Positions 1-64,000 of a stretch of 64,000 nucleotides of DNA are shown in pieces (the stretch's first letter is position 1; each line of letters begins with the position of its first letter). The translations under genes and the position numbers were made by a program. Under the pieces are notes generated by a model. It saw only the letters and a list, made by a program, of their open reading frames with translations. It had not been told where the DNA came from and made no database searches. Source of the stretch: Gemmatimonadota bacterium (GTDB taxonomy: Bacteria; Gemmatimonadota; Gemmatimonadetes; Gemmatimonadales; GWC2-71-9); assembly GCA_009692185.1 (NCBI GenBank), contig SHZT01000001.1:205247-269246 (forward strand), written 5' to 3'.

Positions 1-1
1 G

Positions 2-1081
2 TTCATGGGCGTCCGGGCCATGGGCGACAGCGTGCGCGTGTTTGCCACCGCGATTCCCCTCACGATCGTCACCGGTTGGAGCATACCGACCTCGGTCCTG
101 ATCCTGGGCGTCTTCACAGTGATCTACACCTGGGCCGGCGGCCTCAAGGCGGTCGTGTGGGTGGATGTCATGCAGCTGGGCGTGTACGTGATGGGCGGCA
201 TCACGGCGCTCTACGTCGCGGTCTGGCTCGCGGGCGGCGCGGACGTCGTGTGGGCGCACGCCACCACCGGCAACAAGCTCCGCGTGTTCGATTTCTCGTT
301 CTCCTTCTCGCAGACTTACACGTTCTGGGGTGGCCTGCTGGGCGGCGCCATGCTTTCGGCCGCCTCTCACGGCACCGACCACCTGATCGTCCAGCGCCTG
401 CTCGCATCCCGCGGGCTCCGCGACGCCAGGAAGGCGTTGTTGTGGTCGGGCATCGTCGTGCTTTTCCAGTTCGCCTTGTTCCTGCTCATTGGTATCGCGA
501 TATCGGCGTCCGGCCAGACCGACCCCACCATCGCGGGCGATCGCATCTTCCCCCAGTTCGTGGTGGATCACCTGCCAGCCGGCCTGGCAGGGCTGGTCGT
601 GGCCGGCATCCTCGCTGCCGCGATGAGCACCATCAGTTCGTCCCTCAATTCCCTCGCCTCGGCCACGACCCACGATTTCTACGCGCCCCTTTCAGGCCAG
701 CGCGACGAACGGCGCCTCCTGACCGTCGGCCGATGGGCGACCGCCGGGTGGGCCGTGATCCTCAGCCTCGGGGCGCTGCTGTTCCGAGGCAGCGGCCAGC
801 CGGTGGTGGAGCTGGCCTTGTCAATCGCGTCCATCACGTACGGCGGGCTGCTCGGCACCTACATCCTGGCGGGCACGGTTCCCCGGGCCCGCGGCCGGGA
901 CGCGATCCTCGCGATCGCAGTCACCGGCGTGGTCATGGCCGTCGTCGTCCTGGCCAAGCCGGGTCCGTTCGCACACCTGGCGTTCCCGTGGTACGTGCCG
1001 ATGGGTGTGGGGATTGCGCTGTTGGTGGGGTTGGTGTCTTCACTGGTCGGAACGAGGGAACGAGGGAACGAGGGAACGTGA
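2..1081 (+). CDS. Sodium:solute symporter (SSF) family transporter, 5' end outside window
   Basis: Frame is open from the window edge. Polytopic hydrophobic protein with SSF-like segments (YTWAGGLKAVVWVDVMQ, HGTDHLIVQRLLASR). The last codons are encoded by an AACGAGGG tandem repeat. Confidence 0.8.
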   Translation, partial: FMGVRAMGDSVRVFATAIPLTIVTGWSIPTSVLILGVFTVIYTWAGGLKAVVWVDVMQLGVYVMGGITALYVAVWLAGGADVVWAHATTGNKLRVFDFSFSFSQTYTFWGGLLGGAMLSAASHGTDHLIVQRLLASRGLRDARKALLWSGIVVLFQFALFLLIGIAISASGQTDPTIAGDRIFPQFVVDHLPAGLAGLVVAGILAAAMSTISSSLNSLASATTHDFYAPLSGQRDERRLLTVGRWATAGWAVILSLGALLFRGSGQPVVELALSIASITYGGLLGTYILAGTVPRARGRDAILAIAVTGVVMAVVVLAKPGPFAHLAFPWYVPMGVGIALLVGLVSSLVGTRERGNEGT

Positions 1082-1122
1082 CGACCAAAGCGCGCGCTCG
1101 TTCCCCCGCCTTCCTCGGCATC
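1049..1122. repeat. Tandem octamer (AACGAGGG x3.4) with an inverted partner, on the symporter/kinase junction
   Basis: GGAACGAGGGAACGAGGGAACGAGGGAACG at 1049-1078; complementary CTCGTTCCC at about 1097-1106. Confidence 0.8.
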
Positions 1123-2004
1123 GACGCCGGGGGCTCGCACACCGAGGCCGTCATCACCGACCGCGACGGCGCCGTCCTCTCCCGCGTTCGTGGTGGTCCG
1201 GGAGCGGTCACGCTGGACAACATCGCCCGCATTTCCAAGACCATCGCCGGGGTCGCGAAGGACGCCGCCCGGGAGGCCGGCATCAAGTTGCCCGCGGTTG
1301 CGCTGGTCGTCGGCGCCGCGGGCGCCGGGCGCGAGCAAGTGCGTGCAGGGTTGGAGCGTACGCTCAAGGCGCTCAAGGTGGCCCGCCGCACGCGCGTCAC
1401 GACGGACGGGGAGATCGCCCTGGCGGGCGCATTCCCGTCCGGACCGGGCATCGTCCTGATTTCGGGCACTGGTTCAATCGCTTACGGCCGTGATGCAACG
1501 GGAACGGTTCGCCGCGCGGGCGGGCTCGGGTGGCAACTGGGTGACGAGGGCGGCGGCTATGCAATGGGCCGCATGGCGCTGGCGGCCGTGGGCCGGGCGC
1601 TGGATGGCCGCGGCATTCGCACCGCGCTCAGCGAGGAACTGCTCCGAACCACCGGTGCCGCCGACCTCGATGCGCTGGTTGCGTGGGCGCAGACGGCAGA
1701 CCGCGCGGCCGTGGCGGCGCTCGCCCGCCCCGCGAGCGCCGCCGCGGAGCGGGGAGACCCGATCGCGCGGCAGTTGGTGAACGCCACAGCGGCCGACCTG
1801 GTTGCTCTCGTGGTGGGGCTGCTCCGGCAGTTTCCCTCGGGCGCCCCCGGCCAGCTCGCGCTCGCCGGGTCATTGCTCGGAGACGGCTCACCGGTCCGCG
1901 TGAGCCTGGTGTCGTCCATCAACCGGGCGGCACCGCATCTCCGGATTGAGACCAACCCGCCGGACCCCGCCCTCGGCGCCGCGAGGCTCGCGACCCAGGC
2001 ATGA
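1078..2004 (+). CDS. BadF/BadG/BcrA/BcrD-type ATPase, N-acetylglucosamine kinase-like
   Basis: GTG start overlaps the symporter stop. Motifs FLGIDAGGSHT, ISGTGSIAYG and GWQLGDEGGGYAMG are typical of the GlcNAc kinase family. The upstream part of ORF 76..2004 is an Arg/Pro-rich alternate frame. Confidence 0.75.
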   Translation: MTTKARARSPAFLGIDAGGSHTEAVITDRDGAVLSRVRGGPGAVTLDNIARISKTIAGVAKDAAREAGIKLPAVALVVGAAGAGREQVRAGLERTLKALKVARRTRVTTDGEIALAGAFPSGPGIVLISGTGSIAYGRDATGTVRRAGGLGWQLGDEGGGYAMGRMALAAVGRALDGRGIRTALSEELLRTTGAADLDALVAWAQTADRAAVAALARPASAAAERGDPIARQLVNATAADLVALVVGLLRQFPSGAPGQLALAGSLLGDGSPVRVSLVSSINRAAPHLRIETNPPDPALGAARLATQA

Positions 2005-3233
2005 CGGGGAAAGCGTCGTCCTTCCCCGCCCTCCAGCACCGTGACTTCCGGCTGCTCTGGGTCGGGATGCTCATTTCGTTCTCCGGCTCCGTCATGCAGT
2101 CAGCCGCGATCCTCTGGCACGTGTCATTGATGGTGCCGGCCGACCGGAAGGGGCTGGCGCTGGGAATGGTCGGCCTGGTGAAGGTGGTGCCGATCGTCGG
2201 GTTCTCGATTCTCTCCGGCGTCGTCGCCGACGCGGTGGACCGCCGGAAGGTGATGCTGGTCTCCCAGGTCCTGCTCGCGATCGTCGCAGCGGTTCTCGGT
2301 ATCCTCACGTTCTCCGGGCTCACGGCCGTCTGGCCGCTCTACCTGTTGGCGGCCCTCGTTTCGGCGGTCGCCGCGTTCGAGGGGCCGGCGCGCCAGGCGC
2401 TGGTGCCCAACATGGTGCCGCGAGAACATCTCTCGAACGCCATCAGCCTCAACACGATCATGTTCCAGGCGTCGTCCATCGTGGGGCCGTCGCTGGCGGG
2501 CATCGTCATCGCGACGCTGGGCATCGCCTGGGTGTACGTGATCAACGCGGTGTCGTTTGTGGCCGTAATGGCGGCGCTCCTTGCCATGAAGAGCCGCCCG
2601 CGGGCCGATGCCACCCGGGCAAGCACGATCAGCCTGGCGGCGGCGCGCGAGGGCATGCGGTTCGTGTTCGCCTCACCCATGATCCGCTCCACCATGCTGC
2701 TCGACTTCTTCGCGACGTTCTTCGCGTCCGCACAGGCACTTCTGCCGATCTATGCGCAGGACATCCTGAAGGTGGGGCCCAGAGGGTACGGCTGGCTCTA
2801 CGCGGCACCTTCCATCGGCGCGGGAGTGGCAAGCCTGGTCATGGTCCGGCAAATCGAGCGTATCGAGCGGCGCGGCGTGGTCCTGCTGTGGGCCGTGGTG
2901 GGATTCGGACTCGCGACGGTGGGTTTCGGATTCTCCCGCACGTTCTGGGTGACGCTGGCGTGCCTGGCCATCACGGGAGCCGCGGACACCGTGAGCATGG
3001 TGATCCGCAACATCGTCCGTCAGCTGGAAACACCGGACGAACTCCGCGGGCGCATGACCGGGGTCAACATGGTGTTCTTCATGGGCGGGCCCCAGCTCGG
3101 CGAGCTGGAAGCCGGCATGGTGGCACAATGGCTTGGGGCGACCGTGTCGGTGGTGACCGGCGGGATCGGGTGCCTGCTGGCAACCGCCTGGATTGCGGCG
3201 AGCACGCCGCAACTGCGGAGGTACCGACGCTAA
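2001..3233 (+). CDS. MFS transporter (EntS/MFS_3-like)
   Basis: ATGA overlap with the upstream gene. N-terminus FPALQHRDFRLLWVGMLISFSGSVMQ, about 12 TM segments. Confidence 0.8.
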   Translation: MTGKASSFPALQHRDFRLLWVGMLISFSGSVMQSAAILWHVSLMVPADRKGLALGMVGLVKVVPIVGFSILSGVVADAVDRRKVMLVSQVLLAIVAAVLGILTFSGLTAVWPLYLLAALVSAVAAFEGPARQALVPNMVPREHLSNAISLNTIMFQASSIVGPSLAGIVIATLGIAWVYVINAVSFVAVMAALLAMKSRPRADATRASTISLAAAREGMRFVFASPMIRSTMLLDFFATFFASAQALLPIYAQDILKVGPRGYGWLYAAPSIGAGVASLVMVRQIERIERRGVVLLWAVVGFGLATVGFGFSRTFWVTLACLAITGAADTVSMVIRNIVRQLETPDELRGRMTGVNMVFFMGGPQLGELEAGMVAQWLGATVSVVTGGIGCLLATAWIAASTPQLRRYRR

Positions 3234-3240
3234 CGGCCGA

Positions 3241-4797
3241 CTAGGCCTTCGCAGCCCGCAGCTTGCTGTGCCGGTAGCCGTACGCGAAGTAGACCACGAG
3301 TCCAATCGCCAGCCACACCCCGAAACGAACCCAGGTCACGAACGGCAACTGCACCATCAGGAACAGGCACGACACGATGGACAGGAGCGGAATGAGCGGC
3401 ACCCACGGTGCCCGGAACGGCCGCGCCCGGTCTGGGTCCTTGGCGCGCAGGATAAGGACGCCTGCCGCCACCAGCACGAATGCGAATAGCGTGCCGATGT
3501 TGGTGAGGTTGACCACCTCATCGATATTCGCGAACGCGGCAAAGATGGCGACGAGGACACCGGTGAGGATCGTGGTGACGTGCGGTGTACGAAACCGTGG
3601 ATGCACCCGCGCCGCCCACGGCGGCAGGAGGCCGTCGCGCGCCATGGAGAAGAAGATGCGCGGCTGGCCCAATTGGAATACCAGCAACACGGTTGTCATC
3701 GCCAGGACCGCGCCGAACGCCACGATGATCCGCGAGACGGCCAGCAGGGTGGGGTTTCCGCTGGCAAGATTCAGCGCCGTGAGGATAGGCTCCGCCGTGC
3801 CCAGCTGGCGCCAGTCGGTCATGCCGGTCATGACGACCGCCACCAGGATGAAGATGACGGTGCACACCACCAAGCTCATGATGATGCCGAATGGCATGTC
3901 GCGGCCGGGGTCCTTGGCCTCCTCGGCGGCAGTGGACACGGCGTCAAACCCGATGTACGAGAAGAAAATGATGGCTGCGGCAGCCTTGATCCCCGCGAAA
4001 CCGTTGGGGGCAAATCCGCCGAACTCGGTGTAGTTCGGAGGGTGAATCAGGGTGGCGCCTACCACGATGAAGAACAGCAAGATCGCCACCTTGAGCACGA
4101 CCATGATCGAGTTGGAAAACGCCGACTCCCGGATGCCGTAGACCAGGAGCACGGTGATGGCGAGCACGATAAGGACAGCCGGAATATTGAGGATGATGGG
4201 CAGGCCCGCGATATGCGGCGCCGAGGTGACGGCGCTGGCCAGGTCGAGTGTGCGAGCGTCCGTCGCCCCTGCGCCGGCCGCTGCCACAGCCTGAAACGCC
4301 GTCCGGTAGTCGGTCGTGAGCCACGCGGGAATGTGGATGCCCACGTCGGCCATGAGCTCGCGGAAATACCCCGCCCAGGAGATCGCCACGGCAATGTTGC
4401 CCACGGCGTACTCGATTATCAGGTCCCAGCCGATAATCCAGGCCACCAGCTCTCCAAACGATGCGTAGGCATAGGTGTACGCCGACCCGGAAATCGGCAC
4501 CATCGCGGCGAACTCCGCATAACACAGGGCCGCGAAACCGCAGGTGACCGCCGTGAGGACGAAGGACAGGACGATGGCGGGTCCCGCCCCGAGCCGGACA
4601 CCGGCCTCGCCCGCAATCGCCGTGCCCGTCGTCGCGAAGATACCGGCACCGATAATGCCACCGACGCCCAGCGCGGTGAGGTGCCACTTGCCCAGGACGC
4701 GCCGAAGGCCGCCCGTTGCGGTGTCCACCTCGGCTGTGAGCTGTCCTATGGTCTTTCGAGCAAAGAGCTGGGACACGAAACCTCCCGAAGTCGGCAC
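3241..4797 (-). CDS. APC-family amino acid permease (cationic amino acid transporter-like)
   Basis: 518 aa polytopic protein with a typical APC N-terminus (LRRVLGKWHLTALGVGGIIGAGIF) and the FSYIGFDAVSTAAEEAKDP segment. Confidence 0.85.
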   Translation of the reverse strand: MPTSGGFVSQLFARKTIGQLTAEVDTATGGLRRVLGKWHLTALGVGGIIGAGIFATTGTAIAGEAGVRLGAGPAIVLSFVLTAVTCGFAALCYAEFAAMVPISGSAYTYAYASFGELVAWIIGWDLIIEYAVGNIAVAISWAGYFRELMADVGIHIPAWLTTDYRTAFQAVAAAGAGATDARTLDLASAVTSAPHIAGLPIILNIPAVLIVLAITVLLVYGIRESAFSNSIMVVLKVAILLFFIVVGATLIHPPNYTEFGGFAPNGFAGIKAAAAIIFFSYIGFDAVSTAAEEAKDPGRDMPFGIIMSLVVCTVIFILVAVVMTGMTDWRQLGTAEPILTALNLASGNPTLLAVSRIIVAFGAVLAMTTVLLVFQLGQPRIFFSMARDGLLPPWAARVHPRFRTPHVTTILTGVLVAIFAAFANIDEVVNLTNIGTLFAFVLVAAGVLILRAKDPDRARPFRAPWVPLIPLLSIVSCLFLMVQLPFVTWVRFGVWLAIGLVVYFAYGYRHSKLRAAKA

Positions 4798-5519
4798 TAC
4801 AGCGTGATCGTGATCGTCGTCTCGCCATCGACCCGCGTGCCGTCGAGCTTGCGGGCCGGTTCGAACTCGTACTTGCGCAGCAGGGCCACGAACTGCGCGC
4901 GGTACGCCGCGTCCTTGATTTCCGGATCGACCTTCACGCGGGTGACCCGTCCCTGCGCATCTACCCAGAAGTGCACCTGGAGCGACCGGCCCTTGAGCGC
5001 ATTCGGCCGGGGGAGCGGAAGAATGGTGTACTTGACCTGCGGCGGGAAGGTGTCGCCGCCCTCCCCGCCCGTACCGGGCCCGCTATCCCGCCCGATTCCC
5101 GGTCCCTGCCCGCCCCCGGCGCCTCCACCCGACCCGATGACCCCGGCCGCCGCCGGTACGCCGGCCTGGGCCGCCAACGCCTCGGCGAGGGGCATGTCCA
5201 GCTTGCGAATGGTGAGCACCGGATCGGGCGGCGGCACAACCACGGGCTCGGGAGGCGGCTTCGCTGCCTGAAGGGCGGGCTGCGCCGCGGCGGCCGGCGG
5301 GGCCGCATCCAGCGTGATGTACCGGACGCCACCCCCACCGCCGCGTTCACCGGCCAGCCCCGGGCGCTTCGTGTCTGCCGGGTCGCTCTCGGGCCTGGAC
5401 TGGAGGTAGATGATGAACAGGACCACGAGCCCGTGGGCCAACACCGAGCCCAGGACCGACCATGTGTTGCGCTGGTCGGCCTGCGGGAGACGCAGGTTGG
5501 GGAGGCGATGGGGGGCCAT
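4797..5519 (-). CDS. TonB-family protein (second copy)
   Basis: One N-terminal TM, a Pro/Gly-rich spacer, and a C-terminal TonB-like domain (VHFWVDAQGRVTRVKV...EFEPA). ATG 5519 preferred; the ORF extends to 5570. Confidence 0.6.
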   Translation of the reverse strand: MAPHRLPNLRLPQADQRNTWSVLGSVLAHGLVVLFIIYLQSRPESDPADTKRPGLAGERGGGGGVRYITLDAAPPAAAAQPALQAAKPPPEPVVVPPPDPVLTIRKLDMPLAEALAAQAGVPAAAGVIGSGGGAGGGQGPGIGRDSGPGTGGEGGDTFPPQVKYTILPLPRPNALKGRSLQVHFWVDAQGRVTRVKVDPEIKDAAYRAQFVALLRKYEFEPARKLDGTRVDGETTITITL

Positions 5520-5609
5520 GGCCTTCAATAATACACGTCGGGCGCGAGAGCTTTTCCCCCCCGCGCCCAAATCGTTTCCCCACCCCGGGCTGACGCCCGG
5601 GGGTAGTGC

Positions 5610-6044
5610 CTAGTTCTTCTTGGCCGCGGCCTCGTCCGGCGGTGGCACAAACCCGATCACCTGTACGCCCGCGCCCCGCGCGATGTCCATGGCCACAATG
5701 ACGTCCTGGTATTTCCGCTTCCCGGCCACCTTCACGAACATGAGCTTCGCCGGCCGCTCGTCGTAGATCTTGTGGAGCTCGACATCCAGGGCACCGATCG
5801 CCACCGGCTTGGTGTTGATGGCATAGCCGCCGTTCTCGAGCAGCTCCAGCACGATCTGGTCGCTCTTCTCGTTCTGCTTTTTCTTGGTCTTTTCTTCCGC
5901 CGGCACCTGCACGTCCATCGCCATGCGGTTCATCGGAATCTGCATCATGAAAATGATGAGCAATACCAGCAGCACGTCGATCATCGGGACGACGTTCGGG
6001 TCTGACTTGAATGACGCCGTGTCGTCAGGAAGTTTGATTGACAT
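5610..6044 (-). CDS. exbD: ExbD/TolR biopolymer transport protein
   Basis: NVVPMIDVLLVLLIIFMM N-terminal TM signature; 144 aa. Confidence 0.85.
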   Translation of the reverse strand: MSIKLPDDTASFKSDPNVVPMIDVLLVLLIIFMMQIPMNRMAMDVQVPAEEKTKKKQNEKSDQIVLELLENGGYAINTKPVAIGALDVELHKIYDERPAKLMFVKVAGKRKYQDVIVAMDIARGAGVQVIGFVPPPDEAAAKKN

Positions 6045-6046
6045 GG

Positions 6047-6517
6047 TTACTTCTTCTTGAACACGGTGCGTTGTTCCCGTGTCAGCTCCGTGACCGCGGC
6101 CAGCACACGGACGCCCGCCTTCCGGGCCACTCCGATCGCTTCTTCAACCTTCGAGTACTCCAGCTGCTGGTCCGCCTTGAAGTAGAGAATCTTGTCGGTG
6201 CTGCGCGCATCGAAGATCCGCCTCAGGGTCTCTTCCAGCTGGTCCTTTTCAATTTTCCGGACCCGGGTGGTGCCGCCCGCGTCCTTGGAGCCGAGGAAGA
6301 ACGCCCCGTCCTTGTCGATGCCGAGCGTGATGTCGTTATCCTGGTCTTCCCGCTTCTCGATGTTCTTGCCCTCGGGCATCTTGGCTTCGAAGCCCGACGC
6401 GATGATGGGCGTGACCACCATGAAGATGATCAGCAGCACCAGCATCACGTCGATCATGGGCACGACGTTGGGCTCGAACTTGATTCCGCCCTTGCCGCCC
6501 CCGACATCCATTCCCAT
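6047..6517 (-). CDS. exbD: ExbD/TolR biopolymer transport protein (paralogue)
   Basis: NVVPMIDVMLVLLIIFMV signature; 156 aa. Confidence 0.85.
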   Translation of the reverse strand: MGMDVGGGKGGIKFEPNVVPMIDVMLVLLIIFMVVTPIIASGFEAKMPEGKNIEKREDQDNDITLGIDKDGAFFLGSKDAGGTTRVRKIEKDQLEETLRRIFDARSTDKILYFKADQQLEYSKVEEAIGVARKAGVRVLAAVTELTREQRTVFKKK

Positions 6518-6540
6518 AGGTGACTCCTTCCTTCAGGAAA

Positions 6541-7287
6541 TCAGGCTCCGGTGGAGTGCCCCGACTGCGTGGCCTTCTGGGCCTGGAATTCCTTCGTGAA
6601 GATCGACCGGCCGAGCTCGGCGCCGACGTTCTTGATCAGGAAGTCGATGAACTCCTTCGACGTGTACATCATTTCGACCGTGAGGTTTTCGATCTTGGTC
6701 TGGAAGTAGTTGTAGAGCCACACCGCCGGGATCGCGACCACGAGGCCGAAGCCGGTCGTGATGAGCGCCTCGGCGATACCGGCCGAAATGCCCGCCAAGC
6801 CGCCGGCGCCGCCGGCCGCCATGCCCATGAAGGAGTTGACGATGCCCGCGACCGTGCCGAGCAAGCCCACGAACGGCGCCGTGGCACCGACCGTCGCGAT
6901 GACACCCAGTCCGCGCTTGAGCTCGGACAGCAGGATCAGCATTTGCCGTTCGACCGCGCGCTCGGCCGAGTTGATATCGCCGGCGCCGACCGCAGCCTTG
7001 TTCCGGATCAGCGGCTTGATTTCCGTGAGGGCCTCACCCAGCACCCGGGCCACGTGGGAGACCTTGTTCTTCTCGGCCAGCGCAATTGCCTGGTCGAGCT
7101 GGTCTTCCTGCAGGAAGCGCGCGAATTCGGGGGCGAACTTCGCGGTCTGCTTCATGGACTTCCGGATGCGCCACCACTTGGCGCCCGCGATGCCCAGCGA
7201 GTAGACCGACATGAACGCCAGCATGTACACGATTCCCCGGGCGAACCCCTGCATGGAATCCCAGAGTACCAACAGGTCCATATTCAT
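6541..7287 (-). CDS. exbB: MotA/TolQ/ExbB proton-channel protein
   Basis: Three TM segments; the conserved GLLGTVAGIVNSF and GIAEALITTGFGLVVAIP motifs. Confidence 0.9.
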   Translation of the reverse strand: MNMDLLVLWDSMQGFARGIVYMLAFMSVYSLGIAGAKWWRIRKSMKQTAKFAPEFARFLQEDQLDQAIALAEKNKVSHVARVLGEALTEIKPLIRNKAAVGAGDINSAERAVERQMLILLSELKRGLGVIATVGATAPFVGLLGTVAGIVNSFMGMAAGGAGGLAGISAGIAEALITTGFGLVVAIPAVWLYNYFQTKIENLTVEMMYTSKEFIDFLIKNVGAELGRSIFTKEFQAQKATQSGHSTGA

Positions 7288-7343
7288 GAGTCGTAGGCCT
7301 CCGTTAAGCCGTTAGAACGATTGAAAACGGGGTCGCCGCCGGA

Positions 7344-8027
7344 CTACCGGCGGATGCTGAAGTTGATCGGCACCTGCACCAGCACGCGGACGGCCTGTCC
7401 ACGTACCCGGCCGGGCCGGTAGAGACTCTTGAGCACGGCGTCACGTGCGGACAACTCGAACGCCCGGTTGCTCGACTGCACGATGCGCATCGAGGCGGGT
7501 TCCGCGTGACCGGTGGTATCGATGATGACTTCGACCAGCACCGTGCCCTCGATGCCCGCCTGCCGGAGCAGGTCCGGGTAGTCGAGCTGGACCTGCGACA
7601 TGAGCGCGGGCTTCTCGTCCACCAGGGCCTCGATGAATGCCGCCCCGGGATCGACCTTCACGTCGGTGGTCAGGTTGGAGATGCCCTTCTCGATGCCGAC
7701 GCCGCTGAACTGGCTCGGGTCCCACTTCTCGTTCAGGTTGATGGGCGGAATGTTGGTCGGGATGTTCACCGGCGCGAGCAGCGCGGTGAATCCCTTGACC
7801 TCTTCCAGCTTCACCTCGGGCTGCTCCTGCTTCTTTTCCTCTTCCTGCTGGATGAAGACCATGGTGGTGTCCAGCGAGGTTGCGGAATCCTGCGAACCCG
7901 AGCCGATCGTCGCCTGCACCGCGATGTAAATCAGCACGGAATGCATGGCAATCGAGAGCGTGGTGCCCCCTCCGAACTTGCCGCCGATCCGGGCCTTCGG
8001 GTTGGACTCGATCAGTTGGTCGAACAC
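7344..8027 (-). CDS. tonB: Energy transducer TonB
   Basis: N-terminal TM, charged EEEKKQEQPE linker, C-terminal TonB domain (YPDLLRQAGIEGTVLVEVIIDTTGH...PGRVRGQAVRVLVQVPINF). Confidence 0.8.
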   Translation of the reverse strand: MFDQLIESNPKARIGGKFGGGTTLSIAMHSVLIYIAVQATIGSGSQDSATSLDTTMVFIQQEEEKKQEQPEVKLEEVKGFTALLAPVNIPTNIPPINLNEKWDPSQFSGVGIEKGISNLTTDVKVDPGAAFIEALVDEKPALMSQVQLDYPDLLRQAGIEGTVLVEVIIDTTGHAEPASMRIVQSSNRAFELSARDAVLKSLYRPGRVRGQAVRVLVQVPINFSIRR

Positions 8028-8116
8028 GCTGGTGCCTCCCCTGACGGTACGGGCATGAATCTATGCATCAGTGCATGTCCCACTAGCCCCCGGAATCTCG
8101 CACCCGTGGGACTCAC

Positions 8117-8145
8117 ATTACAGAATGCTAACAATCGAATGACAA
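8117..8145 (-). promoter_or_regulatory. Putative sigma70-type promoter for the tonB-exbB-exbD operon
   Basis: On the minus strand: TTGTCA, 17 nt, TGTAAT, inside a locally AT-richer intergenic stretch between the kinase stop and the tonB start. Confidence 0.3.
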
Positions 8146-8161
8146 GTCCCGGGGCGGGCGC

Positions 8162-9646
8162 TCAGGTCGTGGCGGGAGCTTCCTCGGGCGGTGCGGGCAC
8201 ATCGGCCCCTGCCGGCAGGGTCACGGTGAAGGTGGTCCCCCGCCCGACCCGGCTCTTCACGTCAATCGAGCCGCCGTGGGCCTCCGCGATCCATTTGCAG
8301 ATGGCGAGCCCCAGGCCGGCGCCGGGCCGCGCGCCCGTCCGGCTCCGCGCTTCGTCCACCCGCCAGAACCGGTCGAAAATGTGGGGCAGGTCGGTCGGCG
8401 CGATACCGATGCCGGTGTCGCGGACGGTCACGTTCACGCGCTGGTCGGCCATCGCCGACTCGATCCAGACGCTCCCACCCCTCGGCGTGTACTTGATCGC
8501 GTTGGTCAGGAGGTTCATCACCATTTGGTGAATCCGGCGGGCGTCGGCGGCCAGGACCTGGGGGGACTCGGGAATGACCATCGTGACGGACACGCCGGCC
8601 TGTTCGCTCAGCATGCCTGCCGTCTCGGTGATCTCCAGGAACAACTCGCGAATGTCCACCTTCTCGAGGTGGAGCGGCGCCCGGCCCTCGTCGGCCCGGG
8701 CCAGCGTGAGCAGGGAGTCCACCATCTCGGTCATCCGCTTGACCTCGATGAGCGTCTCCTCCAGGACCTCCATCACCTCGGGCGGCGCCTTGGGATGCGT
8801 GAGCGCCCGCTCGATGCCAGACCGGAGCACCGTGAGCGGCGTCTTGAGCTCGTGCGACGCATCCGCGGTGAAGCGGCGGAGGGAGGCGAAATTCCGTTCC
8901 AGCCGGGCCAGCATGGCGTTGAGCGTTGCCGTGAGGCGCTCGATTTCGTCGCGGGAGCGGGTGGTCTGGAGGCGGCGGTGGAGGCTCCGGCCGTCGGTGA
9001 TGGCCTCGACCTCGTCCACAATGTTCTCCACCGGGCGGAGCGTCCGGCCGACCAGCAGGTAGCCGATCAGGATGGACGCGATGAGGATGATCGGCGCCAC
9101 GTAGACCATGACCGTGAGCAGTCGCTGGGGCCCGAGCACCAGTTCCGCGGTGGACGCACCGGACAGCACCCAGCGTACTTGCGCTCCCGCCTCGACGATG
9201 GACCGTACGTAGTAGCGGATCTCGCCCGCTGGAGCGCCCAGCGTCAGGCGCCCGAACCCGACGGCGGCGTCGCCCCGGCTCACCACCTGGAGCAGGCGGT
9301 CCGCCTCGGTGAACGGCAGGACCCGAGTGTCGGCCGACAGGAACAGCGGCTCCCCCGACGGACCCAGCACGATGACGAAATCGGGAATCACCGCCAGCAA
9401 GTTGGCGACCCGGAAATCCAGCTCGGGCTTTCCGGTCGCGCGGTTGGTCACCACCACCCCGCCCGGTTCCCGCTGGGATACCTGGAGCAGGGCCGCGATG
9501 ACGTCGGCCTCGAGGCGGGTACGATCGTCCAGCTCGGAGAGGCTCTCGGAGCGCTGCACCAGGTAAATGGTGAGCGCGAAGACGAACATGGTCGTGCCGA
9601 GCGCCAGGGCGTAGGACCAGGCGAGCCGGCCGCGAATGGTGAGCAT
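8162..9646 (-). CDS. Sensor histidine kinase (periplasmic loop, HAMP, HisKA, HATPase_c)
   Basis: H-box FTADASHELKTPLT, N-box NLLTNAIKYT, G-boxes DTGIGI and GLGLAICKWI; two TM segments. Confidence 0.9.
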   Translation of the reverse strand: MLTIRGRLAWSYALALGTTMFVFALTIYLVQRSESLSELDDRTRLEADVIAALLQVSQREPGGVVVTNRATGKPELDFRVANLLAVIPDFVIVLGPSGEPLFLSADTRVLPFTEADRLLQVVSRGDAAVGFGRLTLGAPAGEIRYYVRSIVEAGAQVRWVLSGASTAELVLGPQRLLTVMVYVAPIILIASILIGYLLVGRTLRPVENIVDEVEAITDGRSLHRRLQTTRSRDEIERLTATLNAMLARLERNFASLRRFTADASHELKTPLTVLRSGIERALTHPKAPPEVMEVLEETLIEVKRMTEMVDSLLTLARADEGRAPLHLEKVDIRELFLEITETAGMLSEQAGVSVTMVIPESPQVLAADARRIHQMVMNLLTNAIKYTPRGGSVWIESAMADQRVNVTVRDTGIGIAPTDLPHIFDRFWRVDEARSRTGARPGAGLGLAICKWIAEAHGGSIDVKSRVGRGTTFTVTLPAGADVPAPPEEAPATT

Positions 9647-10314
9647 CAGGCCTTCAGGACGTAGCCCACGCCGCGCACCGTGTGGATGAGCTTGGGCGTA
9701 CGGAGGTGATCCAGCTTTTTCCGCAGCCGGTTGATGACCACGTCCACGATGTTGGTGCCCGGGTCGAAATGGTAATTCCAGGCGTACTCGGTGATGAGCG
9801 TGCGGGAGAGCACGCGCCCCGGGTTTCGCGCGAGGTATTCGAGCACGACGTATTCCTTGGGAGTCAGCTCGATGGCGACGTCGGCGCGGCGCACCTCGCG
9901 GCTCCCGGTGTCGATCGTGAGGTCCGCGATCTGCACGACCGGCGACACGATGGACTTGGGCCGCCGGGCCACCGCCTCCACCCGGGCGAGCAGTTCCTCG
10001 AACGCGAACGGCTTGGTGACGTAGTCATCGGCGCCGGCGCGGAGGGCCTGGACCTTGGATTCGAGAGCGTCCTGCGCGGTGAGGACGACGACCGGCGTGG
10101 TGATCCCGCGGTCACGGAGGGTGCGAAGCACTTCGATGCCGTTCATTTTCGGGAGCCGCAAGTCGAGCACGACGACGTCATACTGGCCGCTGGTCGCCCG
10201 CCGCAGTCCTTCTTCGCCATCGTCCACCAGGTCCGCGTACATCCGCTGTTCTTCGAGGCCGCGCTGTACGAACTGGCCGACGGTCCGGTCGTCCTCGATG
10301 ACCAGGACTTTCAC
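9646..10314 (-). CDS. OmpR-family response regulator
   Basis: GTG start at 10314. Receiver domain (VLVIEDD, DVVVLDLRLPKMNG, KPF) plus winged-helix output (LTPKEYVVLEYL, VRGVGY). Its stop overlaps the kinase start. Confidence 0.9.
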   Translation of the reverse strand: MKVLVIEDDRTVGQFVQRGLEEQRMYADLVDDGEEGLRRATSGQYDVVVLDLRLPKMNGIEVLRTLRDRGITTPVVVLTAQDALESKVQALRAGADDYVTKPFAFEELLARVEAVARRPKSIVSPVVQIADLTIDTGSREVRRADVAIELTPKEYVVLEYLARNPGRVLSRTLITEYAWNYHFDPGTNIVDVVINRLRKKLDHLRTPKLIHTVRGVGYVLKA

Positions 10315-11092
10315 CCTTCGCCGGACCCCCTGATCGGCAAACAGACGCGGAAAATGGACCCCCGGTCCGGCTGGGATTCGACCATGATGCGTCCATGGTG
10401 CTCCGCCACGATCCCGTAGCAGATGGACAGGCCGAGCCCCGTGCCGCGCCCCGGCGGCTTCGTCGTATAAAACGGCTCGAAGATCTTGGGCATGTCTTCC
10501 CGCGCGATGCCGTGGCCAGTGTCGGCAATGGACACGCGGACCTCGTCCTTCCGTTCGGGATTGAGCTCGGTGGTGACGGTGAGCGAGCCCGCGCCGTCCA
10601 TCGAGTCGATGGCGTTGATCATGAGGTCCAGGAATACCTGAAGCAACTGCTTGGCGTTGGCGAAGATCTCGGGCAGGCCCTCCGCCAGCTCGCGTTCCAG
10701 CTTGATCTGCTTGATTCGGGAAGCGACGCTTCGAGGAGCCCCAGGTGTTCGCCCGCGTGGGACAGCGGTATGCGGACCTGCCGGCGGTCGCCCACACGCT
10801 CCTGTGACTCCCCTTCTTTGACCTGCCGGGAGACCCGGTCGGCATCCTCGGAGCCGGGCTCGTCTCCACCGGCGGCCACGAATGCGCGGAAGGCCGATCC
10901 GTCGGGCGTGCGTACCCAGATTCGGCAATCCCGGGCCCCCACGCCGCGCTCCACGGCTGCGATGATGCCCTGGAATACCTCGTCGGTGCCAATCCCCGCC
11001 TCGAGGTAGCCGGTAACCTCGCGCAGCACGCGGAGACCCGGGTACTTTTCCAGGTCCACGGCTTCCGGTGCGGTTCGCACGGCCTCGTTCAC
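10311..11092 (-). pseudogene. Decayed GAF-histidine kinase; DHp/H-box missing and reading frame broken
   Basis: A GAF-like N-terminus (ORF 10619..11092) reads up to LGLLEASLPE. An intact HATPase_c (N-box FLDLMINAIDSM, DTGHGI, GTGLGLSICYGI) then continues in another frame to 10311. No H-box is present in any frame between them. Confidence 0.55.
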
Positions 11093-11142
11093 ACCGAGAA
11101 CCTATCGCTCGCGGACGCTGGGCGACACGACGAGCCGCGCCG

Positions 11143-11607
11143 TCACGCCAGCGCCGCGATCTGGCGCAGCAACTCGGCGTTGTCCCGCTTGTGACCCAGC
11201 TCGGCTTCGACGTGGCTCCAGCGCAGAACGCCTTTGCCATCCACCAGGAAATACGCCCGCTTCGAGTGGAACTTCTCCTCGATGAGCACGCCGTATGTCC
11301 GGCTGACATCGCGGCGGAAGTCGGAGAGCAGGTCCACCGTGATGCGTTCCTGCGCCTGGAAGGCCTTGAGGGATGGCACCATGTCCACCGAGATGCCGAG
11401 CACCTTGACCCCGGTGTCGGCGAAGGTCCCGAGCTCCTTCGAGAAATCGCAGAACTCGGCCGTGCAGGTCCGGGTGAACGCCAGCGGGAAGAACGCAAGG
11501 AGGACGGGCTTCCCCTGGAGACCGGAGAGCGTGACGTCGCCGCCCGCGGTCGACGGCAGGGTGAAATCGGGCGCCGGGGCGTGGGCGGCCGGGACGGTTT
11601 GGGGCAT
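11143..11607 (-). CDS. Peroxiredoxin (AhpC/TSA, Bcp/AhpE-like)
   Basis: PAPDFTLPS...GKPVLLAFFPLAFTRTCTAEFC with the peroxidatic Cys context. GGAGA lies 6 nt upstream of ATG 11607. Confidence 0.85.
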   Translation of the reverse strand: MPQTVPAAHAPAPDFTLPSTAGGDVTLSGLQGKPVLLAFFPLAFTRTCTAEFCDFSKELGTFADTGVKVLGISVDMVPSLKAFQAQERITVDLLSDFRRDVSRTYGVLIEEKFHSKRAYFLVDGKGVLRWSHVEAELGHKRDNAELLRQIAALA

Positions 11608-11723
11608 CTGGTCTCCGTGTCTCACTGCGTCGCGGGTCGTGAGTAAGTTAACGAGGTGGTCGCTCCCTTGTGCCCTCCCGGGTGCGACGACTTATTACGA
11701 AACACAACCCGAGGAGCGAGACG

Positions 11724-12332
11724 ATGGCGTACGAACTTCCCAAGCTGCCCTACGGCTTCGACGCGCTGGAGCCGCATATCGATACCCAGACCATGCAGAT
11801 CCACCACGGCAAGCACCACCAGGCCTACGTCACCAACCTCAACGCCGCCCTCGACAAGCACCCGGAGTTGCACAAGAAGGGGCTGGCCGAGTTGCTGGCG
11901 GACATCGCGACGGTCCCCGAGGACATTCGCGGCCCGGTGCGCAACAACGGCGGCGGGCATTTCAACCACTCGATGTTCTGGGAAACCATGGGCCCCAAGG
12001 GCGGCGGCGAGCCGAAGGGGAAACTGGCTGCCGCGATCCAGGCGGCGTTCGGAGAATTCGCCACGTTCAAGGAACAGTTCGCGGCCGCCGGCGTGGGACG
12101 GTTCGGCAGCGGCTGGGCCTGGCTGATCGCCAATCACGGCAAGGTCTTCATTGAGAGCACGCCCAACCAGGACAACCCGATCATGGACGGCAAGGCCGCC
12201 GTGCTCGGGCTCGACGTGTGGGAGCATGCCTACTACCTCAAGTACCAGAACCGCCGGGCGGACTACATCGCGGCCTGGTGGAACGTGGTCAACTGGGCGG
12301 AAGTCGGGAAACGTTTTGAAGGAGCCAAGTGA
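11724..12332 (+). CDS. sodA: Fe/Mn superoxide dismutase
   Basis: [36 protein letters not shown] and [15 protein letters not shown] motifs; GAGGAG RBS upstream of the ATG. Confidence 0.92.
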
Positions 12333-12333
12333 C

Positions 12334-12750
12334 ATGAACACGCGAATCGGAGTTCTGGCCCTGCTCGGCGGCGTCCTGGTGGCGGCCGCGTGGCAGGCAA
12401 GGGCGACGGCGGAGATCGTGTCCCCCGCGAACCGCGCCACGGTATCCAGCCCCGTCAAGCTGGTGCTCAAGGCGACCGGCGTGGAGATCACGCCAGCCAC
12501 CGAGGAGCGCGCCGGCACGGGGCACCATCACCTCTTCGTGGACCACGACGTCACGGTGGTCAACGACACAATCCCCCGGGGCGTGAGCGGCATCCTGCAC
12601 CTGGGCCGGGGACAGACGGAGTTCGTGTTCGACTCGACGACGACCGTCCTCAAGCCCGGTTCTCACCGGATCATCGACGTGGTGGCCGACTGGCATCACT
12701 CGCCGCTCAAGCCGTGGGCCGCAGACACGGTGACATTCACGGTGAAGTAG
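12334..12750 (+). CDS. Secreted DUF4399-like protein
   Basis: Signal peptide, then the GTGHHHLFVD motif. Starts 1 nt after the sodA stop. Confidence 0.65.
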   Translation: MNTRIGVLALLGGVLVAAAWQARATAEIVSPANRATVSSPVKLVLKATGVEITPATEERAGTGHHHLFVDHDVTVVNDTIPRGVSGILHLGRGQTEFVFDSTTTVLKPGSHRIIDVVADWHHSPLKPWAADTVTFTVK

Positions 12751-12783
12751 GAACAGGGAAACGAGCGAAGGGGTGAACGAGGC
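12751..12783. repeat. Degenerate copy of the GAACGAG motif family
   Basis: GAACAGGGAAACGAGCGAAGGGGTGAACGAGG, between the DUF4399 stop and the antiporter start. Confidence 0.4.
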
Positions 12784-14020
12784 AGGCCCCGGAGTCACCC
12801 GGACCGTCGCCCTCTACATCGCCAGCGCCGCCGCATCCGCGACGGCGTTTTGGTTGATTGCCCGCTACGGAGCCCAGTTGACCCCCGGGTCGCCCGCCCT
12901 GCCAGAGGCGGTCCGCGCACCTGCTTATCCCGCCCCCTCGATCAGCCTGGTGCATGTCCTGGTGGCGCTGGCTGTGATTGTCGCGACCGCGCGAATGACG
13001 GGTTACCTCTTCGCCCTCCTCAAACAACCGCGGGTGATCGGCGAGGTGCTCGCCGGCCTTCTGCTGGGGCCGTCCGCCCTTGGCCGGATTGCACCCGGTC
13101 TCAGCGACGGCTTGTTCGGCGCAGACACCGTTCCGTCCCTCGCCCTGCTGGCCCAGGTGGGCGTCGTCGGCTTCATGTTCCTCGTGGGCCTGGACCTCGA
13201 CACCGCCCACCTCCGCGCGCGGACCCGTTCAGCCATCACCATTTCGCACACGAGCGTTGTGGTCCCCTTCCTCCTGGGGTCGCTGCTCGCGCTCTTCCTG
13301 TATCCGCGGCTCGGCACCGCCGGCGTGCCCTTCGCCGATTTCGCGCTGTTCCTCGGCGTGTCGATGGCCGTCACCGCGTTCCCCGTGCTCGCCCGCATCG
13401 TGACCGAACGTGGACTCCTCCACACCACCGTGGGGACGCTGGCGCTTTCCTCGGCCGCGGTGGGTGACGTCGCAGCGTGGTGCCTGCTGGGGTTCCTCAC
13501 GGCACACGCCGCGGGCGGCGGGGACACGGGCGTTGACCCGCGGGCCTTCTTCGTGTCCGGTGCCTTCATGGCGGGCCTCCTGACGCCGAGGGGAGCCCGG
13601 GTCGCCGAGCCGCTCCGGCGCGTCATCGGAGGCACGTCACTGGTGCTCCTCCCGGTGTTCTTCGCCCTTACCGGCCTCAAGACCCGCGTGCAGCTCGTCG
13701 ACGGCGCCGTCGCCTGGGCGCTCTGCGCCGCCATTCTCGCGACTGCCTGCATCGGGAAGATGGGGGGCGGCATCATCGCGTCCCGGCTCACCGGACTTGG
13801 CTGGCGCGACTCGGCCGCGATCGGGGCTCTCATGAATACCCGGGGCCTGGTGGAGCTGGTCGTGCTCAACCTCGGGCTGGAACTGGGCATCATCTCGCCC
13901 ACCCTGTTCGCGATGCTGGTCATCATGGCCGTGATAACCACGGCGGCGACGATGCCCATGCTGCAGGTGATCGAGCGAACGAGGGAACGTTCTTTCTCCG
14001 TTCCACCATCGCTATCTTGA
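12773..14020 (+). CDS. Cation:proton antiporter (CPA2/Kef-type Na+/H+ exchanger family)
   Basis: Polytopic protein with LKQPRVIGEVLAGLLLGPS, FLVGLDLD, FPVLARI and GALMNTRGLVELVVLN segments. Confidence 0.85.
   Translation: MNEAGPGVTRTVALYIASAAASATAFWLIARYGAQLTPGSPALPEAVRAPAYPAPSISLVHVLVALAVIVATARMTGYLFALLKQPRVIGEVLAGLLLGPSALGRIAPGLSDGLFGADTVPSLALLAQVGVVGFMFLVGLDLDTAHLRARTRSAITISHTSVVVPFLLGSLLALFLYPRLGTAGVPFADFALFLGVSMAVTAFPVLARIVTERGLLHTTVGTLALSSAAVGDVAAWCLLGFLTAHAAGGGDTGVDPRAFFVSGAFMAGLLTPRGARVAEPLRRVIGGTSLVLLPVFFALTGLKTRVQLVDGAVAWALCAAILATACIGKMGGGIIASRLTGLGWRDSAAIGALMNTRGLVELVVLNLGLELGIISPTLFAMLVIMAVITTAATMPMLQVIERTRERSFSVPPSLS
13973..14004. repeat. Copy of the GAACGAG(G/C)G motif with a short inverted partner, at the antiporter 3' end
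   Basis: GAGCGAACGAGGGAACG ... CGTTCC; encodes the protein tail ..ERTRERSFSV. Confidence 0.5.
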
Positions 14021-14028
14021 ACACCATC

Positions 14029-14101
14029 GGGGCGGTAGCTCAGTTGGGAGAGCACGTGGTTTGCAACCACGGGGTCGTGGGTTCGAATCCCATCCGCTCC
14101 A
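14029..14101 (+). tRNA. tRNA-Ala (anticodon UGC)
   Basis: 73-nt cloverleaf read by eye. Acceptor GGGGCGG/CCGCTCC with the G3:U70 Ala identity pair, anticodon loop TTTGCAA, T-arm GTGGGTTCGAATCCCAT. CCA is not encoded. Confidence 0.95.
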
Positions 14102-14103
14102 CT

Positions 14104-14643
14104 ATGACACGCACTGCGATCATCGCCACGCTGCTGGTTGCCGCCGGGTGCTCCGGGGGCCGGGAGCAGGCCGCCCTGCCCCAGGACGCCGGAGCCAGGA
14201 CCGGCAAGTCGCGGTACACGACGCCCACGGTCACTCCCCCAACCCCACCGCCCCCGGCACCGGCCCCCGCGGTCGCACTCGCGCCGACGGCGCTGGGCAG
14301 CCTCATGACCGGGGCCTGGGACATTTCGCCGACCGGCGTCTTCGGCCCCCACCTCACCATTACCGTAGACTCGGCACGGGGCCCCGTGTTTTTCGGGCGA
14401 CTCACCCGAGTCGTGGCGGGCAGCGACGTCCTTCTCGACACCGACCGTTTCGAGCGGTTCGTGGGCATCATCGGCCCGGATTCCGTGGCGCGATTGACCG
14501 TGACGTGGAAGGACAAGCTCTCACCGCCCGCCGAGATCGCGGGGAAGGTGTCGGCCGGCGAGTGGCGTCTTTCCCGGTTCGTCTGGGGCGGCGAGCAACA
14601 GGTAGTGCAGAACCACATCTGGACGGGGCGGAAAGCGAAATAA
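14104..14643 (+). CDS. Hypothetical lipoprotein
   Basis: The ATG lies 3 nt after the tRNA. Signal peptide with lipobox LVAAGC, then a Pro-rich linker. No recognisable domain. Confidence 0.5.
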   Translation: MTRTAIIATLLVAAGCSGGREQAALPQDAGARTGKSRYTTPTVTPPTPPPPAPAPAVALAPTALGSLMTGAWDISPTGVFGPHLTITVDSARGPVFFGRLTRVVAGSDVLLDTDRFERFVGIIGPDSVARLTVTWKDKLSPPAEIAGKVSAGEWRLSRFVWGGEQQVVQNHIWTGRKAK

Positions 14644-14723
14644 CGAGGGAACGAGCGAACGCGATAAGGGGCGACCGATCTTTGGTCGCCCCTTTCGTTC
14701 CTCCGTTATCTCGTTCGCTCGTC
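14642..14723. repeat. Long imperfect palindrome with AACGAG-type repeat arms; core GC hairpin 14666-14694 is a likely bidirectional terminator
   Basis: Left arm AACGAGGGAACGAGCGAACG and right arm CGTTCCTCCGTTATCTCGTTCGCTCG flank AAGGGGCGACC-n7-GGTCGCCCCTT, between convergent genes. Confidence 0.6.
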
Positions 14724-15118
14724 TACGGTGCCAACGCCACCGAGTACCCGGTCAGCGAGTTGCGCGTCGCGTGGGCGCGGTTGGACACGGCCTGGATCGT
14801 CAGGGCGTAGGTGCCCGTGAGTTTTGTGTTTGACACGGCGACCCGGAACAGCGTGCCGGCCACAATCGGGCCCGTGAGGACGCCCTTGTATTGATTGTCG
14901 CTGACCTTCACGACGAAGAGCTTGCAACCGGCGCAGGCCGACGACACGCCGGTAATCACCTCGGGCGCGGTCGCGTTGGCGACGAACTGAATCGCGCCGT
15001 CATCCGAATTCGGCGTCGTCAGGCTGACGTTGAACTCGCCCGCCGTGGGGCCTTCCTTGCACGACGTGGCCAGGAGGGCCAGCGCCACGCCCGCCAGGGT
15101 CACCAGGTTGCGATTCAT
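14723..15118 (-). CDS. Hypothetical lipoprotein
   Basis: Signal peptide with lipobox LATSC; 131 aa; directly downstream of the M6 protease gene. Confidence 0.55.
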   Translation of the reverse strand: MNRNLVTLAGVALALLATSCKEGPTAGEFNVSLTTPNSDDGAIQFVANATAPEVITGVSSACAGCKLFVVKVSDNQYKGVLTGPIVAGTLFRVAVSNTKLTGTYALTIQAVSNRAHATRNSLTGYSVALAP

Positions 15119-15135
15119 TGAGGTGCCTCCCCGCT

Positions 15136-17724
15136 CTACAAGCTCGGCACCACAGATGCGGCGGCCGGAGCTGCATTGGTCTTCTCAACCCAGGCGAGGA
15201 AGTCGCCCACATCGTACGCGCTGCTCTTGTTCCCGATGAGGTCCAGGTAGCGCATGTCATCGGTGGAAAGGGTCGCGGTCGTACCCAGAAGGGCGCCGAG
15301 CACGTTGGCCAGGGTCAGGCTTGGCTCGGTGGCGTTTATCGATACGGCGGCGTCCGCGGTCTGCACGCCGGACGTGGCGCGCACGTTGGCGGTGAATGCC
15401 CCCGACACCGTCGAGGTACCGCTCACTGAACCATCTGCCGCGAGCGTCACGCCGGCTGGGAACGCCCCACCCACCTGGCTCCACGTGTAGAGGCCCGTGC
15501 CGCCCGTCGCGGCGAGCGTCGTCGTGTACGGCTTCCCCATGACCGGCGCGAGTGCGCTCGGGGCCGTGACCGCGAGCGAGGGCGAGAACACGGCCACCAC
15601 GGCGTACGGCTTCCCCATGGTCAACACGAGCGGGTTGGTCGTGACGTTGGTGTCACCGGTCCAACGCTCGAACACCTGCCCGGCGCCGGGCGTCGCGGTC
15701 AAGGTCATGCCGCTGGCCTTGGTGACGAATGTGCCGTTCGTATGGTCCACCGACGGGGATGAGGCAACCGTGCCGGTCCCCTGGACGGTGGCCTGGACTT
15801 TGACCTTGGTCGCGACGACCGCGGAAATCGAGTCGCCCGCGAAAGTACCGTTGATGTTGTGCGTCCGGAGCCCAGCATCCGACCAGGAAACCCAGACGAA
15901 CTGCGTCTTGCCGTCAGCCGTGGTCTGGGCGGAGTCCATGGAAATGCTGTGAATCGAACCGTCGGTGAAGAGGCCGGTGAACCGACTATAGGCCGTGCCG
16001 TCCACCTTCACCTGGGCGGTAGTGTCGGCCGCGCGGATCACTGTGACGCCACCGAACGCAATCTGGAAACTCATCGCGCCATCGGGGGCGACCTGGGTGA
16101 TATTGGAGATTTCCCAACCGATGAACGTGGAATCGACATGCTTGTTCGCGGCCGGCGTTGTGTTGAACGAGAACCGATTGTTGGGGAGCGAATCCACACC
16201 GTTCGCGCTGTAGCCGGGGAACAGGTCGCCCGCGTCGCCGCGGTTGGCGGCCGTCTCGAGCTGTTTTCGGTTGTCGGCTTGAACGAGCGTGAGGCCGTGG
16301 AATGTACCCGCGTTCATCTGGTTGACGCTCTTGCTCTGCTGGATCTTGGCCGAGTCCACCTGCCAGATAGCAAGCCCGCCATGGCAATTGGTGGGGAAGA
16401 CGAGGCCGCTCTTTGTGCACACGGTGCGGATGAGGGCCGTGTCGGACTGGGAGCCCTGCCGGTTCTCCAGCAGGAAGTACTCCTTCCGCGTGTTCGTGCC
16501 CTGTACCCGCACCAGGAACGTCGTGTCGGACGTCGGGGCCGGCCCGAACGAGTATGTGCCGTTGACGGTGATCGGACGGACCGTCACCCAGCCCAACTCG
16601 TTCAGTGACCATGCTTCCATGCGGGAGGGCGACGCGCCGCTCGACTGGTTGCCGCTCCCCATGAGGCCCCAGTTCCCGATGCCTTCGGATGACTGTTGAG
16701 TGTCGTACAGGTCCGGGAGCCCGAACGCGTGCCCCGACTCGTGTGCCGCCGTGCCGATGGACATGATCTGCGTCGGCTGGTTGCACCCCTGGGAACCGCC
16801 CACGCCCGACTGGAGCGTATAGTCGCGGAAACGGATGTTGCCGAACCCGGCCTTGGCACTGAGGTCGTTGGTGGTAACCGACATGGTCGAGCGGTGGGAC
16901 CACAGGTGCTGGTTGGTCGAGCTCCGGCAGGCGCCATCCAGCTCCGAGTGAATGAATATGGCCATGTCCACGAAGCCGTCATCATCACCCGAGTTGGCAG
17001 TACCGTCCGGGCCGTCATTGTCGAACTGCGAGAAGTTCACAGTCCCGTCGTACTTGGCCACCGCCTGCGTCAGTGCGTTCCGCATGGCGGTCGTCGCCGT
17101 GCCGCTCCAGATACCGTTGCAGTTTGAGTTGCCGTACGGGTTGGACCCGGAGCAGTTCTGCCCGCCCGTGTAGGTCCCTTCCGGACTCGCGAGCGTATCC
17201 CACCCAATAACGACGCCCTGGAGATCCAGCAGACCGTTGGACATCTGGTTGTAGAAGCTGCGAATCGAGTACGGCGTGCCGTAGGGGAATCCCGTGGGCG
17301 CCGTCGCGCTGAACAGGAGCTGGTTGTACTTGGACGTGTCACCCGCGCCGGCCGCGAGACCGGGCGCCCGGGCACTGTCGGCAAAGGAGAACAGAATAGC
17401 GGGAATCTTCTTTACGCCGCTCACCGCGGCGGGCGCGGGCACGGTACTGGGCGCCGCCATCGCCGCGTTGAGTCCCCGCCAGTTGCCCTGCTGCATGAGC
17501 AGGCGCCGCTGGGCCGCGACGCGGCGGGCGAGGACTCGCCACGCGCCGTCGGGGGCGAAGTCGAACACATCACCGTCGGCGTTGCGCAGGACCTCGGGCG
17601 CACGCTGACCCTGCGCGTGCGCGGAGGCAGGGACCGCGAGCGCGGCGACCGCGAGAAGGACGACAAGACGTGCCAGTGTGCGATGCATCACAACTCCCGC
17701 AGGCACTTGAGATAACGTCACCAA
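15136..17724 (-). CDS. M6-family (immune inhibitor A-like) secreted zinc metalloprotease with C-terminal Ig-like and dockerin-like regions
   Basis: HESGHAFGLPDLYD zinc motif and a signal peptide. The likely start is MHRTLARL at 17688. The C-terminal segment reads LDLIGNKSSAYDVGDFLAWV. Confidence 0.85.
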   Translation of the reverse strand: MVTLSQVPAGVVMHRTLARLVVLLAVAALAVPASAHAQGQRAPEVLRNADGDVFDFAPDGAWRVLARRVAAQRRLLMQQGNWRGLNAAMAAPSTVPAPAAVSGVKKIPAILFSFADSARAPGLAAGAGDTSKYNQLLFSATAPTGFPYGTPYSIRSFYNQMSNGLLDLQGVVIGWDTLASPEGTYTGGQNCSGSNPYGNSNCNGIWSGTATTAMRNALTQAVAKYDGTVNFSQFDNDGPDGTANSGDDDGFVDMAIFIHSELDGACRSSTNQHLWSHRSTMSVTTNDLSAKAGFGNIRFRDYTLQSGVGGSQGCNQPTQIMSIGTAAHESGHAFGLPDLYDTQQSSEGIGNWGLMGSGNQSSGASPSRMEAWSLNELGWVTVRPITVNGTYSFGPAPTSDTTFLVRVQGTNTRKEYFLLENRQGSQSDTALIRTVCTKSGLVFPTNCHGGLAIWQVDSAKIQQSKSVNQMNAGTFHGLTLVQADNRKQLETAANRGDAGDLFPGYSANGVDSLPNNRFSFNTTPAANKHVDSTFIGWEISNITQVAPDGAMSFQIAFGGVTVIRAADTTAQVKVDGTAYSRFTGLFTDGSIHSISMDSAQTTADGKTQFVWVSWSDAGLRTHNINGTFAGDSISAVVATKVKVQATVQGTGTVASSPSVDHTNGTFVTKASGMTLTATPGAGQVFERWTGDTNVTTNPLVLTMGKPYAVVAVFSPSLAVTAPSALAPVMGKPYTTTLAATGGTGLYTWSQVGGAFPAGVTLAADGSVSGTSTVSGAFTANVRATSGVQTADAAVSINATEPSLTLANVLGALLGTTATLSTDDMRYLDLIGNKSSAYDVGDFLAWVEKTNAAPAAASVVPSL

Positions 17725-17881
17725 GCTACGTTAGCCGGGGGCACGAAACCAGACCGTGCCGTGGGTCACCCGGAACCTTCAGGGCTCGCAGGGGGTGACA
17801 CCCGGGGATACGCGCCACCCCTACGCGGGGCCTCGGGCTAAGAGGCCGTCCCGTCGTGACATGGCTCACGTCCGGCAACCC

Positions 17882-17910
17882 TTGTGGAGGAGGGAGTCGA
17901 GGGCTAAAAT
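17882..17910 (+). promoter_or_regulatory. Putative sigma70-type promoter upstream of the alpha-oxoamine synthase cluster
   Basis: TTGTGG, 17 nt, TAAAAT, about 40 nt upstream of the TTG start at 17951. Confidence 0.25.
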
Positions 17911-17950
17911 CGTAGAGTCCATTCCCTAAACCGTAATCCCTGAGGCGCCG

Positions 17951-19153
17951 TTGGACACCCAGATCCTGCAACACGTCGCGCTGTTCGACAAATGCAAGAA
18001 TTTCACCAAGGCCAAGGAGATCCAGGCCTCGGGCCTGTACCCCTATTTCAAGCCGATTTCCGAATCGGAAGACACCGTCGTCGTCATTGACGGGCAGAAG
18101 AAAGTCATGATGGGGTCCAACAACTACCTGGGCCTCACCCACCACCCAAAAGTCCTGGAATCGGCCAAGGCGGCCCTCGAGCGGTACGGCTCGGGCTGCA
18201 CCGGCAGCCGGTTCCTGAACGGCACGCTCGACCTGCACGAAATGCTGGAGGCCCGCCTCGCCGAGTTCTTCGGCAAGGAAGCGGCGCTGGTGTTCTCCAC
18301 CGGGTACCAGGCCAACCTGGGGCTCATCTCGTGCCTCGTAGGCCGGGGCGACGTTGTCCTGCTCGACAAGCTGGACCATGCGTCCATCGTGGACGGCGCG
18401 AAAATGTCGTGGGGCGATACCCAGCGGTTCAACCACAACGACCTGGCCCAGCTCGAGCGCCTGCTGCAGCGGAACGCCGACAAGGGCACGATGATCATCG
18501 TGGACGGTGTCTACTCCATGGAGGGAGACATCGCCGACGTGCCGGCCCTGCTCAAGCTGGCCCAGCGCTACAGCGCGGCACTCGCGATTGACGATGCCCA
18601 CGCCACCGGGGTCCTGGGCCCCCGCGGAGACGGCACGGCGGCGCATTTCGGCCTCACCGAGGAAGTAGACCTCGTGGTCGGGACGTTCTCCAAGTCCCTG
18701 GCCTCCATCGGCGGGTTCGTGGCGGGCACCGAAAACGTCATCCACTACCTCAAGCACAACTCCCGGCCGCTCATCTTCACGGCCGCGTTGCCCCCCGCCA
18801 ACACCGCGGGCGTGCTGGCGGCGCTCGAGGTCATGATTGCCGAGCCGCATCGCCGGGACCAGCTCTGGGAAAACACCCGGCGCCTCCAGGACGGCTTCCG
18901 GAGCTTGGGGTTCGACATCGGCCCCACCCAGACGCCCATCGTGCCGGTCCTCATCGGCGACATGACCAAGACGTTCCTCTTCTGGCGGAAGCTGTTCGAC
19001 GCCGGGGTGTTCACCAACCCGGTCGTCCCGCCCGCCGTGTCCGCCACCGAGTGCCGGCTCCGCACCAGCCTCATGGCCACGCACACGGCCGAGCAGATCG
19101 ACTTCGCGCTCGATACGTTCGCACGCCTCGGCAAGGAGCTGGGGGTCATTTGA
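17951..19153 (+). CDS. Alpha-oxoamine synthase (PLP, class II aminotransferase), serine palmitoyltransferase-like
   Basis: [41 protein letters not shown] and the PLP-Lys context GTFSKSL. Overall collinear with bacterial SPT/KBL/BioF as I recall them. Confidence 0.85.
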
Positions 19154-20280
19154 GCCCGCCGGTGGTCGTCCGGCCGATCACTTCGGCCGGCGACCTCGAA
19201 CGATTTATCGCGCTGCCGTACGACTTGTTCCGTGGGGACCCCGTGTGGGTCCCCCAGTTGCGTATGGACGTCCGCACCATGCTGTCCCGCACGAAGAATC
19301 CGTTCTTCCAGCATTCCGAGGCGGAGTACTTCCTGGCCGAGCGGAATGGGGAAGTCGTGGGCCGCATTGCGGCAGTCCACAACCGGGCGCACATCGACTA
19401 CTACAAGGACACCACCGGCTTCTTCGGCTTCTTCGAGTGCGTGGACGACCAGGTGGTGGCGAATGCCCTGTTCGCCGCCGCGGCGGCGTGGCTCACGCAA
19501 CGGAACCTCACCGTCATGCGCGGGCCCACGTCCTTTTCGACCAACGACGAGTGCGGTCTCCTAGTCGACGGCTTCGACACGCCACCCACATTGCTCAACC
19601 CGCACAACCCGGCGTACTACGTGCCGCTGGTCGAGCGTGCCGGGTTCCTGAAGGCGAAGGACATGTACCAGTACTGCATCGCGGTGACCGACCAGGATAC
19701 CGCCGTGCCGGAACGGCTGCTCCGCGGCGCCCAGATCGTGGCCGAGCGCAACAACCTCACCGCGCGCAAGCTCGACATGAAGCACTTCAAGGAGGAAGTG
19801 AACCGCATCAAGCAGATCTACAACTCGGCCTGGGACAAGAACTGGGGGTTCGTCCCGCTGACCGAGGCCGAGATCGATCACCTGGCCAAGCAGCTCAAGC
19901 CCATCGTGGTGCCCGACGGGGTGGTGTTCATCGAGAAGGAAGGCCAGCTCGTCGGCTTCGCCGCCGCCCTGCCCGACTTCAACGTCGCCCTGAAGAAGAA
20001 TCCCTCGGGGAAACTCTTCCCCGGCATCCTCAAGGTCCTCTGGCACGGGCGCAGGATCAAACGCGGGCGTATCCTGCTCCTCGGCCTCCTCCCGGAGTAC
20101 CGGAAGACCGGCGCGGAAGTCCTGCTGTACAAGTGGCTCTGGGAGAAGGGCTACAAGCTTGGCTTCCGCTGGGCGGAAGCCGGCTGGATCCTCGAAGACA
20201 ACACCCCGATGAACAACGGGCTCACCCACATGGGCTTTCAGCGCCACAAGACGCTCCGCCTCTACGACCGCGCACTGTGA
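19150..20280 (+). CDS. Large GNAT-fold N-acyltransferase-like protein (~376 aa)
   Basis: TTG start in a TTGA overlap with the upstream stop. C-terminal GNAT-like core ([18 protein letters not shown]...[11 protein letters not shown]). Confidence 0.65.
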
Positions 20281-21281
20281 AAGTCTTCGTCACGGGTGGA
20301 ACCGGCTTCCTCGGTTCACACCTGGTCGAAGCCCTCCTCGCCCGGGGCGATGACGTCGTCTGCCTGGTGCGGGACCCCGGCAAGGTAGACCGGGTGTTCG
20401 ACAAGCAGCGCCCCCGTTTGGTTGCCGGAAATCTCAACGACGTGGCCGCCCTCGAAACCGGCGCCGGCGGCGCGGACCTCGTGTTCCACGTCGCCGGGCT
20501 CATCGCCGCCGTTTCCCGCGCCGATTTCTTCAACGCCAACGCCGAGGGCACGAGGCGGGTGGCGCGCGCGGCGGCGAAGGTGGCGCCGAATCTCCAGCGA
20601 TTCGTCTATGTCAGCAGCCAGGCCGCATCGGGACCCTCGCGCCGCGGCGAGGCGCTCACCGAGTCCGCCAAGCCCAACCCGCTCACGGAATACGGCCGCA
20701 GCAAGCTCGCCGGCGAAGAGGCCGTGCGGGAATGCACGTTCCCCTGGACGATCGTGCGCCCGCCGGTGGTCTACGGGCCGCGCGACACGGAAGTCCTGCG
20801 GATGTTCCGGACCGTGCGCATGGGCGTCGCCCCCATTTTCGGCGACGGCAAGCAGGAACTCTCGGTCATCTACGTCGAAGACCTCGTCACGGCCCTGCTG
20901 AAGGCTGCGGCCAGCCCGAAGCCGGGCGCCACCTACTTCGCCGCGCACCGGCAGGTGCTCACCAGCCGGGATTTCGTGTCCGCGATCTACCACGCCGTGC
21001 GAGGTACCGAACCGCAGAAGTCGGCCCGCGCCTCGGGTCCGTTCCTCCTGCCGATTCCCAGCATGGTGGCCAGGGGAGCGCTCTGGATGACCGAGAAGGC
21101 CGCGCAGCTCACCGGCAAGCCGACGCTCCTCACGCCTGACAAGGCGAACGAGTTCCTGGCCGAGGCGTGGGTGTGCTCGTCGGCCGCGCTGGAACGCGAC
21201 ACGGGGTGGGTGGCGCAGTTTGACCTGGGGACGGGACTCTCCCGGACCGCCGCGTGGTACCGCAGTCACGGGTGGCTATAG
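20277..21281 (+). CDS. NAD-dependent epimerase/dehydratase-family reductase (extended SDR)
   Basis: GTGA overlap with the upstream gene. Rossmann motif VFVTGGTGFLGSHLV and the catalytic YGRSK (YxxxK). Confidence 0.8.
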   Translation: MKVFVTGGTGFLGSHLVEALLARGDDVVCLVRDPGKVDRVFDKQRPRLVAGNLNDVAALETGAGGADLVFHVAGLIAAVSRADFFNANAEGTRRVARAAAKVAPNLQRFVYVSSQAASGPSRRGEALTESAKPNPLTEYGRSKLAGEEAVRECTFPWTIVRPPVVYGPRDTEVLRMFRTVRMGVAPIFGDGKQELSVIYVEDLVTALLKAAASPKPGATYFAAHRQVLTSRDFVSAIYHAVRGTEPQKSARASGPFLLPIPSMVARGALWMTEKAAQLTGKPTLLTPDKANEFLAEAWVCSSAALERDTGWVAQFDLGTGLSRTAAWYRSHGWL

Positions 21282-21291
21282 CAGCTGCGAC

Positions 21292-22368
21292 TCAGTGCTT
21301 GTGCTCGGCAGGTTTCTTCTTGTCAGCCGGCGGGGCCATGATCACCGCCATCGTTCCGGTCACTTCCCGCATGTAATGCTTGCGATCCATCACGTACAGG
21401 AACTCCTTCACGTCCGTCGCGAGCCACTGTTCACCGCTCGACGGCAGGAATATTCCCGCCACCACGCCCATCCCGCCTGACGGCATCGTGTCGGGCTTCG
21501 GGTTCTGATAGTCCACGGTCACCCGGTACAGGTGTGACGTGTCCACCTTCATGCCCAGGTTCTTGAGGAAACTGCTCGTGGTCAGGCTGTTCACGTTGCC
21601 ATTGTCATCCATGTAGGGCGTGGCGTCGAAAATGAGCTTGCCGGTCGTGGCATCCTGGAAGCGGAGCCGCGTGGCGTACTCGTGCAGGTGCCCGCCCATA
21701 ATCAGGATCTTGCCGTTCACCGCCGGTTTCCCCTCCCACGAGCGGCTCGACGCCCCGGGTGGCAGGTCCCATGACTTGTCACCGAAGGGAAATGCCGCAT
21801 CCACCTGGAACGGCTGGATGGGAAAGAGCGGCCAGGGGCGTCCGGTCTTCTGGTACGTCATGGTGAACCGCACGGTCGCGCCGTGGTAGGCGGTGCTCGT
21901 GGGGTTGTGCAACATGGCGGCAACGACCAGCCGGTCTCCCTTGTTCACCGGGAGGCCAAACAGAAACCAGGGCATGGCCTGGTCCCCGGTTTCGCCTCCC
22001 GCCGCGGCCACGCGCCGCGAAATGGGGAGAAAGAGCTCGCGGTGATCCGGATCGATGAAGTTGAGGTGATGTACGACCTGGTTGGGAACTGTTTTCCCAT
22101 CCTGGTCCACCACGTCGTAGCTGAACCCCGTGAGGTAGCCGGTCATGGGGAAGCTCACGGTTTCGACCGGCGGCAAGATGCCGCCATGTGCGCCGTGATG
22201 CTCGCCCATGACGGGCAGCTCGATGGGCCCGATCAGGATGGTAAACCGGCTTTGCGCGTCGTCGTTGACGACGCGGACGGTTTGCGCGGCGGCCGCAGAC
22301 GGCGCCAGCACGAGAAGAAGCGTGAAGAGATTCTTGCGCGTCATTGTGACAGAAGAGAAGTGCTTCAT
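21292..22368 (-). CDS. Secreted hypothetical protein with a copper-monooxygenase (PHM/DBH)-like His/Met pattern
   Basis: Signal peptide, then spaced VVHHLNF, H (MLHNP or AYHGATV), GGHLHEY (HxH) and a later GGMGV. This mimics the HH..H / HxH..M arrangement of type II Cu monooxygenases. Fold assignment is inference only. Confidence 0.7.
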   Translation of the reverse strand: MKHFSSVTMTRKNLFTLLLVLAPSAAAAQTVRVVNDDAQSRFTILIGPIELPVMGEHHGAHGGILPPVETVSFPMTGYLTGFSYDVVDQDGKTVPNQVVHHLNFIDPDHRELFLPISRRVAAAGGETGDQAMPWFLFGLPVNKGDRLVVAAMLHNPTSTAYHGATVRFTMTYQKTGRPWPLFPIQPFQVDAAFPFGDKSWDLPPGASSRSWEGKPAVNGKILIMGGHLHEYATRLRFQDATTGKLIFDATPYMDDNGNVNSLTTSSFLKNLGMKVDTSHLYRVTVDYQNPKPDTMPSGGMGVVAGIFLPSSGEQWLATDVKEFLYVMDRKHYMREVTGTMAVIMAPPADKKKPAEHKH

Positions 22369-22371
22369 GGC

Positions 22372-22512
22372 CTAGGGCGCAACCGTCAGCGTCCCGACCA
22401 TGCCCATGAGCTCGTGCGGCTGACAGGCGTACGCGTAGGTACCCGCCGGGGCGGGCTTGTCGCCCCCGCACGCGAGCGCGAGGAGGCTGATTCCCGTTAA
22501 GATTCGTTTCAC
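22372..22512 (-). CDS. 46-aa lipoprotein carrying only the C-terminal cupredoxin ligand loop
   Basis: GGAGG RBS 6 nt upstream of GTG 22512. Lipobox LALACGG, then YAYACQPHELMGMVGTLTV, which matches the YxCxPHxxxGMxGxxxV type-1 Cu loop. The stop lies 3 nt before the next gene's ATG. Confidence 0.5.
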   Translation of the reverse strand: MKRILTGISLLALACGGDKPAPAGTYAYACQPHELMGMVGTLTVAP

Positions 22513-22608
22513 CTGTGACCTCCGGTCGGACGTGAGCCCTGCATCGTGCGTCGAAGAAAGATAACGGACGCCTTGATTCTTGAAGCAAATCGTCGAGCTT
22601 GCTACGCG

Positions 22609-22992
22609 ATGCAATGCCGTGCCCTGCTTGCACTTGTGACTGTCGCGTCCAGCCCGACTTGTCTGTCGCAGAACAAACTCGCTCATCCAGTACCGCTGGC
22701 GGTCATGGACGGCCGCGTCGTGTCGTTCGAGACCGGTGAGCCAATTCCCCACGTCGAGGTGTGCGTGTTTGGCAGCGACACGACTTGTGTGCGCAGTGAT
22801 GCCGCGGGCCGTTACCGCGCCCGCGTCACCCCCGGGACGGTCACGGTACGGTTTCGGACACCAGGGCTTCCTCTCGCGCTGGTGCGGAACATCGAGATCG
22901 CCGCGACGGCACCCGGGTCGGTCAGCTGCGCGATGACCGGCCGGATCGGCCTCTCTGAGGAAACGTCCTGCCTGCCGGTGCGCACCCAGTGA
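22609..22992 (+). CDS. Secreted carboxypeptidase-regulatory-like (CarboxypepD_reg) domain protein
   Basis: Signal peptide MQCRALLALVTVASS, then GRVVSFETGEPIPHVEVCVFGSDTTCVRSDAAGRYRARVTPGTVTVRF. Confidence 0.55.
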   Translation: MQCRALLALVTVASSPTCLSQNKLAHPVPLAVMDGRVVSFETGEPIPHVEVCVFGSDTTCVRSDAAGRYRARVTPGTVTVRFRTPGLPLALVRNIEIAATAPGSVSCAMTGRIGLSEETSCLPVRTQ

Positions 22993-23753
22993 AGCCCGCC
23001 GTTCCCGACTGCCAGTCGATGGGATCCCATTGCCGGGAGCTGCCGGTCCTGCTCCGCGTGGCCGAACTGAGCGAAGACGACGGCCCGTTCCGGGACATGA
23101 TCGGGACCTGGCTCATGGGACACGTCGAGAACCTGGACTTCGGCACTCCACGGGTGTTGGGAGATCGCGTGGTGGTGGACACGACGATCCACGCCGAATG
23201 CCGGTACTTCCAGGCCGATGGTCCCTCGTTCCGGTGTCTGGCCCATGGCTTCCGGGGGGCGTTGCCCGACGAGGCCCGGCCGACGGAGCAACCGTTTATC
23301 GCCAACGGCACGGTCACACTCATGCAGGACGACCGGGTTCAGACTGTCGCCCTTTCGGCCCGCGCGAAACCCAGCCGCGCCCTACCCACACTCGACGTGA
23401 ACCCCTGTCTCGGGGCGCCGTGCCGTACGGCGGACAACGTGCAGGGCGCGGCATGCTGCCGCGACCTCACGCTCGAGGTGATCATCCCCGCCTGGAATAC
23501 CGAGACGGAGACCCTGCTGGAAACACGGCAGACGCCCTACGTGACCAAGGTCGAGCGGGTCAGCGAAGACATCGTCGAGTGCGAGGTGATCTCTGCTTGC
23601 GGGTACCTCGGGGCCGACGGCGTGGCGTGCGGGTTGCACGACCTCGAGCGCGCGGACGGTTCACCGGCCAAGCCGGCCATCTGCTCCGACTGGCCTGACC
23701 TCGACGAAGACTGCGACTGGCACCCGGGCTGCCGCCTGGTGGAGAAGGCATGA
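22989..23753 (+). CDS. Cysteine-cluster protein, C-terminal half YkgJ/UPF0153-like (putative Zn/Fe-chelating)
   Basis: GTGA overlap upstream and ATGA overlap downstream. Cys patterns CLGAPCRTADNVQGAACC and CGLHD...KPAICSDWP; 17 Cys in total. Confidence 0.6.
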   Translation: MKPAVPDCQSMGSHCRELPVLLRVAELSEDDGPFRDMIGTWLMGHVENLDFGTPRVLGDRVVVDTTIHAECRYFQADGPSFRCLAHGFRGALPDEARPTEQPFIANGTVTLMQDDRVQTVALSARAKPSRALPTLDVNPCLGAPCRTADNVQGAACCRDLTLEVIIPAWNTETETLLETRQTPYVTKVERVSEDIVECEVISACGYLGADGVACGLHDLERADGSPAKPAICSDWPDLDEDCDWHPGCRLVEKA

Positions 23754-26617
23754 CCGCGGACTCCCGTCGCATTCCCGATGTGCAGGCCGCCGTGGGCGAC
23801 CGGTACGAAATCACTTCCCTGCTCCGCGCCGGCGGCCGCGGCGTCGTCTACGCGGGGCGGGACCGGACGGCCAATACCCGCGTGGCGATTACGGTGCTGG
23901 GGCCGGAAGTCGCAGCGACGGCCGGGTTGGCCGCCCGGTTCCGGCGCGAGGCCGCCCAGGTGGCGCACCTGCCCCACCCTCACATCGTCCCGGTGCTCGA
24001 GTTCGATATCCGGGCCGACCTGGCCTTCGTGGTCACGCCCATCGTCGACGGCGTCACGCTGGACGTGTACGTCGCGGGACACGGACGCTTGTCGCTGGGC
24101 GAGGCATCGGAGTTGCTTCGCCAGGTGGGCAGCGCGCTGGCCTTTGCGCACTCCCGCGGCGTCGTGCACGGGGGCGTGCGGCCGTCGAGCATTCAACGGG
24201 AGCGGACCACCGGACGCTGGCGGCTGGCTGACTTCGGCATGACCCACAGGGAGGCAGAGGCCGGCGCACCGACGACTCCCGACGCCCAAGCCGACCTCAC
24301 CGCGCTTGCGGCGACGGTCGTGTACGGGCTTACCGGCGCCGAGGCGGCACTCACCGGCGACCGCGCCGGCCTTGCTCGCACGCTCCGCGCCGCACGGCCC
24401 GACCTCACCACCGCGGTGGTGCGGGCTATTTCGGCCCCGCTCGCCCTCGAGCCCGACGGCGTGCCCGGCACCGTGGACGACTGGATAGACCTGGTGCGGG
24501 CCGCTGAGCGGTACCGCCCGGTCAAGCCGTGGGCCGCGGTCGTCGCCCTGCTGGTGGCCGCCGTGGGTGGCTGGTGGGCGATTTCGCGCCAGCCGGAGGC
24601 CGTGACCGCCGCCCGGCCCACGGTGGCGGTCCTGCCGTTCACGCTCACGGGCAGCGCACCGGCCGTTCCGCTCGACGCGGTCCTGCCACAGGCATTTGCC
24701 TGGCAGCTCCAGATGCTCCCGCAGTACCGCGTCCTGGGCGCCCCGGTCATGATGGCCGCGGTGCACCGGCGGTTTGGCGGTGAGCCGCAGAGCGAAGACA
24801 CGCTGACGGCCCTGGCGCGACAGCTTGGCGCCGACGTCGTGGTCGCGGGCCAGGCGGAAACCTCCAATGGCCAGATCACGATCCATATCCGCGTTTCCGA
24901 CCTGCGCCGGCGCCGGACCATCGCGGCCGCGGACACCAGCGGGCCGCTGGACAGCCTCGACGTGCTGGTGTCGAGCCTGGTGGCGCGCGGGTTTGCGTCG
25001 CGGCTCGCGCGCGAGGTGCCCGGCAGCACCGCGCCGTCGCTTCCCCGCGGCATCACAGCGATCGCCGCCTACTTCCAGGGCGACCAGGATCTGCGGCACG
25101 CACAGTATCGGAGTGCGGTGGAGCAATTCACCCGCGTCATTTCACTCGACTCGGCGTATGCGCCGGCCTACCTCAAGCGCGTGCTCGCGCTGATCCAGCT
25201 GGTACCGACCGAGGACGAGATCCGGTCGGCCCTGCCCAGCCTGGCGTACAAGGACCGGCTGGACCCGGTATCCCGCGACTTGCTCACGGGGTACGAGAAA
25301 TTGATCAACGACGGGGACGTGCTGGAGGCGGAGCGCATCTTCCGCCGCCTGCTCAACGACTTCCCCGACGCGGTGGACGGGTGGTTCGCGCTGGGAGAGC
25401 TGCAATTCCATTTCGGGACGCTGATGGGCATTCCGCTCTCGGAATCCCGGGCGGCATTCCAGGAAGTCCTGCACCGCGATCCGTCGTACGCGACCGCGGT
25501 GGCGCACCTCCTGATGCTGGCGCTGGCCGAAGGCGACGAACCGACGGCGCGGCAGTATTTCCGCCGCTACGTCGAGATCGACAGCACGTCCGTGGTCGCG
25601 GAGCTGGTGGGAGCCGGCGACACGCTCCTCCACCATGCCCCTCTGGCGCCACGGGTCCTCGCGTCGTTCCCGCGGCGGTCCCGCGAATTCCTCGACAACG
25701 TCGCGTTCATCTCGAGCGAGTTCGGCCGGTCGGCGCCGGAGCGGGTCGTCGGGGGCAAGGCACTGGACGCCATCTGGGGTCGAGCGTCGCGCGGGGACGA
25801 GCGGGCGCGGGCCTTCCGGATGCGGCTGGCCGGCCTGCTCGGCTCCGGCCGGTACGCCACCGCGCTGCGGTTCTTCCGCGGCGCGCGAAGCGCCGGGGTG
25901 CCGCAGGGCGAGGTGGACCGGTGGATGGTCCTCTCCGGCGTGACGCCGTTGCCCGACTTCGGCGACGACTCATCCCAGGCGGCCGCCGTGCGCCGGTTGA
26001 CCGGCGCCGACGACGACCAGCTCATGGCCCGCTGGCTGGTGGCCCGCTGGTTTGCCCGCCGCGACGCGGACCGCGCGCAGGACGCCCTGGCCGATCTCAA
26101 GCGCATCGTGCACCCGCCGGGGAGCGCGTCGCCGCTCGAGCTGTCGCTCCTCGACGACCTGACCGCCATGGATTTCCTGGCCTCCGGCGATACCGCCGGT
26201 GCCCTGGCCACCTGGCGCCGCGCCACGCAGCGGTTCAGCGTCGAGCAGGTGCCATTCTCGCTGGTCGCGTCACTCTGGCCGCTCCGCGCCGGCCGGGTCC
26301 GCATCGCCTCGCTCACCGGGCGGTACCGGGAGGCGCTCGATGCCTCGGCGACATTCCTCCGGGTCGCCGCGTTCGTGGACCAGGCCGTGTGGCCCGAGAT
26401 CATGCCGCTCCGGGCCGAGGCGGCGCTGGCGCAGGGGGACACCGTCCTCGCGATCAACACCTACGTGGAACTGCTGCAGATTCTCGAAATGGCGGACGGC
26501 GACGGGTTGCTGGTGCGCGAGCGGGCACTGCAGGCGCTGGACGATCTCAAGACGCGGTGGAAGGTGACGCCCGGAGATTCCGGGGCGGTCGAGCGGCCCG
26601 CGGCCACCGCCGGCTAG
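23750..26617 (+). CDS. Membrane-anchored Ser/Thr-kinase-like pseudokinase with periplasmic and TPR-like C-terminal region
   Basis: Hanks-type fold is recognisable, but VAIK is VAIT and HRDxKxxN is HGGVRPSS. DFG is kept and APE is absent. One TM (WAAVVALLVAAVGGWWAI), then about 650 aa of helical-repeat region. Confidence 0.8.
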   Translation: MTADSRRIPDVQAAVGDRYEITSLLRAGGRGVVYAGRDRTANTRVAITVLGPEVAATAGLAARFRREAAQVAHLPHPHIVPVLEFDIRADLAFVVTPIVDGVTLDVYVAGHGRLSLGEASELLRQVGSALAFAHSRGVVHGGVRPSSIQRERTTGRWRLADFGMTHREAEAGAPTTPDAQADLTALAATVVYGLTGAEAALTGDRAGLARTLRAARPDLTTAVVRAISAPLALEPDGVPGTVDDWIDLVRAAERYRPVKPWAAVVALLVAAVGGWWAISRQPEAVTAARPTVAVLPFTLTGSAPAVPLDAVLPQAFAWQLQMLPQYRVLGAPVMMAAVHRRFGGEPQSEDTLTALARQLGADVVVAGQAETSNGQITIHIRVSDLRRRRTIAAADTSGPLDSLDVLVSSLVARGFASRLAREVPGSTAPSLPRGITAIAAYFQGDQDLRHAQYRSAVEQFTRVISLDSAYAPAYLKRVLALIQLVPTEDEIRSALPSLAYKDRLDPVSRDLLTGYEKLINDGDVLEAERIFRRLLNDFPDAVDGWFALGELQFHFGTLMGIPLSESRAAFQEVLHRDPSYATAVAHLLMLALAEGDEPTARQYFRRYVEIDSTSVVAELVGAGDTLLHHAPLAPRVLASFPRRSREFLDNVAFISSEFGRSAPERVVGGKALDAIWGRASRGDERARAFRMRLAGLLGSGRYATALRFFRGARSAGVPQGEVDRWMVLSGVTPLPDFGDDSSQAAAVRRLTGADDDQLMARWLVARWFARRDADRAQDALADLKRIVHPPGSASPLELSLLDDLTAMDFLASGDTAGALATWRRATQRFSVEQVPFSLVASLWPLRAGRVRIASLTGRYREALDASATFLRVAAFVDQAVWPEIMPLRAEAALAQGDTVLAINTYVELLQILEMADGDGLLVRERALQALDDLKTRWKVTPGDSGAVERPAATAG

Positions 26618-26630
26618 CGGGAGGCCCTCC

Positions 26631-27188
26631 TCACCACTGCTGGTCGGTAGAGAAAACGAAGACCGATCCGGCCACGTGATCCACCGGCGGGGCAATGCTG
26701 AACCCGATCCCTCCCCCGAACAACCTGAGGCTCAGGCTCACCGTTCCGCGGATGCGGCCCGTGGGCCGCGTGGCGAGCGACGCCCCCGCCCAGCCGCTCT
26801 GGATGCCGACCGACAGCAACGGCGACAGGCTCGGAAGGTAGAGCCAGCGTCCGACGCGAATCGGCGCGTTGAGCCATGGTAGCTGGTAGGCGGCAGACAG
26901 GCGCAGCAACGCTGCCCGATCCCCGCCGAACTCCTTGTAGGTGTAGCCCGGCAGGCCCTCGTTCTCGCCGAACTCGATCAGCCGCTGAGGCGGCAGCTGC
27001 CGACCCAGCACCGCGGCGCCATCAAACCGCGCCCTGTAGACCACGGGGCCCCAGGAATGCCGCCCGACCAACCGCGCCTCGACCCGTTGCCACTGGAGCT
27101 CGCCGTCCCCCCGCTCGTAGGAGAATCCGGCGCCGACGCCCGGCTCGAGAAACTGTCCACTCACGTCCGGATGGAACTCGAAACCCAC
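26631..27188 (-). pseudogene. Omp85/BamA-type beta-barrel, C-terminal fragment only
   Basis: IEFGENEGLPGYTYKEFGGDRAAL, alternating beta-strand pattern and a terminal aromatic residue (..DQQW). Barrel-like coding continues without any ATG/GTG/TTG up to a stop at 27366-27368, inside the 3' end of the GGDEF gene. Confidence 0.5.
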
Positions 27189-27357
27189 GAGGCTCCGGAA
27201 GTACAGTCCCTCGACCGAGTAGCGGTTGGGCCGGATCGTTCCCCCGTGAATGAGGCCAGAGCGCAGGCGGGAGATCTCGGGCTCATCTTCCGCGGGCCCC
27301 CCCCTCGAGGCGAGGCGGCGGTCATGTGGACGGTTCCCAGGGGCGAGAGGGCCACCG

Positions 27358-28224
27358 TCAGGGCTTCATGACGTGGGCGCTGGCGACCGAAACGACGACG
27401 CGATCCTTCCCGGCGGCCTTCGCCAAATACATCATGGCATCGGCCTGCCGGATCAGTTCGGCGATATCCATGGGCGGCTCCAGGAACGACACCGCCCCGA
27501 TGCTCACGGTGACCCGGCCGGGAGCGGGCCCCAAGGCATCGGACAGTGACAGGCGCAGGCGCTCGAGAAGGGTACGGGCCCCGTCGGGGCCAGTTTCGGG
27601 CAGCAGTACCAGGAACTCGTCTCCTCCCACCCGGGCCGGGATGTCACCCGTGCGGATGGTGCGCCGAATGAGGTCCGCGGTGGCCCGGAGCATGTCGTCG
27701 CCACGGTGGTGGCCCAGCGTGTCGTTGACCACCTTGAAGTTGTCGAGGTCTATGTAGGCCAGCGTGACGGGATGGTGGTGGCGGCGGCCGAGGGCGAGGA
27801 TGCGGCCGGCCTCCTCGGAGAAGGCCCGCGCATTGATCAACAGTGTCAGGTGATCCGTCCGGCCCGCGTCCTCGGCATGCAGCAGGGCATCACGCACGGC
27901 GGCGAACAGCACGGCAACGACCGCGAAGGACACGAATTGCATGCCGAAGTTGATGAACCAGACCCACTCACCGGAGTAGAGGAGACCCGCCCAGTAGTTA
28001 GAGCTGATCCAGGCGACCGCGCAGAGGGCCGCGCCGCCAAGCCCCCAGGCCCGGCCGAGGTGCCACGCCAACAGGGACAGGGGCACATAGTACAGGGGAA
28101 GGACCCGGTACTCGGTACCCGAGTAGTAGTCCACCAGCCCGATGAGCGCGATGCCGACAGTCGAAACCGCCACGACGCGTGGCGCGGGCATGGTGTTGGG
28201 GTTAGTCAGCCAACGGGGGCTCAT
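27358..28224 (-). CDS. Diguanylate cyclase (GGDEF) with N-terminal integral-membrane sensor region
   Basis: Intact GGDEF and an RxxD I-site (RTGD) 5 residues upstream; DLDNFKVVND; 4-5 N-terminal TM segments. ATG at 28224. Confidence 0.85.
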   Translation of the reverse strand: MSPRWLTNPNTMPAPRVVAVSTVGIALIGLVDYYSGTEYRVLPLYYVPLSLLAWHLGRAWGLGGAALCAVAWISSNYWAGLLYSGEWVWFINFGMQFVSFAVVAVLFAAVRDALLHAEDAGRTDHLTLLINARAFSEEAGRILALGRRHHHPVTLAYIDLDNFKVVNDTLGHHRGDDMLRATADLIRRTIRTGDIPARVGGDEFLVLLPETGPDGARTLLERLRLSLSDALGPAPGRVTVSIGAVSFLEPPMDIAELIRQADAMMYLAKAAGKDRVVVSVASAHVMKP

Positions 28225-28235
28225 ATATGGTGCGC

Positions 28236-29111
28236 CTAAGGTGCCGACCGAGCGGCAAAGGGCGCAAGGAGGGGGCGCTCCGCACGCCGCGACACCAGCC
28301 AAACGCCGACGAACAGCGCCGGCGCGGCAACGAGCATCGCGCGAGTTGGCGTTTCGCCGAACGCCCCCCAGCTCACCAGCCCGGTAATCAGCGGCTGGGC
28401 ATAAATGTAGATCGTCGTGGTAGACGCCTCGAGCCGGGACAGGGCAAACATGTTGCACAGGTACGCGATTACGGTTGGGAACACGACGATGTACGCCAGG
28501 GCCCACCACACCGCCGCGTGGCCAAGAGCGGGAACGACCTGCTGACCCCACGCGAACCACGGCACGAATGGGAGGGAGAAGACGTACACCCACGCGATCA
28601 CCGCGGCCGGCGGGTACCGGACGAGCAGCGGCTTGGAGACAATGAAGTACAACGAGTACGAGAACGCGCCGGCGGCGATCAGAAGATTACCCAGCCCGTA
28701 GCGACCGAGGGTGGTGAATCCGCCATTCAGGACCAGCGGCACGATGCCCGCAAACGCCACAAGGACGCCGGTCAGCCGGACGCCGTTGAACCGCTCGAGG
28801 CCGAAGACGGCGGCGAGGGTGAACGTGAACACGGGAATCAGGCACGTCATGAGCACGGCGTTCACGGGGGTCGAGCGTGCGAGGCCTTCAAGGAACAGCG
28901 CCTGGTTGAACGCCCCACCCAACCAGGAGGCCATGACGAAGCGGAGGAGATCTTCCCGGGCGGGCAAGGCCGTCCACGCCCGCCGGGCGAGCATGATCGG
29001 CACCAGGATGGCCGCACCGAGGCCCAGTCGCCATGCGCTCAGGCCGAGCGGGCTGAAGCCGCCCGGCTGGAAGACGACCGGCCCGAGGACGGGGGTGAGG
29101 GCAAACGCCAC
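28236..29111 (-). CDS. EamA/DMT-family transporter
   Basis: 10-TM protein with duplicated EamA-like halves; 291 aa. Confidence 0.8.
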   Translation of the reverse strand: MAFALTPVLGPVVFQPGGFSPLGLSAWRLGLGAAILVPIMLARRAWTALPAREDLLRFVMASWLGGAFNQALFLEGLARSTPVNAVLMTCLIPVFTFTLAAVFGLERFNGVRLTGVLVAFAGIVPLVLNGGFTTLGRYGLGNLLIAAGAFSYSLYFIVSKPLLVRYPPAAVIAWVYVFSLPFVPWFAWGQQVVPALGHAAVWWALAYIVVFPTVIAYLCNMFALSRLEASTTTIYIYAQPLITGLVSWGAFGETPTRAMLVAAPALFVGVWLVSRRAERPLLAPFAARSAP

Positions 29112-29158
29112 CTGGGCGCCGGCCAGCGCCAGGTGCGCAGGAAGGAGACGGGGCCGGG

Positions 29159-29512
29159 CTACCGCGCCAGGTACGGCCAGAACACCAACCAGCCGACGAC
29201 CGCGGCGCCCACGGCCATCAACAAGACCCCCCCGGCGGCAACGTCCTTTGCCACCGCGACCAGCGGATGCGGTTGGGGGACGCTGGCGTCACTCAGGTTC
29301 TCGACGGCGGTGTTGAGCGCCTCGGCGCACCACACACCGGCCATGGTGAGCACCAGGGCAACCCACTCCATGCGCGAGACCGAATAGAACAAGCCGGCCC
29401 CGATGACCACGATCGTGGCCAGCAGGTGAATACGGGCATTGGCCTGGGTGCGCAGCAGCGTCCACACCCCCCGCGACGCGAAGCCTACGCTCCTGATGAA
29501 AGCGGAAATCAT
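29159..29512 (-). CDS. dgkA: Diacylglycerol kinase (prokaryotic DgkA family)
   Basis: 117 aa, 3 TM, motifs AEALNTAVE and AKDVAAGGVLL. Confidence 0.85.
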   Translation of the reverse strand: MISAFIRSVGFASRGVWTLLRTQANARIHLLATIVVIGAGLFYSVSRMEWVALVLTMAGVWCAEALNTAVENLSDASVPQPHPLVAVAKDVAAGGVLLMAVGAAVVGWLVFWPYLAR

Positions 29513-29530
29513 GACGCCAAGATAGCGGGT

Positions 29531-29848
29531 TCAGCCATCGCCGCCGCCGCCCCCACCGTCTCCCCCGCCCCCACCATCTCCGCCGCCGCCACCATCGCTC
29601 CCTCCAGCATCGCCGGTTCCGCCATCCGCGCCTGCACCATCGCTTCCCCCATCATGCCCTCCCGCATCATGGCTATGGTGACCATCGCCATGATGATGAC
29701 CGTGATGATGCCCGGAAGTGCTCGTGTCGAAATCCCCGGTGGAGTCTCCGGTTCCCCCGCGCCGGCGACGAGGCACCGCGCTCCCGAATACTGTTACGAG
29801 CACGCCGATCGACAGCATGACAACAACGATGACGAATAGCGTCGCCAT
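29531..29848 (-). CDS. Small membrane-anchored His/Gly/Asp-rich low-complexity protein
   Basis: N-terminal TM (ATLFVIVVVMLSIGVLVTVFG), RRRR, then GHHHGHHHGDGHHSHDAGGHDGG followed by (D/G)n. A GGAAGGG RBS-like stretch lies upstream. Confidence 0.5.
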   Translation of the reverse strand: MATLFVIVVVMLSIGVLVTVFGSAVPRRRRGGTGDSTGDFDTSTSGHHHGHHHGDGHHSHDAGGHDGGSDGAGADGGTGDAGGSDGGGGGDGGGGGDGGGGGGDG

Positions 29849-29860
29849 GAGCCCTTCCGG

Positions 29861-30307
29861 TTACCTGAGCGCGGCGAGTCCCGCCGCGTCCATCTCGATG
29901 ATCGTGGGCGGGTCGGTGCGGGAGTCGCTGTAGCGCAACCACAGCGGACGCACGCGAAGATGCATGATCCCCTTCACCCCCAGCCGATCCCGGCCATCGG
30001 GGAACTTCCGGAAATAGAGCTCCTCGACCACGCGCATATCCGAGCTCCGCAGGCGCTCGGCCAGGCCCTCGCACTGCACTGTCTGCTCCTCGCCATCCCG
30101 CACGCCGCCGATCACCAGGGCGATGCGGGAGTCCGCGGCGAGGTTCTTCGCCTTGCGTGACGTATCCACCGTGTCGAACACAATGGCGAAGTCGTCGGCC
30201 ACCGCGATCCCGACCACGGCGGCCTGCACCCCGGCCTCGGCGGAGACCGACGCCTGCACGGCATAGCGCTGGCTCCGCAGGAACGCCAGGAGTTCCGCGC
30301 GCGTCAC
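29861..30307 (-). CDS. Pyridoxamine 5'-phosphate oxidase-family (FMN-binding split-barrel) protein
   Basis: GTG start in a GTGA overlap with the upstream gene; typical LAFLRSQRYAVQASV...ALVIGG pattern; 148 aa. Confidence 0.65.
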   Translation of the reverse strand: MTRAELLAFLRSQRYAVQASVSAEAGVQAAVVGIAVADDFAIVFDTVDTSRKAKNLAADSRIALVIGGVRDGEEQTVQCEGLAERLRSSDMRVVEELYFRKFPDGRDRLGVKGIMHLRVRPLWLRYSDSRTDPPTIIEMDAAGLAALR

Positions 30308-30969
30308 CTTGCAGCCAAGGCGTTGATGTCCGGGTTCTCGAGCACGCGTTTGGCATACCCCTTCGTAGTGAGCGCAATCATGGCCCGGCCCACGTTCTCC
30401 GTCGTCGTGACGTGGCGGGGCAACATGACCCTCAACAGCGGATAGAGCGGCCCCATCACGTTGTAGAACGCCTGATACCACGCCGTCTTGGAGCGGACAC
30501 CCTTCCGTGGCTGAATAAACCCCGGCCGCAGCATGTACGCCTTGAGTAGCATGCCGATGAGATGGTTCTCGGTCTTGCCCTTCACGCGAGCCCACATGCT
30601 GCGCCCACGTTCCGTGCTGTCGGCACCCTCGCCGGATATGTAGCAGAACGTGAGACCGGGATTCACGGACCCCAGGGCCTCGGCCGTCGCCACGGTCAAG
30701 TCGAACGTCACCCGGTGGTAGTCCGCCTCCTTCATGCCGACCGCGGACACGCCGAGGCAGAAGAAACAGGCATCGTAATCCCTGAAATCCGCGGTTGCCT
30801 CGCGATAATCCAGGAAGCCGGAGCGGAGCAGCTCCTGGACCTTGGGATGGACGACCCCACAGGGCTTCCGGCCGACGACGAGAACGGAGGACACCCGCGG
30901 ATCCTCGATGCATTCGATGAGCGCGCCGCCGCCGATCATGCCGGTCGCACCGAAGATGATGACCTTCAC
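30304..30969 (-). CDS. NAD(P)H-binding atypical SDR (NmrA/epimerase-like)
   Basis: GTG start preceded by GGAGAA; VIIFGATGMIGGG Rossmann motif; 221 aa. Confidence 0.75.
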   Translation of the reverse strand: MKVIIFGATGMIGGGALIECIEDPRVSSVLVVGRKPCGVVHPKVQELLRSGFLDYREATADFRDYDACFFCLGVSAVGMKEADYHRVTFDLTVATAEALGSVNPGLTFCYISGEGADSTERGRSMWARVKGKTENHLIGMLLKAYMLRPGFIQPRKGVRSKTAWYQAFYNVMGPLYPLLRVMLPRHVTTTENVGRAMIALTTKGYAKRVLENPDINALAAR

Positions 30970-30984
30970 GGCTGTTTCTCCTGG

Positions 30985-31062
30985 GGGAACGCGGAGGCCG
31001 GAAGTGCGAACGCGGAAGTGGAGACCTTCCCCACTTCCGCGTTCCGACTTCCGGCCTCGTTC
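30985..31062. repeat. 78-bp imperfect palindrome with internally repetitive arms (GAACGCGGA / GGAAGTG units); probable terminator after the LVIVD gene
   Basis: Left arm GAACGCGGAGGCCGGAAGTGCGAACGCGGAAGTGG. Right arm CCACTTCCGCGTTCCGACTTCCGGCCTCGTTC, which overlaps the stop codon at 31061. Confidence 0.6.
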
Positions 31063-33094
31063 AGCTAATGCTGCGCGAGCACCCGACCGGGTTCTGCGCG
31101 CCAACCAGGTCCGTCACGGCGCCGGCCAGCTTCCGGACCTTGGGCGCATCCATGGCCGTCATGGCATCGGCATTCAGTTCACCCGCCAGGGCCGTCAGCG
31201 CCGTACGGCGCGCGTCCCCGGAAGCGGCCTCCGCACGGGCCAGCGCGGCACGGGCCGACGAGATCCGCCCGGCGCCGAGGCCGTTCGACCGCTGGAGCTG
31301 GTCGAGATACGAGCAGGCCAGCGCAAAGCTCGGAGGCCAGACCAGCTTGGGCTGGCCCTGGGGATTGAAATAGGGCAGGACGACGGACTTTGCCGCGATC
31401 AGCTCGTTCTCCGAGATGAACTCGCTGGGCGTCAACTCGACCACGTCGAACCCGCGGGCGATCTCCGAGCTGTACATGTTCCCGTTGTACCAGTACGCGG
31501 ACCACGAGCCGCCCGAAACCAGGCGCGTGGAATCCACCGGTCCGCGATCGAAGTACGCGATTTCCTTCACCTGATCCGGATCGGTCCAGTCGAACACCGA
31601 GATGCCGCCCTGGTACCACCCCTGGATCATCACGTCACGGCCGGGAATCGGAATCAGCGAGCCGTTGTGCGCCACGCAATTCTCGAACGCCGTCTGGGCG
31701 GCCGCGATCTTGTAGTAGCTGCGAAACTTGAGCTGGTTGCCGTTCTCGATCGAGAAGATCGCGTTCGCGCCCCATTCCTTCGGGTCATCCGCGCGGCACT
31801 TGGGAGTCGAACCGCCGCCCCACTCGTCCGACCACAGGATCTTGGTGCCGTCGTTGTTGAAGGTGACCGAATGCCACGCGGTCATGTTCGTGGTATCGGT
31901 CGCGGCGGTGATGCGCTTGGGGTTGATCGGGTCGCGAATGTCCAGCAGGATGCCGTACCCCTGGCACGCGCCGCCACCGATACCGGCCTCAGGGTACAGC
32001 GTGATGTCATGGCACTGGTTGGGGCCGGTCGGCCGGCCTCCGCCACCCCCGCCGGGGCCGCCCACCGCGATCGTCATGCGGGGAATGGCCGCCCGGAGCG
32101 CCACGCTGTCCGCGCGGGTACGGGTACCCGCGCCACCGCGGGCCGTGGCGATGCTGTCCAGCAGGCGGTTGGCCACCTGGCCCGGCATGACCTGTTCACG
32201 GCCACCAACTGTCATGACGAAGCCGTTCCCGGCCTTGGCGCCGGCGAGCGCAAGTTGCGCGGCCAGGATGTCGGCCGGCGCATCACCGTGCCGGGGGCCC
32301 GCCGGGCCCATGTTCTCGAAAATGCGGGCTCCGTTCGCGATCGCGGCCGCGGCCGGATTGGCCAGCGGTATGCGGATGATCTCGACGCGGAACTGCGCCG
32401 TGGCCGGGTTCGAGTCCGTGGTCCCGCCGGTGCAGCCGGAGAGCTCGTTGGGCGACCGGACACCGGACGAACCCGACACATAGATGTAGACGTTGTCCCT
32501 GTCCTTCGGGTCCACCAGCACCGTGTGTGTGTGCGAGCCACGGCAGGTCTGGACGCTGGTGATGTACTTGGGGTTCCGGATGTCCGTGATGTCGAAGATG
32601 CGGATGCCGCGCATGCGCTCGGCGCTCACGGAATCCGTGACGCCCTGGATGCCGCAGTCGAGCCGGGCACTCGGGGCTTCGGCGGACATGAACAGCAGCT
32701 GCTGCTTGTAGACCGACACGTCGTTCTGGGACGCCGGGCATACAAAGGACGACACCAGCGTCGGGGACGAGGGATTCGACAGGTCGTAAATCAGGAAGCC
32801 GTGGTAGTTACCCTGCACCGCGTATTTCCCGGTGAACGCGAGGTCCGAGTTGGTGGCGCTGTTGAATCCCGCGCCGGAATTCGCCTTCGGCGCGGAGCTC
32901 AGAAGCCGCGCGTTCCAGATGGCCTCGCCGGCGGTCGACTGGCCGGCCTTGAGACCCACGCGCGGGTCAGCGGCCGCGGTCGGCGCGGGCTGGGCGGGGG
33001 CCGGTGCGGGGCTGGCACTCTGCGAGACAGAACTGGAGTGCGAACAAGCCGCAAGCGCGGCCAGGACGACCACCAGGAAACTCCGGGACGTCAT
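31061..33094 (-). CDS. LVIVD-repeat beta-propeller lipoprotein (COG5276-like), paralogue 1
   Basis: Lipobox LAACS. Repeated propeller segments (YAVQGNYHGFLIYDLSNP, CRGSHTHT, CHDITLYPE, WYQGGISVFDW). Helical C-terminal domain. Confidence 0.75.
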   Translation of the reverse strand: MTSRSFLVVVLAALAACSHSSSVSQSASPAPAPAQPAPTAAADPRVGLKAGQSTAGEAIWNARLLSSAPKANSGAGFNSATNSDLAFTGKYAVQGNYHGFLIYDLSNPSSPTLVSSFVCPASQNDVSVYKQQLLFMSAEAPSARLDCGIQGVTDSVSAERMRGIRIFDITDIRNPKYITSVQTCRGSHTHTVLVDPKDRDNVYIYVSGSSGVRSPNELSGCTGGTTDSNPATAQFRVEIIRIPLANPAAAAIANGARIFENMGPAGPRHGDAPADILAAQLALAGAKAGNGFVMTVGGREQVMPGQVANRLLDSIATARGGAGTRTRADSVALRAAIPRMTIAVGGPGGGGGGRPTGPNQCHDITLYPEAGIGGGACQGYGILLDIRDPINPKRITAATDTTNMTAWHSVTFNNDGTKILWSDEWGGGSTPKCRADDPKEWGANAIFSIENGNQLKFRSYYKIAAAQTAFENCVAHNGSLIPIPGRDVMIQGWYQGGISVFDWTDPDQVKEIAYFDRGPVDSTRLVSGGSWSAYWYNGNMYSSEIARGFDVVELTPSEFISENELIAAKSVVLPYFNPQGQPKLVWPPSFALACSYLDQLQRSNGLGAGRISSARAALARAEAASGDARRTALTALAGELNADAMTAMDAPKVRKLAGAVTDLVGAQNPVGCSRSIS

Positions 33095-33187
33095 GGGGCT
33101 ACCTCGTCAAAGTTGGTCGAAAGTTGGGGGGGGGGCGTAGCGCTTCAACCTACGATTTACGCACCGCCACCGTAAGGTGTTGAAGGG

Positions 33188-33787
33188 TCATGGGGTCGGA
33201 GGCAAGAGGTGGCCGACGGACTGCCAGTTCTTGATAGCCTCGATCGGATAGACGAGCATGATGATGTTGAGCGTCAGGTTGTCGCGCACCAACCAGAGCA
33301 GCACCAGCTCCGTCGCGATGATTCCGGCGACGCTCACCCACAGCTTGAGCCGACGTGCCAGGAGGAACCCCAGGGACATCATGAACACGTCGCTCAAGGA
33401 ATTCAGGATGCTGTCGCCCACGTAGCCAAGCGAAATCGTCACGGCTCGATAGCGGTTGATGATGATCGGCGAGTTCTCCAGAACCTCCCACGCTCCTTCA
33501 AGCACCACCGCGGCAATCAGCCGGTACCGGACGGGGAGCTTTCGGGCGGCGAGCCACAGTATGCCATAGAACAGGAAGCCGTGAATGACGTGCGAGAAGG
33601 AGTAGGGGTCGGCGAACCGCTGGGACTGCTCGCTGCTCCAGATGTCCCCTTCCCACAAACCGAACACGCCGTCGGGCCCGAGCCATGAGCGGCCCATGGA
33701 AAACTCCACCGTTGCGACCGCGGCGCAGACGGCGGCGCACGAGACCAGGACCCATTTGTATCGGGCGAGGAAAAAGGGCAGCGTCAT
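33188..33787 (-). CDS. DUF2585/UPF0314-family membrane protein
   Basis: SEQSQRFADPYSFSHVIHGFLFY and EGAWEVLENSPIIINRYR segments, as I recall for this family. Confidence 0.75.
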   Translation of the reverse strand: MTLPFFLARYKWVLVSCAAVCAAVATVEFSMGRSWLGPDGVFGLWEGDIWSSEQSQRFADPYSFSHVIHGFLFYGILWLAARKLPVRYRLIAAVVLEGAWEVLENSPIIINRYRAVTISLGYVGDSILNSLSDVFMMSLGFLLARRLKLWVSVAGIIATELVLLWLVRDNLTLNIIMLVYPIEAIKNWQSVGHLLPPTP

Positions 33788-33804
33788 GGCGTCATGCCGA
33801 AGAT

Positions 33805-33848
33805 CACAAAACGGCGCGCCGCGGGGAACCGCCCCGCGGTGCGCCGTT
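33805..33848 (-). terminator. Rho-independent terminator after LVIVD paralogue 2
   Basis: Minus strand: AACGGCGCACCGCGGGGC-GGTT-CCCCGCGGCGCGCCGTT followed by TTTGTGATCTT. Confidence 0.6.
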
Positions 33849-33860
33849 CTGTGTCCTCAC

Positions 33861-35876
33861 CTAGCTGATGCTGCGCGAGCACCCAACCGGGTTCTGCGCG
33901 TTCACCAGGTCCGACACCGCGCCGGCCAGCTTCCGGACCTTCGCGGCATCCGTGGCCGTGGCTGCATCGGTATTCAGTTCACCGGCCAGGGCCGTCAGCG
34001 CCGTACGGCGCGCGTCCCCGGAGGCGGCTTCCGCGCGGGCCAAGGCGGCACGGGCACTTGAGATTCTCCCTGCGGCGAGGCCATTCGACCGCTGGAGTTG
34101 GTCGAGGTAGGAACAGGCCAGCGCGAAGCTCGGGGGCCAGACCAGCTTGGGCTGACCCTGGGCATTGAAGTAATCGAAGCGGACCGTGTTGGCCGCCAGG
34201 AGTTCATTCTGTGAGATGTGCTCGCTCGGCGTGAGCTCCATGATGTCGAGCCCGCGCGCGATTTCGGAGCTGATCATGTGGCCGTTGTACCAGTACACTG
34301 ACCACGAGCCGCCAGGGCCCTGGCGCGTCGAGTCCGACGGACCGCGATCGAAGAACGCGATTTCCTTTGGGTTCGCCGCGTCGGTCCAGTCGAACACCGA
34401 GATGCCGCCCTGGTACCACGCCTGCACCATCACGTCCCGGTCGGGAATCGGGATGAGCGAGCCGTTGTGGGCGACGCAGTTCTCCAGCGCGGTCTGTGGC
34501 GCGGAGAGCTTGTAGTAGCTCTTGAAGCTCATCTTGTTGTTGTTTTCGATCGAGAAGATCGCGTCGGCGCCCCATTCCTTCGGGTCGCTGGCGCGGCACT
34601 TGGGCGAGCCACCGCCACCCCATTCATCGGAGAACAGGAGTTTGGTGCCGTCGTTGTTGAACGTCGCGGAGTGCCAGTAGGCGAAGTTCGAGTCGGCTAC
34701 CGCCGCAATACGGATCGGGTTGGTCGGGTCCTTGATGTCCAGCAGGACCCCGTACCCACCGCACGCACCGCCGGCGATTCCCAGCTCCGGGTAGACGGTG
34801 ATGTCATGACACTGGTTCGGGCCGGTGCGGGGAGCGGCGGCCTGCGCGGCCACCTGCGCCGCGACCATGCCGGGGAGCGCCGCCCGCAACGCGGCACTGT
34901 CAACGCCAGACGGAAGTCCGGTACCGCCCCGGGCTTTCATGACGCTGTCGAGCATCGCGGTCACCTGGAACGGCGGAAGTACCTGCTCCAGGCCACCCCT
35001 CGTAACGATGAACCCGCCCGCGGCCTTCGCGCGCGCGACATTGGCAAGGCGGAGCGCCTTGTCGTCCGGCGCCTCGCCGTGGGACGTGATCGGGTTCAAG
35101 CCCATGAGGAAGGGCGAGCGGCTGACGATCGCGGCCGCCGCGGGATTCGCGAGCGGGACCCGAATGATTTCGATCTTGAAGAGCGAAGAGTTCGGGTCCT
35201 TGTCCGGCATCTCCCGCACGCAGCCGGGCATTTCCCTGGGCGAACGGACGCCTGACGAACCGGAGACATAGATGTAGAGGTTCGCCTTGTCCTTCGGATC
35301 CTCGACCAGCGTGTGCGTGTGCGAGCCACGGCAGGTCTGGACGCTGGTGATGTACTTGGGGTTCCGGATGTCGCGGATGTCGAAGATACGGACCCCGCGA
35401 ATCCGGTCAGGACTGACGGAGTCCGCCGGGGTGAACCCCTGCTTGCCGCAGTCGAGCCGGGCATTCGGCGCCTCGGCCGACATGAACAGCAGTTCCTGCT
35501 TGTAGACCGAGATGTCGTTCTGCGACGCCGGGCAGGTCACCGCCGACACGATCACGGGCGCCGCCGGGTTGGCCATGTCCCAGATCTGGAAACCGTTGTA
35601 ATTCCCCTGCACCGCGTACTGGCCGGTGAACGAGATGTCGGAGTTCGTGATGCCATTGAATCCCTCCGGCGACGGCACCTTGGACAGGACACGCATGTTG
35701 GACGTCGCCTCGCCGGCGTCGAACATGCCGGCCTTGAGGCCCACGCGCGGATCTGTGGCCGGTCTGGCGGCCACGGGCGCCGGCGCCGGGCTCGGCGCGG
35801 ATGCCACGGACGAGGACTTGCCGCACGCCGCGACGGACAAAAGGCCAAGCGCCAACAGTTTCAGATCGGATCTCAT
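33861..35876 (-). CDS. LVIVD-repeat beta-propeller lipoprotein, paralogue 2
   Basis: Collinear with 31061..33094 throughout. The C-terminal ~100 aa are nearly identical and the 3' ~300 nt look roughly 85-90% identical by eye. Confidence 0.75.
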   Translation of the reverse strand: MRSDLKLLALGLLSVAACGKSSSVASAPSPAPAPVAARPATDPRVGLKAGMFDAGEATSNMRVLSKVPSPEGFNGITNSDISFTGQYAVQGNYNGFQIWDMANPAAPVIVSAVTCPASQNDISVYKQELLFMSAEAPNARLDCGKQGFTPADSVSPDRIRGVRIFDIRDIRNPKYITSVQTCRGSHTHTLVEDPKDKANLYIYVSGSSGVRSPREMPGCVREMPDKDPNSSLFKIEIIRVPLANPAAAAIVSRSPFLMGLNPITSHGEAPDDKALRLANVARAKAAGGFIVTRGGLEQVLPPFQVTAMLDSVMKARGGTGLPSGVDSAALRAALPGMVAAQVAAQAAAPRTGPNQCHDITVYPELGIAGGACGGYGVLLDIKDPTNPIRIAAVADSNFAYWHSATFNNDGTKLLFSDEWGGGGSPKCRASDPKEWGADAIFSIENNNKMSFKSYYKLSAPQTALENCVAHNGSLIPIPDRDVMVQAWYQGGISVFDWTDAANPKEIAFFDRGPSDSTRQGPGGSWSVYWYNGHMISSEIARGLDIMELTPSEHISQNELLAANTVRFDYFNAQGQPKLVWPPSFALACSYLDQLQRSNGLAAGRISSARAALARAEAASGDARRTALTALAGELNTDAATATDAAKVRKLAGAVSDLVNAQNPVGCSRSIS

Positions 35877-35878
35877 AG

Positions 35879-36514
35879 TTACCTCGAAGGAAGGTTTGCG
35901 AGCATGCCCTGCATGCGCTCGATTTCGGCGCTCTGATCGGCGAAAATGTCGGACGAGAACTTGTAGACCGCGTCATCCTGGGCCGCGCCCGGTGACTCCA
36001 TGAGCGTGTTCACCATGGTGATGGCGCCACCGTGATGCTGGATCATGAACGTCAGGAAGTTCCGGTCGAAGTCCACACCGTGGGACGCCTCCAGGACTTT
36101 CATCTGCTCATCGGTGAGCATGCCGGGCATCATCATGGCGTGCTCGACGCCGTTCATCATCATCTTGGTCGGCATGGGCTTGGCCTCCGTGATGGGCAGG
36201 CCGCGGTCCTTCTCCCACTGCTGAAAAATATTGATCTCGTCGGTCTGGGCGTTCACGATGCGCGCACAAAGGACGCCGACGGACCGGCTCGCACCGTGCG
36301 AGGGCGCCCAGTTGGCCATGATGATGGCCTGGGCGTGATGGCTGATCATGCCGGAGACGAAGTCGATGTCGCCCCGGGTAATGGGATAGCGCCCCGGGTA
36401 GTCCGACGTTCCCGCGACCAGCTTTCGCCCGGCCTGGGCGTGCACGGGCAGTGTGGCGGCCAGCGCGAGCGCGGCGGCCAGGACAAATCGGACGGACAGT
36501 CTTGATTCGCGCAT
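35879..36514 (-). CDS. DUF305-family (ferritin-like four-helix) secreted protein
   Basis: Signal peptide, then two repeats with MISHHAQAI and MIQHHGGAI plus D..F....I.HH.GA motifs. Confidence 0.8.
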   Translation of the reverse strand: MRESRLSVRFVLAAALALAATLPVHAQAGRKLVAGTSDYPGRYPITRGDIDFVSGMISHHAQAIIMANWAPSHGASRSVGVLCARIVNAQTDEINIFQQWEKDRGLPITEAKPMPTKMMMNGVEHAMMMPGMLTDEQMKVLEASHGVDFDRNFLTFMIQHHGGAITMVNTLMESPGAAQDDAVYKFSSDIFADQSAEIERMQGMLANLPSR

Positions 36515-36637
36515 GTGTGTCTTTTCCCAACGGAGGTAAGAGCCGAACGACAAGGCATAACGTTCGGCCGTTTGACAGTAGGACGCAAGGAGGGTGTACC
36601 CCGGGGGGGGCGCAGGTGTTCGCGGGTGAAACGACGT

Positions 36638-37057
36638 TCAAGCGGTAGCAGTTGCCCCGCGGGACCCCCGGAGGACCCAGAGGCCGGTCACGATGACGAT
36701 TGAGTGCAGCACGACCCAGACCGCAGGCACCGTGACGTCGTTGCCCCGCGCGATCGAGTAGGCATCGGCAATGAGTCCCCGCCCCACCTCGATCGCGATA
36801 ATCGTCCAGACCAGCGCCCGCGCCTGGTGCGGCATGCGGGAGGCGACCAGCAACCCAACGCCCACCGCGCCCACCTCGAGACCGAATATCACCCAGGTAT
36901 CCACGACGAACCGGGCCAGGGCGTCTCCCGACGCAGCCAGCTCCAGCGTGCCCGCAGGCCCGGTGGTACGAATAGGCACCTTGACGAATACCATCACCGC
37001 GAACTGCAGCAGGTAGAACACGCCGACAACCCGGAGCCACCACACCAGGCGTGTCAT
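36638..37057 (-). CDS. Hypothetical 4-TM membrane protein
   Basis: 139 aa with four hydrophobic helices; no motif recognised. Confidence 0.5.
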   Translation of the reverse strand: MTRLVWWLRVVGVFYLLQFAVMVFVKVPIRTTGPAGTLELAASGDALARFVVDTWVIFGLEVGAVGVGLLVASRMPHQARALVWTIIAIEVGRGLIADAYSIARGNDVTVPAVWVVLHSIVIVTGLWVLRGSRGATATA

Positions 37058-37323
37058 CAGGCGAACCGCTTTTGGGCGCGCTCCCGTGCCTTCCGGGCCT
37101 CTTCCTCGCGGTTCCTCGGCGGGGCGTTTACCCGCAACGACTCGATCAGGTGCCGCGCGATGTGCGTCACCTCATCCACCGCGTGATTGAACGCCGCCTC
37201 GTTCGCCCTGGACGGCTTGGTGGCGCCGCTCAGCTTCCGAACGAAGTGAAGTGCGGACGCGCGGACCTCGTCGGTGAAGGCGGGCGGTTCGAAATTGGCG
37301 AGCGTCTTGATATTCCGGCACAT
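37057..37323 (-). CDS. DUF2277-family protein
   Basis: MCRNIKTLANFEPPAFTDEVRASALHFVRKLSG is the typical family N-terminus. A GAGGAG RBS lies 6 nt upstream of ATG 37323. Confidence 0.75.
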   Translation of the reverse strand: MCRNIKTLANFEPPAFTDEVRASALHFVRKLSGATKPSRANEAAFNHAVDEVTHIARHLIESLRVNAPPRNREEEARKARERAQKRFA

Positions 37324-38374
37324 GGGGGGCTCCTCTGCCAGTCGCAGGGCGTGTCGGAACAAGCTTCGGAAGGAACGGCCGGGTGCGCAAGATGCCAGGC
37401 GACCGCCGAGCCGACTGAAAACACGAACGCCGGGGGCGGACCGTACTCCGGCGCGAACACGTAGGCCACGTGCTTCGCGGAATCAACCGCGATCGTCTTG
37501 CCGCCCACCATCGTGGGAACGGTGGCGACCGTGGTGTACTTGTCGGGCGAATCCTGGTGCACGACGGTGATGTTCCCCGAGCGGCCGGCCGGTATGTAGA
37601 TCAGCTTCTCGGCCGGGTCCCAGCCCAGGGCGTCCACGCCCTCGCCGTTGGCGATCTTCGCAACCACCTTGCCGGTGCTCGCGTTGATCACGACCGAAGT
37701 GTCGCTGCAGCCGCTGAAGATCCGGTCCGAGGCGCGGTCGTAGGCGATGCCCGTCGGGCGTCACAGGGGGAGATCGGCCAGGACGCGAGCACCTTCATCA
37801 TCTTGGCGTCGAGCACCTGGATCGTGTTCTTGCTCTCGTTGTTGACGAAGATCTTCCCCTTGCCGTCGCTCGCGGCGCCTTCGGGGGCGTCGTCTTCGAG
37901 CACGGCCTGGCCCGCGATGGCCCCGGTATTGGGGTTGATCGCGGTCGCGGTACCCGGCTTGCTGTGATTCGGGAGGATGATCAAGTCGTCCGCCTCGTCG
38001 TACATGACCCCATCGAGACCGCCCGCGGGGATCTTCGTTTTCTTGATGGCCGCGAGGGTCTTGGTGTCGAACATCGTCACGGTCGAATCGCCGGCGTTGG
38101 TGGTGAAGCCGTGATTCCATTTCAGCGCGACGGCCGACCCGTGCGTACGCGGCGTGTCGGGAATGTCCCCGATCACCTTGCCGGTGGCGCCGTCAATCAG
38201 AGTTGAGCGCGAAACAAACACCCGGCCGGTGCCGGGCTCCGCGTAGATGTAGTCGTGGCCGCCGTCTCCCCCGACGCTGACCTTCTGGACCTTGAAGTTC
38301 TGGGCCTCCCCGGCGCGCGCGGCGGCCAGGGTCACGATGCACGCGGTCAACGCGGCACGGGAATGTCTGGTCAT
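37230..38374 (-). pseudogene. YncE/YVTN-type beta-propeller protein, frameshifted
   Basis: The N-terminal part (signal peptide to ..VLASWPISPC) stops at 37688. The propeller continues in the +1 frame as PTGIAYDRASDRIFSGCSDTSVVINASTGKVV. A single missing nucleotide near 37745 would join the two. The 3' tail overlaps the DUF2277 gene, so its end is uncertain. Confidence 0.6.
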
Positions 38375-38554
38375 GCGATCCTCGATAGGGGCGGCGGGAC
38401 GATGTGGTTCAAGCCACAATCTTATGACACGGCCGACCTGTCAGGACGATGACACGAGGGGTTCAGCGTCTGGCGAACTTGAGGTGCGCGACGCCCGGCG
38501 CCGCCGAGGGACATGGAGATCTTGAAGCGGAGCGTTGACGCGTTTGGCGCTTCC

Positions 38555-38977
38555 CTAGTGAGGAAGGCGCGGCCGCAGGTACCCGTAGGCCCAGGTGCCG
38601 GCCAGCGCCGCGGTGATGGCAACCCACATGACGCCCACGCCTCCGCCGACCAGCGCGAACAGTGGACCGGGGCACGCGCCGGTCAGCGCCCAGCCGAGGC
38701 CGAACAGCGTGCCGCCTGCCCAGAACCGCGTGCGTTCGCCGGGTGGCGGCCCCAGCGTCCCGTCATCCAGGTCGCCGCACAAGACCGAGACCGAGTGGCG
38801 AACGAGTCGCCGGGTCACGCCGGCGACGAGCACCGCCGAGCCGAGCACGCCGTACATGTGAAAGGACTGGAAGCGAAACATTTCCTGGATCCGGAACCAG
38901 GAAATCACCTGGGTCTTGGTGAGCACAATGCCGAAGAGCGTGCCCAGGACGAAGTGCAACAGGAGCCCGCGCCTCAT
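38555..38977 (-). CDS. YeeE/YedE-family sulfur-compound transporter half
   Basis: GLGWALTGACPGP motif; 4 TM; ATGA-type overlap with the upstream half. Confidence 0.8.
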   Translation of the reverse strand: MRRGLLLHFVLGTLFGIVLTKTQVISWFRIQEMFRFQSFHMYGVLGSAVLVAGVTRRLVRHSVSVLCGDLDDGTLGPPPGERTRFWAGGTLFGLGWALTGACPGPLFALVGGGVGVMWVAITAALAGTWAYGYLRPRLPH

Positions 38978-39537
38978 GAGATCAGCGGGAGAACGAGGAA
39001 GGTGCCCAGCAGCCCGCCGGCGAAGAACCCGAGCACGGCGATGAATGATGCCGGCTGGAGACTGGCCATTCCGGTGACGCCATGTCCCGACGTACAGCCG
39101 CCCGCCCAGGCGGTCCCGAAGCCCACCAGGAACCCGCCGACGACCACGCTGATGATCCCCCGGAGCGTGAAGAGGCTCGCCCAGCTGAAGATCTCGCGGG
39201 GCACGAGGCCGGTGAAGTCATGAACGCCGAGCGTCGCGAGGCTGGCCTGTGTCGCCGGCGAGATCGCGATGTCTGTCCAGGCGAAGGAGCGGGTCGCGAT
39301 AAACCCGCCCAGCACGGTGCCGGCGGTGAGCGTCAGGTTCCAGAGCCCTGAGCGTTTCCAGTCGTATTGGAAGAACGTGAGGTTTCCGGGCACGGTTGCG
39401 GCGCACAGGTGCCGGAGCGCGGGCGACATGCCGAACCGGTGGTTCCCGAGCCAAAGGAGCGCGGGGACCATGAGGCCGATCAGCGGGCCACCGACGTACC
39501 ACGGCCAGGGAGCGCGGATGATTTCGGGAAGCGTCAT
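38974..39537 (-). CDS. YeeE/YedE-family sulfur-compound transporter half
   Basis: GFGTAWAGGCTSGHG motif; polytopic. Confidence 0.8.
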   Translation of the reverse strand: MTLPEIIRAPWPWYVGGPLIGLMVPALLWLGNHRFGMSPALRHLCAATVPGNLTFFQYDWKRSGLWNLTLTAGTVLGGFIATRSFAWTDIAISPATQASLATLGVHDFTGLVPREIFSWASLFTLRGIISVVVGGFLVGFGTAWAGGCTSGHGVTGMASLQPASFIAVLGFFAGGLLGTFLVLPLIS

Positions 39538-39570
39538 CGGGCCAATCTAATGGGCGAAGAACAGGTTGAC

Positions 39571-39975
39571 CTACGTCCGCTCGGTACCGCGCTGGACCAG
39601 GTCCCACCAGTTCCCGTACAGATCCTCGAACACCGCCACCGTCCCGTACTCGGCGGTCTTGGGCTCGCGCACGAAGTGGATTCCGGCGGCAACCATGGCG
39701 TTGTAGTCCCGCCAGAAGTCGTCAGTGGAGAGGAAAAGGAATACCCGCCCACCGGTCTGGTTGCCGATAGCCGCGGCCTGTTCGGGCGTAGACGCGCGGG
39801 CGAGGAGAATCGTGGTGCCGGTGGATCCCGGCGGCGCGACGACGACCCACCGCTTGTCCTGCTCAGGCTGGTAGGTGTCCTCGACCAGGGTGAACCGAAG
39901 TTTCTGGCAGAAGAACGCGATCGCCTCGTCGTAGTCCCTGACGACCAGCGCGACGTGGAAGATGGACTGCCGCAT
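39571..39975 (-). CDS. VOC-family (glyoxalase/bleomycin-resistance/dioxygenase) protein
   Basis: IFHVALVVRDYDEAIAFFCQKLRF...YGTVAVFEDLYGNWWDL; 134 aa. Confidence 0.8.
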   Translation of the reverse strand: MRQSIFHVALVVRDYDEAIAFFCQKLRFTLVEDTYQPEQDKRWVVVAPPGSTGTTILLARASTPEQAAAIGNQTGGRVFLFLSTDDFWRDYNAMVAAGIHFVREPKTAEYGTVAVFEDLYGNWWDLVQRGTERT

Positions 39976-40235
39976 GATCCGGCCTAGTGGCCGTCACGCA
40001 GCCGCGTGCACGCCATCAAGGCGACCGGAACGTCAGCGTCGCTCCGGTGCTGGTGGTGAGCGTCAAAGTCCCACCCGTCTGATGGCCGAGGTTCCTGTCG
40101 AGTTTCATGTACCTGCTCCGTTGAGGGCGTTTGTTCACGGCGGTGGGCTGGACGAACGTACCCACCCCAGTCGCGACACCGCTGTCCCTCAAAAGGAGTA
40201 CGCCCCGCCCTTCTCGCCACCCCGTGAATTCGAGC

Positions 40236-40855
40236 TCACGGCGGGCCGCGTCTGCGGCCGAACGAAAGCATGCTGACCAGCTTGTCACGGAGCTTCATGG
40301 GGTGGTGCCGCAACAAGGCGGACAGGAGCCTCGGGAAAAGGCGCTTGAGATGCACGGTGTACATCTCCGACCCGCCTACCAACGCCTCCTCCTTCCCCCG
40401 CGCGACCGCCTGGAGCGTCTGCCGGGCACACTCTGCCGGGTCCATGCCCTGCTCCTGCACCGCCAGCATCTTCCCGTAGGTGCCGCCGCCGCCGGTGACG
40501 GCGCTGCTCAGGATCGGCGTGCGAACGAACCCGGGCACGATGAACGTGATCCGGATGCCGCCGGCGTGGACTTCCGCGCGCAGCGACTCGAAGAAGCCGT
40601 GCAACGCGTGTTTGGACGCAGCGTAGGACGAGAGCTGCGGTCCGCCGTACTTGCCGGAGAGGCTGCTGATGACGACAAAGCAGCCAGCGCCACGCTGCAG
40701 CATGGCCGGCAGGAGCGCCTTCGTCAGTACGACCGGGCCAAAGTAGTTCACGGCCATGAGGCGTTGATCGATGGCGACGGTCGTATCCACCACGCGGTTT
40801 CGCCGGCGGCGACAATGTCTGCTGCGGCAGTCCAGATGGAAGTGCGGTCGGACAT
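40236..40855 (-). pseudogene. Classical SDR (DHRS7-like) remnant lacking the Rossmann N-terminus, with a probable frameshift
   Basis: ORF 40236..40793 begins about where NNAG would be (VNYFG, SSLSG, YAASKHAL, PGFVRT are present). TGxxxGIG is absent. The short upstream frame MSDRTSIWTAAADIVAAGETA joins with a 1-nt shift, and a stop lies 4 codons upstream of its ATG. Confidence 0.55.
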
Positions 40856-40884
40856 GCTGGAAATCTAAGCGGAGCGAAGGGGCA

Positions 40885-40904
40885 GACGAGAACGAGGGAA
40901 CGAG
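40885..40904. repeat. Copy of the GAACGAG(G/C)G motif family
   Basis: GACGAGAACGAGGGAACGAG between the cysO stop and the SDR remnant. Confidence 0.5.
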
Positions 40905-40909
40905 CCCTC

Positions 40910-41191
40910 CTACCCCCCCGCCATGCTCGGCACAATGGCGATCTCGTCACCGGCCGCGAGGGGCGTGGCTTCGCGTTCCAGCTCGCGGATATCGCGGTCG
41001 TTCAGGTAGATGTTCACGAAGCTCCGCAGGCGACCGTCCTCCCCGTACAGGTGCCCCTTCACCCGCTGGTGGGTGCTGGTGAGCACCCCGAGGGCTTCGC
41101 CCACGGTCTTCGCTTCAACGCTCACCTCGACCAACCCCGCAACCGACGGCCGGAGCGCCGATGGAATCAGAATCGTTACGGACGTGCTCAC
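40910..41191 (-). CDS. cysO: MoaD/ThiS-family sulfur-carrier protein (CysO-like), C-terminal GG
   Basis: 93 aa beta-grasp-type protein ending ..AIVPSMAGG. Overlaps the JAMM gene by 4 nt and lies downstream of cysM. Confidence 0.75.
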   Translation of the reverse strand: MSTSVTILIPSALRPSVAGLVEVSVEAKTVGEALGVLTSTHQRVKGHLYGEDGRLRSFVNIYLNDRDIRELEREATPLAAGDEIAIVPSMAGG

Positions 41192-41625
41192 GAATCCCCC
41201 ACGTTCAATGTGTGTTCCTCAAACCCCATGCGATCATCGGCCAGCTGCCAGACGCGGACATCGCGGGCCACACCCAGCTCCACCGAAATGATCAGGTACC
41301 GGTACCAGGGCCACGCGTGTTCGCGGTCGTACTCCGATGGCTTCGCCGGGTGGTCCGGGTGCGAATGGTACGTGCCGAGAATGTCGAGGCCCTCCCGCCG
41401 GAGTTTCTTCTCGGTCGTGAGGAAATCCCCGGGGGCGATCTCGTAGCGATTCCTCGCCGATCCGGCCTCCACGCGCTGGTTGTGCACCGGCTCATGCCGC
41501 CGCACTACCGCCTCCCCGTTCTCGCCCGCCTCGCCGACCAGGAACCCGCACCCCTCGGCCGGATACGCCGCCTCGAGCGCGCCACGTATGGCCTCGAGCA
41601 CCGAGGGTTCAATGCGCAGGGTCAC
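41188..41625 (-). CDS. mec: JAMM/MPN+ metalloprotease (Mec-like)
   Basis: E..GFLVG, HSHPDHPAKPSEYD (HxHx7Sx2D). GTG start at 41625. Confidence 0.8.
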   Translation of the reverse strand: MTLRIEPSVLEAIRGALEAAYPAEGCGFLVGEAGENGEAVVRRHEPVHNQRVEAGSARNRYEIAPGDFLTTEKKLRREGLDILGTYHSHPDHPAKPSEYDREHAWPWYRYLIISVELGVARDVRVWQLADDRMGFEEHTLNVGDS

Positions 41626-42574
41626 GCAGCAACCGCCCGACTTCAGAGAGATACCGCTGGCCGCCATCCGGCCCGATGACGACCACGACCGGCTCCTCGC
41701 CCCGGGGACCGCGTGCGCCGCTCGCCAGCAACCGGCGCGCCGCCGACACGGCCGCGCCGGTAGACCACCCGGCATAGAGCCCTTCTTCCCGCGCCAGCTC
41801 CCGCACCCGCACCTCGGCGTCCTCGGTCGAGACATGCACCGTCGCGTCAATGAGCGCGGCGTCGTAGACCGGCGGAACAATCGCTGTCTCCATGTGCTTG
41901 AGGCCTTCCAGTCCGTGGAACGGGCCATCCGGCTCCACCGCGATCGTGTAGATGTCCCGGCGCCGCTCCTTGAGGTAGCGCCCGGTGCCGATCAGCGTAC
42001 CGCTCGTCCCGACGCCGGCCACGAGGTGCGTAACCGCCCCGCTCGTGGCCTGCCAGATCTCGGGACCGGTCGTCAGGTAGTGCGCGCGCGGATTCGCCGC
42101 ATGGGAATACTGATCCGCGTACCAGTACCGCTCCGGCCAGCGTTCGGCGAGTTCCCGCGCCCGGCGGATCGCGCCGTCACTCCCCTCCAGCGGGTCGGTC
42201 TCGACCAGCTCGGCGCCGTACGCGGCCAGCAACCCGCGCCGTTCGGGCGACGCGTTGGACGGTACGCAGACCGTGACGCCGATGCCCGCCGCGGCACCGA
42301 GCAATGCGTACCCGACGGCGGTGTTGCCGCTCGACGCGTCCAGCAGGCGGCGGCCGCGAAGGGCCCCCGAGCGGAGGCCCGCGCGCAGGATCTCCCGCGC
42401 CGCGCGGTCCTTCACCGAGCCGCTCGGGTTCGCCCATTCGGCCTTGAGCAGGAGACGCCCCTCCCCCGGCACGCTCCCCGACACCAGGGGCACGAGCGGC
42501 GTGTTCCCCACGAGCCCCCAGACCGCGGGTTCGTGGGTCGCCTCCGTCGAAATTGCCGATACGCCGACTGCCAT
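41609..42574 (-). CDS. cysM: PLP-dependent cysteine synthase, CysM-type
   Basis: GNTPLV, NPSGSVKDR (PLP Lys), SSGNTAVGYAL, GVGTSGTLIG. ATG 42574; the TTG at 42613 lies inside the terminator T-tract. Confidence 0.85.
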   Translation of the reverse strand: MAVGVSAISTEATHEPAVWGLVGNTPLVPLVSGSVPGEGRLLLKAEWANPSGSVKDRAAREILRAGLRSGALRGRRLLDASSGNTAVGYALLGAAAGIGVTVCVPSNASPERRGLLAAYGAELVETDPLEGSDGAIRRARELAERWPERYWYADQYSHAANPRAHYLTTGPEIWQATSGAVTHLVAGVGTSGTLIGTGRYLKERRRDIYTIAVEPDGPFHGLEGLKHMETAIVPPVYDAALIDATVHVSTEDAEVRVRELAREEGLYAGWSTGAAVSAARRLLASGARGPRGEEPVVVVIGPDGGQRYLSEVGRLLRDPAH

Positions 42575-42604
42575 GTCCCTGCTGAAGCCCCTTCGTATAG
42601 GGCC

Positions 42605-42644
42605 GACAAACAAAAAGGCCGCGAACCTGAAAGGATTCGCGACC
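42605..42644 (-). terminator. Rho-independent terminator/attenuator in the cysM leader
   Basis: Minus strand: GGTCGCGAA-TCCTTTCAGG-TTCGCGGCC followed by TTTTTGTTTGT, ending about 30 nt before the cysM ATG. Confidence 0.65.
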
Positions 42645-42671
42645 GTGTGACTGCTTCGGAACGAGCTAGAC

Positions 42672-42758
42672 CTAAGTCATGCCGCCGGCAGTGGCCGCGA
42701 ATTCCCCTCTGCGACAACAGAGAGGCTTCGGACAGCGGCAACACCGTGTGATCGACAT
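42672..42758 (-). promoter_or_regulatory. Candidate Cys-rich leader peptide (28 codons) of cysM-mec-cysO
   Basis: MSITRCCRCPKPLCCRRGEFAATAGGMT. It has 5 Cys codons, 4 of them the rare TGT. A TTGACC-18nt-TAGGTT promoter-like pair places the predicted TSS at about the ATG (leaderless). Confidence 0.45.
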
Positions 42759-42820
42759 GATGCGAACCTAAGGGGCGACACCTTGTCAGGTCAAGATGGG
42801 CCCATTACGTTGCTCGAACG

Positions 42821-42910
42821 ATGATCAACCGCCCGAACTCCGCCATGTGTTGTACCACGTGTCCCAGCTCTCGCGAGCGTCCGGGGAACACGGGGGGTTG
42901 TCTGTCATAG
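42821..42910 (+). promoter_or_regulatory. Candidate Cys-rich leader peptide (29 codons) of cysG-sir
   Basis: MINRPNSAMCCTTCPSSRERPGNTGGCLS. It has 4 Cys codons, all TGT. A TTGTCA-17nt-TACGTT promoter-like pair at 42783-42811 ends 9 nt before the ATG. Confidence 0.4.
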
Positions 42911-42944
42911 CGCTCTAGCAGCACTTCAACCCGTCTGATTCCGT

Positions 42945-42979
42945 CCGGCCGCTCAACCCGAGCGGCCCTTTTCGTTTTA
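42945..42979 (+). terminator. Rho-independent terminator/attenuator in the cysG-sir leader
   Basis: CCGGCCGCTC-AACCC-GAGCGGCC followed by CTTTTCGTTTT, 30 nt upstream of the RBS (GGAGAG) and ATG 43011. Confidence 0.65.
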
Positions 42980-43010
42980 CGGGCCCTTTGTCTTACGGCA
43001 GGAGAGTGCC

Positions 43011-44408
43011 ATGAGTGCGTACTACCCCGTATACCTGGACCTTCGCGGCCGCCGAGTGGTGGTCGTCGGCGGCGGAACCGTCGCCCAGCACAAGATCCGC
43101 GAGCTGCTGAAAGCCGGCGCCGCGGTCACCGTCGTGACCCCGGCCTCGGCTCCGGGGCTGGAAGACCTGGCCGACGAGGGAAGCGTCGAGATCCTGTGGC
43201 GTCCCTACCGAACCGGGGACCTCGAAGGGGCGTTCCTCGCCATCGCCGCCACGGATGACCGCTCGGTGAATCACGACGTAAGGGCCGAGGCGGAGCGTCT
43301 CCACATTCCCGTGAACGCGGTGGACGACCTGCCGAACTGTACGTTCATCGCCCCGGCGGTTCATCGTCAGGGCGACCTGACCATCACGGTCTCGACGTCG
43401 GGCCACGCGCCCGCGCTCGCCGCGCGGCTCCGGGATCGCATCGCCTCATGGATCGGGCCGGAGTACGACGCGCTGGTGGCCCTGCTCGGAACGCTGAGGG
43501 CCGAGATCGCCGCGCGGGAGCCGGACTTCAAGACCCGCGCCCGCTTGTGGTACCGGATCGTGGACTCGGACATTCTCGCGCTGGTCCGCCGCGGCGACCG
43601 CGAGGCCGCCGAAACGCTGGCCCGGCAGGTCATTTCCGGTAGCATACCGGCGGGCAAGGTCTACCTCGTGGGCGCGGGACCGGGCGACCCCGGGCTCATC
43701 ACCGTGCGTGGCCGCGACGTGCTCGGCCAGGCAGACGTGGTCGTATATGACCGCCTGGTGCACCCCGCCCTGCTCGAACTCATCCCGCCAAAGGCGGAGC
43801 GCCTGTTTGTCGGCAAAGGCCCGCAAGGCGAATCCACCAGCCAGGAGCAGATCAACGACTTGCTCGTGTCCCTGGGCCTTGAGGGCCGGCGCGTTGTGCG
43901 GCTCAAGGGCGGCGATCCGTTCGTCTTCGGCCGTGGCGCGGAGGAGTGCGAGGCGCTGGCGGCCGCAGGCGTGGCGTTCGAGGTCGTACCGGGCATCACG
44001 TCGGCCGTTGCCGTGCCGGGCGCCGCGCTCATTCCGCTCACCCACCGCCGCTGGAGTTCAGGGTTCGCCGTGGTCGCGGGCCACGAGTGCGACGGCGGCT
44101 CCGACCTGGACTGGTCCGCGCTGGCCCAGATGCCCACGCTCGTGGTTCTCATGGGCCTTCGCACGCTGGGCGACGTGGTGTCCAACCTGCGGGCCGCGGG
44201 CAAGGACGCCACGACGCCGGCCGCGGTCATCGCGGAGGGGACACTCCCCACACAGCGTGTCGTGGTTGGGACGCTGGCGACGATCGCGGAGCGCGTGAAG
44301 GCAGAAGGACTCGAATCCCCCGCCACGCTGGTCATTGGCGACGTCGTCCGGGTACCCGAACAATTGTCCGGCAGTCTCACGCCGGTGGAGGCAGGGGTAG
44401 CTGCATGA
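43011..44408 (+). CDS. cysG: Siroheme synthase (precorrin-2 dehydrogenase/ferrochelatase fused to uroporphyrinogen-III C-methyltransferase)
   Basis: N-terminal YPVYLDLRGRRVVVVGGGTVA Rossmann motif. C-terminal VYLVGAGPGDPGLITVRG...VVRLKGGDPFVFGRG methyltransferase motifs. Confidence 0.9.
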   Translation: MSAYYPVYLDLRGRRVVVVGGGTVAQHKIRELLKAGAAVTVVTPASAPGLEDLADEGSVEILWRPYRTGDLEGAFLAIAATDDRSVNHDVRAEAERLHIPVNAVDDLPNCTFIAPAVHRQGDLTITVSTSGHAPALAARLRDRIASWIGPEYDALVALLGTLRAEIAAREPDFKTRARLWYRIVDSDILALVRRGDREAAETLARQVISGSIPAGKVYLVGAGPGDPGLITVRGRDVLGQADVVVYDRLVHPALLELIPPKAERLFVGKGPQGESTSQEQINDLLVSLGLEGRRVVRLKGGDPFVFGRGAEECEALAAAGVAFEVVPGITSAVAVPGAALIPLTHRRWSSGFAVVAGHECDGGSDLDWSALAQMPTLVVLMGLRTLGDVVSNLRAAGKDATTPAAVIAEGTLPTQRVVVGTLATIAERVKAEGLESPATLVIGDVVRVPEQLSGSLTPVEAGVAA

Positions 44409-46189
44409 CGACCGAGCTTACACCCGACGTTCCCGGGATTATCCCGTACTTCCCCGAGGAGGTGGACGAGTTCGACACGCTCATTGCGCGGGTTCGGGTC
44501 AAAGACCTCGACGACAAGGAGTTCACCGGGCATCGCCTGCTCCGCGGCGTATACGGCCAGCGCCAGCCCGACCGGCAGATGGTCCGTATCAAGATTCCGT
44601 TGGGGCGCCTCGACGCCCGCCAGATGGAAGTGCTCGCGGATGTGATCGAGCAGTTTGCGCCCCTGGGGCACGGCCATTTCACGACGCGCGAGAACATGCA
44701 GCTGCACCACGTTCCGCTCGACGGGACCCCGACCCTGATGCGGATGCTGGGCAAGGTCGGGATCACCACCCGCGAAGCCTGTGGCAACACGGTCCGCAAC
44801 GTGACCGGCTGCGCCCTCGCCGGAGTCTGTCCCGACGAGCAGTTCGACGCCTCGCCCTACGCGGCGGCGTATGCCCGCTACCTCGTCCGGCGGGATTTCG
44901 CCATGAAAATGCCGCGCAAGGTCAAAACGGCCTTCGTCGCCTGCCGGGAAGACCATGCGGTGATACGCATTCACGACATCGGGTTTGTGGGAAGCGTCCG
45001 GCAAATCAGCGGCCAGCCCGTGCGGGGGTTCCGGATCGTGGTCGGCGGCGGCACGTCCATCGAGCCCGTCCTGGCGCCTGAGCTCTACGAGTTCGTCACG
45101 GCGGACGACGGCGCATACCTCAGGGTGTCCGAGGCCGTGCTCCGCGTGTTCAACCGGTCCGACGAACTCCGGAAGAACCGCATGAAGGCGCGGATCAAGA
45201 TCCTCATCAAGCGGATCGGCATTGACGCCTTCCGAGAACTCGTGGAGAAGGAACTCACGGAACCATGGGCGAAACTGCCGATTGACGTGCCGGCCTTGAG
45301 CGCGGGACTCCCGCGCGAGGGGAAGATCCCCGCGGCGGCACCGTTCGAACGGCCGCCTGAGACGAATGCGGCATTCGCCGAGTGGCTCCGGACCAACGCA
45401 GTCCCGCAGAAACAGGCGGGCTACCACGGGGCATTCGTCACCATTCCGACGGGAGACGTGACCCCCGCCCAGTGCCGAGGGCTCGCAGCCATCGCGCGCG
45501 CCCACGGGACCGGGGAGATTCGCGTAACCTACGACCAGAACGTGGTGATTCGCTGGGTGCCGGGAGGCCGACTGCACGGGGTCTGGTCAGACCTGGCCGC
45601 CATCGGGCTTGGCGCGCCCGGAGCCCAGCGGGTGACGGACGTGGTGTCCTGTCCCGGGACCGACTCCTGCAAGCTCGGCATCACGTCATCCATGGGACTC
45701 AACCGGGCCGTGCGGTCCATGCTGGCAAGCCGGCCGGACCTGACCCGCGATCCGCTGATTGACCGGATGCACATCCGGATCAGCGGGTGCCCCAACGGTT
45801 GCGGGCAGCACCATATCGGCGACATCGGGTTTCACGGCGCGGCGGCGAAGGGCGACCAGAAGATGTACGTGCCCGCCTACGAGGCGTTCATCGGCGGGAT
45901 GTACCAGGGGAGCCTGGTGCGCTATGGCATCCGGCCCAAGGGCAAGATCCCGGCGAAGAGCCTGCCGGACGCCATAGCGGAGATGCTGACGTGGTACCGG
46001 GACCAGCGGCATGCCGAGGAGCAGTTCAGCGCATTCGTGGACCGCGTGGGGACGGCGCCCTTCGAGGCTATCGTCTCGAAATTCGGCGATATCCCGACCT
46101 TCGACGCAAAGGCGCCCGCGTTCTACCAGGACTGGGAGCGGACCGCGCTCTACAAGGTGGAGCGGGGTGAAGGAGAGTGTGCGATGTAG
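44405..46189 (+). CDS. sir: Sulfite reductase hemoprotein, ferredoxin-dependent type (NirA/Sir family)
   Basis: ATGA overlap with cysG. Two NIR_SIR repeats. Siroheme/4Fe-4S Cys motifs CPGTDSCKLG and SGCPNGCGQHH. Confidence 0.9.
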   Translation: MTTELTPDVPGIIPYFPEEVDEFDTLIARVRVKDLDDKEFTGHRLLRGVYGQRQPDRQMVRIKIPLGRLDARQMEVLADVIEQFAPLGHGHFTTRENMQLHHVPLDGTPTLMRMLGKVGITTREACGNTVRNVTGCALAGVCPDEQFDASPYAAAYARYLVRRDFAMKMPRKVKTAFVACREDHAVIRIHDIGFVGSVRQISGQPVRGFRIVVGGGTSIEPVLAPELYEFVTADDGAYLRVSEAVLRVFNRSDELRKNRMKARIKILIKRIGIDAFRELVEKELTEPWAKLPIDVPALSAGLPREGKIPAAAPFERPPETNAAFAEWLRTNAVPQKQAGYHGAFVTIPTGDVTPAQCRGLAAIARAHGTGEIRVTYDQNVVIRWVPGGRLHGVWSDLAAIGLGAPGAQRVTDVVSCPGTDSCKLGITSSMGLNRAVRSMLASRPDLTRDPLIDRMHIRISGCPNGCGQHHIGDIGFHGAAAKGDQKMYVPAYEAFIGGMYQGSLVRYGIRPKGKIPAKSLPDAIAEMLTWYRDQRHAEEQFSAFVDRVGTAPFEAIVSKFGDIPTFDAKAPAFYQDWERTALYKVERGEGECAM

Positions 46190-46224
46190 GTTTAGGCCGC
46201 GCCTGAACTGGAGTTGCGGAAAGC

Positions 46225-48735
46225 ATGAGCGGCCGGTCTCAACCAACACCTGACATACACAAGTTCGGCGGCGCTTCGCTCGCCGATGCCGCCGCCATTG
46301 GCGGAGCGCTCCGGCTGGTGCGCGAAATGCGCGGCACGCCGGTCATCGTGGTATCCGCCCTCGCGGGCGTCACCGACGGGCTCCTCGGCGCCATCTCCGC
46401 GGCGACACTCGGTGACGGGCCCTCCACGCGGACATTGGCCAACACGCTTCGCGCACGATACCGCCGGGCGGCGACCGCGTTGCTGCGGAAGGAGCGGCGT
46501 GAGGTGCTCGAATCCGTACGCGAGTCTTTCGATGAACTCGATCGCCTGCTCGTCTCCATCGGCTCGCTCAAGGAAGCGAACGCCCGCACGCAGGACTACG
46601 TCCTCGCCCGCGGCGAACGGCTGGCGGCCACGCTGTTCGCCGCGGGCCTGCGGCAGGCCGGGCGCCAGGCGCGCTATATAGACGCGCTCGACGTGATCCG
46701 GACGAACGGACCGTTCGGCAACGCCACGCCCAACCTCAAGGCGACGGACCGGAGCGCCCGCAAGGCGCTCCTCCCGCTCCTCCGGCGCGGCATTATCCCC
46801 GTGGTTCCCGGATTCCTCGGCGCGGGTCCTGATGGCGAACTCACGACGCTCGGCCGGGGCGGCGCGGACCTCACGGCCACGCTCCTGGCCCGCTCCCTCG
46901 GGTCGCCCGAAGTCACGCTGTGGAAGGACGTGGCCGGAATCCTCACGGCTGACCCGCGCACCGTTCCCGGCGCGCGCGTCATCCCGCAATTGCACCTTCG
47001 CGAGGCGGCGGAGCTCGCGTACTACGGGGCCCGGGTGCTGCACCCGCGCGCCCTGATTCCGCTCACCGGGAAACGGACGGCGATCCGTGTTCGCCCGTTT
47101 GCCCAGCCCGCCGCGCTGGGCACCGAGGTCTCCCGGCGGCAAGGCCTGGCGGGCTTTCCTGTCAAGGCACTGTCCGCGATCTCCGGGCAGGCGCTGGTCA
47201 CCGTGGCCGGGAACGGCATGCTGGGTGTGCCCGGCATCGCCGCGCGAACGTTCGAGGCGGTACACCGCGAGGGGATCTCGGTCACGTTCATCACGCAGGC
47301 GTCGTCCGAGCACTCCATTTCGTTCGCGATCCCCGAGGCGAGCGCCCATGCCGCACGCGCCAGCCTCGCGCGCGAGTTCCGGCGGGAAATCGCCCGCCGG
47401 GAGATTGACGGCGTCGAGATCCGGGGCGACGTCGGGATCCTCGCGGTCGTGGGGATGGGCATCGCCGGCAAGCCGGGGATCACCGCCCGCGTGTTCGCGG
47501 CGCTGGCCGAGGCCGGCATCAATGTCCTCGCCACGGCGCACGGCTCATCGGATCTCAACCTGTCGGTCGTGCTCGACGCCGCAGATGCGCCCAGGGCCCA
47601 GCGGCTGGTGCACGCGGCATTCCAGCTGGACAAGCTCGGTGGCGGGGCCCTCTCCCGCCGCCGGGGCCTCGACGTTGTGCTCCTGGGATTCGGCCAGGTA
47701 GGCCGGGCGCTGGCGCCCCTCATCGCCGCGCAATCGCGGACGCCCGTGAGCGCCCGCGTCGTGGGCGTGATTGACCGGAGTGGCTTCGTGTTCGACCCGG
47801 CGGGGTTCTCCCTCGCACGACTGCGGACGCTGGCCGGGGCCAAGGGAGGAGGCGCGTCGCTGGTGCGGGTCGCGGGCGGGCACGCCGGCAGTGCCACCGA
47901 CGCGATCCAGTTCCTCTCGACGCACGCGCTTCGCGAGCCGGTTCTCGTGGACGTCACCGCGGGCGAAACCGGAACGGTGCTCGAGGCCGCCCTGCGGGCC
48001 GGGTTCGACCTGGTGCTCGCCAACAAGCGCCCGCTCGCCGGGTCTCAGCGCGCCTTCGACCGGCTCCGCGCCACCGCCGTCGAACACGGCCGGCGCCTGC
48101 TACACGAAGCGACCGTGGGCGCTGGCCTGCCCATCATCGACACGTTCCGGAAACTCGTCGAGGCGGGCGACCGCGTCTTGCGGATCGAGGCGTGCCCCTC
48201 GGGGACGCTCGGCTTCCTGTTTGGCGAATTGGGCCGCGGCCGTCCTTTCTCGGCTGCGCTGCGGGACGCGATGGACAAGGGCTACACCGAGCCCGACCCA
48301 CGGGACGACCTGTCGGGGCTCGACGTCGCGCGGAAGGCGCTGATCCTCGGCCGCCTGCTTGGCTTCCGCGGGGAACTCAAGGGCGTGGCCGTGGAATCGC
48401 TGGTCACTCCCGCGACCCGGCGCCTCACGACGGCCGAGTTCCTGCGACACCTCGAGCGTGATGACGCCCTGTGGGCGCGCCGCATTGCCGCCGCGGCCGC
48501 CCGCGGGCGGGTGCTTCGCTACCGGGCAGTTGCCACCTCGCGGCGGGTCCAGGTGGGGTTGAGGCTGGTGGATCCGTCGAGTCCCACGGCGTCACTCAAC
48601 GGCACGGACAACCAGTTCGTGTTCACCACGCTCCGCTATCGCGACAATCCGCTGGTGATCACCGGCCCGGGCGCCGGCCCGGCCGTCACCGCGGGCGGCG
48701 TCCTGAACGACATCCTCAGGCTGGGCGGCGCGTGA
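46225..48735 (+). CDS. thrA: Bifunctional aspartokinase / homoserine dehydrogenase
   Basis: KFGGASL and VVSALAGVTD kinase motifs, an ACT region, then a C-terminal homoserine dehydrogenase (VVLLGFGQVGRAL, EATVGAGLPII). Confidence 0.9.
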   Translation: MSGRSQPTPDIHKFGGASLADAAAIGGALRLVREMRGTPVIVVSALAGVTDGLLGAISAATLGDGPSTRTLANTLRARYRRAATALLRKERREVLESVRESFDELDRLLVSIGSLKEANARTQDYVLARGERLAATLFAAGLRQAGRQARYIDALDVIRTNGPFGNATPNLKATDRSARKALLPLLRRGIIPVVPGFLGAGPDGELTTLGRGGADLTATLLARSLGSPEVTLWKDVAGILTADPRTVPGARVIPQLHLREAAELAYYGARVLHPRALIPLTGKRTAIRVRPFAQPAALGTEVSRRQGLAGFPVKALSAISGQALVTVAGNGMLGVPGIAARTFEAVHREGISVTFITQASSEHSISFAIPEASAHAARASLAREFRREIARREIDGVEIRGDVGILAVVGMGIAGKPGITARVFAALAEAGINVLATAHGSSDLNLSVVLDAADAPRAQRLVHAAFQLDKLGGGALSRRRGLDVVLLGFGQVGRALAPLIAAQSRTPVSARVVGVIDRSGFVFDPAGFSLARLRTLAGAKGGGASLVRVAGGHAGSATDAIQFLSTHALREPVLVDVTAGETGTVLEAALRAGFDLVLANKRPLAGSQRAFDRLRATAVEHGRRLLHEATVGAGLPIIDTFRKLVEAGDRVLRIEACPSGTLGFLFGELGRGRPFSAALRDAMDKGYTEPDPRDDLSGLDVARKALILGRLLGFRGELKGVAVESLVTPATRRLTTAEFLRHLERDDALWARRIAAAAARGRVLRYRAVATSRRVQVGLRLVDPSSPTASLNGTDNQFVFTTLRYRDNPLVITGPGAGPAVTAGGVLNDILRLGGA

Positions 48736-50000
48736 TCCAGCGCTGCGCCGCGTGTGGGGCGGAATACGCCGAGTCAGACCCCCGGGCCGAGTGCCCGTGT
48801 GGCGGCCTGCTGGACATCGAGCACCCGGCGCCGTCTTTGACCGGCGGCGAGTTGCGGGCCTTGTTCGACAGCCGGCTCGGCGAGCCGACGGGCGCACTGG
48901 CCTCGGGTGTGTGGCGATTCCGGGAGATCGTCCACCCGGCCGCCGGCAACGACGTCGTGACCTGGCCCGAAGGCAATACTCCCCTCCTGTCCCGCGAGGT
49001 GGTGTCGCGCTGGGCCGCCTGCCCCGGGCTCCTCCTGAAACACGAAGGCCAGAACCCCACCGGCTCGTTCAAGGATCGGGGAATGACCGTGGCGGTGACC
49101 CAGGCCCGGCGCCTTGGCGCCAGCGCGGTAGCCTGCGCGACCACGGGAAACACCGGGGCCTCACTCGCCGCCTACGCGGCCATCGCCGGCATCGCAGGGC
49201 TCGTGCTCGTGCCGCGCGGGGGCGTGGCAGCCGGAAAACTGGCGCAGGTCATGGCCTACGGCGCGCGGACGCTGGTCGTTCGGGGAGATTTCGACGCGTG
49301 CCTGCGGCTGGCGCGCGAGGTAGCGGAGGAGCTGGGCGTCTACCTCCTCAACTCGATCAACCCGTTCCGGGTCGAGGGGCAGAAGACCATCGTGCTGGAA
49401 CTGCTCCAGCAGCTTCGGTGGGACCCACCCGCGTGGATCGTCGTGCCGGCCGGCAACCTCGGCAACACGGCCGCGTTCGGGAAGGCATTGCGCGAGGCCC
49501 GGGCGTTCGGGCTTGTCTCACGCGTGCCCCGACTCGCCGCGGTGCAGGCCGAGGGAGCGGCGCCCTTCGCGCAGAGTTTCCGGGACGGCTTCAGGACGAG
49601 GCACCCGGTGACCGCTGAAACCGTGGCGAGCGCCATCCGGATCGGCGACCCCGCCTCGTTCGATCGCGGGGTCCGCGCCATTCGCGAGACGAACGGCGTG
49701 GTGACGACGGTGAGCGACGCGGAGATCATGGAAGCGAAAGCGGTGATAGACGCCGCGGGCGTGGGCTGCGAGCCGGCCAGCGCCGCCAGTGTGGCCGGCG
49801 TGCGGCGACTCGTGCGAGAAGGCGTCATCTGGGCGGACGAACAGGTGGCGGCCGTGCTCACCGGGCACCTGCTCAAAGACCCCGGCATCGTCACGTGGTA
49901 TCACGTGGACGCCCAACCCCGGCCGCCGTTGGCCAACCCGCCGATCGAGATCGAGGCCCGCGTGTCCGAGGTGTCCCGGTTGCTGAAAAAAGAACGTTAG
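48732..50000 (+). CDS. thrC: Threonine synthase
   Basis: GTGA overlap with thrA. N-terminal Cys-x2-C zinc-ribbon-like segment, PLP-Lys context NPTGSFKDRG, and TGNTGASLAAYA. Confidence 0.9.
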   Translation: MIQRCAACGAEYAESDPRAECPCGGLLDIEHPAPSLTGGELRALFDSRLGEPTGALASGVWRFREIVHPAAGNDVVTWPEGNTPLLSREVVSRWAACPGLLLKHEGQNPTGSFKDRGMTVAVTQARRLGASAVACATTGNTGASLAAYAAIAGIAGLVLVPRGGVAAGKLAQVMAYGARTLVVRGDFDACLRLAREVAEELGVYLLNSINPFRVEGQKTIVLELLQQLRWDPPAWIVVPAGNLGNTAAFGKALREARAFGLVSRVPRLAAVQAEGAAPFAQSFRDGFRTRHPVTAETVASAIRIGDPASFDRGVRAIRETNGVVTTVSDAEIMEAKAVIDAAGVGCEPASAASVAGVRRLVREGVIWADEQVAAVLTGHLLKDPGIVTWYHVDAQPRPPLANPPIEIEARVSEVSRLLKKER

Positions 50001-51247
50001 TGCTGCAACTCCGCCGCGCGGGCCGCCAGCCTGGGACTCACCATCGGGAACGCCCGTGCGAACGCGCCATAGGCCAGCAGGTATAGCCCCAGGAAGCCGA
50101 GCATCACGCCGATTTCAGTCAGCCCGAACTCGGGCCCGTTCTCCGTGATCGACGGCTGGACCAGCAGGTAGCGCTCGAGCCACATGCCGGCGAGCGAGAC
50201 CAGGCTGAACAGCGTGAACGTGAACGGCGTCGTCTTCGACTTCACCCAGATCAATCCCCAGAACGGCACCAGGAACACGAGGATCGCCACCAGGATGGAC
50301 ACCGGCCGCCACGCTCCCCACAACCGGTAGAACACGAACGCCGTTTCCTCCGGCAGGTTGCCGTACCAGATGACCAGCACCTGGCTGAACATCGTGTACG
50401 CCCAGAACACCGAGAAGCCGAACACCAGCTTGCCCAGGTCATGGAATTGCTGGCGGCCGATGATCGACTCGAGCCCCAGCTGGCGGCGCCAGTAGACCAT
50501 GTTCAGGGCGAGCGTGGTGAGCCCCGACAAGTGGGCGCCCATGAAGAAGAAGGCGCCGAGCAGGGTGCTGACCCAGTACGGCGCGAGCGACATGATGAGA
50601 TCGAACGCGATCATCGTCATCCCGTACGCGTAGAGCACGATGAGCAGGGGCGAAAGCCAGCCGATCCGGCGGTCGTTCTCGGCCACCTGTTCCGGCGTGC
50701 CGGTGAACCCATTCGTGATGCGGTCGTAGAGCTTGCCGCGCCAGTCTTTCACCAGCGACCGGGCGCCGGCCAGGTCCGGTTTCAGGTCGTACCACACGAA
50801 CGCGATCGACACGCCGGAAAGCACCAGCAGGGTGAACAGGTCCCGCGCGAACACCCACCGCGTCGTGAGCCAGTTGCCCCGCACCGGCGTGGGATGGGCT
50901 ATCCACGGGAAGAGGTGCTCGCGACCGAAAAAGAGAATCACAAAAAGGACGAGCAACACGGGCATGAACGCGACGCCTGCCTCGGAGAACCGGATGATCG
51001 CGCCGCCCCACTTTGCCTTGGTGACCTTCTGGATGGCGGCGAAGACGATCCCGCCTTGCGTGAGCCCGAGGAAGAACAGGAAGTTGATGAGGTACGCGTG
51101 CCACGCGCGGGCGGGTTCGGAGCCTGAGAACCCGACGATGAACGTGACCAGCCCAACGCCCGCCAGCACCGAGCCCGCGACGACGTGACCGCGCAGGGGT
51201 GCGTGGAGCCCCCGCTCGCGGAGGTCCACGTGGGCTCCTCCGCTCAC
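49997..51247 (-). CDS. actF: Alternative Complex III subunit ActF (NrfD-like membrane subunit 2)
   Basis: 10-TM NrfD-like protein at the end of the act operon. Confidence 0.8.
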   Translation of the reverse strand: MSGGAHVDLRERGLHAPLRGHVVAGSVLAGVGLVTFIVGFSGSEPARAWHAYLINFLFFLGLTQGGIVFAAIQKVTKAKWGGAIIRFSEAGVAFMPVLLVLFVILFFGREHLFPWIAHPTPVRGNWLTTRWVFARDLFTLLVLSGVSIAFVWYDLKPDLAGARSLVKDWRGKLYDRITNGFTGTPEQVAENDRRIGWLSPLLIVLYAYGMTMIAFDLIMSLAPYWVSTLLGAFFFMGAHLSGLTTLALNMVYWRRQLGLESIIGRQQFHDLGKLVFGFSVFWAYTMFSQVLVIWYGNLPEETAFVFYRLWGAWRPVSILVAILVFLVPFWGLIWVKSKTTPFTFTLFSLVSLAGMWLERYLLVQPSITENGPEFGLTEIGVMLGFLGLYLLAYGAFARAFPMVSPRLAARAAELQH

Positions 51248-51867
51248 TGCGCCGCCTGGAGGGAGCGGATGTAGTTCACCAGGTGCCAGCGATCAGCCCC
51301 GCGCACCTTGTCTCCGTACATCGGCATGATGCCTCGGCCATAGCGGATCAGCGCGTAGAAGTAGCCGTCGGTGTACCCCTTGGCCTGAGCCGCGGTGAGC
51401 GAGGGCGGCTGGATGAACTTCTCCGTCACCGGCCCGTCGCCTTGCCCCGTCGGGCCGTGGCAGGGATAGCAGTAGATGCCGAAGACTTCCTTGCCCCGGT
51501 CCAACGACTCCGACGTCCGCGGAACGGGGTTCCGCGTCCGGTTGATGGCCGGCAGGTCGGCATCGTTGTCCACGTGAAATTCACGCTCGACCCCGGTGAT
51601 CGGCACCGTGCCCGGTACCGGCGGCCGCGAATGGTCGTAGGGCTGGAGCGCCGGCCCGCGATGCATAGTGGCGAACCACGGAATCAGCTTCACGGCGTCG
51701 TCCGGCGAGGGGAAGCGGTGCCAGGCTTCGCGCGAACAGGAAATCGTGGCAAGGGAGAGCGCCATGAGAACGAGGGGAAAAGGGAAAAGGGAAAAGGGAA
51801 AAGCAAGGCCGTGGGGAGTGAGCCCCACTTTTCCCTTTTCCCTTTTCCCCATTCCCTGGCTACTCAA
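51244..51867 (-). CDS. actE: Alternative Complex III mono-haem cytochrome c subunit ActE
   Basis: One CYPCH haem motif plus a distal Met (MPMYG). The alternative start at 51765 (MALSLATISC) would exclude the hairpin-encoded N-terminus. Confidence 0.8.
   Translation of the reverse strand: MSSQGMGKREKGKVGLTPHGLAFPFSLFPFPLVLMALSLATISCSREAWHRFPSPDDAVKLIPWFATMHRGPALQPYDHSRPPVPGTVPITGVEREFHVDNDADLPAINRTRNPVPRTSESLDRGKEVFGIYCYPCHGPTGQGDGPVTEKFIQPPSLTAAQAKGYTDGYFYALIRYGRGIMPMYGDKVRGADRWHLVNYIRSLQAAQ
51774..51850. repeat. Palindrome with heptamer-repeat arms: (GGGAAAA)x4 ... (TTTTCCC)x3
   Basis: The arms flank a GTGGGG-n6-CCCCAC inner hairpin. It lies between the actD stop (51860) and the internal ATG of actE (51765). 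Confidence 0.85.
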
Positions 51868-52363
51868 CTCGCACCTCTACCGCCCCGGCCGTCTTGAGCG
51901 CCTGCTCGACCGACGGACGCCTCTCGACCGGGCACGGCACGAAGATCCCGATGTGATCGTCACTGCACCGCGGGTCGTACGGCGTCTGTTTCGCCTCGCG
52001 CCACGTGTGAAAGAGCAGGCCCATGATCGTCGCCAATCCGCCGAAGAGGATCGTCATCTCGAACGCGATGACGATGTAGGGCGGAACGGAGCCCAGGGGC
52101 TTGCCGCCCACGACCACCGGGTAGTCGTATGACATCCAGAAGGTGATCGCGAAGCCGCTGAAGCAGCCGAACAAGCCGCCGAGCAAGGTCCAGAGCCGCA
52201 CCGGGCTCGTCGGGTGCCCGATGGCCGCGGCGATCTCGTGGTTCGGCACGGGCGTGTAGACCGTGAATCCCTTGTAGCCCGCTTCCTTGAGCTGGCGAAT
52301 AGCGTGGCTGGCCGAGTCCACGTGCTTGTACACGGCGAGGATCCCGCTCGGCGTGACGCTCAT
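51860..52363 (-). CDS. actD: Alternative Complex III subunit ActD (DUF3341)
   Basis: ATGA overlap with actC. GILAVYKHVDSASHAIRQLKEAGY N-terminus and two TM segments. Confidence 0.8.
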   Translation of the reverse strand: MSVTPSGILAVYKHVDSASHAIRQLKEAGYKGFTVYTPVPNHEIAAAIGHPTSPVRLWTLLGGLFGCFSGFAITFWMSYDYPVVVGGKPLGSVPPYIVIAFEMTILFGGLATIMGLLFHTWREAKQTPYDPRCSDDHIGIFVPCPVERRPSVEQALKTAGAVEVRVE

Positions 52364-53691
52364 TTGTGCGCCGTCGTCTTCCGCTGCATCGGGATGATCT
52401 CCTTCACCTCGGTCAGCGACACGGTGGGGAAGTTGCGCGCGAACAGCAGGAACCAGGTGAAGAACCAGGCAAAGCTCCCCGCCGTGATCGTCCAGTCCAC
52501 CCAGGTCGGCGTGTAGTGGTCCATCGCGAACGGCTCGTACTCGTGCGAGAGCGAGATCACGATGATCACGTAGCGCTCGAACCACATGCCCAGGTTGATG
52601 AACAGCGAGAGCACGAACATCATGGGGATGCTGCGGCGGATCTTGGGGAACCAGAGCAGCTGCGACAGGAACGCATTGCAGATGATCATAGTCCAGGTGG
52701 CCCACCAGTAATCCCCGAACGCGCGGAAGTAGAACGACTCCCGCTCGTATGGGCTCCCGCTGTACCAGGCGATGAAGTACTCGACCAGGTACGCATACCC
52801 CACGATCGACCCGGTGAGCAGCAGCAGCTTGCCCAGGTTGTCGAAATGTTCCTCGTGCACATAGCGCTCGAGCCCGAGCGTCGTGCGCAGCGGCACCAGG
52901 AGGGTGACCACCATCGCGAGCCCCGAGTAGATCGCGCCGGCCACGAAGTAGGGTGCGAAGATGGTCGTGTGCCACCCGGGCACGATGGACACGGCGAAAT
53001 CCCACGACACGACGCTGTGCACCGAGAGCACCAGCGGCGTCGCCAGGGCGGCCAGGAACAAGTAGGCCTTGGTGTAGTGCCGCCACTGCGAGTCGGTACC
53101 TCGCCAATTGAGCGCGAACAACTTGTAGATCTTCCCCCGGAAGCCCGTCACCTTGTCGCGCACGGCGGCAACGTCCGGCACGAGGCCCACGATCAGGAAC
53201 ACAGTGCTCACCGTGAAGTACGTGCTGATGGCGAACACGTCCCACAGGAGCGGCGACTTGAAGTTGGGCCAGAGCTGGCGCTGGTTGGGATAGGGGAACA
53301 ACCAGTAGGCGTACCACAGCCGCCCCAGGTGGATCACCGGGAAGAGGCCCGCCGTCATGACGGCGAACACGGTCATGGCCTCGGCCGTGCGGTACACCGC
53401 CGTTCGCCACGCGGAACGGAACAGGTAGAGAATGGCCGAGATGAGTGTCCCGCAGTGGGCGATACCGACCCAGAACACAAAGTCGGTGATGTACACCGCC
53501 CACATGACCGGGGGCTGGTAACCGGCCATGCCCAGCCCGTAGCGAATCTGGTAGAGGAATGCCACGCCGCCGGCCGCGAGCACGAACAGGACGAAGCCCA
53601 GCAGGATGTAATAGCCCCGCCCCGGCCGGCCCATGGAGGCGACGACGTCGCGGGTGACTTCCGAATAGGTCGGCTGGGTCGCCGTCGTCAC
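52360..53691 (-). CDS. actC: Alternative Complex III quinol-binding subunit ActC (NrfD/PsrC family)
   Basis: 443 aa, 10 TM, NrfD-like. Confidence 0.9.
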   Translation of the reverse strand: MTTATQPTYSEVTRDVVASMGRPGRGYYILLGFVLFVLAAGGVAFLYQIRYGLGMAGYQPPVMWAVYITDFVFWVGIAHCGTLISAILYLFRSAWRTAVYRTAEAMTVFAVMTAGLFPVIHLGRLWYAYWLFPYPNQRQLWPNFKSPLLWDVFAISTYFTVSTVFLIVGLVPDVAAVRDKVTGFRGKIYKLFALNWRGTDSQWRHYTKAYLFLAALATPLVLSVHSVVSWDFAVSIVPGWHTTIFAPYFVAGAIYSGLAMVVTLLVPLRTTLGLERYVHEEHFDNLGKLLLLTGSIVGYAYLVEYFIAWYSGSPYERESFYFRAFGDYWWATWTMIICNAFLSQLLWFPKIRRSIPMMFVLSLFINLGMWFERYVIIVISLSHEYEPFAMDHYTPTWVDWTITAGSFAWFFTWFLLFARNFPTVSLTEVKEIIPMQRKTTAHK

Positions 53692-53695
53692 CAGA

Positions 53696-56600
53696 CTACG
53701 CCTCGACCACGTTGCGGACTTTCCGCAGGTAGGTGACGCCGGGCCTGGTGTTCAGTCCATCGAGCACGTGGTAACCGGTCTCGAGCGCCGCCAGCCGGGA
53801 AACGCGCGAGTTCCGGTCGTTCAGGTCGCCGAACACGATGGCGTCGGCCGGGCAGGTCTGCTGGCAGGCCGTCTGGATCTCCCCGTCCTTGAGCGGCGTC
53901 CCCCGCATGCGAGCGTCGTGCTGTTTTCCGCGGATCCGCTGGACGCAGAAGGTGCATTTCTCCATGACGCCCTTGGAGCGCACGGTCACGTCCGGGTTGA
54001 GCAGGAGGTGCAGGGGCTCCGGCCAGGCATACGTCGTGTCGGCCGGGTTCGACGAGTCGAACCAGTTGAAGTAGCGGACCTTGTAGGGACAGTTGTTGGC
54101 GCAATAGCGCGTGCCCACACAGCGGTTGTACACCTGGCCGTTCAGGCCATCTGGCGTGTGATACGACGCGAAGACGGGGCACACGGGCTCGCACGGCGCG
54201 TTGCCGCACTGCTGGCACATCATGGGCAGAAACCGCGCCTCGAGCGGCCGGTCGTCGTCTCCGCCTTCGAAGTAGCGCTCGATCCGGATCCAGGACATTT
54301 CGCGGCCCCGCCGAACCTGGTCCACGCCTACCTGCGGAATGTTGTTCTCCGAGTAACAGGCGGTAACGCAGGCACTGCACCCGGTGCAGCGGGAGAGATC
54401 GATCGCCAGGCCCCAGCGGGGGTGGTCTCCCGCGTAAGGCGCATGGGCGTTGTAGTCGTCGTAGTGCTCCTGCTGAACTTCTTCGAGGAGTTTCTCGATG
54501 TTCTCCGGGAGGGGCGAGGCCTCATGCGACTCGGGCTCGCCGGTCTCCCCCGCCGCCAACTGCCCGACGGTCACCGCCTGGGCGATGCCGCGGCCCATCT
54601 GCCGCGCGCTCCCCTCGGTGGACGCCAGCCGCTCGTGCACGCCCGTCGCAGCCAGCGACACCGGCACGTAGTGATCCACTCCGCCAAAGGCCGTGGGCGT
54701 CGCCCCCAGCAGGCGATACGCGTTGGCGCCCACATTCTCGGCGAACCGGCCGAAGGCGGTGTGCCCCTGCCCCAGCGGCACAGCCACCACGTCGCGACGG
54801 ACGCCGTGATACACGTACGCCGGCACCGTGATCGAGCCCGACGCGGATTTCACTTCGACGTGATCGCCCTGCGATATGCCGAGCCGCCCCGCCGTGTCCG
54901 GATGGATCTCCACCCAGGTGCTCCAGGTGATCTTGCTGACCGGGTCCGGCAGTTCCTGGAGCCACGGGCGGTTGGCGCCCCGGCCGTCATGAAAGACGGG
55001 CGACGGATACACGATGGCGGTCAGCCCGTCCTCCGCTGAGGCGATCGGGGTCTCGGTGATGCGCGTGGCGGAGGCCGCGAGACCAACCGGGCGCGTCCGC
55101 GCCCGCCGGTACACGCCCCCGGCCCGCAATGACTCGTTCCAGAAGTCCTCGAACGCGCCCGCCACGCCCACCGTGCGCTGGACACCGTGCCACGCGTCCT
55201 TGAGGTAGGTCTCCCACGACGCGGCGGGAAGACGCCGGGCGGCGGTGCCGCCCAGCTTCTGCGCCACGCCGAGGAGCACGTCGCCGGTCTGCTTCGTGTC
55301 GAACACGTTGGACATGACCGGCTGCTGCAGGAGATGCATGCCCGCCCGCGGCTCGGAATCGTTCCACTGCTCCAGGGGATCGGAGTCCGGCAGGATGAGG
55401 TCGGCGCTCATTGCCGTTTCATCCCAGAACCGCGCGAAGCTCACCCTGAACTTCGCCGAGCCGAGTGCATCGCCGAACGCGGTGCCCGGCGTGCCATGCA
55501 CCGGGTTGGCGCCGTGGACGAACAGCACGTCCACCGTGCCATCGGTGATCGCCTTGGTGAGACCCGACAGGGCGGCGTAGCCCAGGCCCGGAAACGTGGC
55601 CTCGGCATCGAACTTGACCGTGCGGTTCACGTTCCCGGCGACGTAGTTAAGGATATGCACCGCCGCCGCGGTGAATGCCGCGTTCGCGTGCTGGGCGCCC
55701 ATGCCCCCGGCGATCGCCAAGCTCGGCCCCGCCACGAATTCCTTCGCCAGGCGTTCGATGATTTCCTCGGATACTCCCGAACGCTCGGCGACGTCCTCCG
55801 GCTCGTACCGGCCGAGCAGGCCACGCAGGGCGGACGCGGGCGGGCCGTTTTTCACGAGCCCGTCTTCCACGATCAGGTGTGCAATGGCGAGGGCCACCTG
55901 GCCCTCGGTACCAGAGTTGGGCGCGACCCATTCGTCCGCGCTCATGCCCGTCATGCCCATGCGAGGCTCGATATGCACGTACCGGGCACGCGTACCGGTG
56001 CGGGCCGCCCGCCCGTCGGCGAAGCCGCGTGTCTGCTCGACCGGCGACCCAAACGTCTCGAGGAAATCGGCGCCGAACGAGAGGACGTATTTCGCCGCGG
56101 CAAAATCGTAGACCGGCACGGCCTCGATGCCGAATACCTCGCGCGTCGCGCGCCTCAGCGCCTCGTGACCGAACGGCTCGAACGACACCCGGTTCGTGGA
56201 GCCGACGCCTCCGAGGAACTGCGTCACCAGGCGGTCGAACGATCCCGTCTCGTGCCCGGTGACGAACCAGACACGGTTCCCCGCCACGCCGGTCAGCTTC
56301 GCCGCCACTGCGGCAATCGCGGCATCCCACGGGATCGGGGCGAACGTGCCATTGGCCTGCTTGGCCATGGGCGTCCGGACGCGGTCGGGGTTGTAGAGAC
56401 CCTGGAGTCCCGCCTGGCCCCGCGCGCAGAGCTTGCCGCGGTTGATGGGGTTCTCCGGGTTCCCTTCGATCTTGACCGCGCGGCCTTCCCGCACCCGCAC
56501 GTGCAGGCCGCACCCCGCGGAACACTCACGGCAGGTGGTGGCGTAGTACGTGGCGATACCCGGCGTCTGGTCCTCGATCGGGACCAGGAACGGGATGAGC

Positions 56601-56797
56601 TTTTCGGCGGGCTCCGTGCAACCGGATGTCGTAGCCACAGCGGCGCTCGTGGCGCCCAGTACCGTCAGAAAGCGCCGACGGTCAATGCCTTCTGACCGGG
56701 CGGGCGGGACGGGCAAGACGGGCGTGGGCCCTTGCCCGTCCTGCCCGCCTCGCCCGTCCTGCCCGTCCTGCCCGTCCTGCCCGTCTAGTAGTGGCAT
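53696..56797 (-). CDS. actB: Alternative Complex III subunit ActB (molybdopterin-oxidoreductase-like fused to 4Fe-4S ferredoxin domain)
   Basis: Twin-arginine motif IDRRRFL, an MopB-like region, and C-terminal Cys clusters (CTGCSACVTAC, CQQCGNAPC, CVGTRYCANNCP, CTFC). The N-terminal 30 codons are encoded by a 9-nt tandem repeat. Confidence 0.9.
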   Translation of the reverse strand: MPLLDGQDGQDGQDGRGGQDGQGPTPVLPVPPARSEGIDRRRFLTVLGATSAAVATTSGCTEPAEKLIPFLVPIEDQTPGIATYYATTCRECSAGCGLHVRVREGRAVKIEGNPENPINRGKLCARGQAGLQGLYNPDRVRTPMAKQANGTFAPIPWDAAIAAVAAKLTGVAGNRVWFVTGHETGSFDRLVTQFLGGVGSTNRVSFEPFGHEALRRATREVFGIEAVPVYDFAAAKYVLSFGADFLETFGSPVEQTRGFADGRAARTGTRARYVHIEPRMGMTGMSADEWVAPNSGTEGQVALAIAHLIVEDGLVKNGPPASALRGLLGRYEPEDVAERSGVSEEIIERLAKEFVAGPSLAIAGGMGAQHANAAFTAAAVHILNYVAGNVNRTVKFDAEATFPGLGYAALSGLTKAITDGTVDVLFVHGANPVHGTPGTAFGDALGSAKFRVSFARFWDETAMSADLILPDSDPLEQWNDSEPRAGMHLLQQPVMSNVFDTKQTGDVLLGVAQKLGGTAARRLPAASWETYLKDAWHGVQRTVGVAGAFEDFWNESLRAGGVYRRARTRPVGLAASATRITETPIASAEDGLTAIVYPSPVFHDGRGANRPWLQELPDPVSKITWSTWVEIHPDTAGRLGISQGDHVEVKSASGSITVPAYVYHGVRRDVVAVPLGQGHTAFGRFAENVGANAYRLLGATPTAFGGVDHYVPVSLAATGVHERLASTEGSARQMGRGIAQAVTVGQLAAGETGEPESHEASPLPENIEKLLEEVQQEHYDDYNAHAPYAGDHPRWGLAIDLSRCTGCSACVTACYSENNIPQVGVDQVRRGREMSWIRIERYFEGGDDDRPLEARFLPMMCQQCGNAPCEPVCPVFASYHTPDGLNGQVYNRCVGTRYCANNCPYKVRYFNWFDSSNPADTTYAWPEPLHLLLNPDVTVRSKGVMEKCTFCVQRIRGKQHDARMRGTPLKDGEIQTACQQTCPADAIVFGDLNDRNSRVSRLAALETGYHVLDGLNTRPGVTYLRKVRNVVEA
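56698..56786. repeat. Palindrome with a 9-nt tandem repeat arm (GCCCGTCCT, ~5.8 copies)
   Basis: Left arm GGGCGGGCGGGACGGGCAAGACGGGCG is complementary to the repeat arm. It covers the actA stop / actB start junction. Confidence 0.8.
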
Positions 56798-57381
56798 GCC
56801 GTACAGTCCGTCGTCTGCTTGTTCTTCTTATGACAATCCAGGCACCAGCCCATTTTCAGCGACGAGTACTGGTAGACCCGTGCCATTTCCTGCACCGGCC
56901 CGTGACACGTCTGGCAGGTGATGCCCGCCCCTTTCACGTGCCGCATGTGAGGGAAGTGCACGAACGGAGGCAGCCGGTGAACCTTGACCCATTCCACCGG
57001 CTGATCGTTGCTGGCTGCCTCCCTGAGTCTTTCGACCTCGGGATTGTCCGTCCCGATGACCGTATGACACCCCATGCACGTGGGGCGGATGGACGGGATC
57101 CCGGCGTGCATGCTGGTCTCGGCCGCGAAATGACAGTACCGGCAGTCCATTTTGTACTGGCCGGCATGGACATCGTGGCGGTAGAAGACGGGCTGGACGG
57201 GACCGGGGAGACCTGCCGTATCGACTGTCGCGGGTGCGACGAAGTTATCTGCGGTGCGGGTCGGTACGGCTTCCTGGGCGTTCGAATTGAGGCATGCGCT
57301 CAGCACAAGCAGGGAGCCGGTGCCGAGCGTGGTAATCGCCAGAGCCAGCGGACCTCGAAGGTTCGGCATGACCCCCTGCAA
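56785..57381 (-). CDS. actA: Alternative Complex III penta-haem cytochrome c subunit ActA
   Basis: Five CxxCH motifs (CRYCH, CMGCH, CQTCH, CLDCH, CTACH) and an N-terminal anchor. Confidence 0.85.
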   Translation of the reverse strand: MQGVMPNLRGPLALAITTLGTGSLLVLSACLNSNAQEAVPTRTADNFVAPATVDTAGLPGPVQPVFYRHDVHAGQYKMDCRYCHFAAETSMHAGIPSIRPTCMGCHTVIGTDNPEVERLREAASNDQPVEWVKVHRLPPFVHFPHMRHVKGAGITCQTCHGPVQEMARVYQYSSLKMGWCLDCHKKNKQTTDCTACHY

Positions 57382-57432
57382 ACAGTGCTTCGTTCGTTTG
57401 AGCCGGCCGTCGGACCAGCTGGGTGAGAAGAT

Positions 57433-58635
57433 TCACGTGACGGCCGGGAAAGAAGATATCGATTCCCGGACATGCGGCAAGGCGGCAACGAGCTCCGCAT
57501 CAAGGGGCATCCGGGGGTCCAGGCGCGCATCCGGAACGGGCATGCGCCCCTGCGCGTCCATTGTCAGCTCGACCAGATCGACGCCCGGGACGTACCAGCG
57601 CTCGCTGGGCTCGATATCCGACGGATACACGAACCCGGCATGCCCGGCGAGGGCCAGCATGGCCTGGGCACCGAGCCCGGTTTCGGGCATGGTGCCCGCC
57701 CACAGCGCGATGCCAGCCTGGACCGCCCGGGCGTAGATCCGGCAGGCCTCCTCCAGCCCCCCGACCCGCTGGATCTTGAGGTTCCAGACCCGTGGGCCTT
57801 CCATCGCGATCACCTGTCGCGCGACGCTATCGGATACGAGGGATTCGTCCAGGCAAATGGGGGTCTTGAGCTCCCGTCCCAGCTCGCGGGAGTCCCAGAG
57901 CCCGTCCGCGGGAAGAGGTTGCTCGAGGAACAGGAGTTGCATGGAATCGAGTTTCCGCAGGGCGTCCTGGTCGCGCGTGGCATCATAGGAGCCGTTCGCG
58001 TCCACCCACATCGGCACCTCGCGCCGGGCGCGCTGCATTTCCTCGCGCGCGATCCGGATCGGTTCCACGTCCCAACCCGGCCGCACCTTGAGCTTGATCC
58101 GCTTGTACCCCCGGCCCAGCGCCTGCGCCACCCAGGTCCGCAGCACGCTAACGTTCATTTCGGGCGGTATGCCCAGCGCCACCCCGCAGTCGATGTGACT
58201 CCGTGTCGCGCGCCACTCCGCCGGAACACCCAGCTCGGCCAGCCGCTCGGACACCAGGGTGGCAAGTGTCACGCCGCGGCGGGCGGCGATCAGGTCCCAC
58301 CATGCCGTCTCCACGCCGGCGCGGGCCATCCGGTTTCCCTGCACCCCGGCCGACAGCAGTTCGGCGCACCGCGAGGGAACGGTCACGGGTTGGTCGAGCA
58401 CGCGCACCAGGAGAATGTCCCGCAGACAGGCCCGGGCCGATGCGACGGTCTCGCTGGAGTAGAACGGCTTCTCGAACGGCGCGGACTCGCCGAGGCCGAC
58501 CTTGCCGTGGGCATCCTTGAGCTCGACGATCAGCGACCGGCGCACCGTCAGGGAGCCGCCGCTGATGACGAACGGCTCCCGGAGCGGCAGGGCAACCTCG
58601 TAGACCCGCGTGCGCAGGATCCGGGGTTCAGTCAT
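57433..58635 (-). CDS. Enolase-superfamily enzyme (o-succinylbenzoate synthase / N-acylamino-acid racemase / dipeptide-epimerase-like)
   Basis: KxK (RIKLKV) and the metal ligands DANGSY, EQP and DES in canonical order. Confidence 0.8.
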   Translation of the reverse strand: MTEPRILRTRVYEVALPLREPFVISGGSLTVRRSLIVELKDAHGKVGLGESAPFEKPFYSSETVASARACLRDILLVRVLDQPVTVPSRCAELLSAGVQGNRMARAGVETAWWDLIAARRGVTLATLVSERLAELGVPAEWRATRSHIDCGVALGIPPEMNVSVLRTWVAQALGRGYKRIKLKVRPGWDVEPIRIAREEMQRARREVPMWVDANGSYDATRDQDALRKLDSMQLLFLEQPLPADGLWDSRELGRELKTPICLDESLVSDSVARQVIAMEGPRVWNLKIQRVGGLEEACRIYARAVQAGIALWAGTMPETGLGAQAMLALAGHAGFVYPSDIEPSERWYVPGVDLVELTMDAQGRMPVPDARLDPRMPLDAELVAALPHVRESISSFPAVT

Positions 58636-59797
58636 GCTTGCGTACCGCGTCGAGAAAGTGAATCACGCCGTCCCTCGGTTCGAGCCGTCCCGCCTCCTGG
58701 AGGTGCAAGAGCCAGACCACCAGCCCGTCGGTCGGGTGCAGCAACAGGGTGTGCAGGGCACGGGCGATCCGCCCGCCCCCCGTTCCCGTGTATTCCGAGA
58801 CCGGCAACTGAAAGAAAGTATGGACCTGGCCACTTTCACACCCCCGCAGGGCGTACTCCAGCATCATCCGCCCGGAACAGATATTCCCGGTCCCGACCAG
58901 GGGTGGCAGCGCCTCCGACCCGAGCCGGTCAAGCACCCGGAGGTTGCGATCCGACAGATCATAGCCGCCGAATGCAACACGCCGGTCCAGATCGAAGAGC
59001 CGGTTGAACACGACCAGGAACGCCGCCTTCCCGGCAGCACGCGTCATGTCCACCTGGAACTGATCATCGAACAAGGCGTTCATGAGCTTCAATCCCAGCT
59101 GGACCCCGCCGCCGACCAGGCACGGTACCTCCGCAATCCATTGAAGGATCGCCTCGCGCTGGCCGGCGCGGTCGTCCCCCGCCAACGTGGGACTGAAGTC
59201 CTTCTCCAGGATCATGTCCCCGCCACACCCCGCGCGGCCCCATACGCCCAGCATGGCGTCCGTGGTGTGGCGGTATTCCGCCGTGTCAAACGGTTCGCCG
59301 ACCTTGGGCAAATGGTACTTCACTGACGGAATGACCGGCATGTCCTTTTCGCGAGCCGCCCCGAGTGACTGCTCGAGGAATTCGAGGTATTCGGCCAGAG
59401 TCCCCGGCCATCCCCTCCCCTTCCACGTGACCGTCCAGCCTTCGCGTCCCGCCGCCGAGGTACGGTGCTCGACCTTCATCCGGGTCTCCCCCTGGGCCCA
59501 CGCGTCCATGCTGCGCCCGCCCGACGGATTCTCGGCGATGACGGTCTTGAGGACCATGAATGCCAGCCCCGCGGCGACGCCATCCTGAACCTGCTTGAGC
59601 GTGCAGGACAGCTGCCCCGCGCCGATCCCGAACGGATGGGGAATCGTCAGCCCGGCGTATCGGGCCGTCAGGTCTACCTGGAGTTCCTCGCGGATCACCC
59701 GGACAAGGTCTTCCGGTTGCCGGGCCGTCCGGCGGCTCAGTTCGGCAACCTGCGAGCGACGCTCGGCCCCCACGACGGGCACCCCGGGCAGGATCAT
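58628..59797 (-). CDS. Divergent TIM-barrel protein, dihydroorotate/dihydropyrimidine dehydrogenase-family-like
   Basis: ATGA overlap upstream. PHPFGIGAGQLS, FMVLKTV and LVGTGNICSG resemble DHOD-family segments. Weak assignment. Confidence 0.5.
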   Translation of the reverse strand: MILPGVPVVGAERRSQVAELSRRTARQPEDLVRVIREELQVDLTARYAGLTIPHPFGIGAGQLSCTLKQVQDGVAAGLAFMVLKTVIAENPSGGRSMDAWAQGETRMKVEHRTSAAGREGWTVTWKGRGWPGTLAEYLEFLEQSLGAAREKDMPVIPSVKYHLPKVGEPFDTAEYRHTTDAMLGVWGRAGCGGDMILEKDFSPTLAGDDRAGQREAILQWIAEVPCLVGGGVQLGLKLMNALFDDQFQVDMTRAAGKAAFLVVFNRLFDLDRRVAFGGYDLSDRNLRVLDRLGSEALPPLVGTGNICSGRMMLEYALRGCESGQVHTFFQLPVSEYTGTGGGRIARALHTLLLHPTDGLVVWLLHLQEAGRLEPRDGVIHFLDAVRKHD

Positions 59798-60762
59798 GAT
59801 GTTTCTCGTATCGCCCCGACGGCGTCGCGCACCCACTCGCGCTCCCGATCGGGCAGCTCCGGACCAAACGGATCCCGGGCCCCCTCGGGGATCACGCCGT
59901 CGGCCTCCAGGGCCCAGAGCATGCGCTGGACGTAGCCCTCCATGGGTTGCGTGAACGTCACCCGCGCGAATTCGTCCACTAGGGCGGACAACGCGATGAA
60001 CTGGGGAAGGCTCCGCGTGAACCAGGCCCGCATAAGCTTGGCGGTCAGGTCGGTGCACGCCGCCCCCAGCCCAATCAAGGCCGCCTCGGCGCCCATCATG
60101 AGTGAATAGCCGAGGAACCGGTCTTCGCCCGTGATCAAGAGGGAGCCGGAGCCGAGGACCACGCCGGACAGCTCCTGGTAGTCCACCACGCTATCCAGCG
60201 TGGCCAGTTTGATCCCGATGACACCGTCCAGCTGGAGCAGGCGTTCCACCAAGGCGGGCGTGTACGGCAGGCCCGAGGCCTGCTTGTACAGGTGAAACGC
60301 GATCACGGGGAGCCCGACAGCCGCCACGGCCTCGTGCAGGTCGGCCACGCGATCGTCCGCGTCCGGCAACGCTGCAAGCGCTTCGGGTGGATGCACCATG
60401 AGCCCCGCGGCGCCGCCATCGTGCGCCGCCTCAGCCATGCGCACCGTGAGGTCGATAGCCCGGTCGGTCCGCTCCCGGGGGTCCGTGGGAAGCGTTTCGC
60501 CCCGCGGGACGCCCACCCCGCAGATGACCGGGAGGTCCCGCGCCTCGTCGCGCCACGTCTGGAGAACCGCCCGCCGCTCCTCGTCGGTGAGCCAGAGACC
60601 GCGCCCCGTGTGCACCCACAGGGCCACGCCGCCCACCGGCTGGGACGCCATCCACCGGGCGTAGGCGCGGTGGGCACCCTCGTCAATACGACGGTGCCCG
60701 TCGAACGGCACGGGCACCGCAGGAATCAGCTGGCCACGGAGATGGTCAACGAGTGGCGTCAC
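59794..60762 (-). CDS. DapA/DHDPS-family class I aldolase-like protein
   Basis: (beta/alpha)8 pattern with IPAVPVPF, VALWVHTGRG, VICGVG, IGIKLA. GTG start at 60762. Confidence 0.65.
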   Translation of the reverse strand: MTPLVDHLRGQLIPAVPVPFDGHRRIDEGAHRAYARWMASQPVGGVALWVHTGRGLWLTDEERRAVLQTWRDEARDLPVICGVGVPRGETLPTDPRERTDRAIDLTVRMAEAAHDGGAAGLMVHPPEALAALPDADDRVADLHEAVAAVGLPVIAFHLYKQASGLPYTPALVERLLQLDGVIGIKLATLDSVVDYQELSGVVLGSGSLLITGEDRFLGYSLMMGAEAALIGLGAACTDLTAKLMRAWFTRSLPQFIALSALVDEFARVTFTQPMEGYVQRMLWALEADGVIPEGARDPFGPELPDREREWVRDAVGAIRETS

Positions 60763-60773
60763 GGCACTCGCGT

Positions 60774-61109
60774 TTAACTCACGACGACTTGGCCCTGCAT
60801 CCCGGCATGGATGGTGCACAAGTAGAGGTACGTTCCCGCGACCGTGAACTGCCGGTCGAACTGCCCGTTGGTCTGGACGTCGGAACTGGACCCGCCGTCG
60901 CTGAACTTCACGTCGTGCGGGTTGCTGCCATTCCACACCCACGACACGGGCTCACCCACCCTCGCGTTGAACGTCATGGGCGAGAACGAATTGTCGAGCA
61001 CCTGGATAACTGCGTTCGCAGCACCGGGGCTGCCGCACCCATTCCCCAGCAACATGAAGGCACCGAACAGGACGCACAGCACGCCACGCTTGATCATCCG
61101 CATTCGCAT
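60774..61109 (-). CDS. Cupredoxin (plastocyanin/pseudoazurin-like) lipoprotein
   Basis: Lipobox LLGNGC. Upstream His (NPHDVKF) plus the C-terminal loop YLYLCTIHAGMQGQVVV gives a full type-1 Cu ligand set. Confidence 0.75.
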   Translation of the reverse strand: MRMRMIKRGVLCVLFGAFMLLGNGCGSPGAANAVIQVLDNSFSPMTFNARVGEPVSWVWNGSNPHDVKFSDGGSSSDVQTNGQFDRQFTVAGTYLYLCTIHAGMQGQVVVS

Positions 61110-61166
61110 CTCATCGGAAAGGAGTTCACGCCGTTGCGCGGCACAGGCCGCGATGGGAACAGGATA

Positions 61167-61937
61167 TCAGGACACTCGCCAGCGATCGAGGTTCCCCGCA
61201 AGGACCAGCCGGCGCCGTTCCGGGGTCAGGTCCAGCAGGTCGAGTCGCGCGAATGCGGTGTCGGGAATCCGGAGCGGCATGCCGGTACCCAGGACGAACC
61301 GCTCGATACCCATGGTTTCAACCAGCAGGGCCAGGTGATCCTCCGGCGGCCCCCACACCCACGCAATGTCCCATAAAATACGCCGGGCCTCGCCTGGCGT
61401 CGATCCGAAGTGGACCTCCTCGATGAAGCTCCGCTCGGCGTGGCTCACCAGCAGGCGCACCTCGGGATCCGCCCGCACCAGCGCCCGGACGGCCGCCGCA
61501 GGGAGGTCGGGCGCGGTGTCCTGCGGCTGTCGCTGGCGCGGATCCTCGAACCGCACCGCCAGCACAATGGGCAGGCCGGCCGCAGCCGCTCCGCTCGCCA
61601 GCACCCGCATTTCGGCGCCGGCCGGGTCCAGTCCCCGCTGCATGGGATACACGCGCACGGCCGGCGCCCCCGCGGCCCCGGCCTCGTTCAGGTCCTGGGC
61701 AAACTGCGGCCCCGGGTGGACCGTGGGCACCGGCAGCAGGCGGTCGCTGTGTGGCTTGAGCGTTCGGAGCAAGTCCGGGGTGCCAGACGCCGATTCGCTG
61801 AACGCGGACGGCAGGTGTCCGACCCACGCCTGGTCAATGCCGAGCCGGTCCATGTGCCGGAGCAGTCCGCCGGGCGTGACGTCGGGCAGGTGGCGGTAGG
61901 GATACGCCCCGACGTACGCGGCAACATCGGTGGTCAT
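61167..61937 (-). CDS. Amidohydrolase-2-like TIM-barrel protein lacking an obvious N-terminal HxH
   Basis: ATGA overlap upstream. Collinear with metal-dependent hydrolase folds, but YPYRHL replaces HxH. Confidence 0.6.
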   Translation of the reverse strand: MTTDVAAYVGAYPYRHLPDVTPGGLLRHMDRLGIDQAWVGHLPSAFSESASGTPDLLRTLKPHSDRLLPVPTVHPGPQFAQDLNEAGAAGAPAVRVYPMQRGLDPAGAEMRVLASGAAAAGLPIVLAVRFEDPRQRQPQDTAPDLPAAAVRALVRADPEVRLLVSHAERSFIEEVHFGSTPGEARRILWDIAWVWGPPEDHLALLVETMGIERFVLGTGMPLRIPDTAFARLDLLDLTPERRRLVLAGNLDRWRVS

Positions 61938-62734
61938 TTCCCGAACACCCCCGCGGGGAACAGCTCCCGCGCATTCCCGCTCTTGATGCGCTCGATGTCG
62001 GCCTTGGGCAGACCCAGCGACTCGAGATACCGGAGCTTCCCCCAACCGGTGCAGAGCGTGATGTCGGCGCCCCACACCATGCGCCTCGCGCCGACGGCGG
62101 CCAGCGTGGCCTCGAGCATGCCGATATCCACGCCACTCCCGGACAGGTCAATCCAGATGTTCGTGGTCTCGGCGACCGCCCGGAGCGTATGAGCCCAGTC
62201 TCCGCCCCCGCCGATGTGCGCGAGCAGGAACCGCGTATTCGGATGCCGCTCCGCCAGCTGGGCCAGCTCGACACCGTCAGACGCTTCCTGGCCGGGCCAG
62301 TCGCGCCGGCGGTGCTGCCAGATATGGTGCAGAATGGGGACGCCCTTCTCCGCCGCCCGCGCAGCAATGGGATCCACCAGGATGTCATTTGCGCGCCGGC
62401 TCGCCGCGAGCTTTATGCCGATCATGCCCTGCGTGAGCCGCGTGTCGATTTCCCTGAGGGCGTGGTCGGTGTAGTTGGGATTCACCGTGCAGTAGCCAAA
62501 CACTTTGCCCGGGTGCTCGTTCTGGAGCCGCAGCATTTGCTCGTTGCCGTACGTCACGTCGTCGGGCGACGGGAAATAGATGGGGGAGCGGAACCCCCAG
62601 GTGCCCAAGACGGACGCCACGTGGACGGTGACACCCATGCGCTCACCGGCGGCGATGCGGCGCGCGTTCACCTCGCGCCAGTCGGCCCGGCCCGACCGTT
62701 CATGATAGAAATGCGCGTGGACGTCGATCAGCAT
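61934..62734 (-). CDS. Amidohydrolase-family metal-dependent hydrolase (TIM barrel)
   Basis: MLIDVHAHF (HxH), later HIW..H and a D near the C-terminus; 266 aa. Confidence 0.75.
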   Translation of the reverse strand: MLIDVHAHFYHERSGRADWREVNARRIAAGERMGVTVHVASVLGTWGFRSPIYFPSPDDVTYGNEQMLRLQNEHPGKVFGYCTVNPNYTDHALREIDTRLTQGMIGIKLAASRRANDILVDPIAARAAEKGVPILHHIWQHRRRDWPGQEASDGVELAQLAERHPNTRFLLAHIGGGGDWAHTLRAVAETTNIWIDLSGSGVDIGMLEATLAAVGARRMVWGADITLCTGWGKLRYLESLGLPKADIERIKSGNARELFPAGVFGK

Positions 62735-63861
62735 GCCTTCTCCACATCATCCAGCGCGTGGGCGAGCCGCTCCAGCGCGGTATCGATGTCACGATCATCG
62801 TGGGCCAGCGATACAAAGTTGTACGCGGACCGCTTGAACAGGAGCCCGTGTTGCGCGGCGCGGGCGGCGACGGCGACGGAGACCGCGTCATCCGGAAAGG
62901 CGAGGTAGCACATCTCCGGCACTCCCCGGACGCCGCTCACCAGCCGGGGGTGCGCAGCCGCGAGCGCGCCGAGTCCCGAATGGAAACGGGCGCCGGCATT
63001 GGCGATCTGCTCCTGCGCCTTTTCCTCCTGGAAGATATCCATGACGGCGAGCGCGGCCCGGAGACTCACGAACTCGGTGGCGAGCGTCGAGGAAATCCAG
63101 GTGCGGCTCGCGGCTTCCAGGAGGGATCGCGGGCCAGACACCGCGGCGATCGGGAACCCGTTGCCGAGGGCCTTGCCCGTCACGACGAGGTCAGGCGTGA
63201 CGGCGAACGGTCGCAGGCGGAAGGCCGTCTTGATCGCGTCGAAAATGAGCACGGCCCCAGCACCCTGCGCCGACCGCTTGAGGCTCTCGAGCCACTTGAG
63301 GTCGGGCGCCGCGTCTACCACCGGTTCGACCACGATCGCGGCAAGGGGCGGGGACTCGCGCACCGCGCGCTCCAGCGCGGCGATGTCGTTGAACGGGATC
63401 TCCCGTCGCAGCTCGAGCAGCGCCCGGGGCACCCCTTCCCCGCCCTGGCACCAATCCAGCCAGCCGTGGTACCCGCAGGTCAGCACGTGCTCCCGGCCCG
63501 TGTGGACCCGTGCGATGCGCACGGCCGCCGCCACGGCCTCCGCCCCCGTCTTCAGAAAACGCGATGACTCGACCCCCGGGAGGACCGCCGCCAACCGCTC
63601 GGCGAGCTTCGCTTCTTCCACCGGCGCGAGGGAGCCCACGGCCCCGTCCCGCATGGCTCCCTCCGCCGCTTCCACGACGGCCGGGTGCGCGTACCCCAGC
63701 GCCACGGCACCCAGCGCCATGATGGTATCGAGATACTCACGGTCCTCGTCGTCCCACAGCCGGCAGCCGCGGGAGCGCGACATGCGGAGCGGCACGCCCG
63801 GCAGGCCGCCAAACAGGGCTTCGGGCCGCTTGCTCCCGGTGGAGGAAAAGCCGGGAATCAC
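62728..63861 (-). CDS. Class III aminotransferase (glutamate-1-semialdehyde aminomutase-like)
   Basis: GTG start in a GTGA overlap with the upstream gene's stop. GFSSTGSKRP, TGAEAVAAAVRIAR, FDAIKTAFR (PLP Lys). Confidence 0.8.
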   Translation of the reverse strand: MIPGFSSTGSKRPEALFGGLPGVPLRMSRSRGCRLWDDEDREYLDTIMALGAVALGYAHPAVVEAAEGAMRDGAVGSLAPVEEAKLAERLAAVLPGVESSRFLKTGAEAVAAAVRIARVHTGREHVLTCGYHGWLDWCQGGEGVPRALLELRREIPFNDIAALERAVRESPPLAAIVVEPVVDAAPDLKWLESLKRSAQGAGAVLIFDAIKTAFRLRPFAVTPDLVVTGKALGNGFPIAAVSGPRSLLEAASRTWISSTLATEFVSLRAALAVMDIFQEEKAQEQIANAGARFHSGLGALAAAHPRLVSGVRGVPEMCYLAFPDDAVSVAVAARAAQHGLLFKRSAYNFVSLAHDDRDIDTALERLAHALDDVEKAC

Positions 63862-64000
63862 GATAGCGTTCCGGTCCGTTCCAGGAACCGCACGACCTCG
63901 ATGCACATGGCCCGGATCAACTTGGCCTCGCGCTGGTCCAGCGGCACCCGGTGCACGACTTCGCGCACGCTGCGCATCACCGTTTCCCGCTGGCGGGTCT
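63858..64000 (-). CDS. Hypothetical protein, C-terminal 47 codons only (gene continues beyond the window)
   Basis: Manual translation gives ..RQRETVMRSVREVVHRVPLDQREAKLIRAMCIEVVRFLERTGTLS*. The stop overlaps the aminotransferase GTG. Confidence 0.4.
   Translation of the reverse strand, partial: TRQRETVMRSVREVVHRVPLDQREAKLIRAMCIEVVRFLERTGTLS

Follow-up and report, generated by a model that had tools for sequence, protein, structure and literature searches.

A palindrome of 7-base repeats follows the actD stop codon

In the ACIII operon of a Gemmatimonadota bacterium the actD stop codon is followed, within a few nucleotides, by two complementary arrays of a 7-nt repeat, and the question raised by this arrangement is whether the element is an RNA hairpin between two cistrons, a coding segment of the ActE signal peptide, or both. 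We analysed a window of 64,000 nucleotides (contig SHZT01000001.1 of assembly GCA_009692185.1; all coordinates are those of this window) together with related actD-actE junctions. The initial annotation had assigned the locus to an ACIII operon, and the Pfam domains of its products agree with this assignment (ActA, cytochrome; ActB, molybdopterin/4Fe-4S; ActD, PF11821; ActE, cytochrome c; ActF, NrfD-like). The ActD protein (51860-52363) has 167 amino acids, consistent with the 167-170 amino acids of ActD in relatives. The actD and actE genes are co-oriented, and the repeat array begins 3 nt 3' of the actD TAG. The parts of the element are:

51860-51862, minus strand: actD stop codon TAG, read from the sequence
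51774-51857, minus strand: whole palindrome, 84 nt or 28 codons, built from 7-base repeats, directly 3' of the actD stop
51828-51857, minus strand: 5' purine arm in the mRNA, GGGAAUG + (GGGAAAA)x3 + G, coding for GMGKREKGK, a basic n-region
51804-51827, minus strand: loop, with an inner 6-bp GC stem (GUGGGG/CCCCAC) at 51811-51828, coding for VGLTPHGL
51774-51803, minus strand: 3' pyrimidine arm in the mRNA, (CUUUUCC)x4, coding for AFPFSLFPFP, a hydrophobic extension

The heptamer-repeat palindrome that had been annotated at this junction is confirmed. Tandem Repeats Finder (TRF) reported two arrays on the plus strand, (GGGAAAA)x4.1 at 51775-51803, matching at 100%, and (CTTTTCC)x4.3 at 51828-51857, matching at 86% and made up of three perfect units and a degenerate one, and a repeat search returned arms of 23 nt that are fully complementary (51774-51796 and 51828-51850) and arms of 29 nt that are complementary at 93% (51775-51803 and 51828-51856). 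The repeats are thus present as annotated, as is the translation of the arms (GKREKGK...LAFPFSLFPFPLVLMALSLATISC), but the outer edge of the palindrome lies at 51857 and not at 51850. The sense RNA (minus strand) folds into the purine arm, a loop of 24 nt and the pyrimidine arm; the fold of 51870-51755 has an energy of -68.3 kcal/mol, compared with -39.4 ± 3.8 kcal/mol for shuffled sequences (z = -7.7), and none of 200 shuffles matched it. The sequence GGGAAAAGGGAAAA, with up to 2 mismatches allowed, occurs 6 times in the window (0.14 expected), always at the actD-actE locus, and the palindrome of GGGAAAA units is unique within the 64 kb. A dispersed element of the REP/MITE type was rejected, as there is no second copy in the window and orthologous sites carry different units. 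An intrinsic terminator, in which a GC-rich stem runs directly into a U-tract, was likewise rejected: there is no site on the minus (sense) strand, and the only match is antisense, on the plus strand, where the inner stem is followed by TTTTCCCTTT. An Rfam search of 50000-58000 in E-value mode returned only generic hits to hairpin models of eukaryotic miRNA precursors, which scored 20-40 bits where the gathering thresholds are 47-115; all of these matches are sub-threshold noise, and the element therefore belongs to no known RNA family.

The hairpin is conserved, the repeat unit and the peptide are not

A scan of genome contigs returned no relative with an ActE identity above 60%, and the close relatives were therefore drawn only from short metagenome contigs (metagenome scan, 8 loci). 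When the actD-actE junctions of relatives were compared, as the initial annotation had suggested, the hairpin and the reading frame were found to be kept while the repeat unit differs: orthologous junctions carry GGGAAAA, GGGACGA, GGGGAAC, GGGTGCT, CCGATAT, CCGTTCT or the 8-mer GGCATGAC, each with complementary arms. Across lineages in which ActE is 57-86% identical the arms are ~85-100% paired, and the hairpin always starts no more than ~16 nt 3' of the upstream stop codon. In an alignment of six elements 88.9% of the cells are paired (52-62% in slid controls) and double compensatory changes occur in 20 of 35 pairs, a count reached by none of 500 shuffles, although these covariation counts are inflated, since the repeats of one arm are mutual copies, and slippage and template switching may correct both arms together with no need for selection. 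Of the two strands, the sense strand gives the more stable fold in 9 of 11 junctions, L090 and L086 being the opposite. G.U pairs exceed A.C pairs in the elements, which is a mere hint of RNA-level selection because a C-to-T bias of the non-template strand or selection for hydrophobic codons could produce the same signal. An assembly artefact is ruled out by independent metagenome assemblies that have the same or analogous palindromes at the actD-actE junction. Judged from these comparisons, the conserved feature is the nucleic-acid hairpin, and not the peptide or the repeat unit, in agreement with the earlier reading of the element as a hairpin. Most Gemmatimonadales ACIII operons are without any insert (their actD-actE gap is 31-67 nt), and the hairpin is therefore dispensable for ACIII.

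The same observations bear on whether the element has a function at all. A neutral or selfish simple-sequence palindrome could be functionless and still be translated, with slippage homogenising its units and hairpin-templated correction keeping its arms complementary, and it would survive only where it is harmless, that is, in cleaved signal-peptide n-regions and in true spacers. We regard this account as unlikely, yet deserving serious attention. It fits the absence of the element from most Gemmatimonadales junctions, the complete turnover of unit sequence between relatives and the periodic mismatches, namely a C.C in every unit of L090 and a G.U in every unit of L095, from which it follows that each arm homogenises on its own. 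It also fits the three examples found in the window, all of which lie where sequence is dispensable and each of which has its own unit (GGGAAAA, the 9-mer GGACGGGCA and a CGGAAGTG-type unit). In addition to the ActE element, a 9-mer palindrome of unit GGACGGGCA in the same operon begins at the actA stop, within the n-region of the ActB Tat signal, and is common to the close homologue P0101, and a non-coding hairpin fills the intercistronic spacer 30994-31058, which separates a stop codon from the Shine-Dalgarno sequence that follows it. A hairpin scan returned 8 strong hairpins in 490 kb, which is an underestimate because the scan considered Watson-Crick pairs only and passed over L095, L087, L090 and L092, in which G.U pairs or periodic mismatches are frequent. 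The persistence of well-paired arms over this range of ActE identity, the constant position just past the upstream stop codon and the better fold of the sense strand all speak against neutrality, but none of them is decisive. The reading that we favour, with some reserve, is that the palindrome has been inserted in frame into the n-region of the ActE pre-lipoprotein signal peptide and that its hairpin works at the mRNA level as a stem-loop between cistrons, immediately after the actD stop. The recurrence of this architecture at the two other sites of the window also counts in favour of this reading.

Both arms very probably encode signal-peptide sequence of ActE

The features that bear on the start and the export of ActE are:

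51872-51877, minus strand: Shine-Dalgarno-like GAGGTG, within the last actD codons and 4 nt 5' of the TTG start
51865-51867, minus strand: TTG, the ActE start codon, conserved in the family and situated where actE overlaps the 3' end of actD (-7 relative to the actD stop); the ORF listing starts here too
51850-51852, minus strand: in-frame ATG, a possible alternative start, inside the outermost degenerate unit GGGAATG and five codons after the TTG
51763-51765, minus strand: internal ATG, an unlikely start (9 uncharged residues to the Cys, no Shine-Dalgarno)
51739-51773, minus strand: native hydrophobic core and lipobox (LVLMALSLATIS), aligning with the h-region and lipobox of all homologues
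51736-51738, minus strand: TGT, lipobox +1 Cys, invariant in ActE homologues and the predicted lipidation site
51244-51867, minus strand: ActE pre-protein ORF, a monohaem cytochrome c, with a signal peptide of 43 aa if the TTG is the start

The initial annotation had placed an ATG at 51867, but the codon there (51867-51865) is TTG and no in-frame ATG occurs before 51852-51850; in L083, the closest relative, the equivalent position reads GGGAAAA and therefore lacks an ATG. All of the ~85 loci examined have an in-frame ATG, GTG or TTG between -13 and +5 relative to the actD stop, and in related loci this start codon is often preceded by a GGAGGTG-like Shine-Dalgarno sequence. The offset of the ActE frame from the actD stop is identical in 87 of 88 related actD-actE junctions (1 mod 3 in 82 of 83 loci defined by tblastn and in 5 of 5 further distinct junctions). 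Among the junctions that carry a hairpin insert, which comprise at least 8 different sequences of 85-178 nt (gaps of 121, 121, 109, 127, 85, 136, 136, 178, 130 and 130 nt), 10 of 10 are in frame and without stop codons, and the chance of this is ~(1/3)^7 or less if the inserts are independent. L092 keeps the canonical MRRN start 5' of its insert, and in L082 and L092 the ATGs that follow the insert would leave just MAGC or MLSAGC before the Cys. Because the frame of 1 mod 3 is kept, the conserved start overlaps the actD stop and the ATGs past the element leave too short a leader, we conclude from the comparison that ribosomes very probably read both arms as coding sequence of the ActE pre-lipoprotein signal peptide. 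The annotated role as a coding segment thus held, with the frame kept and the start 5' of the palindrome; of the further suggestion that the element is hairpin and coding sequence at once, translation and hairpin conservation stand, while a role of the RNA as stabiliser, processing site or brake is putative, as is the suggested frame change by slippage, no out-of-frame variant having been seen. As the frame is kept despite units of 7 and 8 nt, length modulo 3 offers a simple comparative test of whether a junction hairpin is translated.

The ActE lipobox reads A-T-I-S-C, its Cys (column C10 of alignment A1) is invariant in 29 homologues, and the lipoboxes of all relatives end in ..[AGS]C; we take the ActE lipobox to fit the residue classes of PROSITE PS51257. 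The highest Kyte-Doolittle window of the signal peptide (2.54) falls on the core LVLMALSLATI. From either TTG 51867 or ATG 51852 the n-region has a net charge of +3 and is followed by an uncharged stretch, so that a positive n-region and a hydrophobic core of 7-22 residues are both found from these two starts. They are not found from ATG 51765, from which the signal peptide would be MALSLATIS only. The Cys is residue 44 from the TTG, 39 from ATG 51852 and 10 from ATG 51765, and lies at residue ~16-26 in canonical relatives. In lipoprotein signals the Cys is usually within residues 15-35 (PROSITE PS51257 rule); with a signal peptide of 38 or 43 residues the ActE Cys falls outside this range, which counts against the explanation that we favour. 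In R. marinus, ActE has been reported to be a lipoprotein whose lipobox lies at L21-C24 (PMC5928083).

Were ActE instead made from the internal ATG 51765 (MALSLATISC...), the palindrome would be a non-coding intergenic hairpin and an untranslated spacer. An ATG is indeed present there, and gene callers picked downstream starts in P0002, P0003, P0004 and P0012, but this start leaves nine uncharged residues before the Cys, the sequence upstream of it is pyrimidine-rich and lacks a Shine-Dalgarno, and from the corresponding ATGs of L082 and L092 just 3-5 residues would remain (the MAGC and MLSAGC leaders). All 10 insert lengths are moreover divisible by 3, with no in-frame stops, and the upstream start that overlaps the actD stop is conserved in the family. 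We thus rejected ATG 51765 as the ActE start and consider an untranslated spacer very improbable. Still less credence is due to a phase-variation switch, in which the gain or loss of one 7-nt unit would shift the ActE frame and thereby switch the cytochrome subunit on or off within the population. In its favour, a unit of 7 nt is not divisible by 3 and the array falls within signal-peptide coding sequence, for which the CTCTT repeats of the Neisseria opa leader peptide, likewise a pyrimidine-rich tandem repeat that codes for part of a signal peptide and shifts the frame by its copy number, provide a precedent (PMC3745409). The opa repeat, however, is a single array without a complementary arm and varies on/off at ~10^-3 per generation (PMC3745409), whereas in relatives of the ActE element the frame is invariant and the partner arm is conserved. 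No out-of-frame insert or OFF allele, and hence no copy-number variant that switches the frame, was seen among the 10 insert-bearing junctions, the arrays are short (~4 units), ActE belongs to a core respiratory complex, and a switch would leave the palindromic partner arm unexplained.

The closest known kind are the paired heptamer repeats of Xanthomonas

G-rich heptameric simple-sequence repeats, including convergent inverted pairs, have been described in Xanthomonas (GGGAATC) and Nostoc (GGGGAYT) and are transcribed (Rehm et al. 2015, PMC4692102). The paired repeats of Xanthomonas are the closest known kind to the ActE element, which shares with the heptamers of Rehm et al. (PMC4692102) a 7-nt unit containing G3 in ~4 units (here (GGGAAAA)x4.1), two convergent arrays able to form a stem-loop, and a location between co-oriented ORFs less than 50 bp from a stop codon. 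That the four G3 tracts of the purine arm form a G-quadruplex (G4) in DNA or RNA as the functional form is scarcely credible: (GGGAAAA)x4 fits G3N4 x4, the isolated arm goes to a G4 at -12.9 kcal/mol in a G4-aware in silico fold, and the Xanthomonas and Nostoc heptamers favour four units and form G4s in vitro (PMC4692102), but the hairpin wins in context (-70 kcal/mol, G4-aware fold), and several orthologous elements (CCGATAT, CCGTTCT and GGCATGAC) keep the hairpin without G-tract periodicity, so that we rejected the G4 as a conserved feature. The ActE element differs from the heptamers of Rehm et al. in several ways: each of those has one unit dispersed genome-wide, whereas the ActE unit occurs only at its own locus (within 64 kb) and orthologous sites carry different units; they are under-represented in coding sequence, whereas the ActE element appears to be translated in frame in a signal peptide; and the phylum is a different one, Gemmatimonadota.

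Rickettsia palindromic elements (RPE), reportedly described by Ogata et al. in 2000, are said to be palindromic repeats placed in frame in protein-coding genes. They share with the ActE element palindromic DNA, in-frame translation and tolerance in a dispensable part of a protein, but are a dispersed family of 100-150 bp with conserved sequence; they are not built of short units in tandem and have no known link to signal peptides or cistron junctions. REP/BIME intercistronic stem-loops, such as that of E. coli malE-malF, protect upstream mRNA from 3' exonucleases, and a stable stem-loop just past a stop codon between co-transcribed genes is also the mode of action that we propose for the ActE element. 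REP sequences differ from it in being imperfect palindromes 20-40 bp long, extragenic, RAYT-mobilised and present in high copy, with a genome-wide consensus and a GTAG/CGTC tag, none of which holds for an 84-nt palindrome with arrays as arms that is unique in the window and carries no GTAG/CGTC tag. REP elements are described in general terms in PMC3733652.

A possible role for the hairpin in the mRNA

Under the reading that we favour, translation of actE would start at TTG 51867 by means of GAGGTG 51877-51872, with ATG 51852 as an alternative, and the ribosome would read in turn the purine arm (the basic GKREKGK), the loop, the pyrimidine arm (AFPFSLFPFP), the native core LVLMALSLATIS and the lipobox Cys. 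Signal peptidase II would then cut off the whole insert and leave mature ActE unchanged, and for this reason the insert could be tolerated in an operon of overlapping cistrons without spacers. In the mRNA, the hairpin would form an intercistronic stem-loop right after the upstream stop, and two roles can be envisaged. It may make the initiation of actE dependent on ribosomes coming from actD, the base of the stem being ~11 nt 3' of the TTG, such that a ribosome terminating at the actD stop would already have opened it; or it may form a barrier and in this way determine how stable the mRNA segments on its two sides are relative to each other. In either case it would represent an undescribed control of coupling or segmental stability in the respiratory operons of a poorly studied phylum, and would carry the paired heptamer repeats, a class that has received little study, beyond Xanthomonas and the cyanobacteria. 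A wider proposal, which we put forward as speculative and rather doubtful, is that a lineage within the Gemmatimonadota uses self-renewing hairpins with simple-repeat arms as post-stop intercistronic RNA elements, threaded in frame through cleavable Sec/Tat signal peptides where cistrons overlap, the structure being selected and the peptide disposable. If so, a palindrome of purines followed by pyrimidines could by itself supply a basic n-region and a hydrophobic stretch, so that sequence resembling a signal peptide could originate from constraints that have nothing to do with the protein.

The same 84 nt would thus be under RNA- or DNA-structural and protein-coding constraint at once, which makes the locus a clean natural case of such overlap. 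The elements also have a bearing on annotation: near them the starts that gene callers choose for ActE and ActB are inconsistent, with leaders cut to MAGC, MLSAGC or MALSLATISC or with odd low-complexity N-termini, and this would mislead predictions of export. Assemblies are also seen to break within such palindromes, contig L081 ending inside one.

A repeat-armed hairpin at the actD-actE junction

The alternative complex III (ACIII) operon occupies the minus strand of the window. Named homologues assign the window to Gemmatimonadota. The operon's subunits were named via Pfam, with ActC placed by position and by the NrfD match of its homologue in a related locus, L094:

56785-57381, minus: ActA, multihaem cytochrome
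53696-56797, minus: ActB, molybdopterin and 4Fe-4S domains
about 52360-53691, minus: ActC
51860-52363, minus: ActD, 167 aa (PF11821)
51877-51872, minus: Shine-Dalgarno-like GAGGTG
51867-51865, minus: TTG start
51862-51860, minus: actD stop TAG
51774-51857, minus: 84-nt palindrome
51738-51736, minus: ActE lipobox Cys codon
51244-51867, minus: ActE ORF, cytochrome c
49997-51247, minus: ActF, NrfD-like

A 547-aa ORF listed at 51860-53503 (minus) is no gene: only its last 167 codons encode a subunit, ActD, the remainder being an open alternative frame across ActC (52360-53691), and an ATGA overlap joins the actC stop to the actD start.

Between the actD stop and the lipobox Cys codon, the coding strand carries a 5' arm of GGGAAUG + (GGGAAAA)x3 + G, a loop of 24 nt that holds an inner stem (GUGGGG/CCCCAC) and a 3' arm of (CUUUUCC)x4. 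Tandem repeats were called by TRF as (GGGAAAA)x4.1 (100% matches) and (CTTTTCC)x4.3 (86% matches), and the arms are complementary at 100% over 23 nt and 93% over 29 nt. For the sense RNA, the folding energy is -68.3 kcal/mol (z = -7.7), which none of 200 shuffles equalled. All six matches to the repeat in the 64 kb fall at the actD-actE locus, against 0.14 expected. At 51811-51837 of the plus strand, antisense to the operon, the inner stem GTGGGGAGTGAGCCCCAC and the TTTTCCCTTT behind it score as terminator-like; they may halt antisense transcripts that enter the operon, or may merely result from the palindrome.

The palindrome lies within the ActE leader

In all ActE homologues the leader closes with a lipobox, ..[AGS]C, after which comes [ST]R[ED]xW[QH]R, and the ActE of Rhodothermus marinus has been described as a lipoprotein (PMC5928083); therefore a working signal peptide must precede Cys 51738. 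Comparing the actD-actE junctions of relatives, we found the ActE frame kept and hairpins at the equivalent place. Using tblastn, we placed the stop of actD and the frame of ActE in 83 loci, drawn from GTDB genomes and metagenome contigs and including the window. The offset between them was 1 mod 3 in all except a Rokubacteria locus (82/83). Five more distinct junctions, picked for a suspiciously late start of the gene-called ActE, gave the same offset; they comprise six loci, of which L092 and L093 are identical. Junctions without an insert have stop-to-Cys gaps of 31-67 nt; ten junctions combine a strong hairpin with a longer gap, and all ten remain in frame without stop codons despite repeat units of 7 or 8 nt. 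As the elements comprise at least 7-8 different sequences or lengths, the chance of such frame keeping is ~(1/3)^7, 5e-4 or lower.

In each of the roughly 85 loci examined, an in-frame ATG, GTG or TTG stands between -13 and +5 relative to the actD stop, and the last actD codons commonly supply a GGAGGTG-like motif ahead of it. The initial annotation had translated both arms correctly, as re-translation confirmed, but its ATG at 51867 is the TTG; the earliest in-frame ATG (51852-51850) falls within a mutated repeat unit and is unconserved, because L083 carries GGGAAAA at the same place. L092 retains a canonical MRRN start upstream of its insert. Starting at the post-insert ATG would leave a mere MAGC or MLSAGC in L082 and L092, and nine uncharged residues without a Shine-Dalgarno at ATG 51765 of the window. 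The TTG-started leader has 43 residues, with a net +3 n-region, an uncharged stretch and a strongly hydrophobic LVLMALSLATI at its end. We conclude from these comparisons that the palindrome is a predicted 28-codon in-frame insert within the ActE signal peptide, which signal peptidase II would remove.

Gene callers place the ActE start past the hairpin, which truncates the leader (to MAGC, for instance), or a long way upstream (P0008, with the low-complexity N-terminus MRNAECGMRS...FRFLHSAFRIL); P0002, P0003, P0004, P0010 and P0012 are affected, and metagenome contig L081 (1-84) ends within the junction palindrome. Junction hairpins lead systematically to broken assemblies and wrongly called start codons.

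Pairing is kept although the repeat unit changes

In the closest relatives, a palindrome occupies the equivalent site; its unit varies, both arms changing jointly.

Junction hairpins in the window and related loci (ActE identity to window; 5' / 3' unit; stop-to-Cys gap)
Window; GGGAAAA; 121 nt
L083; 86%; GGGAAAA, degenerating; 121 nt
L091; 81%; 8-mer GGCATGAC / GTCATGCC; 85 nt
L081; 80%; GGGGAAC / GTTCCCC
L082; 76-80%; GGGACGA / TCGTC(C/T)C; 109 nt
L095; 70% (protein P0010); GGGACGA / TCGTC(C/T)C; 127 nt
L092; 68% (protein P0012); GGGTGCT / AGCACCC; 130 nt
L087; 61%; CCGATAT; 136 nt
L086; 57%; hairpin without repeats, about -113 kcal/mol; 178 nt
L090; 56%; CCGTTCT / ACAACGG, one C.C mismatch per unit; 136 nt
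L012; 130 nt

RNAalifold on six aligned elements gave a single 35-pair helix with 88.9% of cells paired and double compensatory changes in 20/35 pairs; since each arm consists of copied units, these cells are not independent. None of 500 column shuffles matched this pairing, and sliding the partners by 1-3 columns reduced it to 52-62%. This alignment holds about 24 G.U cells against 5 A.C cells, and the sense strand is the better folder in 9/11 junctions. The G.U excess could stem from a C-to-T bias of the non-template strand or from selection for hydrophobic codons. Slippage and hairpin-templated correction could maintain arm complementarity without selection. Under the main rival explanation, the hairpin is a simple repeat without a function that homogenises itself and persists solely in dispensable sequence.

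Possible action and relation to known repeats

The comparative sequence data give solid support to translation and structural conservation, and so to the earlier proposal that the element is both a hairpin and signal-peptide coding sequence. The analysis shows the element's structure, in-frame status, conserved start codon and retained pairing; beyond this, we infer an action on the mRNA, as a stem-loop sited directly past a stop codon. The hairpin base begins about 11 nt past the TTG. It would sit directly against a ribosome that initiates there, and any ribosome that terminates at the actD stop must have opened it beforehand. Such geometry would couple actE initiation to actD translation, and a post-termination ribosome could be biased back onto the overlapping start. 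The data fit a REP-like exonuclease barrier equally well. The encoded peptide would be tolerated, not selected: arms resembling a basic n-region and then a hydrophobic h-region occur in the GGGAAAA version only, and other units put arginines into the 3' arm.

A known Rfam family (none matched), a sense-strand terminator and a REP-type dispersed repeat (the repeat is unique in the 64-kb window) were ruled out. Rickettsia RPEs are known in-frame palindromic insertions, which the ActE element resembles in being a palindrome inserted in frame. The closest known kind is found in Xanthomonas (GGGAATC) and Nostoc as paired G-rich heptamer repeats, with 70-75 convergent pairs per genome, which share the 7-nt unit, a preference for four units and a site between co-oriented ORFs near stop codons (PMC4692102); unlike them, the ActE element has a site-specific unit and is translated and frame-constrained. 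Neisseria opa likewise has short repeats within leader-peptide coding sequence (PMC3745409); on/off variants of the ActE repeat were not seen among the related junctions compared. The ActE element is a variant of the paired heptamer-repeat hairpins, threaded in frame through a signal peptide.

Other repeat-armed palindromes

A long inverted-repeat scan of the window yielded two further palindromes with tandem-repeat arms:

56701-56785, minus: (GGACGGGCA)x~5 facing (UGCCCGUCC)n, also written (TGCCCGTCC)n
30994-31058: hairpin with CGGAAGTG-type repeated arms, -60 kcal/mol, z = -7.7

The former starts at the actA stop (56787-56785) within the ActB ORF and is translated as (DGQ)n...PVLPVPP in the n-region of the ActB Tat signal, where the stretch ahead of the twin-arginine motif IDRRRFL is lengthened to 38 residues (MPLLDGQDGQDGQDG...PVLPVPPARSEG) from about 5-16 in most ActB homologues; P0101, a close homologue, has a similar DGQ/TVS repeat (DGHDGQDGQDGQ...TVSTVSTVS). 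The latter occupies the 90-nt spacer between the stop of an LVIVD-repeat gene (31061-33094, minus) and the AGGAGA Shine-Dalgarno and GTG of the next gene, whose product starts MKVIIFGATGMIG; since it spans the stop-to-Shine-Dalgarno spacer, it does not code for protein and parallels the ActE element as a non-coding version. Each of the window's three palindromes begins 0-6 nt past the stop codon of the upstream cistron, and two lie in cleavable signal peptides of cistrons overlapping their predecessor. Strong Watson-Crick hairpins are rare in ~490 kb of related loci, and four of the eight found there are actD-actE junction elements.

Outside that junction, L046, from a distant Gemmatimonadales MAG, has a palindrome with heptamer-repeat arms (4674-4734; CGGGACG-type, period 7). 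In the window, (GGAACGAG)x3.8 forms the final codons of a sodium:solute symporter gene (5-1081; repeat region 1049-1106), and one complementary copy, CTCGTTCCC (1098-1106), lies early in the overlapping BadF/BadG-type ATPase gene (GTG 1078), making 1049-1106 a partial palindrome at a further overlapping gene junction. Two further features of the window are (CCGCCCCCACCATCTCCC)x2.8, a tandem repeat of an 18-nt unit at 29547-29596, and a possible terminator at 33805-33853, formed by a GC-rich 22-bp hairpin whose loop has 5 nt.
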